From positions 1-64,000 of the forward strand of contig DF236952.1 of the NCBI GenBank assembly GCA_000708835.1: DNA of 64,000 bases, read 5' to 3'. Made by a program: the position numbers and the translations under genes. Of the stretch, positions 1-64,000 are shown one piece after another. The first letter of the stretch is position 1. Each line of letters starts with the position of its first letter. Source of the stretch: Klebsormidium nitens (taxonomy: Eukaryota; Plantae; Klebsormidiophyceae). The notes below the pieces were generated by a model. That model had not been told where the DNA came from. It searched no databases and worked only from the letters and a program-made list of their open reading frames with translations.

Positions 1-679
1 AAAAGTGAGATAAGATTTTGCTATTTCACGTAGCTTATTACATAGGCATCATGCTTTTTCGCTTCGACTGCATATGTTGAGCGCACCCGACACGGCACAG
101 CCTCGACTCATTACGGCACGACATGATTTCTAGTCGTAGCTAGTAGCTACAATTTTACGTACCTGGTTTAGTACTTATGTGTGCCAGCCCTCGCTAGCTC
201 TTTAAGCTTTGGCAACGTACGTGCATGATTGCAACCACAATGTATAGCCGTTACATATATGGTGTCAATTTCAAGAGAGCTGCTACATATTTCAATAAAT
301 TCGCGCGGTCATGGCGCAAACCAGGCCGCCTGCCTGCAAACCTATTTTGATCTGCAAGGTAGTTCGTCCATGCTCTAGTAGCTGAATCAGACGTTCCGTT
401 TCTGTCCTCTCAATTCCGACTACTTCTAACTATCAATAACGTATATCCTCATATAGATAAATTATACGGTCTCACGTTATATTGATACTGTCTACATCAA
501 TGAATTAGTCTACAACTAGCTTATGACTTCTACTCAAATGATTGTCTTTGAGAAGCCAAAAGCTCTGAGTGCACACACAGTTGCAATAATCTTTAAGGCT
601 TAATCAGACCGCACTTCATACAAGGACCTCTCGCAGCCTGAATCGTTGAGACGCGCCCCTGTCGCTAACGAAGTTGGTC

Positions 680-705
680 GATCAGTGGTTAAGATCAGTG
701 GTTAA
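680..705. repeat. 13-bp tandem duplication
   Basis: gatcagtggttaa x2. Confidence 0.85.
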
Positions 706-816
706 AATTCCTACCTTACATGTCGGACCAGGCTAATCTACCCGGCGTCGCTACTTAGGAGTGGCCTAGCGCATGATTGGAAGTCCCAGGCGAGGCCTTG
801 AACATTCTTGATCTCT

Positions 817-3800
817 TCAGGAGGCCTCCGTTGCTGCTGCAACAGTGCCGTTGACGGGGACGTAGTGCTCCAGGATGACCTTCTCGAGGTCGGCGTGCCG
901 AACAGGCTTGCTCAAGAAACCGTCCATGCCTGCGGGCAAAGCTGGTTACGCGTTTGCAACAAGCTGCGTCCTCAACTTTGGAGAACTGGGAGGCAACCCG
1001 TCACCACTCGCGATCTTCACCGCAGTGCTTTGTGGCTTTGACCAAAATACTTCAAACAAAGCGTCATATGCATCCTGATCGACACGATACCAAGGACGAC
1101 GACGCGCCGAGCTTGCGGACAGGTCTTGGTCGACCTCCCAAAAGAACCGTCGACGGATTGTGCGTGACAGCAATCCTAAAAGACTCCAGAAGGGCAGCTG
1201 TAGCCCCGTTTGTCGGCACCTCGATGGGCATCTGTGTGACTTGAAAAAATGAAGAGAATGTCCATTGTGCTCCGCTTACCAGCTGCACGGCACTTTGCCT
1301 CGTCGTTATCCAGAACCGAGGCGGTCAGGGCGACGATAAGCTGCCGCCGCCCTTTCTCCCGCTCCCTCATTCGGATCTGTTTGGTGGCCTCGTAGCCGTC
1401 CTGTGAGAAAAATTGATCCTGTGCTTTTGGCGACCTGCCGCTGGATACTCAGTGAGAGAGTGGAAGTTTCGTTGCGAATAACGCACGTCAAGTCAATCCG
1501 CTTTATCGTTAACGAGCTCTTAGAAAAGAATCGTATGTTTCAGTAGGACCAGTCCAGCAGGCTATGATTGAGAAACAATTTGCGGTCTCGAGTGCCTGCT
1601 TCGGAGCCGCCTCCACGGGATTTCAAGCGGCGGACTGCCTCTCCGCTGCTCTGATATAGAATAACTCCGTTGCAGATGAGCACAACTTCGGACTCGAGTA
1701 CTGCGCTTCTGCGCTTCTGGACTTCTGAACGTCCTCAGTCGTCAAACACTTTGTTCAGCGGAGTTCCTTAAGCTCTCCTTATGTCCTTAGTAGCGTGCTG
1801 ATGCAAATAAATCATCCCGCAGCTTTTTGACTTTCATAAACTGAACAATCTGCATTGTAGCAGGATTCGTTTTCAGTTTCCAGGGGCCTTGTGCAGAGAG
1901 CTTACCATCTCCGGCATGTGGCAATCCATGAGGATGAGGTCGAAGTGCGTCTCTCGCGAGGCCTCCACTGCCTTACGGCCGTTGTCCACGACTTCGAAAT
2001 CGCAGCCCAGGTTGTGCAGGATCCGCGTGGCGACCAGCTGGTTCACCTTGTTATCCTGCAAGGTCGCCAAAAACTCTTGAGCGCCAACGTTTAGTATTGG
2101 CACGCATTCAGATTGGCATTGATACCAATTTGATCAGGACAACGATTCTCAACCATGCGTTGACGTTCTCGAGGCCTTCACCAAACAGCTTAGGCAAAAC
2201 CATTGACGATCGAGGGGCATTTTCTACCTTTGAAAAACCGTCGTTTCAGCCAGAAACACGTAGCACCGATCCTCAATGGCAATGTAAGCAACTTTCTTTT
2301 GTGGAATTCACATCGTGGGTTTCCGGTCCAAGGCAAAGCACAACACAGATGTAAAGGTGCCTGCACAACGAGACCCCAAGTCGCTAATTTACCTCTGCTA
2401 CGAGAACCCGCAGACCCTTGAAACTTTTCAGCTTGTGTAGCTCGATGGGAGGCGTGTGCGAGTCGTCTCCGTATTCTCGAACGCGACCGAATGCTTTGGG
2501 AGATGCCTCCGGGGTCCCGCTGCCGGGGGGGAGGACAATGCGCAGCCCCATGTCGGACGACGACTTCTGTATCAGAGCAAAGAAGAGCGGCTTCAGTATT
2601 ACCGCTTCTTGCAGTCCTTGAGTCCTGGAAACGTCACTGATTCCTCAAGGAATGGAGCCGGTCAATAGGTGCCCGGCATAAGGGCAGAACGGCAGACGTT
2701 TCACTACGTGCCGGAGTAGGTCCAAAGGCCTATGCTTGAAAGGTGCACCCGAGTTGTGATAGACGGAGATTGGTTCAAACGACGCTCGCTTGTAGTGAAA
2801 AAGCCCGCTTCGGGCCTTGGCCTCTCATGGGAGGGAGAAGCGTTGCGGAAGAGGTTGAAGCATTTTTGAATCCTGTCTCCTCCATTTCAGACGCATGGCA
2901 AATCTCCTATAGGAACCTTTCGGACCCTGGGCTCCTCTCAACTTGCAATCATGGAGCGCCCGCTCTTATTGGAGCTTCACAAACTCATCCGCCACGTCAT
3001 TCTCATAACGTCCGACCCAAAGGTCAATCTGAAGCACCAGGCAGCACCAGGAAGTGGACAAAGAGCTTCTCCTCGAGCGCAAAGGATAGCAGCAACCAGA
3101 ATCGGCCGGTGGTTTTGACGCCGTGACAAGACCGTTTACGCACCCGTCCTGGTGGCCCTGTCTCCCGGATGAGCCCCAGGCGGACCGTGAAGTAGAACGA
3201 CGTCCCGACGTCCACTTTGCTTTTGAGCCACATGTCGCCTCCCATCTGGTTCGCGAGCGATTTGGAGATGCACAAGCCGAGACCCGTGCCACCTGGAATT
3301 CGTAACCTCTTGAGACCCGAAAAATTTCAAGCATGCGCATGTGAAAGCGAGTAAGTGGGCTAATACTAATACAGAGTAACAGTAATGAAGGCTAATACTG
3401 ATATTGACTAATACTACTACAGACGAAATACTTGAAAGCTCAGCTAATAGCCCTGTGGCGAGCAGGAGCGTTGATACAGCACAACCTAAGCTTCGTCTTG
3501 TTCGACGGTCTTTTTCTTGACAGTGCACAGACCGGCTGCACGTGAAGGAGGCCGGGAAGCTGAACGGTACGAAGCTTCGATCAAGCAAAGGTGAGCTGAC
3601 CAACCTGGAACGGGTGGCGTTAGGTTGGGGGATTAGGGTGGGTACGGGTGCGGAGCGGGTGAATTTATGGGTTTAATCTTTTAGTTTCACTTTAGGAGCT
3701 CACTTTCGCTAGAGCTTACTTTTGCTACATTGGGGAGACATCTAAAGGGTGCCCCGCTCACCGTAGCGGCGTGACGTGGACGCGTCTGCTTGCATGAACG

Positions 3801-6800
3801 CCTGGAACAGCCGGCCCTGCGCCTCCTCCGGAATCCCAATCCCGGTGTCCCTCACCTCCACCAGCAGCAGCACGTTCGCCATGTCCAGCGGCAAATAGAG
3901 CGACGGGGCGCTTGTCGCCCCCGACGGGATGAAGCCAGAGTCGCCGGCAGAGTGCGTCTGCCGTCTGGATGACGGCGGTGTCAGTTTTGTGCTGTAGTGG
4001 CGCTGCAGCCGGAGGACCGCGGGGTTGGCCTGGGGAGGGCTTGTGCACCGTCGACTCGGTCTCGGCGAATCGCTGGTGAAGAGCTCCCCGGGCATGATGG
4101 CGGGCGGTTGGTCGGTGGCCAGGCTCACCAGTATGTTGATCTCGCCCCTGCACGTGGCTCCAGGCGAGACGTAAGTGGAAGGAGATTTTGGGCGGACCAA
4201 GATACATATGAATCTTTCGCGTATTAATATGATTCTGGAAACACAAGTCCGATCGGCATCGGGTTTGGGCTTGATGAAGCTGCCAGGAGTCATACTGTTG
4301 GAGGCTTCGTGTTTCTTCCGGGAAACGAGGACGCCGTATGCATGAATAACCGCTTCGACTGAATGACTCCGCTAGAATCGAAGACAGAGGACTGAGTTGA
4401 GTAGTGGATCAGAAGCACTGCAAGAGACTAGAGACTGTGTCGAGTGTTACCTCTCGGTGAACTTGAGCGAGTTGCTTGCCAGGTTGAGCAAGATCTGTCG
4501 GATGCGCATGGGGTCCCCAATGAGATTCTTTGGCACCGAATCGTCGATGGAGCACGAGATTTTGATACCCTTCCTGGTAGCATTCACCGCGAGCAGGGTC
4601 AAGGTCTGCTGGATCTCCCGGCGCAAGGAGAATCGGACGCTCTCGAGACGCATGTTTCGGCTCTCTATCTGCAGAAAGAGACCAGCGACCGGACGTAAGC
4701 GTCGCGTACAGAAATTGCGGCCATCAAGCATCCAATTCTTGGGACCCCTCATGAACAGGCCCAAAATTCACAACAGGTGCTGGAGAGCTGAAGCTGTTAC
4801 GTTGGTGACATGTTCAAGCAAGCCCTAAGTCAACCGCATCCCGCTCTCTTCGGTCGTTCCTCGTCAGATCAAACTCTAGCTGGACAAACATTGGTTGCAA
4901 GGCTGTCTTCAAAGGCTGAGATGAAGAAGCAAGGTCTTCGCTCGTGATCCTCACCTTCGAGAAGTCCAGGACATCGTTGATCAAAGCAAGGAGCGTGTCG
5001 CCGCTCGAAATGATGGTTTCAACGTAACCTCGCTGCTCGGTTGTGAGATCCGTCTGGAGAAGAAGCTCCGCGACCCCAATGACGCCTGCAGGGCGCGCCG
5101 ATGTTGCATTATACGACTTTATGTAGCTGAATGAAACGGGGATACAGGTCCCAGCATTACCCGCTGATTCAGATTTTCAGAGAAAAGGTATACAGGGCAA
5201 TGGTTTGAGGCTGCTTTAAACGACATATGAAAGATTGATAATCACGCAGCTTGTTAAGATTCTAGAGTGGTGCCGGCAAACCAGGAACTATTAATGATTC
5301 AAATTCAGACACCCCTTCACCAAGCATGGTTAGTCGCAAAAACTTTCTGCGATAGCATCAATAGTGGCAGCGGAATCCCGCATTGTTTTATCTGGCCTCA
5401 AAAAGCTCTGAATAAACTCAGTCTGGTCTGCCAGCCTAAGCGGAGTCTTCCATTTGGAACCTTTTCACAGCATGACCACTAACCGTTCATAGGCGTCCTA
5501 ATCTCGTGGCTGCAGTTAGACAGGAAGTGAGACTTGGCCTTGCTCGCATCTTCCGCCGCCTCCTTGGCAGCTCTCAAGGCGGCTTCGGACTTCTTCCGTT
5601 CCGTCAGGTCGTGCCACACCGTCATCAGCACCTGGGAGGAACAAGGCTGGTCGACCGTGGCTAGCTCTATGTTAGGTACCCTTTGACCAAGGGAAAAATT
5701 CTTCAACTTTGATAATTTGATTTGGCACCTCTGATTATTCTTATTCTTATTCTAGCGCACGACGGTCTGCAATGAGGGTATGTTTCTACATAAACAGATC
5801 TGTATACAAGCGCAGAAATTCCAGTGACCCGAAGCGAGGGGCCAGTGCCCCTGCCGCTGCTGCTTGTTGACTTCTGCGCAGATCTCTCTTAAGGTTCCAA
5901 GCCCTCAAAGCTGCCAGCCATGACGACTTAGGCCCCTTGTGTGCGAGGTGCTATTCAAATGATGCCACCGCTTCCGGTACTAGCAGGGGCGTGCAGTCAA
6001 CGACGCTCCATCGCGATCCTCCAACGAACCCGACCAAGAACTTCAGTGCACGAGCATAGCTCTCGGGGCAGCAGTGTTTCTTTTGTTGTATAACATGTAA
6101 AGCCTGTTGGCCGCTAAGAGTGGTTAGTGCAAACGCCGTCTAGATTCCTGGTCCCGGAGGCTTGTCAGTGTCGACGATCATTGTTAGAACATGTCCGTGC
6201 GAACTATGCACTAACAATGCCATTGTACCTGTACACCGCCCCATGCCTTTCATACGCGCACGGGCTTGAAGAGAAGAGTCCATTGAGCATCAGTGAGGGA
6301 TGTCCGACGTCTCTGTGTCGAAGTCATAAATGTCACCGGAGGTTGCCCCGAATCGTCCAAAAGGAGCTTTGGCTCTAAACCATTTCAGATTGAGTGCAAC
6401 AAATCAAAAGCTTTATATTCGGACTACATAATACTTGGACCTCATTAGGCGCTTCGATGTACAAGCCTGATCTCACCGTGACTCCCTCCAAGACGCAGGA
6501 AGTGATGTGCACATCGACGAGAAGCGGTGTCCCGTCGCGCTTCTGGTGGGCCCACTCAAAGTTGCAGTAGCCTTGCTCGCTCGCTATTCGAGCTTTTTCT
6601 AGACTCTGTAAACGGGCAAGGAAAACGATTTTCTTTAAGATTCCTCACTCGAGCTGAGGTCAAGGCTGCGCGATCAAGTTACCAGAAATCTCTGAGGTGT
6701 ATGAGCTTGGTGTCAAAAACAGACTTGTCATAGGCATTGTGATGTTTTGAGTTGCCGGATCCTCGGTTGCCGATCTCGAGAAGTGGCCGAGATATTTGGT

Positions 6801-9800
6801 TGACAGCCTTGAATCGCTCCAATATCACTTGAAAAGCATCTGTTGAAGTTTCGTCAAATGAGGACGTATGCGACAATCACCGACAAAACTAGAGTCAATC
6901 GACTGTCAGGGTCACTTCCAAACCAATCAAAATCAAGACGACTCACCCCCTCTGCTGATGGCCTACCATCCGCTTGAAACGGTGGATTGATGTCTCCAAG
7001 GTTCAAGGAGATGAGATCGCTCCTACTTTGAAAGCCCAAGATCGCCACAGCGGCGTCGTTGCACTCCAAAATCGTTTGTCCACGGAAAATCAGGTAAGGA
7101 TCCTGGGAGGATTTCAATTTAATGTGTTTCAAGCTAGGTGTTGCGAGGAAACGGCTTAGCGCATATCGTCTTGTTTAACGAGTTTTGCACCAAGACATCC
7201 AGCGGCAACAAACATGGATATTGTCTTTGGAACACCGAAAGAGGACCCCTTTTAACAACTGTCAGCCTCGAAAACAGCTTGCAGCTTTACTCGATCAGCT
7301 TGGCTCACAGAGCTCTCTGCGAAGTATTTCATTCCTTCAGAAATGATATTGATGACTGTTTCCGTGCCTTCCAGACAGGAAGCCGCTTTCAACGGTTCAA
7401 GTACATGTGCTTCCGTTGACTCGCGTGCTGGCATTAAAAGATAGTCTTTATGAGCATTGATGTTCAGCCACATATGAACAGCTTTCCTTTTCAAAAAAGA
7501 TATCTTTTGGGCCTGAATATCATGCGGATCTTGGACCCACCTTCGTCAACTCGAAAATCTTCTTGAACTTTTCGGTTGCTGACTGGCGTTCCGTCGCATC
7601 GTGAACAACCCAAACCTGCAATTGGAAGTGCAAACAGTAAGTCATGCTTGAGATCTGCTTGAGTTCCTGAATGATCGCTCCGGGGCAAGCGCATGTCCCA
7701 AGCAGATAGAAGAAAATTGCAAGCTCACGTTCTGCAAAGCGAAGGACATGAGAAGAAGATCAAGTCCTGAAGAAGGATTCGAGACTCAAAGGGAACAAAG
7801 CACTGATACCAATGGTTTCGATGAGATCCATTTAGTGATTGATCGTTTAACGTTTACTCAGAGTCTTTCTCAATAAGTCGTTTACAAAGTGATTGTGGCG
7901 TATGATACCAATAGGACCCCATTGAGAAGAGGAGTGTGTGATTGAAGAACATCAGCCGACTTTCTTTGAACAACGAAAGCGGACGTAACAATAGAGTGAT
8001 TGCGAAGTCAATACCTCCCCATGCGGTTGGATGCTCAACCCAAAATCGAGTAGGATCTTGTGTCCATCTCTGCAGAAGACTTCGATCACCTTGGGAGGTT
8101 CCACGACCTGCAATGGAAACATGGAGGTCGTACAATGTTACGATGAGTGCCCAAGCTTTGTCAGATGCAAAGAATGCTGTATTTCAGATTCTTTTGAGAT
8201 TTATTGGACCGGTATGTTCTGTATGGTGTACTATTGACTACAATAGGGAGCATGCTCGACATCAACACTATTGGACCAGCGATTGCTGTCTGCAGGTTGA
8301 CGTTGGATGTCAAAGCTGATCATTAATTTGCACGGAACTTTGATCGTGTAAAAACTGTCAACGCTAGACAAGATAATGCTAATAGAGACAAACTATGGGT
8401 GCAATGCATGCAGTATGCAAGACTCACGCCAAGATAGAGCTTGTGGTAATTCTCCAAGGCTTCCTCAGCCCCTTGACGATACAGCGCTTTGAAAAGAGCA
8501 GGAAGACTTCGGACGTCATCCTGGCACAATCCTAGCAGCTTCTCAACAACGGGGTTGACGTGAACGAGCGGATCCGCAGGGTTGTCGCCCCGGTAGATCT
8601 GCAAGAAATGCAGAAACCTTCATTTTAACCGCCTCTTGGAATTGTGATTTCGTCCCAGGCTACGATGCGAGCCGGCCTGCTTAAAGGGCATTTCGAAGCC
8701 TATGCTTGCAAGCCGCCACTAGGGTAGAACCAACTGATTCAGAAATTTTACAGTGTCCACTGAGCGCATGCTGAAGCTGAATGTCAAGGTGGTTCTCAAA
8801 CTTCCATTTTAGTTGAAACTCTTTGTCTATTGGAATAAACTGAGGGAGACACGATGAGAACATGAAAACTGCTAGATTGATTTTGCCGGAGGCCCCTTCC
8901 TTCAGACGTAACCAGAAAGCCAAATCAAAAAAGTATTACACGTCGAAAGCGGCTTCCAACACACGTCGCGTTAAGGTGCTGCAACTTCCGGGCGCGCTGG
9001 ACGGATTCCAATTACTCCAACTGGTCGAAGCTGCACTTCATGCTCAGATTCAGGGTCCTGACGTATAGCAGCCAGCCTTGTGAAAGATAAGCAGCTTCAT
9101 CATCTACTCACATGCACAGCACCAACTGTGAGGCCTTCCACCATGAGCCGCAACCGTTCAGCAGCTTGTGCAGTCATCTCCAAGGCGCGCTTCGCCTTGC
9201 GAATGTCCTCCACAACGAAGGTTCCGTGACTGCAAGCAATCACGAGGTCGACTCTTCGTGATCGGAAGTCAGAATGATTCCTTTAAATCATTTTCCGTTG
9301 TGATTTTTGAGCTGATTGCAGCAGCTTAACATGCTTGTGAAGAAGAGGCTGCTATAGTCTCTATGTTTCGATCATGAATGACAAAATCTTGGTTTCGATC
9401 CTTGGAGGTGCTGTAATCACTTGTTCTCAAGCTGTCAAGCTGCAGACAGAAGCTTGAAAGAGTGCCAGCTTTAACTGTTGCAAGGCATTCAGTATGCTAA
9501 GATTCAACGTGGAGTGAGCCAGGAGATCACATCGTTGAATCCCAAGCATGATAAATGAATATCGCACACGGGGTTGGAAGGCTCGAATGTCGACTTGCCC
9601 TCGCATGTCCTCGGGTGCGCACCGGACGCTTGTCAGGCGGACCCAGATGCGAGTGCCATCCTCGTGCAGGCACTGCACCTCCTGGTTGGCGCATTCCACC
9701 TTGCTGTCAATGAAGCGCTGGATGTTCTGTAGGGAAGAGGCCCTTGATTTGTAAGACTCCTCGAAATTTTAGCTCGAATATCTACTCCGATTGGACTCAT

Positions 9801-12490
9801 TTGCATGTATATGCATCTTCCGTCAACTTCATAAGACTCAAGTTCCCCCTGAGCTTCCGGGACTGATAGAAAAGGTAATCTTATGAAAAAATTCGGGCAC
9901 TTCTGACGGGGAAACTCGTATTGCGTCACATCGCTAAAACGCAAACGTTTTCTCAAAAGGCGCACCGTGAGGTACTTGGCCCGGTCTTCCGGCGCCACCA
10001 GGTCGCGGAAGCGCCACCCCGTCAGCTCGCCGGGCGTGTACCCCAGGATCCGCGCCATGGCCTTGCTGGCCTCAGCAATGACGCACGTGGACAGATCCAC
10101 CAGCGCCGTCCCCACGCCCGCGATGTCCAGCAGCGACCGGTAGCGCGCCTTGCGGTACGTCAGCGCGCGCACGACGTCCTTGAGCGCCGAGATCTCGGGC
10201 TCCATCTCAAACGGGTCGCCGCACTGCACAGTCGGAAGCCTTAGTTTATCGAAAACAAAGGCTTAATGACGGCCCTCAGGCAGCGCGAACTGACTTCTGT
10301 AGCGGCCGATGGGTCTGTTCGACTCGCCCTGGGCTGACAAGGTTTGCAGTCGGAGCGCGGAGGGGCGCCTCTGATGTTGGTGTAAGATGGGTTTGCAGTG
10401 GAACAAGCGCGATCGGACTTGGATTGTAAGGAGGCCAAAACCGTTGGCTTTACGTAAATATGGTCCTTTTTAGGACAAGTCGAACCGAATGTTTCAGAAG
10501 ATGCTCACCTCTTGTTCGTCAGGGACAATTTCTCCAGCCAAGAGTTTCTCATGACTGTACTTTTCACCCGGCAGACTTCCGCTCAGCGAAGTCTTGCGCG
10601 AGACGCTGGATCTCGGCTTCTTGAGGTAGCCCTGCAAGCAGACACTTTTGATAAATTGACAATGTAACACTTTCTGCCGGACACTTGTTCTTTCCTCTCA
10701 AGTGCTAAGCACCCTGAGAATCGAAGACTCGGAGACGTGCGCGGACTGTGGCTAGGCCGGAGCTCCTGTAATAGTATGCTCATTGTTCTGGACCAAAGTC
10801 CCGTTCATTTAGCATGCATATGGTGACAAGCAGATAAAGCACAACACAGGGAGCCCTCTGATTGATTGCGGTGATCTGGAAAGCAGAAAGAGAGGAAAAA
10901 GGAGTAAAGGAGCAAGGCTTTTTCGAGCAGCCAACCAGCCCCACAGCTCACCTCGAGCGCCTTTTTGCGCGGCACCAGGTTCGGGATGACGACCGTCGCC
11001 TTGCGCACGTCGCGCCGCAGGTCGCGCACTCTTCGGACCAGCTTCTGCAGCGCGGGCACGTGGCAAAAGCTCGCGAGCACCAGAGGAGCCCCCGGGGGGA
11101 TCCCCCGGTTCTGCCCGTCGTCTATACTCGTTGGGTCGGAACCGTGTCGCCCCGTCTCTGACCCTGACGTCACGAGCTGTAACTCGACCTGAACGCACAC
11201 GTCACTGTCGTTGAAGCTCTTGCGAGTGTCTACGCCTCCCCACACCCAAGACTGCTTCGTTCGCATTGTCACACGGCTCGCGTCTGCTGGCGGCAAATGA
11301 TTAGTATTCCTCCTCTCTACTTCGTCTACGTCCCGAGTGCCCCCTTGTGCTTGGTCGAACTCCCTCGGATTCTGCTCCCGTTCTATGGGAAGGTTGGCTA
11401 CGATCAACTTTCCGCTTCGCTGCGGCTGCCAACTGAACGACCTTAATAATGTTTCTCGTCGAGTCACTATCCGAGATGCCTTCTTCGCTCCCTCGTCTGC
11501 TTCCGTGCTCCCAATTGTCTCCCCCACGGTGGTTTCCGGGATTGCCTGTTCGCAGCTTTCTGGACGCACTTTCACGGGTCTCGTCACACCCCACGAAACC
11601 CTCCGTGATTCCTCGCTGGCACTTGTACCCCTTTGTTGCTCAGCGGAGGTCTCCGCAAAACTCCCTTGCTCTGCCGCCGTCCTACTCTGGGAGCCCAAGC
11701 CATCTTCTGCCGTTACCCCGCTGCTGTTTCGTTGCCGCAGCCCACCAGTCTCGCTGAGACTGCTCCGAGAGGTCGTTTCTGAGCATCTGCTCTGCTTGCG
11801 CAGTGCGGAGGGGAATGCGGCCAGGCTCCGCTTATGGGCCTTGAGCTGCTTCACATACTGACGGAACTGGGGCGCGGTCAATGAGGGCAGCAGGTCAAAC
11901 AGGGTGACGTCCTGCTGCAAGGACACATGACGTGAGAATCTTCAAGCAATTTTGCGTGAACTTTGGCGGAACTTCCACACAACCTAGAGATTGAGCCTCC
12001 TTGTCTCAGAACCACTAGTGTAGACCGTGATCATGTTCTGTTTGGACAAGTTGACTGTGAGGGTTGAGTCTACTATCTAACAAGGTGCTCACACAAGGAA
12101 ATAGTTTGCGAGCAGCCGAAGCGCGGGTACTCAGTTGGGCACAAGAGATCTCAACCCTGCCGCCAACATCCGGGCACTGGCCAATATGATTGATGTTTCT
12201 TCCAAAGAGCTGTCTTAGAAGGTTGTGATTGGTGTATGCTCATGACCATTCAAAGCAAGCCGATTGTAATGATTGGTAAAGTGCCTGATCTGGTCAAATG
12301 TAATCAGGGGAAATCTGTGAGCACTATATAGTGAAGGAACAGGATTGCCAGAACCATCCACCTGTGGTACTCCGCCTTCCGCCTCCAAACCGGCAGCCCC
12401 CAGCAGGCCCCTGCTCACTGTAATGAGCCTGCCAGTCTCGCCGTCAAAGAGCCCCTGAAGCGCCCAGGATTGCTGGACGGAGACCTCCAT
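817..12490 (-). CDS. Soluble hybrid histidine kinase, PAS-PAS-PAS-PAS-HisKA-HATPase_c-REC (about 19 exons)
   Basis: Spliced exons give: H-box [17 protein letters not shown]|[13 protein letters not shown] (~4955-5632); N-box [20 protein letters not shown] (~4451-4670); G1 [25 protein letters not shown] (~3751-4165); G2 [18 protein letters not shown] (~3141-3295). The receiver is LRVLVAE|[18 protein letters not shown]|[17 protein letters not shown]..|GMDGFLSKP (2393-2566, 1906-2055, 1280-1400, 817-929; stop at 817-819). PAS exons lie at ~6478-7102, ~7537-9232, ~9121-10225 and 10952-12490. The start ATG at 12490 (MEVSVQQSW) is inferred; 5'UTR exons may extend to ~13400. Confidence 0.92.
3620..3725 (+). 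repeat. Short dispersed intronic repeat, copy 1
   Basis: ttagggtgggtacgggtgcggagcggg (3633-3659) matches the reverse complement of 18305-18332, with weaker similarity downstream (ggagct...agcttact). Confidence 0.6.
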
Positions 12491-14773
12491 CTAAACCTTT
12501 GTGAGGCTACAGTCTCAATCCACATAAAATATTTCAGATTCTTGCCTTGGTGACTTCCACATTATACCTCAGTTTTCATTCTTGGAAAGCGAGAACGCCT
12601 CTCGCGCCGCATGAGGAGCTTGTCCTAAGCACCATCGGCTACATTCATGCAGAAAGGAACTCGGTCTGTCTATTGTGGTATTCATTATGCGGTTATTGGC
12701 CAGCAGCCAACAAATCTGGCGAGGATATTCTCGGCAGAATGGTGACACCCTCCGTCCTCCTGCATACTTAGCCCTGTCACAACGTTTGTCAGACTCCCAA
12801 CTTTGGCTGCCCTGTTCTCGATTTCCCCAGAGACATCCTGCTATTTTCTCGATGAAGTTCTACATCCCTTGTCCAGTTCAGCTTCTTGCAAACGCGGGTT
12901 CATCTCGACCACCGGAGCAGTTGCACCCAAATTGACGAATCTTTATTGAATCACTATCACTTGGCATATGGTGCTTGCCGCTCAACATGCTATGATCGAG
13001 CACACGGGGAACGGCACTAGATGCGTTGTCAATGGAAGAGATCGAGGTGCTCCCCTTCTTCATGATGCAAACCAGGGCTGAAACACCACGCAGATGAACT
13101 GATCCCAAATCAGGTTAAATGCGTCCTTGCGTCGGCTGCAGTCTGTGTATTCAACAGTGTCAGTCTTGGCGAAAGTTGAGATACAAGCTGTGCATGCACT
13201 TGCAGAGCACCAATGATGTCAGACCAGTTTGTCAGAGTATTGCCACCTGTAGGAAGAACCTGCATTCCATGTCCGCTATATTGCAGTCCAGCTTGCGCTT
13301 TGACTGAGAGAAGCTTGGTATCCGTGACGGTTGAGAAGTTCGCGGCCTGGCGGCGAATGGATCGATCATCGGACTGTAAATAGACTCGGCAGATCGGCAA
13401 TTTCGGCTCTGACACCGTACTGGTCCGAGTCGGTCCCTGGTAGTATCACGTAGTGGCGACCGCCGCCGGTAGACCGTTGGACGTTGGACTGCGTCCGACG
13501 GTCGGAAGGCGACGGTCACCGGGTACTTAAGTTAGGCGCCGCCCGCTGGTCATTGCTTACCAGCTGGTCATGTACAGTGTACACCCTGTACAACAATTGG
13601 TAGGCTTTAATCGTGAGGCCGCCTCTAGTCGGCATGAGCGTCGGAATGCCTAGAGTCGCTATGAGCTGTCAGCAGATACCTAGTGCTGAGTTGGCTAGCA
13701 GCAGATGCCAGGCTACAGACAGCGAATGCATTATATACAATGTGGGGCCTTCCAACGTCCCGATGCGATGCAATCCGAGAACCCGTCGCTCTGCGCGCGC
13801 GTATATGTTGCATCCTGAACACCGTTCGATGAAAGCTCCGAACAGATCGATCGGCCGAGAGGTTTCCTTGCACGCCCCACGTGGCAGGGTCCTCGGTCAA
13901 CCGTACGGTCCTTTCCGGCTGTACGGAGCAGATAGAGCACTGCATCAATGCCGCTGGCGTGCAGTGGCCTAGGCCGGGATGATCCTCCATTCGTCCGATC
14001 CTCCATGTGGTTTAGATTCGCTCAGCTCTTTGAGCATGCCCTATGACCGCATGCCCCATGCATGCGGGCGGCGCCAGCATGCGAAAAGCGGTACGTACGG
14101 CCGGAGGATTGGCGCCAGACTCCCCGCGATCAGACGGTGTCATCGCATGCTCGCATACTACATGATTAAATCTTTACGCTCTAAACCTCTCCTCCGCAAG
14201 GCTCCTCCAGGCGACAGATTGCGGGCCCGAAGGTTGGTGGCCAGTCTGCTGACTGGTCAGTCTGATAAGAGTGACCGCCTACTTTCGTGGGTTGAAGCCT
14301 CTTCTATCAGCCAGCTCAGTCCTTTCCTCTCGCACTTCGCGTCCTCTAACCTCGTGACTAGCTTTTCAATTCCTGGGCTTGATTGCCAAAATTTCAAAGA
14401 GCACTGCAAAGTCTGAGAGTTGTCGAGAGCATCATCGATCGGATGGAACTGTCACAGTTGGTTCACAGTGACAGACTGGCTGCCGGCGAGATCGCCCAGC
14501 CAAGCTCTCCCTGTATACTACAGCAGCCAGCTAATCTTACCCTGCTCTGCTGGCGCCTAGCTGAAGAAGCAATGAGCTTAAGAAGGTCAACCACAGATAC
14601 GTGGACGTAATGTGCTGCAATGACCTGGCAATACGATGACGTAAGCAACTCTAATTTGTCAGACCGTTTAACTTTACATCATTTCTCACCCTAGTTGATT
14701 CCCTTATCCGGCTTTAATATCAAGTCACTTGGGATGGACCTCATGGAGCCCGGAAGAACCTGGAAGAGCAAAG

Positions 14774-17700
14774 CTACTTCCCATTCCTCGTCAACCGCCG
14801 GAGACGGCCCTTGTTGGGCGCCTGCTCCGGCTCAAACTCTTGAGGGGGCTCTTTGTAGCGCCCAATTCCACCCCCGTCCCGCTCTTCACGGGCGTCTCCA
14901 GCTGGCTGATCCAATCCAACGGCGCCCGGAGCCTTTCCTTGCGCCCAATGAACGGAAGAGGGATCCCTGACCGGCGCCTTGAAAACCAACTGCCGAAGAC
15001 TGGGGTTAACGTTGACCTGGGCTGGGTTGCGAGCAGGGACCGTCGTGGTGGGGTGCCTGGTGGGATGAGCTCCGGTTGGGGGGCTTAGACCCACCCCCGA
15101 GGGGCTGAAGGCGACCGGTACTTTGGGGGTCCCTTGCAGGCGCTGCTCGAGCTCCTCGTAGGCCATCCGCAAGGAGACCAGCTCCGTCTGAAGGGCCTTC
15201 GATAGAGAAGCATGCGGCGAGTCAGGAATACATACGAGGAACCGTGATAAGATTCGGAATCCTAGTTTGCCTATGAAGATTTGCTCTATGAACGATTTGC
15301 TCTATGAAGATGGGTGAAGGGCGTGGGACCGTTTCCAAAGACTGCACTGACCCACATGGACATCACGGTTTTCTTCTCTACATCGAATGAATCGCCAATT
15401 AATCCCATCATTCCAGTTTTATTCCCGATCCCAATCTTTCTCAGGACGTCCTACTTTGCTTTTGAAGGACACCTGCTCTGTAGGGGCAGGTGAAGGGCCA
15501 GGGACCGTTTCAAAAGAATGCACTGACCCAAGTAAAACCTCTGAACAGACAGAAGAACCACAGCGCTTGCTTCAAAGACATGGCGAGCCGACCTGCTTGG
15601 ACTGCTTGATGCGTTCGCACAAGAGTTTGAGAGCATGATACAAAGTGATCGGAACCCTGTCATGCAATGCAAAACTACCCTGAAAAGACATTCGGTTGAC
15701 TAGGATCTCGGATGTTCAAGTCTGTGTATTGAGCATTTGAGGCGAAGCTTCACAAGTTCGTCCAAGTTGGCTTCCCTGTAAATGCTGGCGGCGCACGTCA
15801 GTTGATTTTGAAAACATTTCAAACGTGTTGCAGGTATGTCTTCGGTCATCCTAAGTTTCTCAAGTCTGTTGACAGGTTTTGAAATGAAAGCTGACACGCT
15901 GGACGAACCCTTTCCATGGGTTCCTTATATGTTTCCTGCGCATCGTCAGCCTGGTGACATGCCTCACCTGGTTCTCCTCCCGCATCGCCGCACGCACTGC
16001 CGTGTACGAAAGCGCGGCCGCATTCAGCTTGGACCGCGCCTTCTCGCTTTCCTCCTTCAGCCGCGCGTTCTCGTCTTTGAGAGCAGCAATCTCAGCGGAA
16101 CCGTCCTCGGCGCGCTTGGCGTTTAGCTGCTGCACGAGCTTGGCCTGCGGAGGGCGACACGGAGTGGCACGTGTCCTTTCATAGCGTCGAACATCTGACG
16201 GACGCGCAGGCGAGGTCGTTGCCAGCGAAGCTGCCAAAAACCATTTGCGGTGTGACTTCGCAGCAAGGACCCCCTTCAGGTCTCAAATCTCGTGGCCCTA
16301 ATTTTTGACTTGGGGCAACTTTGTCCTGGGCAGCCGTGGATCTCCAGACACCAGAAAGGAAACCTTACCGAGCACGGAAGACGGTTCTGTCTTCTGGCAG
16401 TATCGGCTACGAAGCAGGACCGATCGTGATTTTTCCTCGCTTACAGGCGCCCAGCATCTATCTATGTCACGGACGGATGCTATCGTTCCCATTCCGCGGA
16501 CCATCGCAAACGACTCCACATCGAGCCGCTTCCAGCTCTTTGCTCTTCTGCATCAAGGAGCTTCTCATGATCAAGATCATCCAAAACTGCATGAATCCCA
16601 CCCGTCTGCCCCCAAACCCCGCACGTCTGGCGGCCGCGCCTCACCTTCTGCGCCATGAGGATCTGGGCGACGTACGCGATCGGGACGTCGTCGCTCATTA
16701 GCGCCTGCTCCGCGGCTGCGTCGGACAGCTTGGCGGGGTTTATGGTTTCGCACAGCCCGAGGCGCTCCATGTCCGTCAGCTGCTTGTTGCCCGCGCGCAG
16801 GAACTCCATCATCGCGTGGAACAGCTCGTCGTGGGAGGCGCGGGACTCGGGGGGGAGGACCATGGCCAGTCTGCGCGGAAGCCAGATTTTGACGGTTGGA
16901 GGTTTATAAGAACAGTGGTAGAGTACGTGAGCAAATGCTTCGGTGGGACTGAAGCCCAGAGCTGTTGAAAACGTCGTCAAGGCAGGGCTACGTGGAAGAT
17001 TGCAAGTAGCAACATGTGGTTGTGTGCCTGCGGTTCCATTCAGGGCACCTCGAAAGGGAGACTCGAACGCCCTGGATTAGGAGCCCATGTAGCATGCCAA
17101 AGCTTTTTCGTAGCATAAACCCCTGCTAAAAGAGAGAGTCCGTGTCGACCATGAGACTCGATCCCGCTAATGTTTCATGCTCGGAAGGACTTCAGATGCT
17201 GTACAAGCAGAGGTTAAGCAGAGACGGGACTGATGATTGTGACAGGTACCCACCGGTAAAACGAGTTGACGGTCATTCCCTTAGCCACGCGGCGCCGCAG
17301 GTAGCCATCGATCAGGGTCGCCACAGCGCGCAGCGATTCCATGGGCGCGCTCAGAGTGCGCGTGTTCTCCTCGAAAAGGAAGGCTTCCGCCAACGCTTGC
17401 AATTCCGCTGGCTCCAGCGTCAGGACGTCCTCGAGAGAAGCGTGGTCCAGGACGGAACCGGCACGGTCCTGTCAGGAAAGGGGAGTCGTCGGAAAGGGAA
17501 GAACGTTGCACTTCGCAACTATTTGGTGACGAAAAGCAGATTTTTCCAAGAGCAGTCTCCACTTTGAGCAATCTCCTGAATGTAGAGCTGGGAAGTAGGA
17601 ATTAAAGTCTCAGCAAGTTCGATTTGGCAGCTGACAGACGCTCTTTAGAAAAGGCCAAGCGAGTCTACCTTCCGTTGTCGGGTGCAACTTTGAAACACAC

Positions 17701-20700
17701 AATTTACAGATCCTCCCAACGGTGGGGATCACTGTTGAGCACAAATTCGAGGCTTCTATCAGAACCGGTAGCAGGAGCTCGAGCCATCGAAGTCCGTCGT
17801 GTACTTCTTTACGTGTCGGCGTCGAAAATCTTCATCGATTCAAAAGCGTCCTTACCGCTGCAGTCAATCTCGCACATAATCAACGCTCGAGACGATCGTT
17901 CCGCTAGGACCGGTCCTCCCACCTGTATCTTCTCCCGGCACTCCGTGGTTGCCCCGAAGCGGATGGCCACCTTGAGCAGCCGCATGAGGTGGCGGCTCTC
18001 GGCCGCCTCGCCGCCCTCCCGGCGCAGCGGCGGCAGCAGGTCCACCAGGGTTTGCAGAGTTTTGGAGGCCTCGTAGCACAGCTCCTTGGTGATCTCGCCC
18101 TCGTCCGTGTGCAGCGGCAGCCACTTCTTGCCGTACTCCTCGATGAGACGGCCCGCGACGGGGCCCGGGACGCCGTGCGCGCGCAGGCCCTCGACCATCT
18201 GGGGGCAGAGTGGGGCAGTGCTAACAGATATTTCTCAAGAAAGATAATAGTAAGCTAAGTTAATAACAAGCTCCGACTACACTAAAAAAAACCTAGCCCA
18301 AAATCCTGCTCCGTCACCCGTACCCACTCTAACCATCAAACTAACCCTAGCAGTTTGAGTGCGGTTGCCTTGTTATCACCTCGACTTAATAGTATCTTTA
18401 TTGAGTTCAATTGTGAAGAGGACGTACGTAACGGAAAGTGGGCTCCGCAGTCTAGTAAATTGTAAGCAAGGTAAAAGGTATGAGAAACTCGAATTGGGGA
18501 CTCCTCGAACATCTATTGTTCTAAGCAAAAGGTCTCTGACGCTCTGCAGATACTTGAAATCAAACGGTTTCTGTGCGATTCTGCGCGCCTCAGACAGCGT
18601 TAACGTTTTTCTGATTGAGTCCAGTATGTGGTACAAGGCAGCCAGGAACAGTGTTTCAACGTGCAAGAACACAATGGAAATGAACAGAGCATGGGGACTC
18701 GCTAACAAAGACGGTTATAATGCCCACCTTGGAAAACATGACAAGCCCCAAGCTGATGATTGACTCCGTGTCGAGGGGGCTCATTTCACCTGAGGGAGCA
18801 GGACACCAGTGTAATGGGCGATTTCTAAATAAAAGTGTCTGCGATCCGAAACGGCTTGATATACAATCCATCTTGCAAGGCGTCCACGAAGCGTCTGTTT
18901 GCCAGGCCATTTTCTAAAAACGTTTGCCGCAACTCCTCTCGAGCAAGTCCTGCTGGTGCTCCCTACTTCTCGCCGTCATCTGAACCATCATCCATAACAA
19001 AAAGGCTCCCCAAGTTTGCAGTTGTTCCATCTGCATCGAAAACGAATCACTCTGACTCGTCTACTTAGCAGGGGCAGCACCATGCAGAATCGCTTCTTAC
19101 GTCAGCGTGACGTCATATTACTATACAAAACTCCTTACCGCCGGCCCCAAGCTTCTCAACGGTGGCCCCCGCCACCGCCTCGACGCACCGCTTCACGATC
19201 CCCAGCTCTTCGGCCAGCGGCATCAGCGCCTCGCAGCTGCGCGTCACCGCCATCGCGTCGCCGACGCTCGCGAGCATCTGCTCCAGCTTCCGGTCCGCGT
19301 AGTCCGCGAGGGTTCTCGCACCGCCCTGCAATTCAGAGGGTTTCGCCCGAGTGAACATGGAGCCGAGGTTGCTGTCAAGACTGTCCGCAGGGGCTCATAC
19401 CGCCTCGCAAGCCATCTTTCGTCCAGCCTGGACTAGCGAATTGAGGAAGCCCGGCGCTTCCTGTCGCACTTTGCTGTCAAAAGGACATTACGAACATTGA
19501 TCGCTGACCTCCTTTGAGGAATTTCTTACGTGGGGAGAGGGGGGGAAAAGAAAATTGTTCTTTCCCTATTTTGAGAGGATGCAGCCAGAAGCGATCCCAA
19601 TCGGGATCTTTTCAGCGACTTAATTATCCTCATTCTAACCAGACTGGAAAGGCACAACTGAACAGGGAGAAGTGACACCTGCAGCGAGTGGGAGGCTTCG
19701 TCCATACGGAGGAACGCCGCGGCGCACCGGACGGCTGCCACGTTGTCCGGCGTGAGGCGGACGTCCAACCCATAGCAGAAGTTCGCCACCACCAGAAAGG
19801 CGGGGAGTCCCCCCGGAAGGTCATCGAGACTGCAATCAGAGGTTAACGTACCGTCAGAAATCACCTGGTTGATGAATGGTCCAATGCCCGTGTGCGATGG
19901 TTACCCGTTACCTGTAAGCTTTGGTTGGCTGCACCTAGTTGGGGAGATTGTCTTGGGAAGCGATGGGGAAGGCAGATTGTGATCTCAGTAGGGATTCAAG
20001 GGTCTGTCGTGAGCCGACAGGATTACCGAAGCAGATCTAGCATTTCAAGTCTTATGATGGAAAGAGAAGAAGGAAGGGGAACTCATCCACTGGAACGAGA
20101 TGCCGAGCGGCCACACCAACAGATTGAATGACTGAAGCCTGCACTCTTCTTGCAGAGCAAGTGTAGAACCCTGAACAGGAGCTTGAAGACTTTACCAAGT
20201 CTGCGGTTATCAAAGATTCCTATCGGACAAAATTTGCAACAGCCTTTGAACGATGGAGTCTTCATGCATAGTCGTAATGATTAAAATATGTACTCTTGTC
20301 CAATCAGGATTCCGAGAGTATCATAGCTGGTCTGACTGGAAATCAAACGGAGAAGCAAAAATTCCAAACAAACCTTCATGCAATGAGGTCCCCAAAGACA
20401 CCCTCCTAGGTAGCAGTATGTTCGCTCAAATGCTGACTAGCAATGCAAAATTGTAATTTCATGATGAGACAATTACAAATTTAAGTGGTCGTTCAGGAAA
20501 AACAGCAGATATCAAAATCATCGACTGCGGTTGGTGGTCCTGGCTGACAGTAGCTCAAGATGGAAGCCATTTACGTTTCTGGCCCTATTTGCTGCATCAG
20601 GAGCGCACCCATTTTGATTGACACACTGTGACTCATTTCTTGCTGCGAACATCCTTTTCAGTTTCCTTTACCTGACGAAGGTCTGCCCTGAATGCTTGTC

Positions 20701-20901
20701 AATTTCCGCGATCTCCGCAAACTTGCTCGACCTTGAGTAAAGAGGGAATCTGTGGAGGTGCAACCCCGCCTCCGCAATATTCACAATCAGATCGCTAGGC
20801 ATGCCAGCGGTCTTGAGCCATAACGCCTCCAAGCCATCCGGAACTAGGTTGTGTGCCGCAAATTTTAGGGGCAGATGCAGCACTGATGTAGCCATCTCCA
20901 T
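14774..20901 (-). CDS. NRL: BTB/POZ-NPH3 domain (NPH3/RPT2-like, NRL) protein with C-terminal coiled coil (about 9 exons)
   Basis: BTB: GMPSDLIVNIAEAGLHLHRFPLYSRS (~20673-20901) and DDLPGGLPAFLVVANFCYGLDVRLTPDNVAAVRCAAAFLRM (~19679-19828). Then AEELGIVKRCVEAVA (~19117-19327). NPH3 domain: LRAVATLIDGYL (~17276-17470) and RASHDELFHAM..CETINPAKLS (~16643-16900). Coiled coil: REENQ|ALQTELVSLRMAYEELEQ. Stop TAG at 14774-14776. The start codon is uncertain. Confidence 0.9.
15298..15530. repeat. 57-bp intronic direct duplication (15298-15354 / 15474-15530)
   Basis: Gap-free alignment of tgctct..ggtgaagggc..gggaccgtttc.aaaga.tgcactgaccca in the last NRL intron. A three-unit tttgc(t)ctatgaa tandem lies alongside at ~15266-15310. 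Confidence 0.8.
18245..18350 (-). repeat. Short dispersed intronic repeat, copy 2 (inverted)
   Basis: The reverse complement reads ttagagtgggtacgggtgacggagcagg...ggagctt...agcttact, inside an NRL intron. Confidence 0.6.
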
Positions 20902-22620
20902 GGAGAGGATGCACAACCAAGAGGTTCTTGCAGAACTCTGATGGCCTTAACGATTTAGAGCGAGCCCCGCACCCTTCTCAGCTCCTACACCCTGTTCACC
21001 TACGTTCCATATTTCTTGCAACCATCTGGAAAGTTGGAAGCGAAAGACTCTTCCCTCGAGCAACCCAGGGAGAGAGAGAGTCCTGCCACGTCGCCATGAG
21101 CGGTGCTTTGCAGGATCGATTGCACGTAAATCGCAGACCTTTCTGAAAAATACTCTGGTCTCAGCTTTCGCGCAAGCAGGTTGCCCCTCGCTTGGTCTAC
21201 TTGAAAATCCATTTTCTGGTATGTCTTCTTCCTGTATGTGAAGCCTTCTCTCCTGAAGAAGCCATCTTTCAAGAATATGCCGCCGGCACCTTCTTCCAAT
21301 GTTCGCCTCGGATTAGGGCTCTGCTATGGAAGGCCTCAGGGATGGAAACCTCAGCTAGTTTCGAGGTAAGACGGCATCTTGGAGGAAACTTGCAGGTCCA
21401 GCGTGTCTGGACCAGGATATCCATTGAGCTCCCTGCAACCCTTCCATCCTGTGCTCTGCCGCGCTTGTGACGCTTGACGACGCAATCGAGGTGTTTTAAA
21501 ACTTTAACACGGTGTGTTATTTTCGAGCTACAGTTTTCGTAAATTGCCAACGTTGAACTCTTCGAACTCAACAAGGCGGGTGCAGAAGGGTGGGGATGCT
21601 TGGACCTACTTCGAAAGTGAGCGTCCATTTCTAGTCAGCAAGTAATACTTCGTCCCAGCTCTTCGAAGTTCTTGGGCTGCCTGAAAGTTTCGGCAAGCAA
21701 ATTCAAACTTAGACTCACAGCAACGCGTCAGCAATGATTATCTTCAAAACCTTTGAGAAGTCATGATCCTTGAGAGTCGGCGGACATTTGGCCATGGCTC
21801 TTGATATCCATGTCTTATAGGCCTTGAAAACATTGCAACTTGACTTTTCACCGTCGCGATTGGCAAGCCCCCCATATTGTGCCCATACTGTGCCGCTCAT
21901 TGCTATCCATACCGTCGGCAGCTCAAACATACGTACACATGAACGGCTGCAGTGTTTGAGCGGAAGTCGGCTGGCACATAATCTTACTGTGTGTGCAGGT
22001 TTTTTATGGAAAGTGAACCGCAATTCAAATTAACAGCTCGTCAAGCTTTGCATGGCCTCTCGGTTGAACCGTCGTCTGTAAAGCAATGATCGACCGAGCC
22101 TGCATGGCTGATGTCGTGTGAAGATCGTGCTTCTGATCAGAGCATGCGCATATGCACAGTTTGTTAAAAACATGCGCAATCATGAGCTTTGTCAATATTC
22201 TTTCTAATCATCATTAAGCCGCTAATTCTGTACAATGACGAAAACCTCGTGCGCGCGTCCACTTTGCAGTTGATTGCAACTTCTAAACGTCGTACATTAT
22301 TGTTCAAGTAGCCGGCCATACACTTCATCATAGAATGGTCAGCCGGCCCTTGAGTGATCGCATGCACGCACAAACGCCGCATGATGTTACTATATGCACT
22401 TCGACGGGCAGTACAGTCGAAGGATCATCATGCGCATGTCATCTCAGCTACTATTCGTGCGTCATTCGAGCACGAAGGACGGCAATGAGGCCTACTGCCG
22501 TGCAGATGCTCATTGGGTTCCAACGAGGATTCGCATTTGTCCCCTTTGCAAACGGACTACTGAAGCGTCAAGCGAGTTGATACTATTGAAGTCCGTGTTA
22601 GTCAATCCTTTTCCATGTTA

Positions 22621-25600
22621 TCAAAAACCCGGTCGCAAGTCCTCCCCACCTCGAATGAAAGCCAGCAGGTTGTTTGCTAGACCTCGACTATGCGTGTTGA
22701 CAAACCTCCTCGTTGCAGCCGCACCCGCTGCATGCACAGAGCAGAACTCAGACTACAAGCAGAGAGGCAAAGCAGCTGAAAGCAAGCTATTTGAAAGAAT
22801 CTGTAAAAAACCTCTTAAGCGTGTGTAAGCAGAAACGTTCCAACGCCAGGAAAGAGGCAGCAAACAACCAGCTGCATAAGATCGCAAGCTGTACTTCTGC
22901 AGATTTGTGACCTTTTTGGAGCACGCTGATAGTGCAGACTGCCTGTGCTCAATCGTCACCGACCAGGCTCCTGCTCGCACATACCTGATCTGCTGGGCGC
23001 GAGCACGTACAAATCTGGACACTTTTTCCAGTTCCTCTGCAAGCACAAACCATCCATGTCATGCCAGCGAACATGCTCGACGTTGTACTGTCTCCAGGGC
23101 TCAATGAACCATTCAGTGGATATGTGGACCCGACGTGCAAGCAAGATAGCGCGCTCTCGAGGGGCCTAACGGTTAGCAACCCGGTTCTTCTAATTGGCCA
23201 AGGGGTAAGACCGAAGAAGCATACACAGGGCGACCTAATCCAGCAGTAGAATGATAACCTGAGGAGCAGGACTCACAAACTCGTATGCTGTCAGGTTGAC
23301 GGCGGCGCAGTAAACGTGGAATATCAATAATGGCACCTGCAAAGGTGGTCACTGGCTCAGCACTTATCAACCTTCGTCTGCGCAGGTTGAAAACCTCTTG
23401 ACTCTTCATCTCCTTTACCTTTCAAAGACACCATGGTTCCTGTCGACAGATGCAAGCACTGCAGTAAGATATAAACCTGGCGAGCCCCATTCGGTTGCTC
23501 AATACTGAAAGGCGGCCGTGATAAGCACCAACAGCGCTTCTGCTTTCAGCATCCGAATCTACCAGCGCTTCCGGGCATACTAGCTCTTGCGAGAAAAAGT
23601 CGAAGGCGTTTGAATCGATAAACATACCTGCCATAGTAGCTGTATTCGTGCAAAAAATGAGATCGAGGACACCCAGGGATGCTTGCCGACGATCAGCAAC
23701 GACACCAGGATCATCCTTTCGATGTTTGCTAGCGTCTCGCCTGCACGGAGCGAACGGCCAGATCAGCACAAGTTCTGATGATCAGTCTCTGTGAGACTTC
23801 TGACCAGCAAGGAGCGAAAGCTGAAAGTGACGCAAAAGCGGAGGCCTTTCCGTGATCATTTGGATCGCGCAACTGCTCAGCAGTCTGGTTTCTAAGCAAA
23901 CCAATCTGTGGTCTTTACTTTCCTGTGGAGCGGGACTTTGCAGAGGGAAAAGGCGCTTCGCAGACCGCTTCGACGATTTTTTCTGGTTGGAAGCACTTTC
24001 GTTTTCAGCGGCAATCTGACAAAGTTCGTTGCTATCCAAGCGAAGCTCCGTCGCCGCCTTGCTCCTACAACGTATCAACGCTCGGGAAGGGTCTGTGCTT
24101 GGGCACGACCGGCTAAGGGCGGAGTACGGTCCTGTTCTGAGCATGTGCGTCGACTCACTTTCTGAGACCAGCGTCAGTTCCTCTGGCAGCTCCAGAGACC
24201 CACGCCGATCAAAGACTGCGGAAAAGCAGTGAGTCACGCGTTAGCGGTTTCGTGCTGTTCACGGATTACCGAGAAGGGGACAAAAGGGGGGTCCAATAAA
24301 TCCAAACGGGATCGAAGCAGACAAAGGACGCGGCAATGATCTCGTCCTGAACCCTTGATTCCTGAACTTCGTGAAGAATGATGATCGTAGGTCTGACCGA
24401 AAGTAGACAGGACCACGTTCCTCGCGAAATACACGAGATGCCTGGTGATCGAGCGGTGTGGCAAGATGCGGGAAGTACGGACAAAGTCTTCCGAATGCAG
24501 CAAAGCACACAGAGAGTCAAGGTGATTGCAAGACAAATTGAAAGAAGCAACTTACACTGTACTGCTGCTTCGTCTAGAAAATACTCCGCTAGGATGAACA
24601 GGAGAAGCATGACTACGAAAAGAAAGTGGTTTCTTTGGCCTGCAGAGTAAAAATCGGTAGTATCAGGACCAAGCGCAATTTATAGAACCTCAATCGGTGA
24701 TCTAAAAGCGGACTCCTCCGAGAACGGAGTCCTCCCAGAACAACAGCTGTTATAAAATTGGACTCTATAGAAAGCAGGAGGGCTGAGCCGGAGACGACGA
24801 CACTCGTTCCCGAGGCGAAGGCTGCTTCCCAGCGCAGAACGCACATTTTGCGCTTATTGCAGAAGTCTCACCGGACAATAGACCTACCACCGGACAATAG
24901 ACCTACCAAACCGGTTTGCTAAAAGCCGGCAGCAATCGTCAAAGCTACAGGACAGCTAGCGCGGCGACCCCTCACCTACGCAGTTGTTGACCGCAGAGCA
25001 GTGGTGGTGGAACTTTTCTATACATACGTCACAGACGGGGCAGTGCTTTGAGCGGGGCGGTTTCGCAGCCTGCAAACACATATCAGGCATTGCGAAAGCC
25101 GTCGGTCCAAGCAGGCAATTGAAAATATGTAGAAATCGAGTGCTCGGCTTCTCGGGGGGGGATCCTTCACAGTCCTTTTCTGATACTAGCCGGCAAACTC
25201 CTCTGTAAAGAAGAAGGAAGGCTTCAGGAGATTCCAAGCGAGACGGGAAAGGGATCAAGGCCACTCTTCACGGCGACGGAAACCCCCTTGGCCATAACAA
25301 CTCCGAAAAGCAGTCCAGTATGAACCCAAGCTGGCAGCCTCAAATATCAACTCCCTGGAGTGGTGAGCGCACAGAGCCGTTGCAATCAGCCGTTCGAACA
25401 CCAGCCACTAATGCCATAATTTAAACAAGGATGTTGAAGCAGTGACACAGAAGATCCTGTGTCACTGATGTTGACAAATGATCGGTCCCTTAGTGCAAAC
25501 ACCTGAGTCTGTACCGCATCATCATGCTTCAAAGTCCTTCAGAAGCTGAAACATCGACGAGCTCGTTTGAAAGCACCCACCTTGCAAATATGGCAGTAGG

Positions 25601-27857
25601 GCGGCCGAGGCTTGGGCGTCGTGTCATGCCCCTCGTCCTCCGACAACAGCGCATCGACGGCGGTCCCTCTCCCCGTCGGCCCCTTCAGATTCGACCCCCC
25701 CCACCGCAGCCCCCCGTCGCTCAAACGGTGCAGCTCAAACCCGTTCTCCCGTTCGAGCAGCTCATCAGACACCCGCTGCGGCAGCTCAAACACGCGACTG
25801 TTCCTCCCCAGCTCCGCCCCGTTCTTCGGCGGGGTGGACGAGAGTGGCGACATCCTCGACGCGCGTGATCCCGGCCTTATGGCTGACAGGGGTGGGCTAT
25901 ACGGAAAGGTGGGGCTCCTGGGACTGCTCGGGTGGCTCTCCACCGCCCGCCCTGGGCCCCGCCGGTTCTCCCTACCGCCGTACCCGTCCATGCTGATGCT
26001 GACGTGATTTGACAATCTCGGGAGGCTCCCGTCAGCATCGGATTCGCGGCGCGTGGCGGGGTCCTCGACGCTGTCGTTCTCGCTCGACATGCTGACGCGG
26101 GGAAGGGGGATGCGGCCGGGGTCCTTGAAGATAAGGCTGCAGTACCCAAGGAAAAAGGCTAAGCTGTGACGGTTTCTGGCCCTTGCTAAGATAATGGCAG
26201 GAAAGATGAACCGTTTCGCCAAGTGTCTGACTATAACTGCTTAGCTCAACCCGAAAGTATGCAGGCTTGACGGGATGCATATTAGCATTGAACAAGCCTA
26301 GAAAGCAATTGTGATGTTTACTCACCCCAGAAAGGCGCAGATAAGAGCAACGACCGACAGGTTGAACGAGATGTCCAACCAGGCGGGGGTTCCTGCGAAG
26401 CACCTTATCGTCTGTCAGGGTAATGCAGTCCACTCTTCCTTTGTCTTCAAGTCGTAAGGTGACATGACTTCAGAGCAAAGACGGCTGCTAGCGGCAGAGA
26501 AAGCATAGTGCTCTGACGCAGAACGGGTGGCAGCCATATGGTCACGACAAGACAACTCCGACCTGCAGAATCTAGCCAAGCAGGCTCGACGAACTGCATT
26601 GATTTTTGGATTCAGCGTGTTGGCCTGCGGAGACGATGTTTTCTGTGACGTGTATAATGAAGTCAAGTGACGCGCTTCTGTGTTGCATCCGGCCTTCTGC
26701 TGATTTGCGTCTGCTTGAACAGGGTCTTCAGATTGCTGACAATGCCAGAAGCAGCTCACCTTCTCGGATTAACAATATGTAAGTGGCGAATGACGTTGCT
26801 ATGCATGCTCCTATGTAGCTGGGGAGAAACGCTGCTGTGTAACTGTATACGCCCTTCTTCCATTGGGACCACCACAATAGGCCGGCGCCAAGAGCAGCTG
26901 CACCCGAGGGTAAACGGTCATCAGGACGGTCGAGGTTATGAGATGGAACAGGATGGTTCAGGGCTGTAAGCAGAAGGGTCAAGAGGATGGTTAAGGGGAG
27001 CTTCCATTAAACAGTGGCAGAAGATTCTGAGCTGCCTTGATCTCTTCTGAGTAAGACAAAAGGTCAGGCCGTCCTGGCATTTGAAGACAAGCACAAGCTT
27101 CCTTTGAAGCCAACTAAGGCGCCTCGGCAGTGAAGCTGGCTTGTCTTGATCACAGAACATCGTCCACAGCTCAGCTGAGGCAGATGGCTTTTAAGAATTG
27201 CTGCGAAGGAATTTCTTGATGCCAGCCAGTCTGTGAATGGAATGCTACTCGAATCCCAAGCCTCCGCTTAAGACTCTTGCTACTTTGGCTCTCCAGATTC
27301 GAACACCATCTTCAGGACCTATTTTGAGGAAGAGACGGTACTTACCAATGATGGCTGCGTAACCATAAGGACTCCGGGTTTGTACTGCCCACACAATGTT
27401 GCTAAAAGCTGCAAAGACCCCGGGCGCCAAGCCCCAGGGGATCACAAGCGAAAGCCAGGGAGGCGTCCGCTGCTGCATCAGAAGTTAGCTTAGTGAACGG
27501 TCTTGATCCATGAGTAGCGTCTTGACTTGAAATGGATTGATGCAAAGGAACACTTGTTTGCCACCAAGCTTCTACACACGGATGGGGAGAAGTCAGAGCA
27601 CCACAGAAGGCTCTGCCGGCACATATTGAAGCGTCTCATTGGAGGACAGTTTTAAGTTTAGGGACTGAGTGAGAGCAACGGAGGCGACAAAAGAGCGAAG
27701 CAACCATCAGAGAAGCAATTATCAAGGTTTAAGCAATGTGGACAGGCAAACATACCTCGTCTTCATCCGCAATACCAGACCAAAGTACGTTCGCAGTTTG
27801 GCGCTTTGTCCCTGCAGCCTCGGTCTCTTCAGGCATTCCCATGCTTTGAGCGGGCAT
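22621..27857 (-). CDS. DHHC-family protein S-acyltransferase (palmitoyltransferase)-like with variant HHHC motif
   Basis: Hydrophobic TM exons at ~27345-27470, ~26750-26890 and ~26325-26392 are followed by GLIFKDPG. The zinc-finger CRD reads PYCHICK|[32 protein letters not shown]|QRNH (25590, 24976-25070, ~24640). The TTxE-like motif is [20 protein letters not shown] (~23275-23337) and the PaCCT-like motif is [16 protein letters not shown], then stop at 22621-22623. The start ATG at 27857 is inferred. Confidence 0.88.
24870..24907. repeat. 19-bp tandem duplication (intronic)
   Basis: accggacaatagacctacc x2. Confidence 0.95.
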
Positions 27858-28101
27858 TCTCCCACATTACCCAAGATGATTTATCCGGAGCGCTCCTGTA
27901 ACATCAAAACGGAGTCTTTGTGTCTGTCTGTATGTAGGCGACCACAATGCCTCACCGCATCGAATGTTACTTCTCAGACTCCCAATGCAGAAGCCTGAGA
28001 AGGCCCGGCAGAAGGGCACTACTCATAGTCGCACATATTATTATATGCATATTGGAACGACATTTCCTACCCTCCCTTTGCATCCCTTCTTCTGCTTCCT
28101 C

Positions 28102-28110
28102 AAACCCTAA
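28102..28110 (+). promoter_or_regulatory. Telo-box AAACCCTAA in the S-acyltransferase/thioredoxin divergent interval
   Basis: Exact motif between the two opposing start codons (27857 and 28452). A single short motif could be chance. Confidence 0.4.
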
Positions 28111-28451
28111 AATCACCTGACCTGGTGATCAATCTTCTAAGTTCTAGCTGATGCACCACTCATGCGTCATGTTCAAGCCCCCCCCTCAATTGAGACAGCA
28201 CGCCGCTTACCAGCCACTGGCAATACGAAGGTGCCGAATTGAGGGGCTTCTTGCTCACAAGGCAGTAGGCCAGGCCGAGCTCCCACCGGATATGTGGATA
28301 TAACGTACCCCCCACGGTAGAACACCACGGGATCCCGCAAAATTTTGCACGCCTAGTCACAGTGTAGGGAAAGGTAGCCCTAATTCCAGGTGCAGGATCA
28401 GTCATTTTGCCATTCTCAAAAGTCCGCTGATCAAGGCAGGAGGCGACCGCC

Positions 28452-30357
28452 ATGGTGAGCACTGAATCTGCATACGCACTGCAGTGGCAAGGTCCTTTGC
28501 TTGGACAAGGCTCGTTGATTGCAGAGCTTCCAGTCATTTGCTTCGAGTATCTTTGTATGGTCATATGCCTCTGCTTCGTCTTCTATTGCTGTGCTTATGC
28601 ACTTTCAATGTAAGCTGAAAACTCAACTTTGTCTATGAAAGGAACTAATCATCGACTTGCTTGTCATCTTCCTCTGCAAAACAGGTCTGCGTGGCGTGCT
28701 TGTACCCCCTTGTTATCCCTTTCGCGATCATGTTTCCGAGAATCTTCATTGGACTGTGGAACTTTATCCAGGTAAGAGTGGACCCATTCATAGCACCACC
28801 ATCTCATGCAGCTTGAGTCAGCAAATTGAGCAAACGGGGTTCAGACGGATCCACTGGCAGTAAGATGATGTGCCAGTGGGCAGAGTGAAACTTGGAAATT
28901 TCCTTGTAGAAAGTAGGGTCTCGAAGATAGAGCAATGAAGCAGTCTGTCCTGGTCGCAAAAAGTCTGATTGTGCTGCGTTCATTGAGAGGCCTTGCCTCT
29001 GTGCGTATGGATCACTCTCTAACCTTGTCACTCAGAAAGTACCAAATTGTTGCAAACGTTTGATTCTAAACATGGAGATTAGCACAAGCGGACAGGGGCA
29101 GGGGCAGTCAAAGCATAACATTGGGGGGCTGTGGTTGATTTCAATTGTTTACAAGCTCGCTGCACTCACTTCTGTGAACCACCCCAAGAAGAGCTTCAAT
29201 GCATCTGCACAATGCTTCAATGCTTCAATGACAAAGTGTTATGTTTCTGTGATGCAGCACTTTTTTGCCTCCTTGTTTGGTTATGACCTGCCGGCAGCTG
29301 AGACAGAGGTCAGATCATCATCCTGCTCAAAATCCTCACATTGAGAGTTGATCAGGGGCCACGTATCTTTATTGTGTGAACCCGCCACGACTTGCAATTC
29401 TTTCAATCATGCAAACATGCTACACCTCAAGTCTCTTGTATTTGTGACGTTGAAGGTTGCATATTAGTTTATTTGTGACGTTGAAGGTTGCATATTTGTT
29501 TAGCACTGGCCACCGCAGTGATGCAGAGAAACGTTGTTGCACACGTTGCAATTGTAGGTATCGTCCTATGGACCAGTTTCCCGCATTGGCCTTTTGTTGA
29601 GGGTCTACGCTGTCCTAGTTTTGGGATTTTGCTGATCCATTCCTGTCGAGCAGGTTCAAGACCACGGGCGCGTGGAAGAAATCCGATCAAAGTTTGAGTG
29701 GGACAGCAAACTTAGAAGTGCTGGGACAACGCCGGTGGTCGTCGACTTCACAGCATCTTGGTGCGGGCCCTGTAAAACAATAGGTGAGTGTGCTTCAGCT
29801 TCAGATGACGTGAATCTTGGTGGTCTTCCTGCATCTGTGTCTTCCAATCGACCAACGCAAGTCCCTGCCAGCTGGCTGCACCACGTCATACCCTTGTTCC
29901 GTGAGCGATGTTTTGAGGGCTGAAGCTCAAAGTTTCTTGCACCTTGTCCATTTCCACCCTCTGTCTACCACAGTATCTCAAACTGGCCTTGCTCCTCAAT
30001 CGCCTACAGTACTCGCTGACTCCATTGTTGGTTTTGACGGTCAGAAGAAAGTTGTTCCCGTTAGTGACTTCCGGTTTAATCTGCCGTTGTTTGATGGGAA
30101 AATGAAAGCTTCAACCAGAGCCTAACGTGCCTGGGCCCCCTCTCCATCCAGCACCGACGTATTACGCGCTCTCTTCCAAGTACGAGCATGTCAAGTTTTT
30201 GAAAGTGGATGTTGACAAAGTGCCGGAGGTGGCAGAAGAAGCGGGGGTGCGCTCTATGCCCACATTTCACATCTACAAAGGGGGTAAGAAGGTTGATGGA
30301 ATGGTGGGGGCAATGAAGTTTCAACTAGAAGCAATGGTCAAGCGGTGTGCATATTAG
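28452..30357 (+). CDS. TRX: Thioredoxin (WCGPC) with N-terminal hydrophobic MVCxxC extension (UPF0729/C18orf32-like); 5 coding exons
   Basis: Exons 28452-28454 (ATG|gtgag, context accgccATG), 28685-28771, 29258-29308, 29654-29783 and 30152-30357 are all GT-AG and phase-compatible. They give MVCVACLYPLVIPFAIMFPRIFIGLWNFIQHFFASLFGYDLPAAETEVQDHGRVEEIRSKFEWDSKLRSAGTTPVVVDFTASWCGPCKTIAPTYYALSSKYEHVKFLKVDVDKVPEVAEEAGVRSMPTFHIYKGGKKVDGMVGAMKFQLEAMVKRCAY. The Trx domain is certain; the N-terminal exons are my reconstruction. Confidence 0.9.
29439..29500. repeat. 31-bp tandem duplication (thioredoxin intron)
   Basis: tatttgtgacgttgaaggttgcatatt(a/t)gtt x2. Confidence 0.95.
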
Positions 30358-32050
30358 TACAGGGAGTCGAGTACGGCATGTTGGTTTGACCTGCTTACCT
30401 GCATACAGAAGGGCTTTTGTGCCCCTATAGAAAACGGGTGGAGCGTGAATTACATTGCTTTGGATTGATTCGTCAGTTGTAGATTGCGCAAAGGCCTTGT
30501 CACTCAAGATCAAGCCTGATTGCGCACTGTGATATGCATAACTTTCGCAGCAAGATACTTTGTAAATGCTCGATGTCCTGATCCCTTCAAGGGAGTGTGT
30601 CCCAACTTGCATTGAGTTGTACGTACAAGTAGGCTCGAGTGGTGGGCTTGGGACCGCGGTCGTAATCAAGTATAGGCAGTCAAGGTGATCACGAAGCGGG
30701 TGAGAGTGAACGTCTCTACTAATGCCTTGCAGGCTTGTTGACTCATCAGGAATTTGCGTGTTGCAACATTACAAATTTATCATGATTAATGTGTGCCCCT
30801 AAACTTCATTTAGAGGCATTCAAATCAAGCCTAGAACTTCCATGGAGGGTAGCATGCGTAATACAGGCATTGCACATTCAATCACAAGTCAAATGAACTG
30901 CCGCAATTCAATTTTGAAACTTCGCTCGTATGCGATTAATATTGGTGTGAATGAACCGTAGCACAGTGGCCGCAAAACATCTGGCTAGCTCCGCTGTCCA
31001 TGGTCAGAACCATGTGGCATAAGTCACTTGCGCCGGTCAATGCAATTCGTCGAATAAATATACATCCAATTTCGAACATGTACAAGCCCTCCAACGAGCG
31101 TGATTGGACTACATGTGGTCACCCATGCTGAGCGGCTACACTAATGGTTGCGCTACGTGCGTATAATGCCAGCTATAAAAATCTACCTATGCAGCTATAG
31201 GCCGCGCTAGGTATGTCACAGTATGAGCACCCTTACTGTGCGAGTTGACGCCAGTGTTGGCAGATTTTACACAGCTTGCTCGAATCAAAATAGTCAAAAG
31301 TACCCCGGTAAATGAAGGAGTATACAGCTATTATCAACCTCGGTCACATTTTGTCTAAACATTGCAATCGTGGATATATCGTCACTGAATATGGCGGATC
31401 ACACCTGGACAAGTATTCGGAATCCCTGCATATGCATACACGTTTTCGCTTGATCTAGAAAGCGTCCAGAATTGCATGCCATTCCTTGTAGACACAATCC
31501 ACCACAAGCATGAGAAGAACTGTACACGAAGATCGAAATTGTACGCGAGGATTGAAAAGGAAGGTGTCTACAGATGACATCGCCAGAAGTCAACATCAGG
31601 AAACCAATATCAAGCCTGCTATCTGCGATCCAAGTTAGCGCCAATAAACTAAACACTCACAATCTGAGAAGTCTACCCTTGATGGTTGCCAGACCACACC
31701 TGCAAGATGAAACAACCTGACATTTGTAAACAATGGAGCAGGTTGTGTAAGAATCAATCCAGTGGGCATTTACAATGTCAGCGTCAACCCCTAATCAGAC
31801 AACTGCAAGCAGTCAAAGACAGGTCAGCCCCGACAACTCAATGGGTTCACCCCTCCAGGCAGGACAGATTGGTACTGAGCTTTACTCTCAGCAAAGGTAG
31901 GCCAGACTATTGATCAGTCAACAATCTGGATGGAACTTTGCTAGCTTCACCATGAACAAACCACTTGAAGGAATTCAATGCGTCTAACCGATAGACTAAC
32001 GAACCCGTGAACAGACGCAATGCGCCAGTGAGTACTAATCTGCAGTGGTA

Positions 32051-32092
32051 ATGGATGCACAAGTGAGGACTATGGATGCACAAGTGAGGACT
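32051..32092. repeat. 21-bp tandem duplication
   Basis: atggatgcacaagtgaggact x2. Confidence 0.95.
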
Positions 32093-34169
32093 TTGGCCAA
32101 GTAATCCCAGCACATTCTTGACACAGTCAAATGGAGAGCAACGCGACACAGATCCTCCTTGTGGTTTCAACTTTCACGCCATCTTCTTGGTCTTGTCCAT
32201 TATCGAGCATACAGTAAGCTGCCACAAATGGAGACACTGACTCTCTCAGCTTTACTGCCATAACCTCAGGGGTTTGAGTAGATATGATAATCCCCACAGC
32301 TCGTAAGCTCCGGTTTTGTTGAATTTGTCATCACCAGTTGTGGCAGAAGCAAGACAGGAATAGCCAGAGTCTATCATTCACATCCAAATAACAAACCTGC
32401 CAAAAACTTCTTGCTGCTTTCAAATGGTTGCTAGGAATCGAAATCGAAACTCTAATGCAAAAAGGCGGGCAGGAGAGAGGGGTGGGGCTCTGGACATTGG
32501 TGGCATGAGCAATTAAAGAAGAGCACAACCAAGCGTCCATCAGAGAAGTTCATTATATTTTCCTGCAGTGTTTCCAAAGAAACCTCAGGAAGGAAACTGT
32601 CATCATCTGGAGCTTGGCTGCTTGTAAATGTGCCATATTCAGAGCTGACTGCAAAATCTGGTTTCACAGAAAGATACAGAAAAGAAGGATGTTACAACCC
32701 AAGCGACAGGACTCAGCATTGCGGCAAAATAACAGACCTCCTCAAACGCTTCGAGGGATGGTTGTCGAAAGCAAATAGATGTGCTGCTGGTCAACATAAG
32801 GAGCAACAGCAGCACGGAGCAGCAAGAAGGAGGCTCAAAGCGTTGCGTGATGGCATCTCTTTGGTACCCCCTTCGCAGACTATAATCAACAAAGACGCAG
32901 ATTGGTGCATAACACTGCCACTCTCCAATTGAGCACACTACAAGACTGGCAAAGTTTGAGAATGACATACCTGAGCTGCTCGGAATTAAAGCAGCACACT
33001 CCCACGTCTCTCCCAACGCGTTGCTGAAACTGAAACTTGTGAAAGAAACGAGCGGCATCCTTTGTCGCTGCGGCGGCGGCTGCGCTGCGCTCCAGCACTT
33101 TCCAATGCAGATCGGCTTCTCCAACCTTTTGTCGCCATTACCGCCACTACTCTGTAGTTGCACACCGCCCTAGTTGCAAGTAGACTCAGGCTTTCGCCTC
33201 CTGCTGGCGGCGACCACACTCGCGGTGCTGGAGTCAGTACGGAGCTTACCTTTACATGTTTGGTCGCCGCGCACATTGCTGCTTGCAGGCTGGCCTCAGC
33301 CTGCCGGAAGTCTTACGTGCCGGCCGACGGCGTCGGATGGCGCGCCGGCCGCGCCGCCGCGCGGGCCTCTGCCATTACCAGAGTCACCGTCAGTCCGGAT
33401 ACAGAACAGAAACTTGCGAGCGGCGTAGCATGTTTGATAATACCTCCAAGAAGGTTGCTAAAGTGGCCTCACGCACGTACGGTGAGTACATGCAGGCCCG
33501 CGTGCACAATTCTCGGCCTTCCCCCTCAAAACGAGCATACTTCCGAAATTCAGCCTTCACATACTTGTTTGCCTCCCGCGAGCGCATCGGAGGAGTGCGA
33601 GACTAGTGATCTCTTCTTCAGTCGTGCTCGCAGGCAGATTGCAGAGATACGTCACATGAGTCAACAGCACACGTCGTAGGGGCGTCGTAGTATGTTACAT
33701 GGAAAAAGATCAATTTGAAAGCGACGGGGCATACATAAGCCACGGATGCTGATAACGGCAGTGCATGCGAAAAGATACACCTCAACTGAATGAGCAAAGT
33801 TCCCCCAGTTCAGATTTATGTATGACCTTTGACTATGGCCCTATGAACTCGCGCTCAGCAAGATCTACAGTGATGTGTCTGTTGCACATACCTCTGATCC
33901 ATCTGTGGAGGCAGATCCCTGTACACCAAGTCCCAAAAGTTGCAAACTCTATAGCACAGAATGGAGGGCCACATACAGTACACAAATGTTACCACAGCTC
34001 TTACAACATCGAGTTTACTCTGCAAGTAAGTAATCTCAATAACGGCTCTATCTGGTTATCGACCTGTCCCCCTCGGATTCACAATCGTAGCTCATTGATC
34101 TCCACTGTATAAAAGACACAACAAGTCTGCGCTGCAAGACTGTGTGCCCTGTTCAACGTCAAGGAATCA

Positions 34170-37100
34170 CTATGCAAGAAGCGTTGAGCAAGCTCTGGCA
34201 ATTTCGTCTCGTAAGTTGTCCACGGGCCCATGTTCCGGGGTCCAAACGCCAGGGTTCAGATACACTCCGGAGTTCGCGAGCAAAGACTGAGCGGCTGGTC
34301 GGCCGTACATGCGTGCGTAAAGTGTTAGATACTCATAATCCTGCACAGAAAGGAAGCAGTGTCTCAGCAGAACTCCTTTCTTCGAGGACCTTTTGACAAG
34401 GGTCTGCTATGTGGTAGAACTTGGTTGAAAGTGAAAGGTGTGTGCTCTGATAGGGGGGCGGAATGAGTAACGCGTTCAAGCCTCGGCTACGTAGTCGTCC
34501 ATGGAACAACCGGCAAGGGCGAATCCCAATACCGGGCAGTAGATCGGGCGTCTAGTCGGTTACCCGAAGGTTTTGGTTGGACCAGGATCCAAATTATAGC
34601 ACGAGGAAATGGGAAGGCGTGCCCAAAGCTTTTGGACCTGTATGCTTCTTGTCATCGCAAGTATGCGCCAAGATGATTGATAGATTCAAGGGTGGAGCAC
34701 CCTCGTCGCGCCACTGGTCATCAAGCTGCTTCCACGTCCGTTTCGGATTCTCGACCGAAGGCAGTCTTCACTGCTCGTCAAGGAAGACAACGCACCGTAG
34801 AAGCAAGCACGGAATGTTGCAAACCTCCGCTCCCTTTCCAGAGACTGGAAGCATTCTTTCGTGCAGATATTGCTTAGATGATGACAATACACAAGAGTCT
34901 GTTGAACCAAAACGAGACCTCGCAATAGGGGAGCCTAAAGAGGCAGATGACGGAAAGAGCAAGGCCAAGACGCCAAGGTCCGTTGACAAACGAACAGGTT
35001 TGCACTTTTTACCTGCATTCCACTAAGGAAGCGCTCAAGGCGACACGAAGCGACGGGTTCGGTGTTCTCAGGGGAGAAAGCCTGGCCCGGATAGAAGAGA
35101 ACGCCATCGCCGAAAGGCAGCCCCGGCCGGAAGCGGATCTGCGGACGCAGAAATGACAGGAAGGTTCAGCCGGGAGGAAGGACACGGTTGACTCCCAACT
35201 GGGTGAGGCGAGTTTTGACACGGGGGCGAAGGCAGGGGTGTAAGAAATCTGTGCTAAGAGGGTTGAGAAAATGGATATGAGACGGGCTAGGCAGGTCGGC
35301 GAGAGGTTCCAAAGCGCAAGTCTCCCAATCTCTGCGCGTTGACAGATAGGCGGTCCAAAGCGCTGCAACAATCACCAGGCTGAAGTTTTGCTGTATTGGA
35401 TCGTCATGGCGAAGGCAGCGCTTAAGCTCAATCGTTGCTCAACTCAGAACCAACACCGCAGGGAGTGACCAGTAGAAACTTGAGACCCAATACTGCGTGA
35501 GTGATAAGCACGGAAAGTCACGCTTCCGACATCGACTTCCAACCCCCGAGCAGCAATCTGGACGAGTCTTCGTTTACCGCCTCACATGTCAGCAGCGTCA
35601 CTTGAGTGAATTGCACTCAACAAAGAGCTTCAATCTCACCTCGGCGGAGGGCGCGCGCGCCTTGTCGTAGCAGTTGGTGCCCCAGTAGAGGAACCCGGTT
35701 CCCCCCTCCTTCCAGACCCGCCAGAGGACGGCCCGCTGCTGGGTGCCGCGCATGCCCAAATGCAGGTTGGGCTGCGGGTCGCCGGGACCCATGCACACGT
35801 ACGACCACCACTGCTGGCGGGAGAGAGGGCACAGCTCAGGACTCTTAGGGGACTTTTCAGGTGTGTTGACAGAATGTCTTTCAAGGTGATCCATAAGCAG
35901 ACTGGAAAGTGTTTCCCAGACGTTGCAAGCTCAGCATGTTGCGGGCGACTGGTTGGGCTGCGGGTCGCCGGGGCGCATGCACACGTGCGACCACCACTCC
36001 TGACGGGAAAATACGCAAAGCTCAGCAATTGAGGCCTTTTTCTCGAGTACTTCTTGAGATGTCTTCCAAAGTAATTCACCAATGCGTATGAAAAGTTGGA
36101 GCCTTTGTCTCTTTTACGCTGCAACGCTCAGCATGTCGCGGGCGACTGGCCCACGATGTTCCGCAGTGGCAGTTCATGACCGACAGCGGCTCGAGAATGC
36201 TTGGCCGGCGAACTGCACGGGTGGCGGGGACTGCGTAGGCAGACCTTCTCGCTCCCCGAATTTTGACAGTCGATGAGAGAAGGTGACGGTCCCTAGGAAA
36301 TAGCAGGCACACCAACGGAAGGCTCCTCAAAACAGCAGAGGATTCTGCATTAATTCCTTTTAGACCGACTGAAACAGTAAGCCCCTGGTTTTATCCCTTC
36401 CTCCTGAACACAACAATCCGAGCGCAGCGCCGACATCACTTGTTTTATCTCGCCCTGCACTGACCCTCGCCACGCCCAATGTCAAGAGATAGAAGAAAAA
36501 GACGAAGCTTCCTGGCAAGCTTGCAAAAGCCTTGGATGTAAGTCCCTGCATAGCCTTAAGCGTAATCAATTCTGAACCTACCTCTCCCTCCTCCGCCCGG
36601 ACTTTTGCCCCCATCGCCTCCGCCGCATCCTCGCGCCCCGCCAATGCCCACTGGCTGACGCAGTGCACCTGACGAAAAGCATACGCATGTCACGGTTGCA
36701 CCAATTCCAAACCCGTCACGATATTGCAGCCAAATTCGAAAGAAGTCGGTGTTTCCAGTCGGCCGGAGATTTCAAACAGTATGAGACACACACTGTAGCA
36801 GATTCTACACCAAATGACTTCAATAGGCAGCACAGCTCGGACGAAACGGGTTGAAGATTGACATGCCTGCTGAAAGAATCAAGACCTTCGACAACCCCGC
36901 TTATATTGAAAACGACGAAAAAGACCACAAATAAAATGAACCTGGCAGTGGGGCCGCAGCATCTCCGGGACGCTCAGCAGGCTGTCGATGGTCTGCGGGC
37001 CGACCGCGCCGTCGCGTGCGCCCGAGTAGTAGGTCGTAAGCACGCGCGCGCCGGGCGCGGCCGCGTGGATTTCGGCCGCCATCTCGCGGATGCGCGCGTG

Positions 37101-40100
37101 CTGCACGGACGTGGTGGGCTCGTCCCACAGGTAGCTGCGGGGAGTGACGTCAGCGTCGGTAAGAACAACGACGGCAAGTGACGCAAACGTTGGTACGAAC
37201 AACGCCGGAGAGTTGCATGAATGTGGGACGCGATGATACGAGGACGAGCAAATAAGAGTTTGTTTCCTGATTGACCTTTGCCGGGAGGTCATTTTCGTCG
37301 TTTGTGTGATAGTAGACTACGATGAATTCACAATTTGAATGCCCAAATTCACGTACAGATGAGGCACTAAGATGGAAAAATCAGGACATGATAATGTGGC
37401 TTGAGTCAAAACCAACCGATACCTGGAGGGGCGCTAAAAATGCAATCGACTTTTGACAATCACATCAGCCGAAAGGCACATCAGCCGAAGGGAGCAAGGA
37501 TGCTTTTGCGACGAGGGGTGCTCACAAGTACGCCTTCTTGAAGTGCGGTCGGTCCTTGAGCGCCCCCAGCAACTTCAGCAGCGCTTCCTTGCCCTCCACC
37601 GGGTAGCCGCGGGCGTCCATTCCGGCGTACGGCAGGGCGTATGCGGACAACCGGGGGTCCGAATAGTACGCCTCCGCTCGAGGGTGATCGACTGGAGGCA
37701 CACGAATAGGATGTATCGGATTCAAGACTATGTCTAAAACAATGCCAGAAGGATTCCATTTCCCCTTCCAAGCTGCGAGAATGGAGACGCCCTGTGAAAA
37801 CGTTCTCGTAGCCGTTGAATCACCACATTGACGACCCTGCTTACAGTGGCGGCCATCAGCCCATAGCGGCGGCCATCAAATCAAACGAGGGCCCACATGC
37901 ATCAAAGTCCTGCTACCTGATAAGTGAGACCCCGGATAGTCGCACCTTTTTCTACTGCGAGCACATTCAGAATGCCAAATTGTCGATCATAATAATTGAC
38001 AAAGTAATATCGACCCGAAATGCAGGTTCTTCTGACCTGGCCAGGGGCACGTGTACGTGTAGACCTGCATCTCCCGCTCCCAGCGGCAGAAGTAGGGGCT
38101 GACCCGGAACGGCAGCAGCCACTGGAAATGCGCGTCGAGCGCCGCGCACCAATCGTCCGTCCCCCGGGATAGCTACAGACGCCAAGCAAGAAATTGGTGT
38201 TCAAGTTCTCGGGTGACCGAGATTATCAAACGGTCAGTTTCGCCGTCGCCTTGGGTGGAACAGCTGCGATTGATAAGCTTACCCGAACTGGCTCGCAAGC
38301 CTGGTTATGGTCCCGATAGGTATCAGAGCTTTTAGGGCTAGGTCACACGCAAATCGGCTGTAGATCGAACAAATGACAGCGTTCCGGCCCAGCTGGGAAT
38401 CGTGACATCCACCGGCCCGGAGCACGACCCTACTTGCTCTCTGCTTGCAGTTCTTATGTTGAAAGTACGTGACGGAGGGCAAGAAGAGCCGAATCCGGCG
38501 TGAAAAGCTTCCGAAGAGGACGAACGGAAAAGAATCACAGAAAGATTCATAATGGAAAAGGAATAATGACGTCGGCTTGCCTGGAAGCGGTCTTCGATCA
38601 CGCTGTCGCTGACACCCATGACAGCTGGCAGGCTAGGAGTGGTCGGAAGGACGAAGTCCCACACGACGATCGAGATGGGCAAGCGGATGCTCTGCGAAGA
38701 GCGCGGGCCGTCGGGGGGCGGGTGGGCGTGCCCGTTGGTGAGGGGTTTGAGGGTGTTAACGGGCTCGGATTTGGGGGTGTGAACGGGCTCCGATTGGCGG
38801 AGTAATGTGCGCAGGCGGCGCTCGACGGAGTGCAGTTCCTGCGGAGAAGGAGAGGTTTGGGGTCTAGGCTCTATCATAGGATTCTGAAAAGCTCGACTAA
38901 GAGACGGAAGTGCAACGTCCGGAAAGCCGAGAAGAGTGCTTAGGTTGGCCCGGCAACGGTGTTCAATAAGCAAAGAAAGTGATCAGAAACCCAGTTAATC
39001 GGTACAGTCCTGTCTGGAAGCGTTCACTGTTTTCAACCCAACTAAAGCGGACAAGACGGTTTGCACTTTGATGACTCATGGGTACTCTGGAAGGATCTTC
39101 CTGTCTCAAATTTCGCTTCGCCATATGTGAAGCTGCTTGAAGATTATTAAGCTCTCCCCTGCAAACAATGTTCAGTGCAGCTGACGAAAGCAACCGTGGC
39201 CCTTTCAACCACCCTGACGTGAGGGGCTGGGTCTTCAGTTCAGCTTAATAGACCCCTTGTGGCGACTCAAGGCAAAGAACAGCTTTCGCTTCCGCAGCCT
39301 GATGGAAAAAACTGCTGTCGAGCTCGACCTCAGGGCCAGAAGAAGTCGGCGAGCAATTCTTGCTCCGCCAGACCCCACGGACAACCGACCGGGGAGTCCG
39401 GCTCTCGCACTAGTTGACCAGGACTTTTCAGTGGTCAAGCAAACTCGGGCTGAGTTCACAGCCTGCTCACCTGACGGTCCGAAGCATCTTCACCAGTCGC
39501 CAGTCGTTGCCCCAACTCGTCGACAATTTCGCAAAGCCCGTCTCGAAGGGAGTCCGCGCGGCCGTTAACTTCCATCGGCTCTGACCTGGGGGAGTTGCCA
39601 AAGCAGAATCAGCATGCAGCTCAGCCATCATGCAGCAAAACCCCAATCTTCCACTGGATTCAGCAAGACGCGCTCCGAGGTTCGAAGGAAGTGGTGACAG
39701 ACTTCGTATACGTTTGAGAGACTTTTTTCCATGATCTCGATGGTCATGAAAGTCCACATAGAAGAGTTTTGCGTTGACAAAACTGCTTAGATTAGTATTC
39801 ACTGTCAGTATCTCGGTGTCTGACAGCTTTACAGCTTGAAGAACACCTTGGAACGCATCTTCAAAATACTTGAGCAAAGCTGGGATAATTTTGAGCAGAA
39901 TTTGGGCAGGTCGTTGGAACGTTGGCACAGATCTTAGTAAGGGGAAACCCAGATGCGTTGACAAAGCATGGCACCAACGTAAACCGTGTTTTTGGACATG
40001 AGATTTTTCCTCATTCTCGACGTCCTCACCCAGTATCATCAACAACAGGCTCAACCACCACCTCCCCTTCGTAAACGCCTGGACTCAGTCCGGAGGGAAC

Positions 40101-41639
40101 AGCCAACGAGAGCCACAGGGCTGCAGTTTCCCTGCAGGTTAAGGAACCGAACTATCTTGGAGATGTAAGTGTACTCGAACAGAAAGGCCTTGCTTTAGAA
40201 TCAGTAGGCGCTGGTCACCATAGGTACTGTAATCCTGGCTTTATAGAGCTGGGCACTTCAGCAACTCCTCTGACAGAAGAACGTCTTTTTGAGGGCTTCT
40301 TTCACCTCATGCTCCGATCAAATGATGGACGTCAGCGCAAGGGCGCAAGCATATGTGTCTTGGGATGAGCCGGTGACCGCAATCAAGCAGCCTCGGCGTT
40401 GAGATTCCAGGGAGAACACCGGAAGCCACACAAATCAAGTAGCACTGGCCCTTCCCCTGCAGCCCTCGCATTTAAACATCCCTCACCATTTCCGAAATGA
40501 CCAGACCTGAGCATCATGAAAGGGGACCTATTTTGCTGTTCTCTCCCCTCATCATTTGTTCAGCGACTCTCACCCATGGGGCAGATGCAAGCATGAGGTT
40601 GGCACCTGCATGGGCACCAGCGCATCCGGCACGCCACACATTGGCAGCACCCTGCGCAGCGTCACGTGCTCTCCTATCCGCAGGCACTCGCCACTGCTCG
40701 AATGAAAGTCTGACACGTGGATCTCCACCTCGCCTCCTTGGCCCCCATCCGATGGGCCCCACGCGCATCGCGGCCGCAGCGCTATCTGGACACTTTCCTT
40801 TTCGCCTCTGGCAGCCAAAAGGTGGACCTGACAGCAGTGGCATATCTTGCTGTTGGTCTGTCTGTTTGGTATGGAAGGTGGTTCATAGACGCTTTCCCAC
40901 TACTTCTAACATAGCTCCTCTATTCTGTCGCAGGACTGACAGCTCCCACTACTGAGATTTCTAAAGAATGCTATTGCGGCGCAACTGACAAGACTGGTTG
41001 TGAATTTCCTAAAGCAAAGATATGCATATTCCAGCTCCAGTCTCAGCTCATCAGCAGAACCAGAAGCTGTAAAGATTTTCATGTACCAAAGCCCTTCATT
41101 GTTTGGAGTCATCCAACTCTTCTTTGACATGTTTCTTATTGACCGTCCCAAATAAGCCTCCTGCTAGGAACACAAGGGACTGCTGGGGATGAGACTAGCA
41201 GTGAGCGCTGTGAAGCGCACCTTTTCCAGAGTTCTTGGTGGTTCCTGGGGTCCAATTGTGGCTGTACTTGGCATGGCCCAGACTGCAACAAGGTCCTCTG
41301 TTCCAGGCACAGGGCTGTGCCCCATGGCTTCTGCAGATTAGAAAACTCTGCGGATCAGAAAGGGCGAGCTTGCTAACTTTAATCTGCAGCCTTTAAAGAC
41401 CAGGAACGTTGCTGGCCTGCTTTGCCAACGTCTATGGCATCATTCAGAAAAGCGTAAGATCTTACTGGGCAAGGAGATCGACGTTGCTTGTTCTCAGCTA
41501 GTCAAATGAAGAGCTGCTTGCTAAAATGTGCTTTAAAAGGCAGCTTTCCCTTACCTGCAAATCCGTAGCCATACCCGCCGCCATGCCCGACAGTCACATC
41601 ATACTCTGGCTGGAGCGGCTGCTCTGCCATGGGGGGCAT
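34170..41639 (-). CDS. DUF4091 / glycoside hydrolase family 123-like protein (Arabidopsis At1g45150-like)
   Basis: Exons encode VWAMPSTATIGPQEPPR, LLAARGEKESVQIALRP..LRRVLPMCGVPDALVP, VWDFVLPTTPSLPAVMGVSDSVIEDRF, HFQWLLPFRVSPYFCRW, YYSDPRLSAYALPY, YLWDEP..VLTTYY, WWSYVCMGPGDPQPNLHLGMRGTQQRAVLWRVWKEGGTGFLYWG, GLPFGDGVLFYPG..RLERFLSGMQ and DYEYL. Stop at 34170-34172. These are colinear with the recalled plant family sequence. Confidence 0.9.
35931..36081 (-). pseudogene. Degenerate duplicated exon fragment inside the DUF4091 gene
   Basis: 35951-35998 is 45/48 identical to coding 35765-35812, and weaker similarity extends about 75 bp into the adjacent intron. It has an intact acceptor (ttttcccgtcag) and reads EWWSHVCMRPGDPQPNQSPATC* with the stop at 35931-35933. 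Confidence 0.8.
37461..37492. repeat. 16-bp tandem duplication (intronic)
   Basis: cacatcagccgaa(a/g)gg x2. Confidence 0.85.
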
Positions 41640-42981
41640 TGGGCGTGGTTCTTGAGGGGCAAGCGCGGTGGCGCCTGCGAATATGTTGAAAGTCCCTGAT
41701 TGAGGATGTGGTATCAAAGTTAGACGTGACGTGGACCTCATTGATTCACCACTGGCTGGAAGTCGCGGTCTTAGAGTGGCTTTCTGGGAACGGTTCGCTC
41801 GAACTCTGAGCGACACAACTATGCAAGAGGAGAATCTTTAGTGAGATCTTTGCACACAGGAAGCAATGAAACCCATCTCGTGCCGTAGGTTTTCAAGATC
41901 TTCAATGCTCGTCTCTTCAAGTACCAGAAGCTCTTCAGGAAGGTCCTATGCTCGCTGCAAAGATCACAGCCCTTACTCTTGTTGTCTTGCTCGCATCATA
42001 AGAACAAAGAAACTTGAATCAACAAAAGCTGCAGCAAAAAGAAAATCTTGCACCACCTTTGCATCAAACTCAGAAGGGCAAGAACAATGATCATACAGAG
42101 AATGTGCACCAGTACCATACGAATAGAAAAGCTGCACCGATCACCTGGAACATTGCTTGCGGCTGCTTCATTGCAGATGTCCATTCTGCGTCATGCCGCC
42201 GTATTAAGTAATCCGGCTGCTCAGCCTGCTTGCGGGGTGGTGAAACCTGCTGATGGCTGCCGCTGAAAGGGCACCAATTTCCGTCTTAGCGCCCTTTCCC
42301 TTTGACTTTTGTAAGGGCCAAAGACGACGGAACTTCGCAAAATTACACTCTCGCGCCCTAAGACCAAGACCGGCACTTGTACTGTGTGGCAAGTAGGCCT
42401 CACAACCGTCGATCTGTAGGAACTCAGGAATGTGCACCGTCCGATGCGAGGGATCCCACTGTTCGCTTGCTGGAAAAGCCCAGGCCCAGGGTCGCAGCAT
42501 TATGATTCAGCGGTTTATCAGCAGTTCGCCCCTCGCGAATTCCTCGCGCGACGGCAGATTGAGCATCTAGCCAGCTATCACGATGGAACAATAGATTGAA
42601 CGATGCAGCCACTTGCATCATCAAGATGATCTACAAACACTTTCGACATTACATCTCGAGAGCATAATCATCAGTCATGACCATCTAAAGAGCGTGTGCA
42701 TGGGCGAACCTAGAGCTTCTCGATCACAAATCTCCTAGCTCGCATTGATCTGTACCTAGGTCGTGCCAGATCACGTGCCGGTTCACGCATCCCGCAAGCT
42801 TTGATCCGTGTCTGGACGGATCAAAACTTGTTGAATTTTCATGATGCAAAGGATGAGTGGGCACATACCATCGAGCTATAACTTTGTCTGCACAAATGCT
42901 TTCAACTACAAATCCTATGTAAGCAACGTGCAACGGCAAATCCTTGCTGTCCTCGTACAATCGTTCATGGAGCTCTTAGAG

Positions 42982-45900
42982 TCAAGTTTGGGCTCCAGAT
43001 TTCTGAAACTTGGCAATGAAGAAACCAATAGTATCCAACGGTCCATCTGGGTCGAATCGCTGGACCGAGTTTTGCTCCCCCTCCCGCAGCCATTCCCTGG
43101 ACAAGGAACCCGCTTCAGTGCTTCAACATGTTTTTAGCTGCTTAATTGTAGACCTTGATTAGAGTTGATTGCATGATTGATAGAAAGCCTAGGAGGTGAA
43201 GTCCAGATGACCCCCTGAGAAACTGCCCCTATCAAGGCAGTGAGAGAAACGCGATCAACGACATTCAGTAAGGACTATTAGAGAGTGGATCAGAGGACGA
43301 CAACAACGGAAGCCTCTCGACAGCTGCGACCGAGATGATCAATGTCTGGCGTGAAGCGTACCTGTAACCTGTACCGTCAAAGACGTCACCACCACCAACC
43401 AGTCCCGGACCTCCAAGCCGTGGCTCCTGCAAGAGGGTGAATTATGGAATTCTCTTCCATTTGACAGTTGATCAGAACCTTCATATATACCAGGACGATG
43501 TTGGATAGGAAAACGGGCTGTCGGTTTACGACCGACAAAACTCGTTTCCATCCGATCTGAGGAGGCAAGTCGACAAGAGCATTTTGCCCGGTACCGCATA
43601 AAGTACTGGACTTGGTGACGTTGCTTGGTTTCAAGCAGATCCTGCTGAATAGCAGGACGTCGACGAAGCAAAGAGGATAAAAGAGGATCGGATCTGCGTG
43701 CATCTGCGAAGGGATAACAACAGCGGCATTTGCTACTTTGAAAACGTTCACACAAGTAAGACGAAGCGCGTTCTGTAAGATATTCAACGACCAGATCCGT
43801 ATTGTCAACCTGGAGGAACCCTGCATCAGATCCTTGCGAAAACTTGGAACGGGTTCCAGCAAAAATGATTGCGAGCAAAAGCGCAGGCGTGGTTCTTACT
43901 TGCGGCACGAGGCGAAGGCACGGGTACGTTTCGAGGGCATACCGGACGAGTGCTTCGTTTTCCCCGGGGTTAAGCGTGCACGTTGAGTACACAATAAACC
44001 CCCCGGGTTTGACTAACTTAACCGCCTGGTCCAAGAAGCGCCGCTTGTACACTCCGTCTTGACGCAGAGATTGCAAAGTGACCTGAACCAGAGCCAGGAC
44101 AGTATGTGCTAATGCGTTTCCAAAAATTGGTAGTGCAAAGTCGTCTTCTTTCACACGTAACACCGAGCAAATGGCCATCCGTTCCTTGAAAAAGAGGGCC
44201 AAAACTCCTTTTCAAGTGGCATAGGCATGCCGCAAGCAGCAAAGCATCGGCGTCGTTTACGAGGTGATGGGCAGGTCACAACCTGAGAATCAGTGATGTA
44301 GAGAGATCTTCGCAGAGAGTGGGCAAAGTGGTCGGGGCAACTCACCCCGCCCACGAACAGCCGCGGCCGCAGCCCCAGCGCGGAGCACGGCGCGTCCAGC
44401 AGCACCCGGTCGAAGCTCCCGGGCTCCAGCTTGTCGAGCTTGGCGCTCTTCTGATTGGACCGCAGCCAGCGTGCTTCTTTCCGCTGAGCTCGCTTCTCGA
44501 GCGTTGAGCCCCGGCGGTCGCACACTCTAGGCGCGCTGGAAGTGTTCAGAGATTCGATGGTTGGAGGTGTGATAGAATCTGCTCTCACGTTGGCCGGTTC
44601 CGCCTGGGGGCTTGGACCGGGTTCTGAATGGCCAGGATCAGTGGCCACTCGGACGTCCGCGCTTCCTGAGACGGCATGCTTGTGGCAAGGCTCTCCGCTT
44701 TCGTAAGTTTCCCCTCGGTAATTGTTTCCCGTTTCATCGCCCGTGTTGTCCGGCTTCGAATGTACGCTACTCTCCCTTGGATTTGTCTGTCCAGTTTGTA
44801 CTATTCTAATACTAGGCGAATCCCCAGGCGAGACTTCTCGCGATTCGATGGCACAATTAGCATGCCTCCTCTCTGGGTCAAGTTGTTTACTCAGCGCCTG
44901 GCTAGACCCTAGCTCAGCTTCTTCGCTACTATTTCTCCTATCGGCCGATCCTTCCTTTCCGTCCACTCCAACTGGCACCTCCGCTAACCGCCACTCCGCA
45001 GCAAGGCCAGTCTCGCCCGCGCTCTCCGGTTCTGCAACACCGTTCGAGGAGCTGTCCGTCCTATTCTCAAGGCCACCATCGATGAGTTCTTCAGAAGTGC
45101 ATGGCTCTGGTCGAGTTGGTATCCCGTCTATTTCACCATTTTCTTCCACCGTTTCCGATACTTTTTTGCGCCCCGCTTCCTTAGAATCACTGACTGCCAT
45201 GCCAGCAACGCTGTCCGGTTTGGCCGGCTCTCGGACGCACAACGTGGCGTCCATCTTGAACGCTTTGATGCAGGTCAGCCCCATCTGGCTCGCGAGCCTC
45301 TCAATCTGCTGTACCTGCGAAACAGTATGACCAGCTGTTGGAAACTTCTTACATTTTTAGTAGGGGGCAATCTGCAGAACCCATTGCCGTAGCTGCGGGA
45401 TCTTCGGCAGGGGTTAGTGTTAGCGTGCAACATACAGTCTTTGATTCATTTGTTACAGGGTCGATGATGCAGAGAGGGAGCTCAACTGAGAAAGATATCA
45501 GCAACCTTATACGCCTGCACTGTGATCGCGCTGATCCACAATTCTCAATAATACGTTCCAAAAGCGGAAAGCTCGGAGCGTCACGATGTCGACTCCGATT
45601 CCAAGGAGCAGACTTGTTGTATCAAGGGCTGACCCTGAAACAATCGGTGCATAGCTTCAACCGATCATAATGTTTGAGACCTTAGCAGGTCCATTGCAGA
45701 TTGCATCAAACCGTCAACTCGGTCGCCCGAAAGAGTAGTCCAGTGAGTCGGCCACTTACCTTGCTCTGGGAACGATCCAGCGCAATGATCTCCCCCTTGT
45801 TCTTCATGAGAATGCCAATCGCGGTGGTCTTTCCCCCAGGAGACGCGCACATGTCGAGGATGCGCTCGCCAGGCTTCGGACCTGCGGCAGGCAACGTCAT

Positions 45901-47996
45901 GATGGCGTTGTTCTTGAGAGGCTTCAATACGTCCAAACTCAGGCTGAAGCCCCTTCGATACGGCTTGAGAACGTGACTGTTCAACTAAAAGATATGAGGG
46001 CCTTAGCGCACTTACACCTGAGGCCGCCAATCCACACCGACGTTGGACCGCTCTCATAGTAGAGACAGGCAGCCATTCTGACAGCCATCAGTCAATTCAA
46101 AAGAAATTTGAAAGCAATCCAATTCGAAAGAAAACAGAGCCCCCACGAAAAGTTAAGCGGGAAGCACAAGTAGGAGAGTTGCAGACACCTACATTCGTAA
46201 TCGTCAAGAGCTAAGCACGTGAGACAGAAAAAAACATATGACTCCTCACCGAGCACACAAGCGGCGACCACGCTGGGCAAATGCTGCAGGAACACCCCTT
46301 CCGCCCACTGCGTCGTCAGGTCATACAGCGACGGGTGTGAATACACTCTGTGCACCATTTCCACCGCGATCCCCTGCTCCTGACGGAAGATCGCGGCGCG
46401 GGAAAGGAGCGCTCGGCCCCGCCCAATGAACCAGCGGTCCCGGGAGGGAGTGGCGGCGTCGTGAGAGCTGCCGAGAGTGGTGCCGCGTGTCGGGGCGGGG
46501 AAGAGGCTCTCGACGTGCACGGAGACAGCGACCTCGTCGCCTGCGTTGATGGCAGCCTCGCAGGCCAGGACTCCAGGGACAAAGACCTAGCGGAAGGAGA
46601 AAAGTTAGTTCTGAGAGAGCTTTGAGATGGGTGGACCTGGGTTCAACGAAACGGATGGAATGATGATAGCCTTGAAAATGAGATCGTGAAGAAAATCGTT
46701 CAATTAACTTTCTTAATGCCGGTGTCCTACTTGAGGGCCCTAGGGACAAAGGCATATGCCACAGGATATGGCCCATTGAAAGCGAGTAAGTGGAGTAGAT
46801 ACAAAGGTATGAGATGAAATTTGTCGACGGAAGGTCTCAGCTCGGAACAATGAAACCAAGTTCTCTAAAATAAGCTGTTTCCGAAACTCTAGGCTTTGAC
46901 CTTTCTGTTTTGACAACGATTTCCAATAGTCTGCCCCGCTTCAAACGTGGAGTTCTGCTGAGCTTGAGCCGTTAAAAAGCATGACTTGTTGCACAGGAAG
47001 ATCCAGAGACGTCAGATAGTTCCTTGAGTTCTTAGGATGTGAGAAGTGACATCCCCTGAGAGAACTCACTTCTGCCCCCCTCAGAACGGCTTCACCGCAC
47101 TTCCTGCTCACAAGCACCTCTTTCAGGGGCAATCCATCTTTGTCGCTGTAATCTACAGTATGGGGCCATCCGGCGACCATCACAACCCCTGGCACTAGAT
47201 CATGCTCCCAACAACGGAATGCAGCTTGTCCCTCCACGCCACTTCCTGTTTGTTGTGTTCGACATTCTTGCTCCAGGCGTGCTATCACTTCTTGGCTGGT
47301 GGTGGTGAGTGTGTTCACACGCAGGCACGATGTCTTGGAAGGGTGGCTGCAGTGGCGGAGTTGGAACGGTCACTCTTGGTGCGCAGATGGTTTAGCAGCG
47401 CCACTGCATTTTGATGTTTGAAAGGAATGCAATACTGACCAAGAAAAGACCGCAGGCAATAGTAATGGAAAGTTCATAGTACAATCTGAAAAGAGCAGTC
47501 CTTGGCCAGCAACAGGTGCGATGTTTCCACTTAGCAGATGAAAAGAAGTGGGGCGTTCAAGTAACAGCCTTGGGATCCCCTTCTATGATTTGCCTTCACA
47601 AGTTGCCCTGACTTTATCCCTACATAACGGTTCAGCCCACTATAGCAGACTTCATATGCCTGACTAGCATGGCATTGGCGTGCAGCTTTTCCAGGCTGGC
47701 TTTTTCCCAGTGCCAAGTGGTGGCAGGACAGTTGCATTGCCGGGAACATGTTTTTAAACATTATTTTAGGAAATGTCAAGAGTTTGGAACATGAACGCAA
47801 CACGAACTGTCCGAAAGTGCAACAGTGAACCAAAAGTTTTGACGTACCAAAGCGCCCTGGTAATAGCCGCCAAGCGCTCCTCGCCAAATGCTTTGGCCAG
47901 GTACTGAGACACGCCTTTGTCCCAATCTAGTGAAGGCTGATAAGTTCTGCTTGCTTGCGAGGTTTCTAGGCCACCACCCTCTTGTCCGCTTGACAT
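42982..47996 (-). CDS. NSUN6: NSUN6-like RNA cytosine-C5 methyltransferase with PUA domain (NOL1/NOP2/Sun family)
   Basis: PUA region: KEVLVSRKCGEAVLRGAE|..VPGVLACEAAINAGDEVAVSV. Motif I: PGERILDMCASPGGKTT (~45760-45890). Motif IV: SFDRVLLDAPCSALGLRPRL (~44370-44430). Motif VI: GGFIVYSTCTLNPGENEALV (~43900-44070). Last exon: VQRFDPDGPLDTIGFFIAKF, stop at 42982-42984. Both catalytic Cys motifs (PC, TC) are intact. Confidence 0.93.
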
Positions 47997-48363
47997 GGTG
48001 TCAGTGCTGAGGGAGCAAGAAGTATACGGCTCGCATGGGACGTCAACGATTGATGACCACCACTACCACCAGGGGCAGCTCAATGACCACCCTATCAGGC
48101 CATCCCAACAACTTCTCAGGAGTTTTCTGGATGCAATGAGCATTGCTCGAGTTGCCCCATGCAAGTCGCCCTCAACATGGCGCCCTTTTCAAACGTCGCT
48201 TTCCCTCACCTGAACAGCTTTTGGCTTTTCGCTTGTTTGTGAGCGAACCGAAAGGTCCTTTAGAAAGTTTCGAATGGCTGATATCACAAGCAGCAACGTA
48301 CGATCGTCTAGGACGAACAAGGTTACCCACATATCAAAATCAAGATTGGCGCTGCTACGGTGA

Positions 48364-48403
48364 CAAAATTAGGGTTTGGATGAAAGGCCAAACCCTAATT
48401 TTG
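48364..48403. promoter_or_regulatory. Perfect 16-bp inverted repeat made of two telo-boxes (AAACCCTA) in a divergent promoter
   Basis: caaaattagggtttgg (48364-48379), 8-nt loop atgaaagg, then ccaaaccctaattttg (48388-48403). It sits midway between the NSUN6-like ATG (47996, -) and the DUF1338 ATG (48667, +). Confidence 0.7.
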
Positions 48404-48666
48404 GAAGCTGAGGTGGCGCCAGCTCAAACAGTTGCCCTCGAGAGCTTGCATTCAATGATTTGAAGTGAGGCCGTTGCAAGGTGCTCCAGCTACCTAACCA
48501 AATATAATCTTCGGTACAGAACAATCAGAAGCAAAGGCGGCGCTTCTACCACCACCTTTTCTCAAAATTGTCTTTGACGCGTCCCATCTACCTGGTCCTA
48601 CGTGCTTTCCAAAAAGGCTTCAAAGGACACCTAAATAAGAGAGGTAGCCACTCTGCGAGCAGAAAG

Positions 48667-51600
48667 ATGGAGACTTTGTTTACCCGCACCCCCGCTGTTC
48701 TCTCCATGAGCTTGCAAGCGACTTTAGGTGGGGGAGGCACAGAGAGGCTGCACCGCTACTTCTTTGCACCAAGCAATATCCAAGGTGTGTATACTGATAC
48801 TGGCTGACGTCTTTTCTGGTAAACCTGTCAACCACCCTCGTCTTGCCAATCACCAATTACTCAGTAGCCCAGAGTCTTTCCATGCTCAGCATCAATCTGA
48901 GAACTTGAGAGAATTATCAAACCAAGAACGCAATTGCATTTCCATTTGTGAGACCACTGGACCCTGGTGCAGTCTGAGATCTACTATGTGCCCTGCAGCA
49001 GGAGTAGTCCAACTGCAGAAGCTTACAAATGTCGGAAGAAACTCGCAGATGAGTGTCTCTCATATAAGGTCCTTGGAATCTGACTGTTGATCTGCAAATT
49101 TTCATGATCAACGTGTAACATTCGAAAAGAAGGTCCATCTTTGATGATTTTCATTAGGTAGTGGTCTTATCTACAGGCTGCTATGCTGCACATTTAAGTT
49201 CTGCTCATATACTGATGCATTCAGGGGGGCAGACTGCACCACAATTGACCAGCAGCTCCTTCACCGGTACACCTGTTCAGCTTCCAAAGGCGTTCGCCAG
49301 AGAAAAGGGACATGCAGTCAGTGAGACGCGCAGAGGATGCAGTATGGAAGCAAAGGCGCCCCTCAAAACTCCAGGGGGCGAAGTTGCAGACTGCGAGGTG
49401 AAACTCTAAACTTCACAGTATATATTGTCTTTTCAGCTGAAATTTGTCATGTAAGTATCTAGGATTAAAAGGCATTTGTAAATGAGCTAATGAGCTTTTC
49501 GCAAGCAACTCCATCCTAATATTGATGAGCCACGATGAAACGGAATCAGCTAACATGTCCTGTATCTTGGAGTTTGGTCCCATGCTTCCTTTCTTCCTGC
49601 AGAGCAGACAGGTCTTTACAGGCTTATTCGCACCGTTATGCTGTCACTTTTTGCTTTAATCAAGTGGCAGGCTTCCTGCATACTGCCCAACAGCGCTTGG
49701 TTGCTTACAACCAGACCATCCCATCCTCTGATTGCTGAACCTTTGTTTCTACAGACGGCTCATCCCCTCTTACGGAAGATCCTCAAAGGCATGCTCAAAC
49801 CATACGTCAAGCGAAACCCCACAGCTGCACAAGTCATGTCAATCCTTGGCGAGCGGGAGTTAATTCGCTTTGACCATTTCGCATTCAGAACCTTTGGGGT
49901 GAGTCTTCCAGGAGACTTGCAACGAATACGTCTTCTGTCAACTGCACTCAATGCGTTCCCTGTGAGGAACATATCTGCTGTTTGTCAGGATCCCATATCG
50001 AGGTTCTTAAAGCCTTTCTATATCCACCATGAGAAAAACCCCTGCGATGTCAAATGTGCTGCGCTCTGCTTCTCAAGAAAAAGCCTTCCGTTTGGAGAAA
50101 CGTTTCTGTCGGATCTGTCTTAGTCTTTACTGTCTTCTTGTGCATTTTCTATTTGGCTTTATTTCGGGAGTCAGTGTGATGCACAGTGTGAAACCTTGTT
50201 TGACTGGCTGGATTAAAGTCAAATACCTTTTGCGCTTGATGCTCACCTCGAGGTCCTTGGGTCTACCCGTGCAAATTGTACGGATAATATGAGACCATAA
50301 GAAGCCCTGAAAGTCTGCTGAGTTTCTACAAACGAGCTCAAATACACCGCGTACATCAAAGCATTGCTCAGCCACACACTGCTGACTCAACCCACAGGTG
50401 GAAGGCTACGGCATCGATTCAATCGCCAAGATGTTCCTTGACCTGGGGTACCGTCAGCGGGACGAGCTTCGCTTCCCTGCCAAGAAGCTGCGCGCCTACT
50501 GGTACTCCCCCCCGAAAGAAGCCGTGGAGGAGTCTGGCGCAAGCATGACTGACGGTCCACTGCCACGTGTCTTCATCTCTGAGCTCCTGGTGGACCAGCT
50601 GAGCGAGAAAGCGCAGGTAGACAGCTGGGCAGTGGCACGCGTGCTTGACTATTTTCCGACGGCGTTCTGATGCGCTTTCCAACAGGGTTCTGATGGTGCT
50701 ATCGGATAGACGTCTGCGCCATCTCTCCTCTTCTGCTGGATTCTTTGAAGAAGAGATTTCAGCTGCCTCGAGTCCGTTGTGAGACGCTTATTAACTGGCT
50801 CCCTCCGCTTGGGCAATCCTACAACGCTCATCTTCATAACGAGAGAATGAGTTAATGCGAAACGCGCTCTCTTGGTCAGCGGTCGTAGGTGTTGACGTCT
50901 TCGTCCGCTGACATCTTCCGAAATCTGTACCCACAAAGGAGAAATCCTTACGATCTGCTTTTTTGTACCATCCTTCATCTTTGTCGGAGTCCCGACAACC
51001 CATGTCACCTGAAAATATACTCACCTGCGGCTGCCAAGCTCCTCTGCTGACGTCACGGTGCATCCTGCTGCAGGCGATCATCAAGAAGTACACGTCAGAG
51101 GGCCGGCAGCTGGCCGGCCATGCAGCCCTGTCGAGTCTAGTGCACGGCCTCCCTTGGCGCACGCCAGAGCTCAAGGACTACGTCGAGCTGACCAGGTAAG
51201 AAAGTTTCTGGAAGCAATTTTCGTGATACACCTGAGAGCCCCAGTTTTCCCCGGGCAGTCAAAGCAGTCAATCCGTCGAGAAGTGTGGCTCTTGAGCCGG
51301 TTGAGCTGATTGCTCAAACTGCGAAGTCTGACTCTTCACGTGAGCCTCGCTCATCTGCTTGATCAGGGGGTATCTGATTGTGTTGCATCGAGACGGTGGG
51401 TTTGGTGCTCTCCGTTCAGCTGAACCGGTAAACTGTGCGAACGCATCCAGAGCATGATCCATCTGTGCTGCCAGATGTCGATCAAAAGTACAGCTCTTTG
51501 CACCAGATATACCACCCCAGATTTTGTGGTTCACAACCTTGAGCCGTTGGAAGCCTTTCCAGTATTCGAAGAACTTCGAGACAAAGAGCTCTATAAAATG

Positions 51601-52932
51601 GGACAATGAACTGTTAAAAAAGTTCGACGCAAAAAGCTCTATCACATGCAGAATGAACTGCAACAAAGTTTTTGAATCCGTGCCAGGGAGAGTGAGTACG
51701 CCGCGTGGACCCTGGTGAACGGTTACGCCCTGAACCACACCACCATCACCTGCCACGACTTCGTCAATTTCACCATGGGCCCAGGCATGGCCCTGCGCGA
51801 CGTCGTGAACTTCCTCTACAGGGAGCAGATCGCCTTGAACGGTGCAGGGGGATCCCTCATCAACGGTGAGTTCCGGTCTTAGGTCCTGTGATTACTCTTT
51901 GTGAACTCTTCAGGTCCGCGATCTTGAAACACAGTCTTTCGATACGCTTCTCTACGGCCTTCTTCACGGAGACACCGGCCCCAAAGGCAATAAATTAAGG
52001 CTTACATATCTCTTTCTCATACTGCTTTCTGTCCGTTCCGCAGTCAGCCCGGACAAACTGCTCCTCCAAGCCTCCACGGAAGCGGACATCGCGCCCTTCA
52101 CCTTCGCCGGCGGCCACGTGGCGGACGTTCCTTTGTCGTACATTGAGTTCGCCCACCGCGAAGTCCTGCCCGAGTTCGAGAACCTCCCCCTGGAAGAGGT
52201 GCGCCCATTCTTGTTTTTGACAACGACGAAGCCTTGGGGCATGACGACTTTTCTTATGTTTGTTATGTTCCTCGGGCTGTTGATGTAATGAGTTGAGCTC
52301 GAAGCTCGATTATTTGAAAGTTTGAGAGAGGGCTGCCGCCTGAACGGCTTTGCTCGACGGAGGGGTGGACGGAATCCTGGGAACAGCGGGGAACACGCAA
52401 CAGGATGAAATGCGCTTTGTTGGTCAGCCTGTTGGGAAACCTGCCCCTGATCCGTGCTGCAGGTTTCACAAGTAATTATGTTCTGTATACGACTGATGGC
52501 TGTTTGGACCCAGAAAATCCTCATAGAGTGCTGAAAGTTTTTTCGAAGCCTCCGAGTACTTCCAAACTGAAAGCTATGCTGTCAAATCCAGCTTTGCTGA
52601 TTGAGCCTGCACGTTCCCTCAAATGCTAAGCCAGCTGCACTCCAGATTGGTGTCTTGAGTTGCGGTGCGTCGAGTTCATGTACTCTTTTCCAAGTTTCTT
52701 TTTGAGAATTCATTCCAATGCCTCTGATCAGCGTTTCAGCGACTGCATCCCGCACACGACGCCTAGTAGCATGCACGCGTCAACGCTCACACTCAGATGC
52801 ATTCTCCAAACCGTAACGAACGCAATATGCTCGCAGATCTACGATTGTCACCGCAGAGAAGGTTTCGAAGTTGGGAATGCGGACAACATCTTCGAGAGCA
52901 CATCCATTAAGCGATCACACGCAACAACTTGA
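48667..52932 (+). CDS. DUF1338 / 2-oxoadipate dioxygenase-decarboxylase (HglS/FLO7-like), probably plastid-targeted
   Basis: Exons 48667-48727 and 49225-49397 give an S/T/A-rich transit-peptide-like N-terminus. The catalytic region follows: IRFDHFAFRTFG (~49755-49898), YGIDSIAKMFLDLGY..LPRVFISELLVDQLS, ESEYAAWTLVNGYALNHTT, LLLQAST..SYIEFAHR and RREGFEVGNADNIFEST. Stop at 52930-52932. The His/His/Glu metal-ligand motifs are present. Confidence 0.92.
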
Positions 52933-53659
52933 GTCGTTCATTGAGGTATCCACGGGAAGGCACTTGCTGAACTTTGAGCGCATGAACAGCTGTATACATG
53001 AGGCATAGGACCGTCCGGGTAAGTCACTCAGAAACCAACCGTTGGGTGCTTGTTAGGTCTGCCACGTTAGAATTTTTTGGCTAGGTATTAAAAACAAAAA
53101 AACCTGATCGGACATAGCGTTCTCGAAAGGCAAGCTTTTGGGAGGCTTAAGACAAAGGAATGGCAACGTCAGGAAGTTTGGACCTAGTTTGTACCATACA
53201 GGCAGGTATAGCGAGCTCGGGAGTGATAACCCACATTCAAAGCACGAACCAAATATCCCTATGTGCAATGCGACCATAGATTTGAGGTACTTTATCCGCA
53301 ATCCTGTATTAATATTCGTAGGAATAGAAGTTTTGACTTTCGAAACAGATTTCTTCACTTAAGAAAGCCAGAATTGTACGTAGGAACCCCCTTTAGTAGG
53401 TAGGTGCCACGCCAGAGCCTGCATGATTATGTTGGTTGCACAAACTGTGTTGATTATAAGAGCAATGAACACGTGGGTCAAGCCTGTCCATGCGGCCAGA
53501 TTGCATGAGAACAGTGATCCCGCGCGGCCACGTTCAATCTAGCTTAAGTTGCTTTAGCAAGTGTGTCGCGCGAGCCTGTCGCTCGTCTCTGCAATCAGTA
53601 TATGCATGGATCATGCGAATGGCTTATATGCAGAAATAAATTGGCCTATATGCATGCAT

Positions 53660-53737
53660 CATTCGTGAATGCACGCGTGCCAGACTGCAAATCGAGGTCA
53701 TTCGTGAATGCACGCGTGCCAGACTGCAAATCGAGGT
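53660..53737. repeat. 39-bp perfect tandem duplication between convergent genes
   Basis: cattcgtgaatgcacgcgtgccagactgcaaatcgaggt x2. Confidence 0.97.
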
Positions 53738-53891
53738 CCTTCATGCATCGATGACGCACGAATGATGAGTCGGACATGCGCCAATTGAAATTGGTAATGG
53801 CGGACAGTGGCAGAAAATGTATAGCACGATTGGGCCAGGCGTACACTGCGTTTTCGATTTAATTTCACCGAATCTCACAACAATATGATGT

Positions 53892-55331
53892 CTATATCAC
53901 AAACTCAGAATATTTGACGTTCAACCACCCTTTCAATTGCGCCTCTACATCAGCTCTTACTTTGTCAACTGCAGCAGGATGCTCGCACTTGCTGCTATTG
54001 CCGTTTGGCTGCGATGGACTTTGCGGGCAGCCCCTAAAGTCTGTACCATGCCCACAATTATGACACTGCATCACCTGAGCGGGCAGGTCTTCTGAAGGTT
54101 GGTCCTTGCTGGCATGGCGCCAGGGATCTTGCGACCCGTTAGTAAAAAAAACTTTCTTTGCCCTGATGGCTTTTCCCCCATACTCTACGTTTGTAGCATC
54201 AACCTGCGGGAAAACAGCATCCCCAAAAAAATATTTACATCTATCAAGATGATACTGCAAATCTACTTTCTGCGAGCGGATGCTACCATTTACAGGAGCT
54301 ACTTGGAAATACGCAACTTCTGTACACTTTTGCCACCACCAGCACCTATCCGATGCGAACCGGCTATGTACACTCTCGTCCTTCACATTCTGCATGCCAT
54401 AAGACAACGGATCGTTCCCCATATCCTTGTAGAAGAACGACCTCGTATAGCTCAAAAAAGTCTCCGCCATATCGCTGCCCGCGCCATAAGCAGCCACCAG
54501 AGGGTCACATAACTCGTCGGGGTGGCCGTACTGGATGGCGAGCGCCGCTGCGTCCGCCACCAGGTAAAAGAAGTCACCGTCCGAAAACCCGTCCGCTCCG
54601 AATCGCGCCTTAACCAGCGCCTCGTTCTTGACAACCGCCGCTTCGAGCGCCGCTGTCGCGGCCCTCAACGCGGCGCTGCAGTTCGGCCCTGCTGACGTGG
54701 CAATCTGCTCGTCGAACTCTGGGAATTCCAAGATCGCTTGGATCACCCCGCTGCTGGAGAGCGCCGCAGTAACTAGGTGCGGGTACTTCAGCCGAAACCA
54801 CGCGCTCAGCGCCCCGGCATAGCTTATCCCCACGCTGACCCACTGGTTCTCGCTCACCCCGTACTTCTGACTCAACACCCCTTGATAGAAGTTTCTGAAC
54901 GCCGCCAAGTCTGCAAGCGCTTGCTTGGAGGACAGCAGACGAAGGGAGGCAGCGCTCGTGTCAGGTGCCGGGAAGCTCTCCCCGTAAAACCGGTGCTCCA
55001 GGGCCACAATACCTGCCCCCAATTTCTCAGCCAGAACTCGGAGGTAGTCATTGGGGATCCCGCCGCAGGGGGCCTCCCCACAGATGAGGAGAAAGACTGG
55101 CCCGTTGGGGGCGTGGAAATGGTCGAAGAACTCGTAGAAGCGCTGAGTGAAGGTGCCGACTGGGATCGGGGAGAAGTGGTCTCGAGTCTGGTTGAACCAG
55201 TGCGAGGCTTGTGTGAGGAAAGGGGTGTCAACTCGCGCGTGGGGGATGAAAAGGCTGGAGGAAGAGACCCCCAAGACGAGAGCGACAAGCGAGATGAGGA
55301 CGAGAAGCGCAGGCGCAGGGCGGCAGACCAT
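53892..55331 (-). CDS. Serine carboxypeptidase S28 family (prolylcarboxypeptidase/EDA2-like), secreted, single coding exon
   Basis: Uninterrupted 479-aa ORF with a signal peptide (LLVLISLVALVLG), QTRDHF, ALEHRFYGES, LSSKQALADLAAF, nucleophile GISYAGALSAWFRLKYPHL, Asp motif NGSQDPW and His motif CGHGTDF. Confidence 0.96.
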   Translation of the reverse strand: MVCRPAPALLVLISLVALVLGVSSSSLFIPHARVDTPFLTQASHWFNQTRDHFSPIPVGTFTQRFYEFFDHFHAPNGPVFLLICGEAPCGGIPNDYLRVLAEKLGAGIVALEHRFYGESFPAPDTSAASLRLLSSKQALADLAAFRNFYQGVLSQKYGVSENQWVSVGISYAGALSAWFRLKYPHLVTAALSSSGVIQAILEFPEFDEQIATSAGPNCSAALRAATAALEAAVVKNEALVKARFGADGFSDGDFFYLVADAAALAIQYGHPDELCDPLVAAYGAGSDMAETFLSYTRSFFYKDMGNDPLSYGMQNVKDESVHSRFASDRCWWWQKCTEVAYFQVAPVNGSIRSQKVDLQYHLDRCKYFFGDAVFPQVDATNVEYGGKAIRAKKVFFTNGSQDPWRHASKDQPSEDLPAQVMQCHNCGHGTDFRGCPQSPSQPNGNSSKCEHPAAVDKVRADVEAQLKGWLNVKYSEFVI

Positions 55332-56047
55332 CCTGAGGGAAGAGAAGCAGAAGAGTGGATTCAGATAATGGACATGCTGAGTTGTAACTGGGAATGGGTG
55401 AATGCTTGCACGCTGACTCGAGAGGCAGTGTTAAAAGGGAAGTGGCAATCAGGCAACCAGAAGCATCTTGAGAGTAGTAAGAACAGGGCTCTTGGCACTC
55501 TACCTGCAGGCCTCTGGTAATGGTTCAACAAATCTAGAGCAGAAGCCAGTCTTCCGTCTGGATTAATATAAACGAGATACTGACAAAGTATTCGTCCAAC
55601 ACACAAGGTTTTGAATGCATAAGTACTGCCAGAATCCAGCAGATACAAGAACTTTAGAGCGAGAGCAGTAAGCGCAACATTTATTGGCTAAACCTCAATG
55701 CAGAGGGGGTTGCTCAGCTAAAGAAATTCAACCATAATATCCTTGTCTTCAGTAGCCGAAGCCTCGGAAGCGCGGATAGTTCATCATCATCGCAAAACCC
55801 CTTGATCTTTGAGAACCTTGATTGGTAGCAAGTGCAGGATTATTGAGGATTGGTTACAATACAGTCAGGCCTACAACCCATGTAGCTATATGATTTGCTC
55901 AAAAGAAGAAAATGTTCCGATGTACGACAAGCAACCAATGAAGAGAATCTCTGATACACAAAGCACGCACCATGCGAAACACCACTCAACAGCATCCACG
56001 CAAGACCCTGTCAGAGCAACCAGGCAGAACACAACTTGCAGGTATCC

Positions 56048-57559
56048 TCAAGTTCTCTTGGGACTGAGCTCAGACAAAGGACCAGTGTCTCGATCACGGT
56101 TGATCAGCAGCAGAACTGGCTTATACTGGTTGTTTGTCTCATCATAGCTCAGCACACCAGTTTCATAGATTTCACCAATCTCATCTTTTCTAGGGATTCT
56201 TCGAAGCTCTTGAGGCTGAAGACAGTGGTGGTACAAAAAGGGTAGAACGTCACCCGAACAACAGTGGTAGGGTGCATTTGTCGTTCAATCAAGCAAGCAG
56301 TGCCAGCAGGTGTTGTCATAAGGAAAAGAGACTGTTCAAAGATGAGATAGAAATCCCCAAATACGGCTAAAGCACCACACATGCATAACCACTGGGGAGT
56401 GGAGCATACCTGACTGCGGAGCAGGAGGAAGCGCAGTAGAGGAAGATCCTGGTCAGTCTTCAATCTGCAAAAAACACAGTGTTCTTTGAGCAATTACCGG
56501 CACGATTGCTCCTTGGGTACCACTGGCAGGCAATGGTGCAGCAAATGTGGGCGCCCCGTTCGAGGTTGTTCCGGTGCCTTTGCCATAGAGGTGGCACTAC
56601 CCTACCCCGGAGTTGGGATGTCCTTTGTTCTCGCCCCACTTCAAAACGCTCAGAACCATTGCCAATGGCGGCTCAGACGCTCTGCTAGGATGAGGCTTGG
56701 AATATTCAATGACCTTCCGTTCTCGGTCAACTTGGACAAACTGTCTGCTGCGACGCCTGATCATGTACAATCCAGGAGCAAAGAAGTGCCTTAGATGCCT
56801 CTAGTGCCTTAATACCCCAACAACACTAGTAAGTAAATCCAAACGTGCAGAAAGGACCATCAAAAGTATCCTTGAAGCATGCAATGTGGCCGACCGTTAC
56901 CTCAGTGTAATAATGTTGCGCCGCTGCCATTTGCTCGAAGCTCTCTCTTCCATCAAAGCTTTTCCTCACATGATGCACACTGGTTCCTGCAGGATGGACT
57001 GGCTTTGTCAGAAGCATAAATGGAATTCAGACGAATCATTCAAACTACTCAGATGAGTGCTGTTTGATATGAAGTTTTGGGAAATATCCGGAGAATGATT
57101 GTCCCACTTCATCTCACGTCAGGCCCTGTCAGAGACCTGGCGCATAAGAGCGGCACTGCCCATTCCCAGTTTCGTTCTTGCAGCCAGCACTTCAATTGGT
57201 TCGCACAAGGAACTCGAACCATTGTACACACGCGGCTGCTTCTTCGAGAGACTCAACAAAACAGAGTAGTAGGCAGAGCCAAGCGATCCAAGACGGGGAT
57301 AACTAGACTGTTACCACCAAAAGAGGAAATAGAGGCAACCAATGCTGATATATGTATCTTGGCTAAGCTGAAGTGCTTTGGTAATGATGCTTGAAAGCAT
57401 TGGTTTATAAGTATGCAATTCTGCTGCTGAGAAATGGAGAATGGAAGCTCAAAAGAGCGAGACATACTAGGAGATGCTGGAAGAAAGCTAACAGGTTCAG
57501 ACCTCTTTCATCTGCTTCACCACCGTTTCATCAAGGTTTACCACCGTTGAGAGCATGTC
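56048..57559 (-). CDS. Putative uncharacterised multi-exon gene
   Basis: Phase-compatible GT-AG exons at ~56408-56465 (RLKTDQDLPLLRFLLLRSQ) and 56048-~56215 (PQELRRIPRKDEIGEIYETGVLSYDETNNQYKPVLLLINRDRDTGPLSELSPKRT*). Further exon-like segments occur at ~56900-56985, 57503-57559 and ~57597-57665. No family recognised and the exon chain is incomplete. Confidence 0.4.
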
Positions 57560-58166
57560 CTGCGTAAAAATACTCCTAAGTCCCAGCATCGGCACTCACC
57601 TGAGGATGCAGCGGCCACAGGGATCAACCAGCACCAGATCAATCACCATCACCAGCAGAATAGCTTCCTGTGAGTGGCAGATGAAGCAGAAGAGCGACCC
57701 GCCCAGCAGCCTGCGCCACTTTCGCGGCTAGCAAAGAGGGCGATCATGAGAGTGCGGGGAGAACGCTGACTGCAAAATCAATTTTCGGGGAATTTGTAGT
57801 GCAACTTCAAGCGCCTGGACACCGGTTTTGCAGATTGCAAATTGGGTTGAGGCGAGGTTTAACAGTCCAGTGAACTCTTGAAGCTTTCCACCAGCACGCG
57901 TTGTACAAGGCACTTGGTCAGGAACTTCTTGAGGTCTTGAGGGCCTCAACCTCAAAACCTATCGTCCAAACCCATGGTTCTGCACGACAGCATGAGAAAT
58001 CGATCATTTTGCCTTTCTCCCCTCCAGGAGCTACCTATTCCTAGCTAGGGCACAGGTACATTTTGATCAGCGCAGAGAACAGAAGCAGAGAAGCCAGAAA
58101 GGTAAGAGAACAGGGAGAGCAGAGTCAGAAAGTCTTGACGAGGATTGAGCAGAAGTTTGTAGTCAG

Positions 58167-61100
58167 ATGGAGGAACAGCGAGTAAAGTCTGGCCAGGATC
58201 ATCGCCACAGTAGAAAAGAATGGCCTGACGAACCGTCTGTTGCGGGCCGCTCACCGGAACATGTTAGAAAGGGAGAACATAGGGGGAGGGACAGGAAGGG
58301 CGAAAAGCACCGGCGGAGAAACGAAGAGCGCGGCTCTTCATCAGACACTGGCGAGGAGTCAGAAGGAGAAAGGCAAGATAAACGGAACCGACGGAAGCGG
58401 AAGGAGAGGAGTGACACAGATAGTGAGAGCGACGATTCAGAGGAGGAGAGGAGGGAGCGAAGAAAAAGAAGGAAGGAGAAGCGGCGCAGGCGAGAGGAAA
58501 AGAAGCTCAAGAAAGAAAAGAAAAGCCGGTCCAAGGGGGGCACGAATAACGATAGTGGGAGTGGTGAAGATGAGAAGACAAAGAAGAGGCTGCTGAAAGA
58601 GGCAAAAAAGTTTCTGAAAAGTAAGTGATTCCCTGAGAAGTGGTGTTTGCACGTTGATGAGCGAGTCTTCGAATGGGCATCATAATCTTTCAAGTATGAT
58701 TTTGGCTCACTCAATTATGGCTGACTTGACGGACTGATTGACAGGGAAAGGTTTTAAGAAGGCTGACAAGTCTCGTCATGGTTTAAAACTAGGCTTATCC
58801 TTACATGTGACATCTTCCTCTTAGAGCCCCATGCAGTTGATTGCAAGGGGAATCGAAGCAAGTCTAGGACGGCTGTGAACCCTGTTCTGATAGCTCCTTA
58901 CTTTCAAGGGTGTTGAAGGAAGTCCAGAACAGCCGCAAAATTTGTCTTGAAGCTTCAAAAAATTTGTCTTGAAGCTTCAAATTTTCAATCATGCCAGAAG
59001 GTTACCCCACCCCTCAGAAAGGAAGTACCTTGTTCTGCAGAGCATTCCAGCAAGGGGGGCCAAGAGCTGGTGCTGAGTGCCGTCGGTCGAAAGGTTAGTC
59101 TTCAACACTGGCTCAAATGGAAAGTGTTGGGATGAGATACTGTCACTGCTAATGGACACTCTAGATCATCAGGGACTGCTTGGTGTTGCCTGGATTCTGA
59201 ATACTGGATCACTGGCATGAGACCTTGCTGGAAGGAGATTGTGAAATTGGCAGGATGCTGATGACAAGGAAGAAGGGCAGGCTCGCACTCCTGGCTCTTG
59301 CCGCCCACTTTCATCATCGCCCACAGTATGGAACAAAGTCGTACGTGCTTGACATACCCCGTCGGTTGGGAGTCGATAACACTTCAAGGTGTTTTCAAAG
59401 TTCGGTTTCTGCCTCAACAGCTGAAAAAGCTGTTCTGTGCACTTCGAGGAAACATTCACAAATTCAGTGTGCTCACTATCTGAAGCCAGTCAGCGTTTCA
59501 CAAGGCCTCGAATGCATGTTGGAGGAGTTTTGATCGTGCAATCACTACAGTCATTATCACCATGTAGTGCCCCAGTCACACTTCTGCTATAAGGTGCAAT
59601 AAATAGCAGACTAACCATCATGACTATGTTCTGCTTGCACCCAGTGATTCGGCAGAAGAGACAGTAACTCAGAACTTGCTACTCAAGCAGTCGCTTAGGC
59701 CACCCAATTTCGCTTATTAGCCCCTTAATCCCTTCTGCTCTTTCGCAGGTGGAACCAATCTCGACAGGGGACTACTTCCAGAAGAATGCCGAATTTGCCA
59801 CCTGGCTCCGGGAGGGTCGCGGCATCTTCTTCTCAGACCTCTCATCAGATCAGGCGCATGCGCTGTTTGATGCCTTCGTAACTGTTTACAACGAAGGAAA
59901 GCTGCCAGGTACAAGCCGCTGTCGTTCTTTTATACTGCTTGCTGTATCAGTTCTTTGGCGAACATCATACTGTAGGGAAGAGTTCGTGCAGATTGGATGG
60001 TCGAAACGAAGCCGTTTTATCCTTCACCGCAAGATCCTAGATTTTGTGGTGGCAATCTGCTTTGGATGTTATGAGCAGTTGCTTTTTTTGATGCAACAGT
60101 GTGCAAACACAGTAGACGTGCAATGATTGAGAACTTACATGGGATGGTCAGACTTAGGGGGGGTTCTCTTGGCTGACTGTTGGGTCCGTTCGATGCAGAG
60201 AAGTACTACGATGGAATCACCAGCACCCATGCGAAGCGTTCAGGCTTTACATGGGCCATCAAGGGTCGTGGTGATACAGGAGAAGGTAAGAACGGCATAG
60301 CACTTCGAATGGATGGAAGCTGACTCAAGGCTTTTAACGAAGCTACAGATCATTCAAAAGTAATCGTTTGCCGCGTACGAACCACTCTGAGGACGTGTTT
60401 TGGGGACCACGATAGGAGCGTTTGGAGGTTTTTCTCTGTTTTTGCGACAAGACGACTGCCCTCAGTAGGAAGGAGGAGTGACAGCGCTTTACTGAGGCTC
60501 GAAGCTCTATGAATCATTGAGCATCCTTTTCGATTGTCATACACTCAACTCGACCCAGGCCGTTTCGCGAATCTGCACATCATTGTGCCGGTGGGAGACC
60601 AGCAAAGCGATCGAGGCCGAAACTCAGCACGAGAAGCTTTCTGCAAATCGTAATTTTGTTCGAGAAGCGATGTTCGAAGATCAACGTTGGTTCTTCGCGT
60701 ACCGCAGAAACCTCACTGGAGGAATGATCCGAGCGATTAGGGGAGGGGGGCCCGCATGAAATACAGCCGTGAGGATTGAGACTTCTTGGGGCTTCGTTTG
60801 TTGTTTGATGATAAAGATCAGGTTCAGCTGAGACCGTGCTTGAAACCATGTGAAAGATATCGCTCAACCGCCTCTACTTTGCGCGTGTGTTAACCGGCAA
60901 CCATGTGCTTGCTGTGCAGACATCATGGCGGAGGAGGACCGGCGGGCGGCCGAAGCTGGCCGAGGGAAACTAGAGCGGAAGAAATGGATGCAGGATCAGG
61001 AGCTGTTACTGGACGAGATGCTGCCTAAGGCGACGGGGCGGGAGGCCGCTCTCGAGAAGAAGGCGGCGCGCAGAGAACAGCAGCGGGGCAGGGAAGACAG

Positions 61101-62501
61101 GTGCGCAGGGTCGTGTTCCTGTTCTCCTTAATTCCCGCATTCTGTTTTCCCTTGTCTGTTCTCAATTTTGTTTCCGCCTCACGTCGTCTCCGTATCCCAT
61201 CGCCCTTGTTTATAAGTTGTCAATCTCTGTCTGGAGGGGCATTTTGTGGGGTTTGGTTACATCGTCAAGACTTCTATTTCCGCAAAGTAAGTTTTCTTAG
61301 ACGCTATTAGTAGGGGCGCACGTGACTTTGCGATCCTTCAAGTTTGTCAGTCAGAGGTCACTCAGAGATTGGGCGTTGCACAAGTAGAAGGAGACAAGGA
61401 AACGGAACTGCAACACCACCTCGACGATATTGGAACTGAAAGCACGTTGGCCACAACAAACTAGCTGCACGTCTTGTCCTGTTCGTTCTTCGCGTGTTCC
61501 TTTCGGGCGAATTCTGGTCTCGTATGACGCAAGGACTCGGTCCTGCTCTGACGAAAACGGCATGATAATTGGAACGAATCTCAGCGGGCCACTAATCGGG
61601 CGTCTTTTCGTCGGCTTTGCGAGTGTCAAATGCTTGTCAAAGTCAGCAACGCCCTCCAGATACCTTTGCTCCCTTTATCCGAGGTTGTATGATATTGATG
61701 TGATATGTGTCCTGGACACAGGGTATGAACGTTAGACAATCCGACAGTGAAACGAAAGCTGTTGCTGGCGTTCTGAGTTAGCTTCAGTTTACGAACCGTC
61801 ACTAGAACTGATCGGAGACGTCTTCTTAACTCCGACCGTTGTTTGCTGCCTCCAGCCCGGAGCTGATGCGGGACAAGGACTTGCTGGGAGGCGGGGACGA
61901 TTTCCAGCAGCGGCTAGCACGAGAAAGGCAGCGGCGAGAGAAGCGCGTTGCGGCAAAGGCCGACGCCGTTGCGGAAAAGGTGACGGCATACGAAGCAGCG
62001 GAACAGGCAAAGCTCAATCAGTTCCGGGTAAGTGGCGATCGTTACGATTGTCTCAACGGCGGGTGTGAGAGCTTCTGATGACAGGCCTGGCGGGACAAGA
62101 TGAGAAAATTTTGTTGATGCGGAAGCATCAGAGAGTGTGGTAGGTGTTGCGCCTGTGCTGCGTCGATATAGAGATCAATCTCTTTGTAGCTGACTGAAGG
62201 GTCGACAGGCGCTTGAATTGGATAAACAGAGCAATGCACCAGTTTGATTCAAATGGCGGGCTGGTCTCTGTAGTTGGGCGTGTTTGTTGATTATCTGCTG
62301 GCATTTGGCACGTTCTCATGCCTCTAATGTTGCCTTGGTGCACTCTCTTATCAGAGCGCAACGATGACTTAGAGCGGCAACCTTTCTAGATGAGTGTCTT
62401 AGAATCTTTATTACTCCACTGAACACCCGGTATCGGTTTGCGTGCAGGCGCTGATTGGGGCTTCAGGAGGAAAGATAAGCATATCAAAACGGGCCGAATG
62501 A
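58167..62501 (+). CDS. SCI1: Style cell-cycle inhibitor 1 (SCI1)-like protein, long form with charged C-terminal extension
   Basis: Exon 1 (58167-58621) is K/R/E/S-rich. The core is VEPISTGDYFQKNAEFATWLREGRGIFFSDLSSDQAHALFDAFVTVYNEGKLP|EKYYDGI..FTWAIK (~59749-60286). The extension is ELLLDEMLPKATGREAALEKKAARR (~60920-61100), LLGGGDDFQQRLARE..QAKLNQFR (~61856-62027) and a last exon at 62448-62501. Confidence 0.82.
58937..58980. repeat. 22-bp tandem duplication (intronic)
   Basis: aaaatttgtcttgaagcttcaa x2. Confidence 0.95.
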
Positions 62502-63199
62502 AAGAAACCTTCTGGTTTTGAGAAACTCAAGTGTGCAGATGTCCTTCGTGTACAGCTACTGTCGTATTTGTCGTACAATGTACTGCAGTCCGACAGCTCA
62601 TGTCCATGCCATATGGAGTCATAATGACCTTAAAATGATTGTACCAGACGGCCATAAACCTAGTGTGTAGTCATTCCGTAAGCATGCGGCCACATCGTGT
62701 GCGGATCGTCAGTGCAAGACCGTCTATGTTTGACGATGCTAGAGACCCATGCCCACATGAATCTGAGCGTATCCTACTCGTGAGTCGTGTATGCCTATCT
62801 TACTACAAAGGCCGGCCGCGCAAATTTGTCAGAAGTTGGGTCATACGCAGCATGCGTGCGCCGCAAACGAAGGATACTGCAGCTGGCACACAGAATTGCA
62901 CACATGTACCTATATACGGTCACATGCCCGCGGCTGCGGTGTGCATGGGCCAACTGTTCGACGATCGACAAGCACCGTCTTATAGCTGCCGACGACGCGG
63001 TCGCTCTGCGTATGCCAACACATCAGGTCATGTTTCCATGCATATATATGCACACCCGATCTTTCAAAACTCGATCGACCAGAAACTTCAATTGACCCCC
63101 GCATGGAAGCGCAATTGTCATGTAGACAATCAGATGCGAATGTGCTATCTTTATACACGATATAAATGATAAGTAACAGTGTGCGAGCAACTTGGCTTG

Positions 63200-64000
63200 T
63201 TGAAGAACCCGTCTCGCCTTGTTGCTTTCGATCAGTCAATGCGCGAGGCCCTTCGCTCTAAGAAATAACCTGTACAACTCAGCGCCCCCCTCGTGGCATC
63301 CTGGCATTTTCGGCGCTTCAATGTCCACTTCCTCCTGCATGATACGTCACCAGGAGCACGATAAAGGCAACAGCCAAGAGCAGAAACCAGCACCTTCTCC
63401 AGCTCGATATGCATTCTCATAGCGGAAGGACTTAAAGTCGATCCTCGTTTGTTCTTTTTGGCTCACTACTACCGTCCCTTTAAGAATTTTAAGCCGACTC
63501 AGAGGACACCCCTGGCAAATGTCAACTGATAAGTGCAGGGTCTGACCCACTCTTGAGATGTTGGCCAAGAGGATCCGTACCCTTGAGGATGACGAGAGTG
63601 ATCTCTTGCCAGCGATTCCCGCAGGCTTACATACGTCTGCGGCTTGTGAATGAAGCTAATCAAGCAGCGTTTACTTCGATTGCAGACCGTGCAGAAGTGA
63701 AGGCACTCTCTTCAGTTTCTGGTTTATCGGCGAGCTCGCTTGAAGACAGAGTCAGAAAGCTCACCTGCGTGCAAGCAGTCAGCTTCGTGGACTCGTTCTT
63801 GTCCATTGCGGTGGCATAGTGCTGTTGAATCTCGGAGGAGGAGAGAGCGCATTGAACGTAGAAGAAGGCCGTGGGCCGCATGCTCGTTTTCCGTCGACTG
63901 ATGCCAAGGAAGACGGGAGGGGACTGCAGAAAAGCAGCGATGCATCGCATCATTTGAGGGGAGAAGACAAGCCCGAGCATTACCATGATAAGTAGAAGGG
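63200..64000 (-). CDS. Probable 3' exons of a gene truncated by the window end
   Basis: GC-rich segments bounded by cag|...|gtgag at ~63773-63925, plus candidate exons at ~63540-63622 and ~63272-63335. The reading frame and product are unresolved. Confidence 0.25.

Follow-up and report, generated by a model that had tools for sequence, protein, structure and literature searches.

A hydrophobic, cysteine- and proline-containing head fused to a cytosolic-type thioredoxin in Klebsormidium: a probable membrane tether

Chlamydomonas reinhardtii thioredoxin h1 (PDB 1ep7, 6i19) and human Trx1 have the same active site and fold as the thioredoxin (Trx) described here and, unlike it, are soluble proteins that carry no N-terminal head. 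Other thioredoxins are linked to membranes. In animal TMX1-4, chloroplast HCF164 and bacterial TlpA/ResA, a Trx fold is likewise tethered via a hydrophobic segment, and the Trx domain lies in the lumen or periplasm. Arabidopsis Trx h2, h7, h8 and h9, which are of the MGxC myristoyl/palmitoyl type, also have a cytosolic-type WCGPC Trx behind a short membrane-attaching N-terminal extension, and Trx h2 has been located in microsomes (PMC8147087). Two further proteins bear on the readings weighed below: C18ORF32, whose lipid-droplet anchor combines a hydrophobic patch with an aromatic amphipathic helix, the patch being essential (PMC12797721), and SELENOK, which stabilises the acyl-DHHC6 intermediate (PMC5789314).

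We analysed the first 64,000 nucleotides of Klebsormidium nitens contig DF236952.1 (assembly GCA_000708835.1; hereafter the window), in which KFL_000030040 is a well expressed five-exon gene for a 158-aa thioredoxin. Spliced RNA contigs, drawn from four runs that belong to four studies, confirm its splice pattern (Table 1). The GT..AG joint 28454/28685 is present in runs X15 and X19, with a nine-letter loose end (GACCGCCAT) in X12, and joints 28771/29258, 29308/29654 and 29783/30152, also GT..AG, are present in all four runs. A single 1170-nt contig (X15 record 11) extends from 28218 to 30816 and includes every exon. The first three joints had been proposed in the initial annotation and are borne out by the RNA, and the N-terminus that it gave is matched letter for letter by the spliced coding sequence (477 nt, 158 codons). 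The end of exon 4 at 29783 and the start of exon 5 at 30152, boundaries absent from that annotation, join to read WCGPCKTIAP. The start codon lies in a strong context (gaccgccATGg), and a scan for upstream ATGs found only one in the 5' UTR, which opens a 3-codon uORF. The encoded protein is identical to GenBank GAQ77723.1, publicly labelled merely as hypothetical or thioredoxin domain-containing; the fusion is thus not "hidden", as had been thought, since the public annotation already carries the same model.

Table 1. Features of the thioredoxin locus and its neighbour, in window positions (X12, X15 and X19, RNA runs; L001, a Klebsormidium-like genomic contig).
Feature	Position	Strand	Basis and remarks
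DHHC-type S-acyltransferase gene, 518 aa in GenBank	22621..27857	-	GenBank gene table (locus offset 20451); head-to-head with Trx gene
5' UTR, minimum extent	28218..28451	+	X15 record 11 from 28218, X19 record 13 from 28306; uORF at 28292-28303
Coding exon 1, ATG alone, followed by donor gtgagc	28452..28454	+	Joint in X15 and X19; loose end in X12; ATG/gtgagcac also in L001
Exon 2, residues 2-30, VCVACLYPLVIPFAIMFPRIFIGLWNFIQ	28685..28771	+	Cys/Pro-rich hydrophobic patch and start of amphipathic helix; kept in K. subtile and L001
Exon 3, residues 31-47, HFFASLFGYDLPAAETE	29258..29308	+	End of helix and acidic linker; RNA joints, L001
Exon 4, first half of thioredoxin domain, WCGPC (Cys84, Cys87)	29654..29783	+	Pfam PF00085; RNA joints
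Exon 5, second half of thioredoxin domain, cis-Pro MPTF, stop TAG 30355-30357	30152..30357	+	PF00085 E 3.2e-13; joint in four runs
3' UTR	30358..30816	+	RNA contig ends 30741-30816

From N- to C-terminus, the protein has a hydrophobic head of 39 aa that begins MVCVAC, then an acidic linker, then a canonical h-type thioredoxin with WCGPC; the head is encoded by its own phase-0 exons. Residues 60-154 match PF00085 at E 8.5e-28 (96.8 bits against a cut-off of 23.5), and W83-C84-G85-P86-C87, the buried Asp D78 (VVDF) and the cis-Pro motif M126-P127-T128-F129 (MPTF) are invariant in alignment A2. The AlphaFold model has the beta-alpha pattern of Trx with a pLDDT of 95-98 over the fold, and the nearest solved structures are those of Chlamydomonas Trx h1 (1ep7/6i19, E about 3e-30) and human Trx1. 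By sequence and model, the catalytic domain, which spans about residues 54-158, is an ordinary h-type/Trx1-type thioredoxin of the cytosolic kind, with predicted enzymatic activity.

The MVCxxC start and the Pro-kinked hydrophobic patch, MVCVACLYPLVIP, are present in three Klebsormidium species. A transcriptome of K. subtile contains an orthologue of 158 aa that is 94% identical, and L001, the third species' contig, keeps all five exons, including the ATG/gtgagcac micro-exon. At the C-terminus (KRCAY), Cys156 is replaced by Tyr in L001. Between K. nitens and the L001 species (dS about 1.4), the head has a dN/dS of 0.08 and the Trx domain one of 0.06; purifying selection acts on head and Trx domain alike. 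The identity with GAQ77723.1, the K. subtile orthologue, the five exons in L001 and the dN/dS of the head together place the gene far beyond chance. The initially proposed joining of a hydrophobic MVCxxC head with a WCGPC thioredoxin is real, expressed and conserved.

The head opens with a patch (residues 1-19) that is hydrophobic throughout and contains two cysteines (C3, C6) and three prolines (P9, P13, P19). After it come Arg20, an aromatic amphipathic helix (residues 21-39) and a flexible acidic linker (residues 40-53). On the Kyte-Doolittle scale, residues 1-19 average 2.16 and residues 21-39 average 1.2. The hydrophobic moment climbs from 0.1 within the patch to 0.45-0.49 for windows that begin at residues 16-19 and cover roughly residues 16-36. 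Aromatic residues make up 10 of the 40 at the N-terminus. AlphaFold draws the head as a single helix (residues 5-37) before a low-confidence linker, at a pLDDT of only 63-85 in the head, and a classical transmembrane helix is doubtful given three prolines within 19 residues. A crude Hessa-scale sum failed to separate the heads from control anchors and was left unused for that reason. Basic residues are found C-terminal to the hydrophobic stretch, and never before it, in the Klebsormidium protein and in all of its analogues. According to the positive-inside rule, a basic flank lies on the cytosolic side, so this distribution would place the C-terminal domain in the cytosol.

We consider a membrane-tethered, cytosol-facing thioredoxin to be the best reading of KFL_000030040, with a probability of roughly 0.7. 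The head (first 39 residues) would insert, as a short N-out anchor or a monotopic wedge, in an endomembrane, and S-acylation of C3 and C6, a guess from cysteine position alone, could reinforce the insertion. Candidate compartments are the ER, lipid droplets, the plasma membrane and the outer membrane of an organelle. The Trx domain would then face the cytosol, where NADPH-thioredoxin reductase could reduce it, and disulfide-reducing power might thereby be focused on membrane-proximal targets.

The protein is hydrophobic from residue 2 on, which could also suit a signal peptide or type II signal anchor that delivers the thioredoxin to the ER lumen, the secretory pathway or the outside of the cell. 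Such a lumenal or secreted design is seen in animal TMX proteins and in the secreted NaTrxh of Nicotiana. Precedent exists in secreted or microsomal h-type thioredoxins with N-terminal extensions (PMC4065587, PMC8147087). This placement is nevertheless improbable, because a basic n-region is absent: the first charge is Arg20, and the basic residues of the analogues also follow the hydrophobic stretch. The hydrophobic region, rich in proline, extends over 39 residues and has no evident small-residue cleavage motif. The Trx domain belongs to the cytosolic clade and has no extra disulfides, and neither N-glycosylation sequons nor an ER-retention tail were found in the 158-aa protein.

The same architecture was found in the oomycete Albugo candida (CCI43937.1) and in six environmental eukaryote contigs (P0018, L004, L005 and L006-L008) that represent about four distinct genes. 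In this group the head reads M..CIGPxC[IV]P and is always followed by Trx. When the Klebsormidium head led the query, a metagenome scan produced 102 pattern matches, none of which passed tblastn; when P0018 led it, five loci were obtained. In these five loci, found by the head motif alone, Trx lay downstream in every case and in frame in four (L008 is shifted); none was stand-alone. Public records name the headed thioredoxins only "hypothetical" or "thioredoxin", and no paper on any of them came to light; a literature search covering the gene identifiers, At5g03460 and Klebsormidium thioredoxin yielded nothing relevant.

Klebsormidium and the CIGPxC[IV]P group have in common the order of a hydrophobic Cys/Pro module, an amphipathic aromatic/basic helix, a variable linker and Trx. 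They also share the spacing C-x2-P-x3-P-x5-P, which occurs in 0.05% of shuffles, the pattern having been chosen post hoc. The motifs themselves differ, with CLYP and CxxC (C3, C6) in the Klebsormidium head and CIGP and CxxxxC in the group. Smith-Waterman z-scores of the Klebsormidium head against shuffles were 5.2-5.7 for Albugo, 3.2-4.9 for P0018, 3.7-4.3 for L006 and 1.3-1.9 for L004/L005, and with an HMM of the group the Klebsormidium head scored no better than 7-50% of shuffles (p 0.07-0.5). A relationship between the Klebsormidium and CIGPxC[IV]P heads is suggestive rather than proven. A single origin of the Trx domains of the headed thioredoxins was considered and marginally rejected (monophyly, AU p 0.026); in these trees, which use a short domain, include a long L005 branch and tested a group named after the first tree had been seen, P0018/L004 fall with plant Trx h and Albugo with oomycete double-Trx proteins.

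The MVCxxC start, which the head has in common with C18orf32, raises the possibility that the head is a diverged UPF0729/C18orf32 (DUF4512) module and the protein a lipid-droplet/ER thioredoxin linking UPF0729 to thiol redox. The likeness includes a Pro-kinked hydrophobic patch and an aromatic amphipathic helix at the extreme N-terminus, a bipartite layout that matches the C18ORF32 lipid-droplet anchor (PMC12797721), and a short YPLVxPF match. In the top-scoring local alignment with the human protein's N-terminus, MVCxxC is matched first and then, beyond a 17-residue gap, LYPLVIPF is paired with IYPLVSPF; against shuffles, the K. nitens head reaches z 2.9 (p about 0.013) and that of the L001 species z 5.2, a motif alone being weak evidence. 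The same 7-9 residues of head and C18orf32 are selected by hhalign, at probabilities of 4.2% (alignment A1) and 2.4% (A4) over 7-9 aligned columns. However, the alignment requires a 17-residue deletion of exactly the patch reported to be essential (PMC12797721).

Profile and database searches argue against membership in UPF0729. PF14975 (DUF4512) had no match at E<=10 among the K. nitens, K. subtile, Albugo, P0018 and L004-L006 heads, whereas the human C18orf32 N-terminus used as a positive control gave 58.1 bits (E 1.5e-15, profile positions 1-43). This comparator comprised 45 residues and was accepted only after Pfam assigned it to DUF4512; its Y16, F19, Y23 and Y25 agree with the published protein (PMC12797721). 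The Albugo and metagenome heads have no similarity to the human C18orf32 sequence. When residues 1-50 were compared exhaustively, by phmmer, with 1.84 billion representatives, the only matches were three repeat-derived junk proteins, none of them a DUF4512 protein; the Klebsormidium protein itself was not returned, so the search may overlook fusions that belong to clusters represented by a plain Trx. No candidate homologue of the 47-aa head emerged from a word-indexed search among proteins 26-82 aa in length, nothing usable came from ESM Atlas feature searches with three heads, and the head alignment, run as a profile against the PDB, had no match at E<=10. The two proteins also differ in architecture, C18orf32 being a stand-alone protein of about 76 aa that has no catalytic domain and the Klebsormidium protein having 158 aa with a Trx domain. 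Only a motif-level likeness to C18orf32 is left (MVCxxC, YPLVxPF), and we regard a UPF0729 origin as unlikely.

These results also bear on the initial annotation, which had assigned the head to UPF0729/DUF4512 and had itself named a lack of similarity between residues 1-47 and that profile as grounds for abandoning the assignment; no similarity was found. The idea built on it, that the fusion is a Rosetta-stone clue to UPF0729 proteins as thioredoxin partners or substrates, loses its support because the head fails the profile tests. From the proposed membrane- or lipid-droplet-anchored thioredoxin, the membrane anchor is kept as the best reading and the lipid-droplet link via UPF0729 is not.

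The sole profile to touch the head was PF10961 (SelK_SelG), at E 3.3e-4 and 21.6 bits, with residues 18-43 on profile positions 21-46 and a weaker recurrence in K. subtile (17-18 bits). The Trx gene also lies very close to a DHHC-type gene (Table 1) that matches PF01529 at E 2.1e-12 (window 24959-25264, minus strand), with a DHHC box that reads HHHC. RNA contigs of this gene end at 28177-28195, leaving a very short intergenic region in common with the Trx gene. Conceivably, the head is a transmembrane segment like that of selenoprotein K, and the protein serves the divergently transcribed DHHC-type S-acyltransferase as a redox cofactor, as SELENOK does DHHC6. We give this very little credence. 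The PF10961 scores (21.6, 20.8 and 17-18 bits) are all under the gathering threshold of 23.3 and cover the hydrophobic helix and nothing more, and hydrophobic-helix matches are a classic source of false positives. There was no PF10961 match for the Albugo or metagenome heads. The Gly/Pro-rich tail and the C-terminal Sec/Cys motif are absent, the helix being followed by a linker and the Trx domain. Compact genomes commonly contain head-to-head gene pairs, and the Albugo gene has no DHHC gene within about 3 kb. In L001, the 1.1 kb of upstream sequence available had no similarity to the DHHC neighbour. The pairing provides a concrete and cheap hypothesis to test.

A broader and distinctly speculative proposal, of low probability, is that the Klebsormidium head, the CIGPxC[IV]P heads and the UPF0729 N-terminus derive from one ancient eukaryotic Cys-Pro membrane/lipid-droplet insertion module, in which the recurrent Trx fusion and, in Klebsormidium, the promoter-sharing with the DHHC gene would reveal redox- or acylation-controlled cysteines. 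If true, a common module would set the uncharacterised UPF0729 family in a biochemical context open to testing. The larger claim of a functional clue for human C18orf32 is unsupported by the tests run.

Should the head truly anchor the protein, it would mark cellular sites that need local disulfide reduction and would offer a compact targeting peptide for study. MGxC-type relatives (P0037, P0047) are among the nearest Trx domains. An h9-type lipid-anchored Trx h was rejected as an identity for the Klebsormidium protein, because that type requires a Met-Gly start and this protein starts Met-Val-Cys. In plant MGxC Trx h proteins the extension is hydrophilic and is myristoylated at Gly2, in some cases with Cys palmitoylation as well, whereas the Klebsormidium protein has a 39-residue hydrophobic/amphipathic peptide. 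TMX1-4, HCF164 and TlpA/ResA belong to other Trx subfamilies, and the charge distribution and domain type of the Klebsormidium protein point to the cytosol. Known membrane-tethered thioredoxins are attached by lipid modification, as in the plant Trx h9 type, or are lumenal and TMX-like, while here a genetically encoded Cys/Pro/aromatic hydrophobic head precedes a cytosolic-type Trx.

The five exons read and joined from positions 28000-31000 give a 477-nt coding sequence for a protein of 158 residues, the product of thioredoxin gene KFL_000030040, in which a 39-residue hydrophobic stretch (MVCVAC ... SLFGY; hereafter the head) is followed by an acidic linker (DLPAAETEVQDHG) and a thioredoxin domain containing WCGPCKTIAP. 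The first three junctions are in phase 0. Contigs from four public RNA runs, chosen for their exon-sized shares and drawn from four studies, were aligned to 27900-30900 and omit exactly 28455-28684, 28772-29257, 29309-29653 and 29784-30151. The ATG-only exon is spliced to exon 2 in two runs, and in a third run exon 2 carries a loose end (GACCGCCAT) whose nine letters run from just ahead of the ATG into it. A single 1170-nt contig covers 28218-30816 with all four joints included, while intronic contigs are all of low depth (3-5 vs 43-271). In the contigs of the four runs, from which rare forms can be lost, neither another first exon nor a skipped exon was found. The exons, the three upstream junctions and the N-terminus proposed in the initial annotation are thus borne out by spliced contigs; the boundary within the thioredoxin domain (29783|30152) was absent from it.

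Coordinates of the thioredoxin gene, its neighbours and the environmental eukaryote loci with an M..ICIGPxC[IV]P head
Feature	Position	Strand	Remarks
Coding exon 1, ATG only	28452-28454	+	GT..AG intron after
Coding exon 2	28685-28771	+	GT..AG introns
Coding exon 3	29258-29308	+	GT..AG introns
Coding exon 4	29654-29783	+	GT..AG introns
Coding exon 5	30152-30357	+	GT..AG intron before
DHHC-type S-acyltransferase gene, 518 aa	22621-27857	-	GenBank gene table of contig
NPH3-domain protein gene	about 20452-20901	-	GenBank gene table (L009); upstream of DHHC gene
GH123-type glycoside hydrolase gene	34170-38357	-	GenBank gene table (L009); downstream of thioredoxin gene
L004	L004:1501-1965		Complete 155-aa WCGPC protein
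L005	L005:214-819		202 aa, linker ~80 residues, WCKPC
L006	L006:1492-		One species with L007 and L008; intron in thioredoxin part
L007	L007:1492-		As L006
L008	L008:601-		As L006

The start codon lies in the context gaccgccATGg. The 5' UTR has one other ATG, the start of a three-codon, out-of-frame uORF (MWI-stop, 28292-28303); the longest contig includes it, whereas the contig from one run (X19) begins downstream of it. Intron 3 contains a direct tandem duplication of ~31 bp (tttgtgacgttgaaggttgcatat.., 29441-29500) and intron 2 a short caatgcttcaatgcttcaatg repeat (29211-29230).

The fusion had been described as hidden, but it already stands in public annotation. A search anchored on the thioredoxin exon returned a 158-aa EukProt protein, assigned by cluster look-up to Klebsormidium subtile, and its cluster mate GAQ77723.1 (KFL_000030040; UniProt A0A1Y1HIN4; K. 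nitens) is identical to our spliced product; the gene model is therefore already public, under the names "hypothetical protein" or "Thioredoxin domain-containing protein". A literature search on these gene and protein identifiers found no paper mentioning them.

Judged by its retention and low dN/dS, the head is a selected portion of the protein and not UTR noise. In K. subtile it differs from K. nitens by four substitutions across the first 47 residues. A more distant Klebsormidium-like alga, represented by the 37.6-kb metagenome contig L001, keeps all five exons, including ATG|gtgagcac and the SLFGYDL exon, with the head exon present but four codons shorter; its introns are of other lengths and alignment of them is poor. 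Against L001, K. nitens has a dN/dS (Nei-Gojobori) of 0.08 in the head and 0.06 in the thioredoxin domain (dS ~1.4). The latter domain matches PF00085 (E 8.5e-28), Chlamydomonas Trx h1 (1ep7, 6i19; E ~3e-30) and human Trx1 supply its closest solved chains, and AlphaFold (30-sequence alignment) gives a standard thioredoxin fold at pLDDT 95-98. The cysteines of the K. nitens protein are C3, C6, C84, C87 and C156, the last being Tyr in L001, and the 158 residues contain no N-glycosylation sequon.

The head had been likened to the C18orf32/UPF0729 family (DUF4512, PF14975), and here the profile comparisons did not agree. The DUF4512 profile in Pfam gave no match at E<=10 to the heads of K. nitens, K. 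subtile or any of the analogues described below, and an exhaustive phmmer search with the head returned no DUF4512 protein. Our comparator and positive control, 45 N-terminal residues of human C18orf32, was itself confirmed by Pfam as DUF4512 (58.1 bits, profile positions 1-43 of 103). Against it, hhalign gave the head alignments probabilities of 4.2 % and 2.4 %, aligning only LYPLVIPFA with IYPLVSPFV. In Smith-Waterman comparisons with shuffles, the best path ran through MVCxxC, a 17-residue gap and YPLVxPF; it scored z 2.9 (p ~0.013) in K. nitens and z 5.2 in L001, and the other heads gave nothing. The likeness to C18orf32 lies at the level of motifs and similar design rather than of DUF4512 membership, though the head may have a closer plant relative. 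Selenoprotein K was also considered, as PF10961 matches residues 18-43 (E 3.3e-4, 21.6 bits; gathering threshold 23.3), more weakly in K. subtile. This match is treated as probably compositional: the score is sub-threshold, only the hydrophobic helix is covered, the Albugo and environmental heads give no match and the SelK tail is missing.

A full-length search found two proteins aligned across 95 % of the query, CCI43937.1 of Albugo candida (176 aa, beginning MTTFCIGPVCVP...) and the environmental P0018 (beginning MIICIGPFCIP...), and the BLASTP alignments with both extend through the heads. The Albugo gene (L003:3001-3748, CAIX01000058.1), like that of Klebsormidium, has a tiny first coding exon (ATGACGACG, then gtaagg) just before the exon with the CIGP motif, and its linker intron lies a few residues from the Klebsormidium site, the positions not being identical. 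A metagenome scan seeded with the head motif alone gave five loci, none of them a stand-alone head gene without thioredoxin. The motif opens a frame running into the thioredoxin domain in four of the five; in L008 the domain is downstream in a shifted frame. The shift, just past the head and absent from L006/L007, may be allelic or come from misassembly.

The Klebsormidium proteins and this CIGPxC[IV]P group share one architecture, whether by common origin or convergence. Relationship of the heads is suggestive, on mixed evidence, with the two explanations at about even odds. In the seven-head alignment C6, P9, P13 and P19 are invariant, a spacing (C-x2-P-x3-P-x5-P) found in 0.05 % of shuffles, though picked post hoc. 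Pairwise comparison of the Klebsormidium head with shuffles gave z 5.2-5.7 for Albugo, 3.2-4.9 for P0018, 3.7-4.3 for L006 and 1.3-1.9 for L004 and L005, with unrelated thioredoxin anchors at ~0. With a group HMM built without Klebsormidium, 7-50 % of shuffles score as well as its head. In the thioredoxin-domain tree the headed proteins are not one clade (AU test p 0.026 against monophyly): P0018 and L004 fall within plant Trx h, Albugo with oomycete double-thioredoxin proteins, and Klebsormidium apart. Headed thioredoxins are distributed more widely in eukaryotes, in a manner undescribed so far.

Other anchors of Trx1/h-type thioredoxins were also seen. Three are unrelated: an N-terminal helix with a weak SelK_SelG match (E 0.068) in Cavostelium apophysatum (P0014), a different internal N-terminal helix in a 187-202-aa environmental family (P0053/P0100/P0108; 36- and 10-member clusters), and, in the thioredoxin of the chytrid Geranomyces (P0092), a tail anchor at the C-terminus. 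Plant relatives carry MGxC lipidation motifs. Membrane tethering of cytosolic-type thioredoxins evidently arose repeatedly.

The DHHC and thioredoxin genes are head-to-head, with start codons 594 bp apart. On the minus strand, the exon with the DHHC box (24959-25264) is a PF01529 match (E 2.1e-12); its catalytic box has HHHC in place of DHHC, within FHHHC. RNA contigs from the DHHC side stop at 28177-28195 and the thioredoxin contig starts at 28218. A shared bidirectional promoter is suggested, as only 25-40 bp seem to separate the two transcript starts, though ends cannot be placed exactly from contigs. In the head, a hydrophobic patch adjoins two N-terminal cysteines, a typical setting for S-acylation. 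The pairing merits attention for this reason and because DHHC6 has a membrane redox protein, SELENOK, as a cofactor (PMC5789314). By itself the adjacency is not evidence. The Albugo gene has no DHHC gene within ~3 kb, and no DHHC similarity was found in the short L001 flank.

Residues 1-19 of the head, two Cys and three Pro among them, are hydrophobic throughout (Kyte-Doolittle 2.16, hydrophobic moment 0.1). Beyond Arg20 the moment climbs to 0.45-0.49, in a helix with an aromatic and a polar face. In the AlphaFold model residues 5-37 form one helix, with moderate confidence (63-85), and the linker behind it has low confidence. By the positive-inside rule, the position of basic residues relates to the cytosolic side; Arg20, the sole charge ahead of residue 40, follows the hydrophobic patch, which argues for a cytosolic thioredoxin domain. 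The proposed joining of a membrane-type head to a thioredoxin is real, as spliced contigs and conservation attest, but the head is not demonstrably a UPF0729 module. Its two-part layout is that reported for the C18ORF32 lipid-droplet anchor, in which a hydrophobic patch (residues 7-15) precedes an aromatic amphipathic region (18-37; PMC12797721), and the K. nitens protein is best filed as a membrane-tethered thioredoxin, a known kind of protein in a new form.
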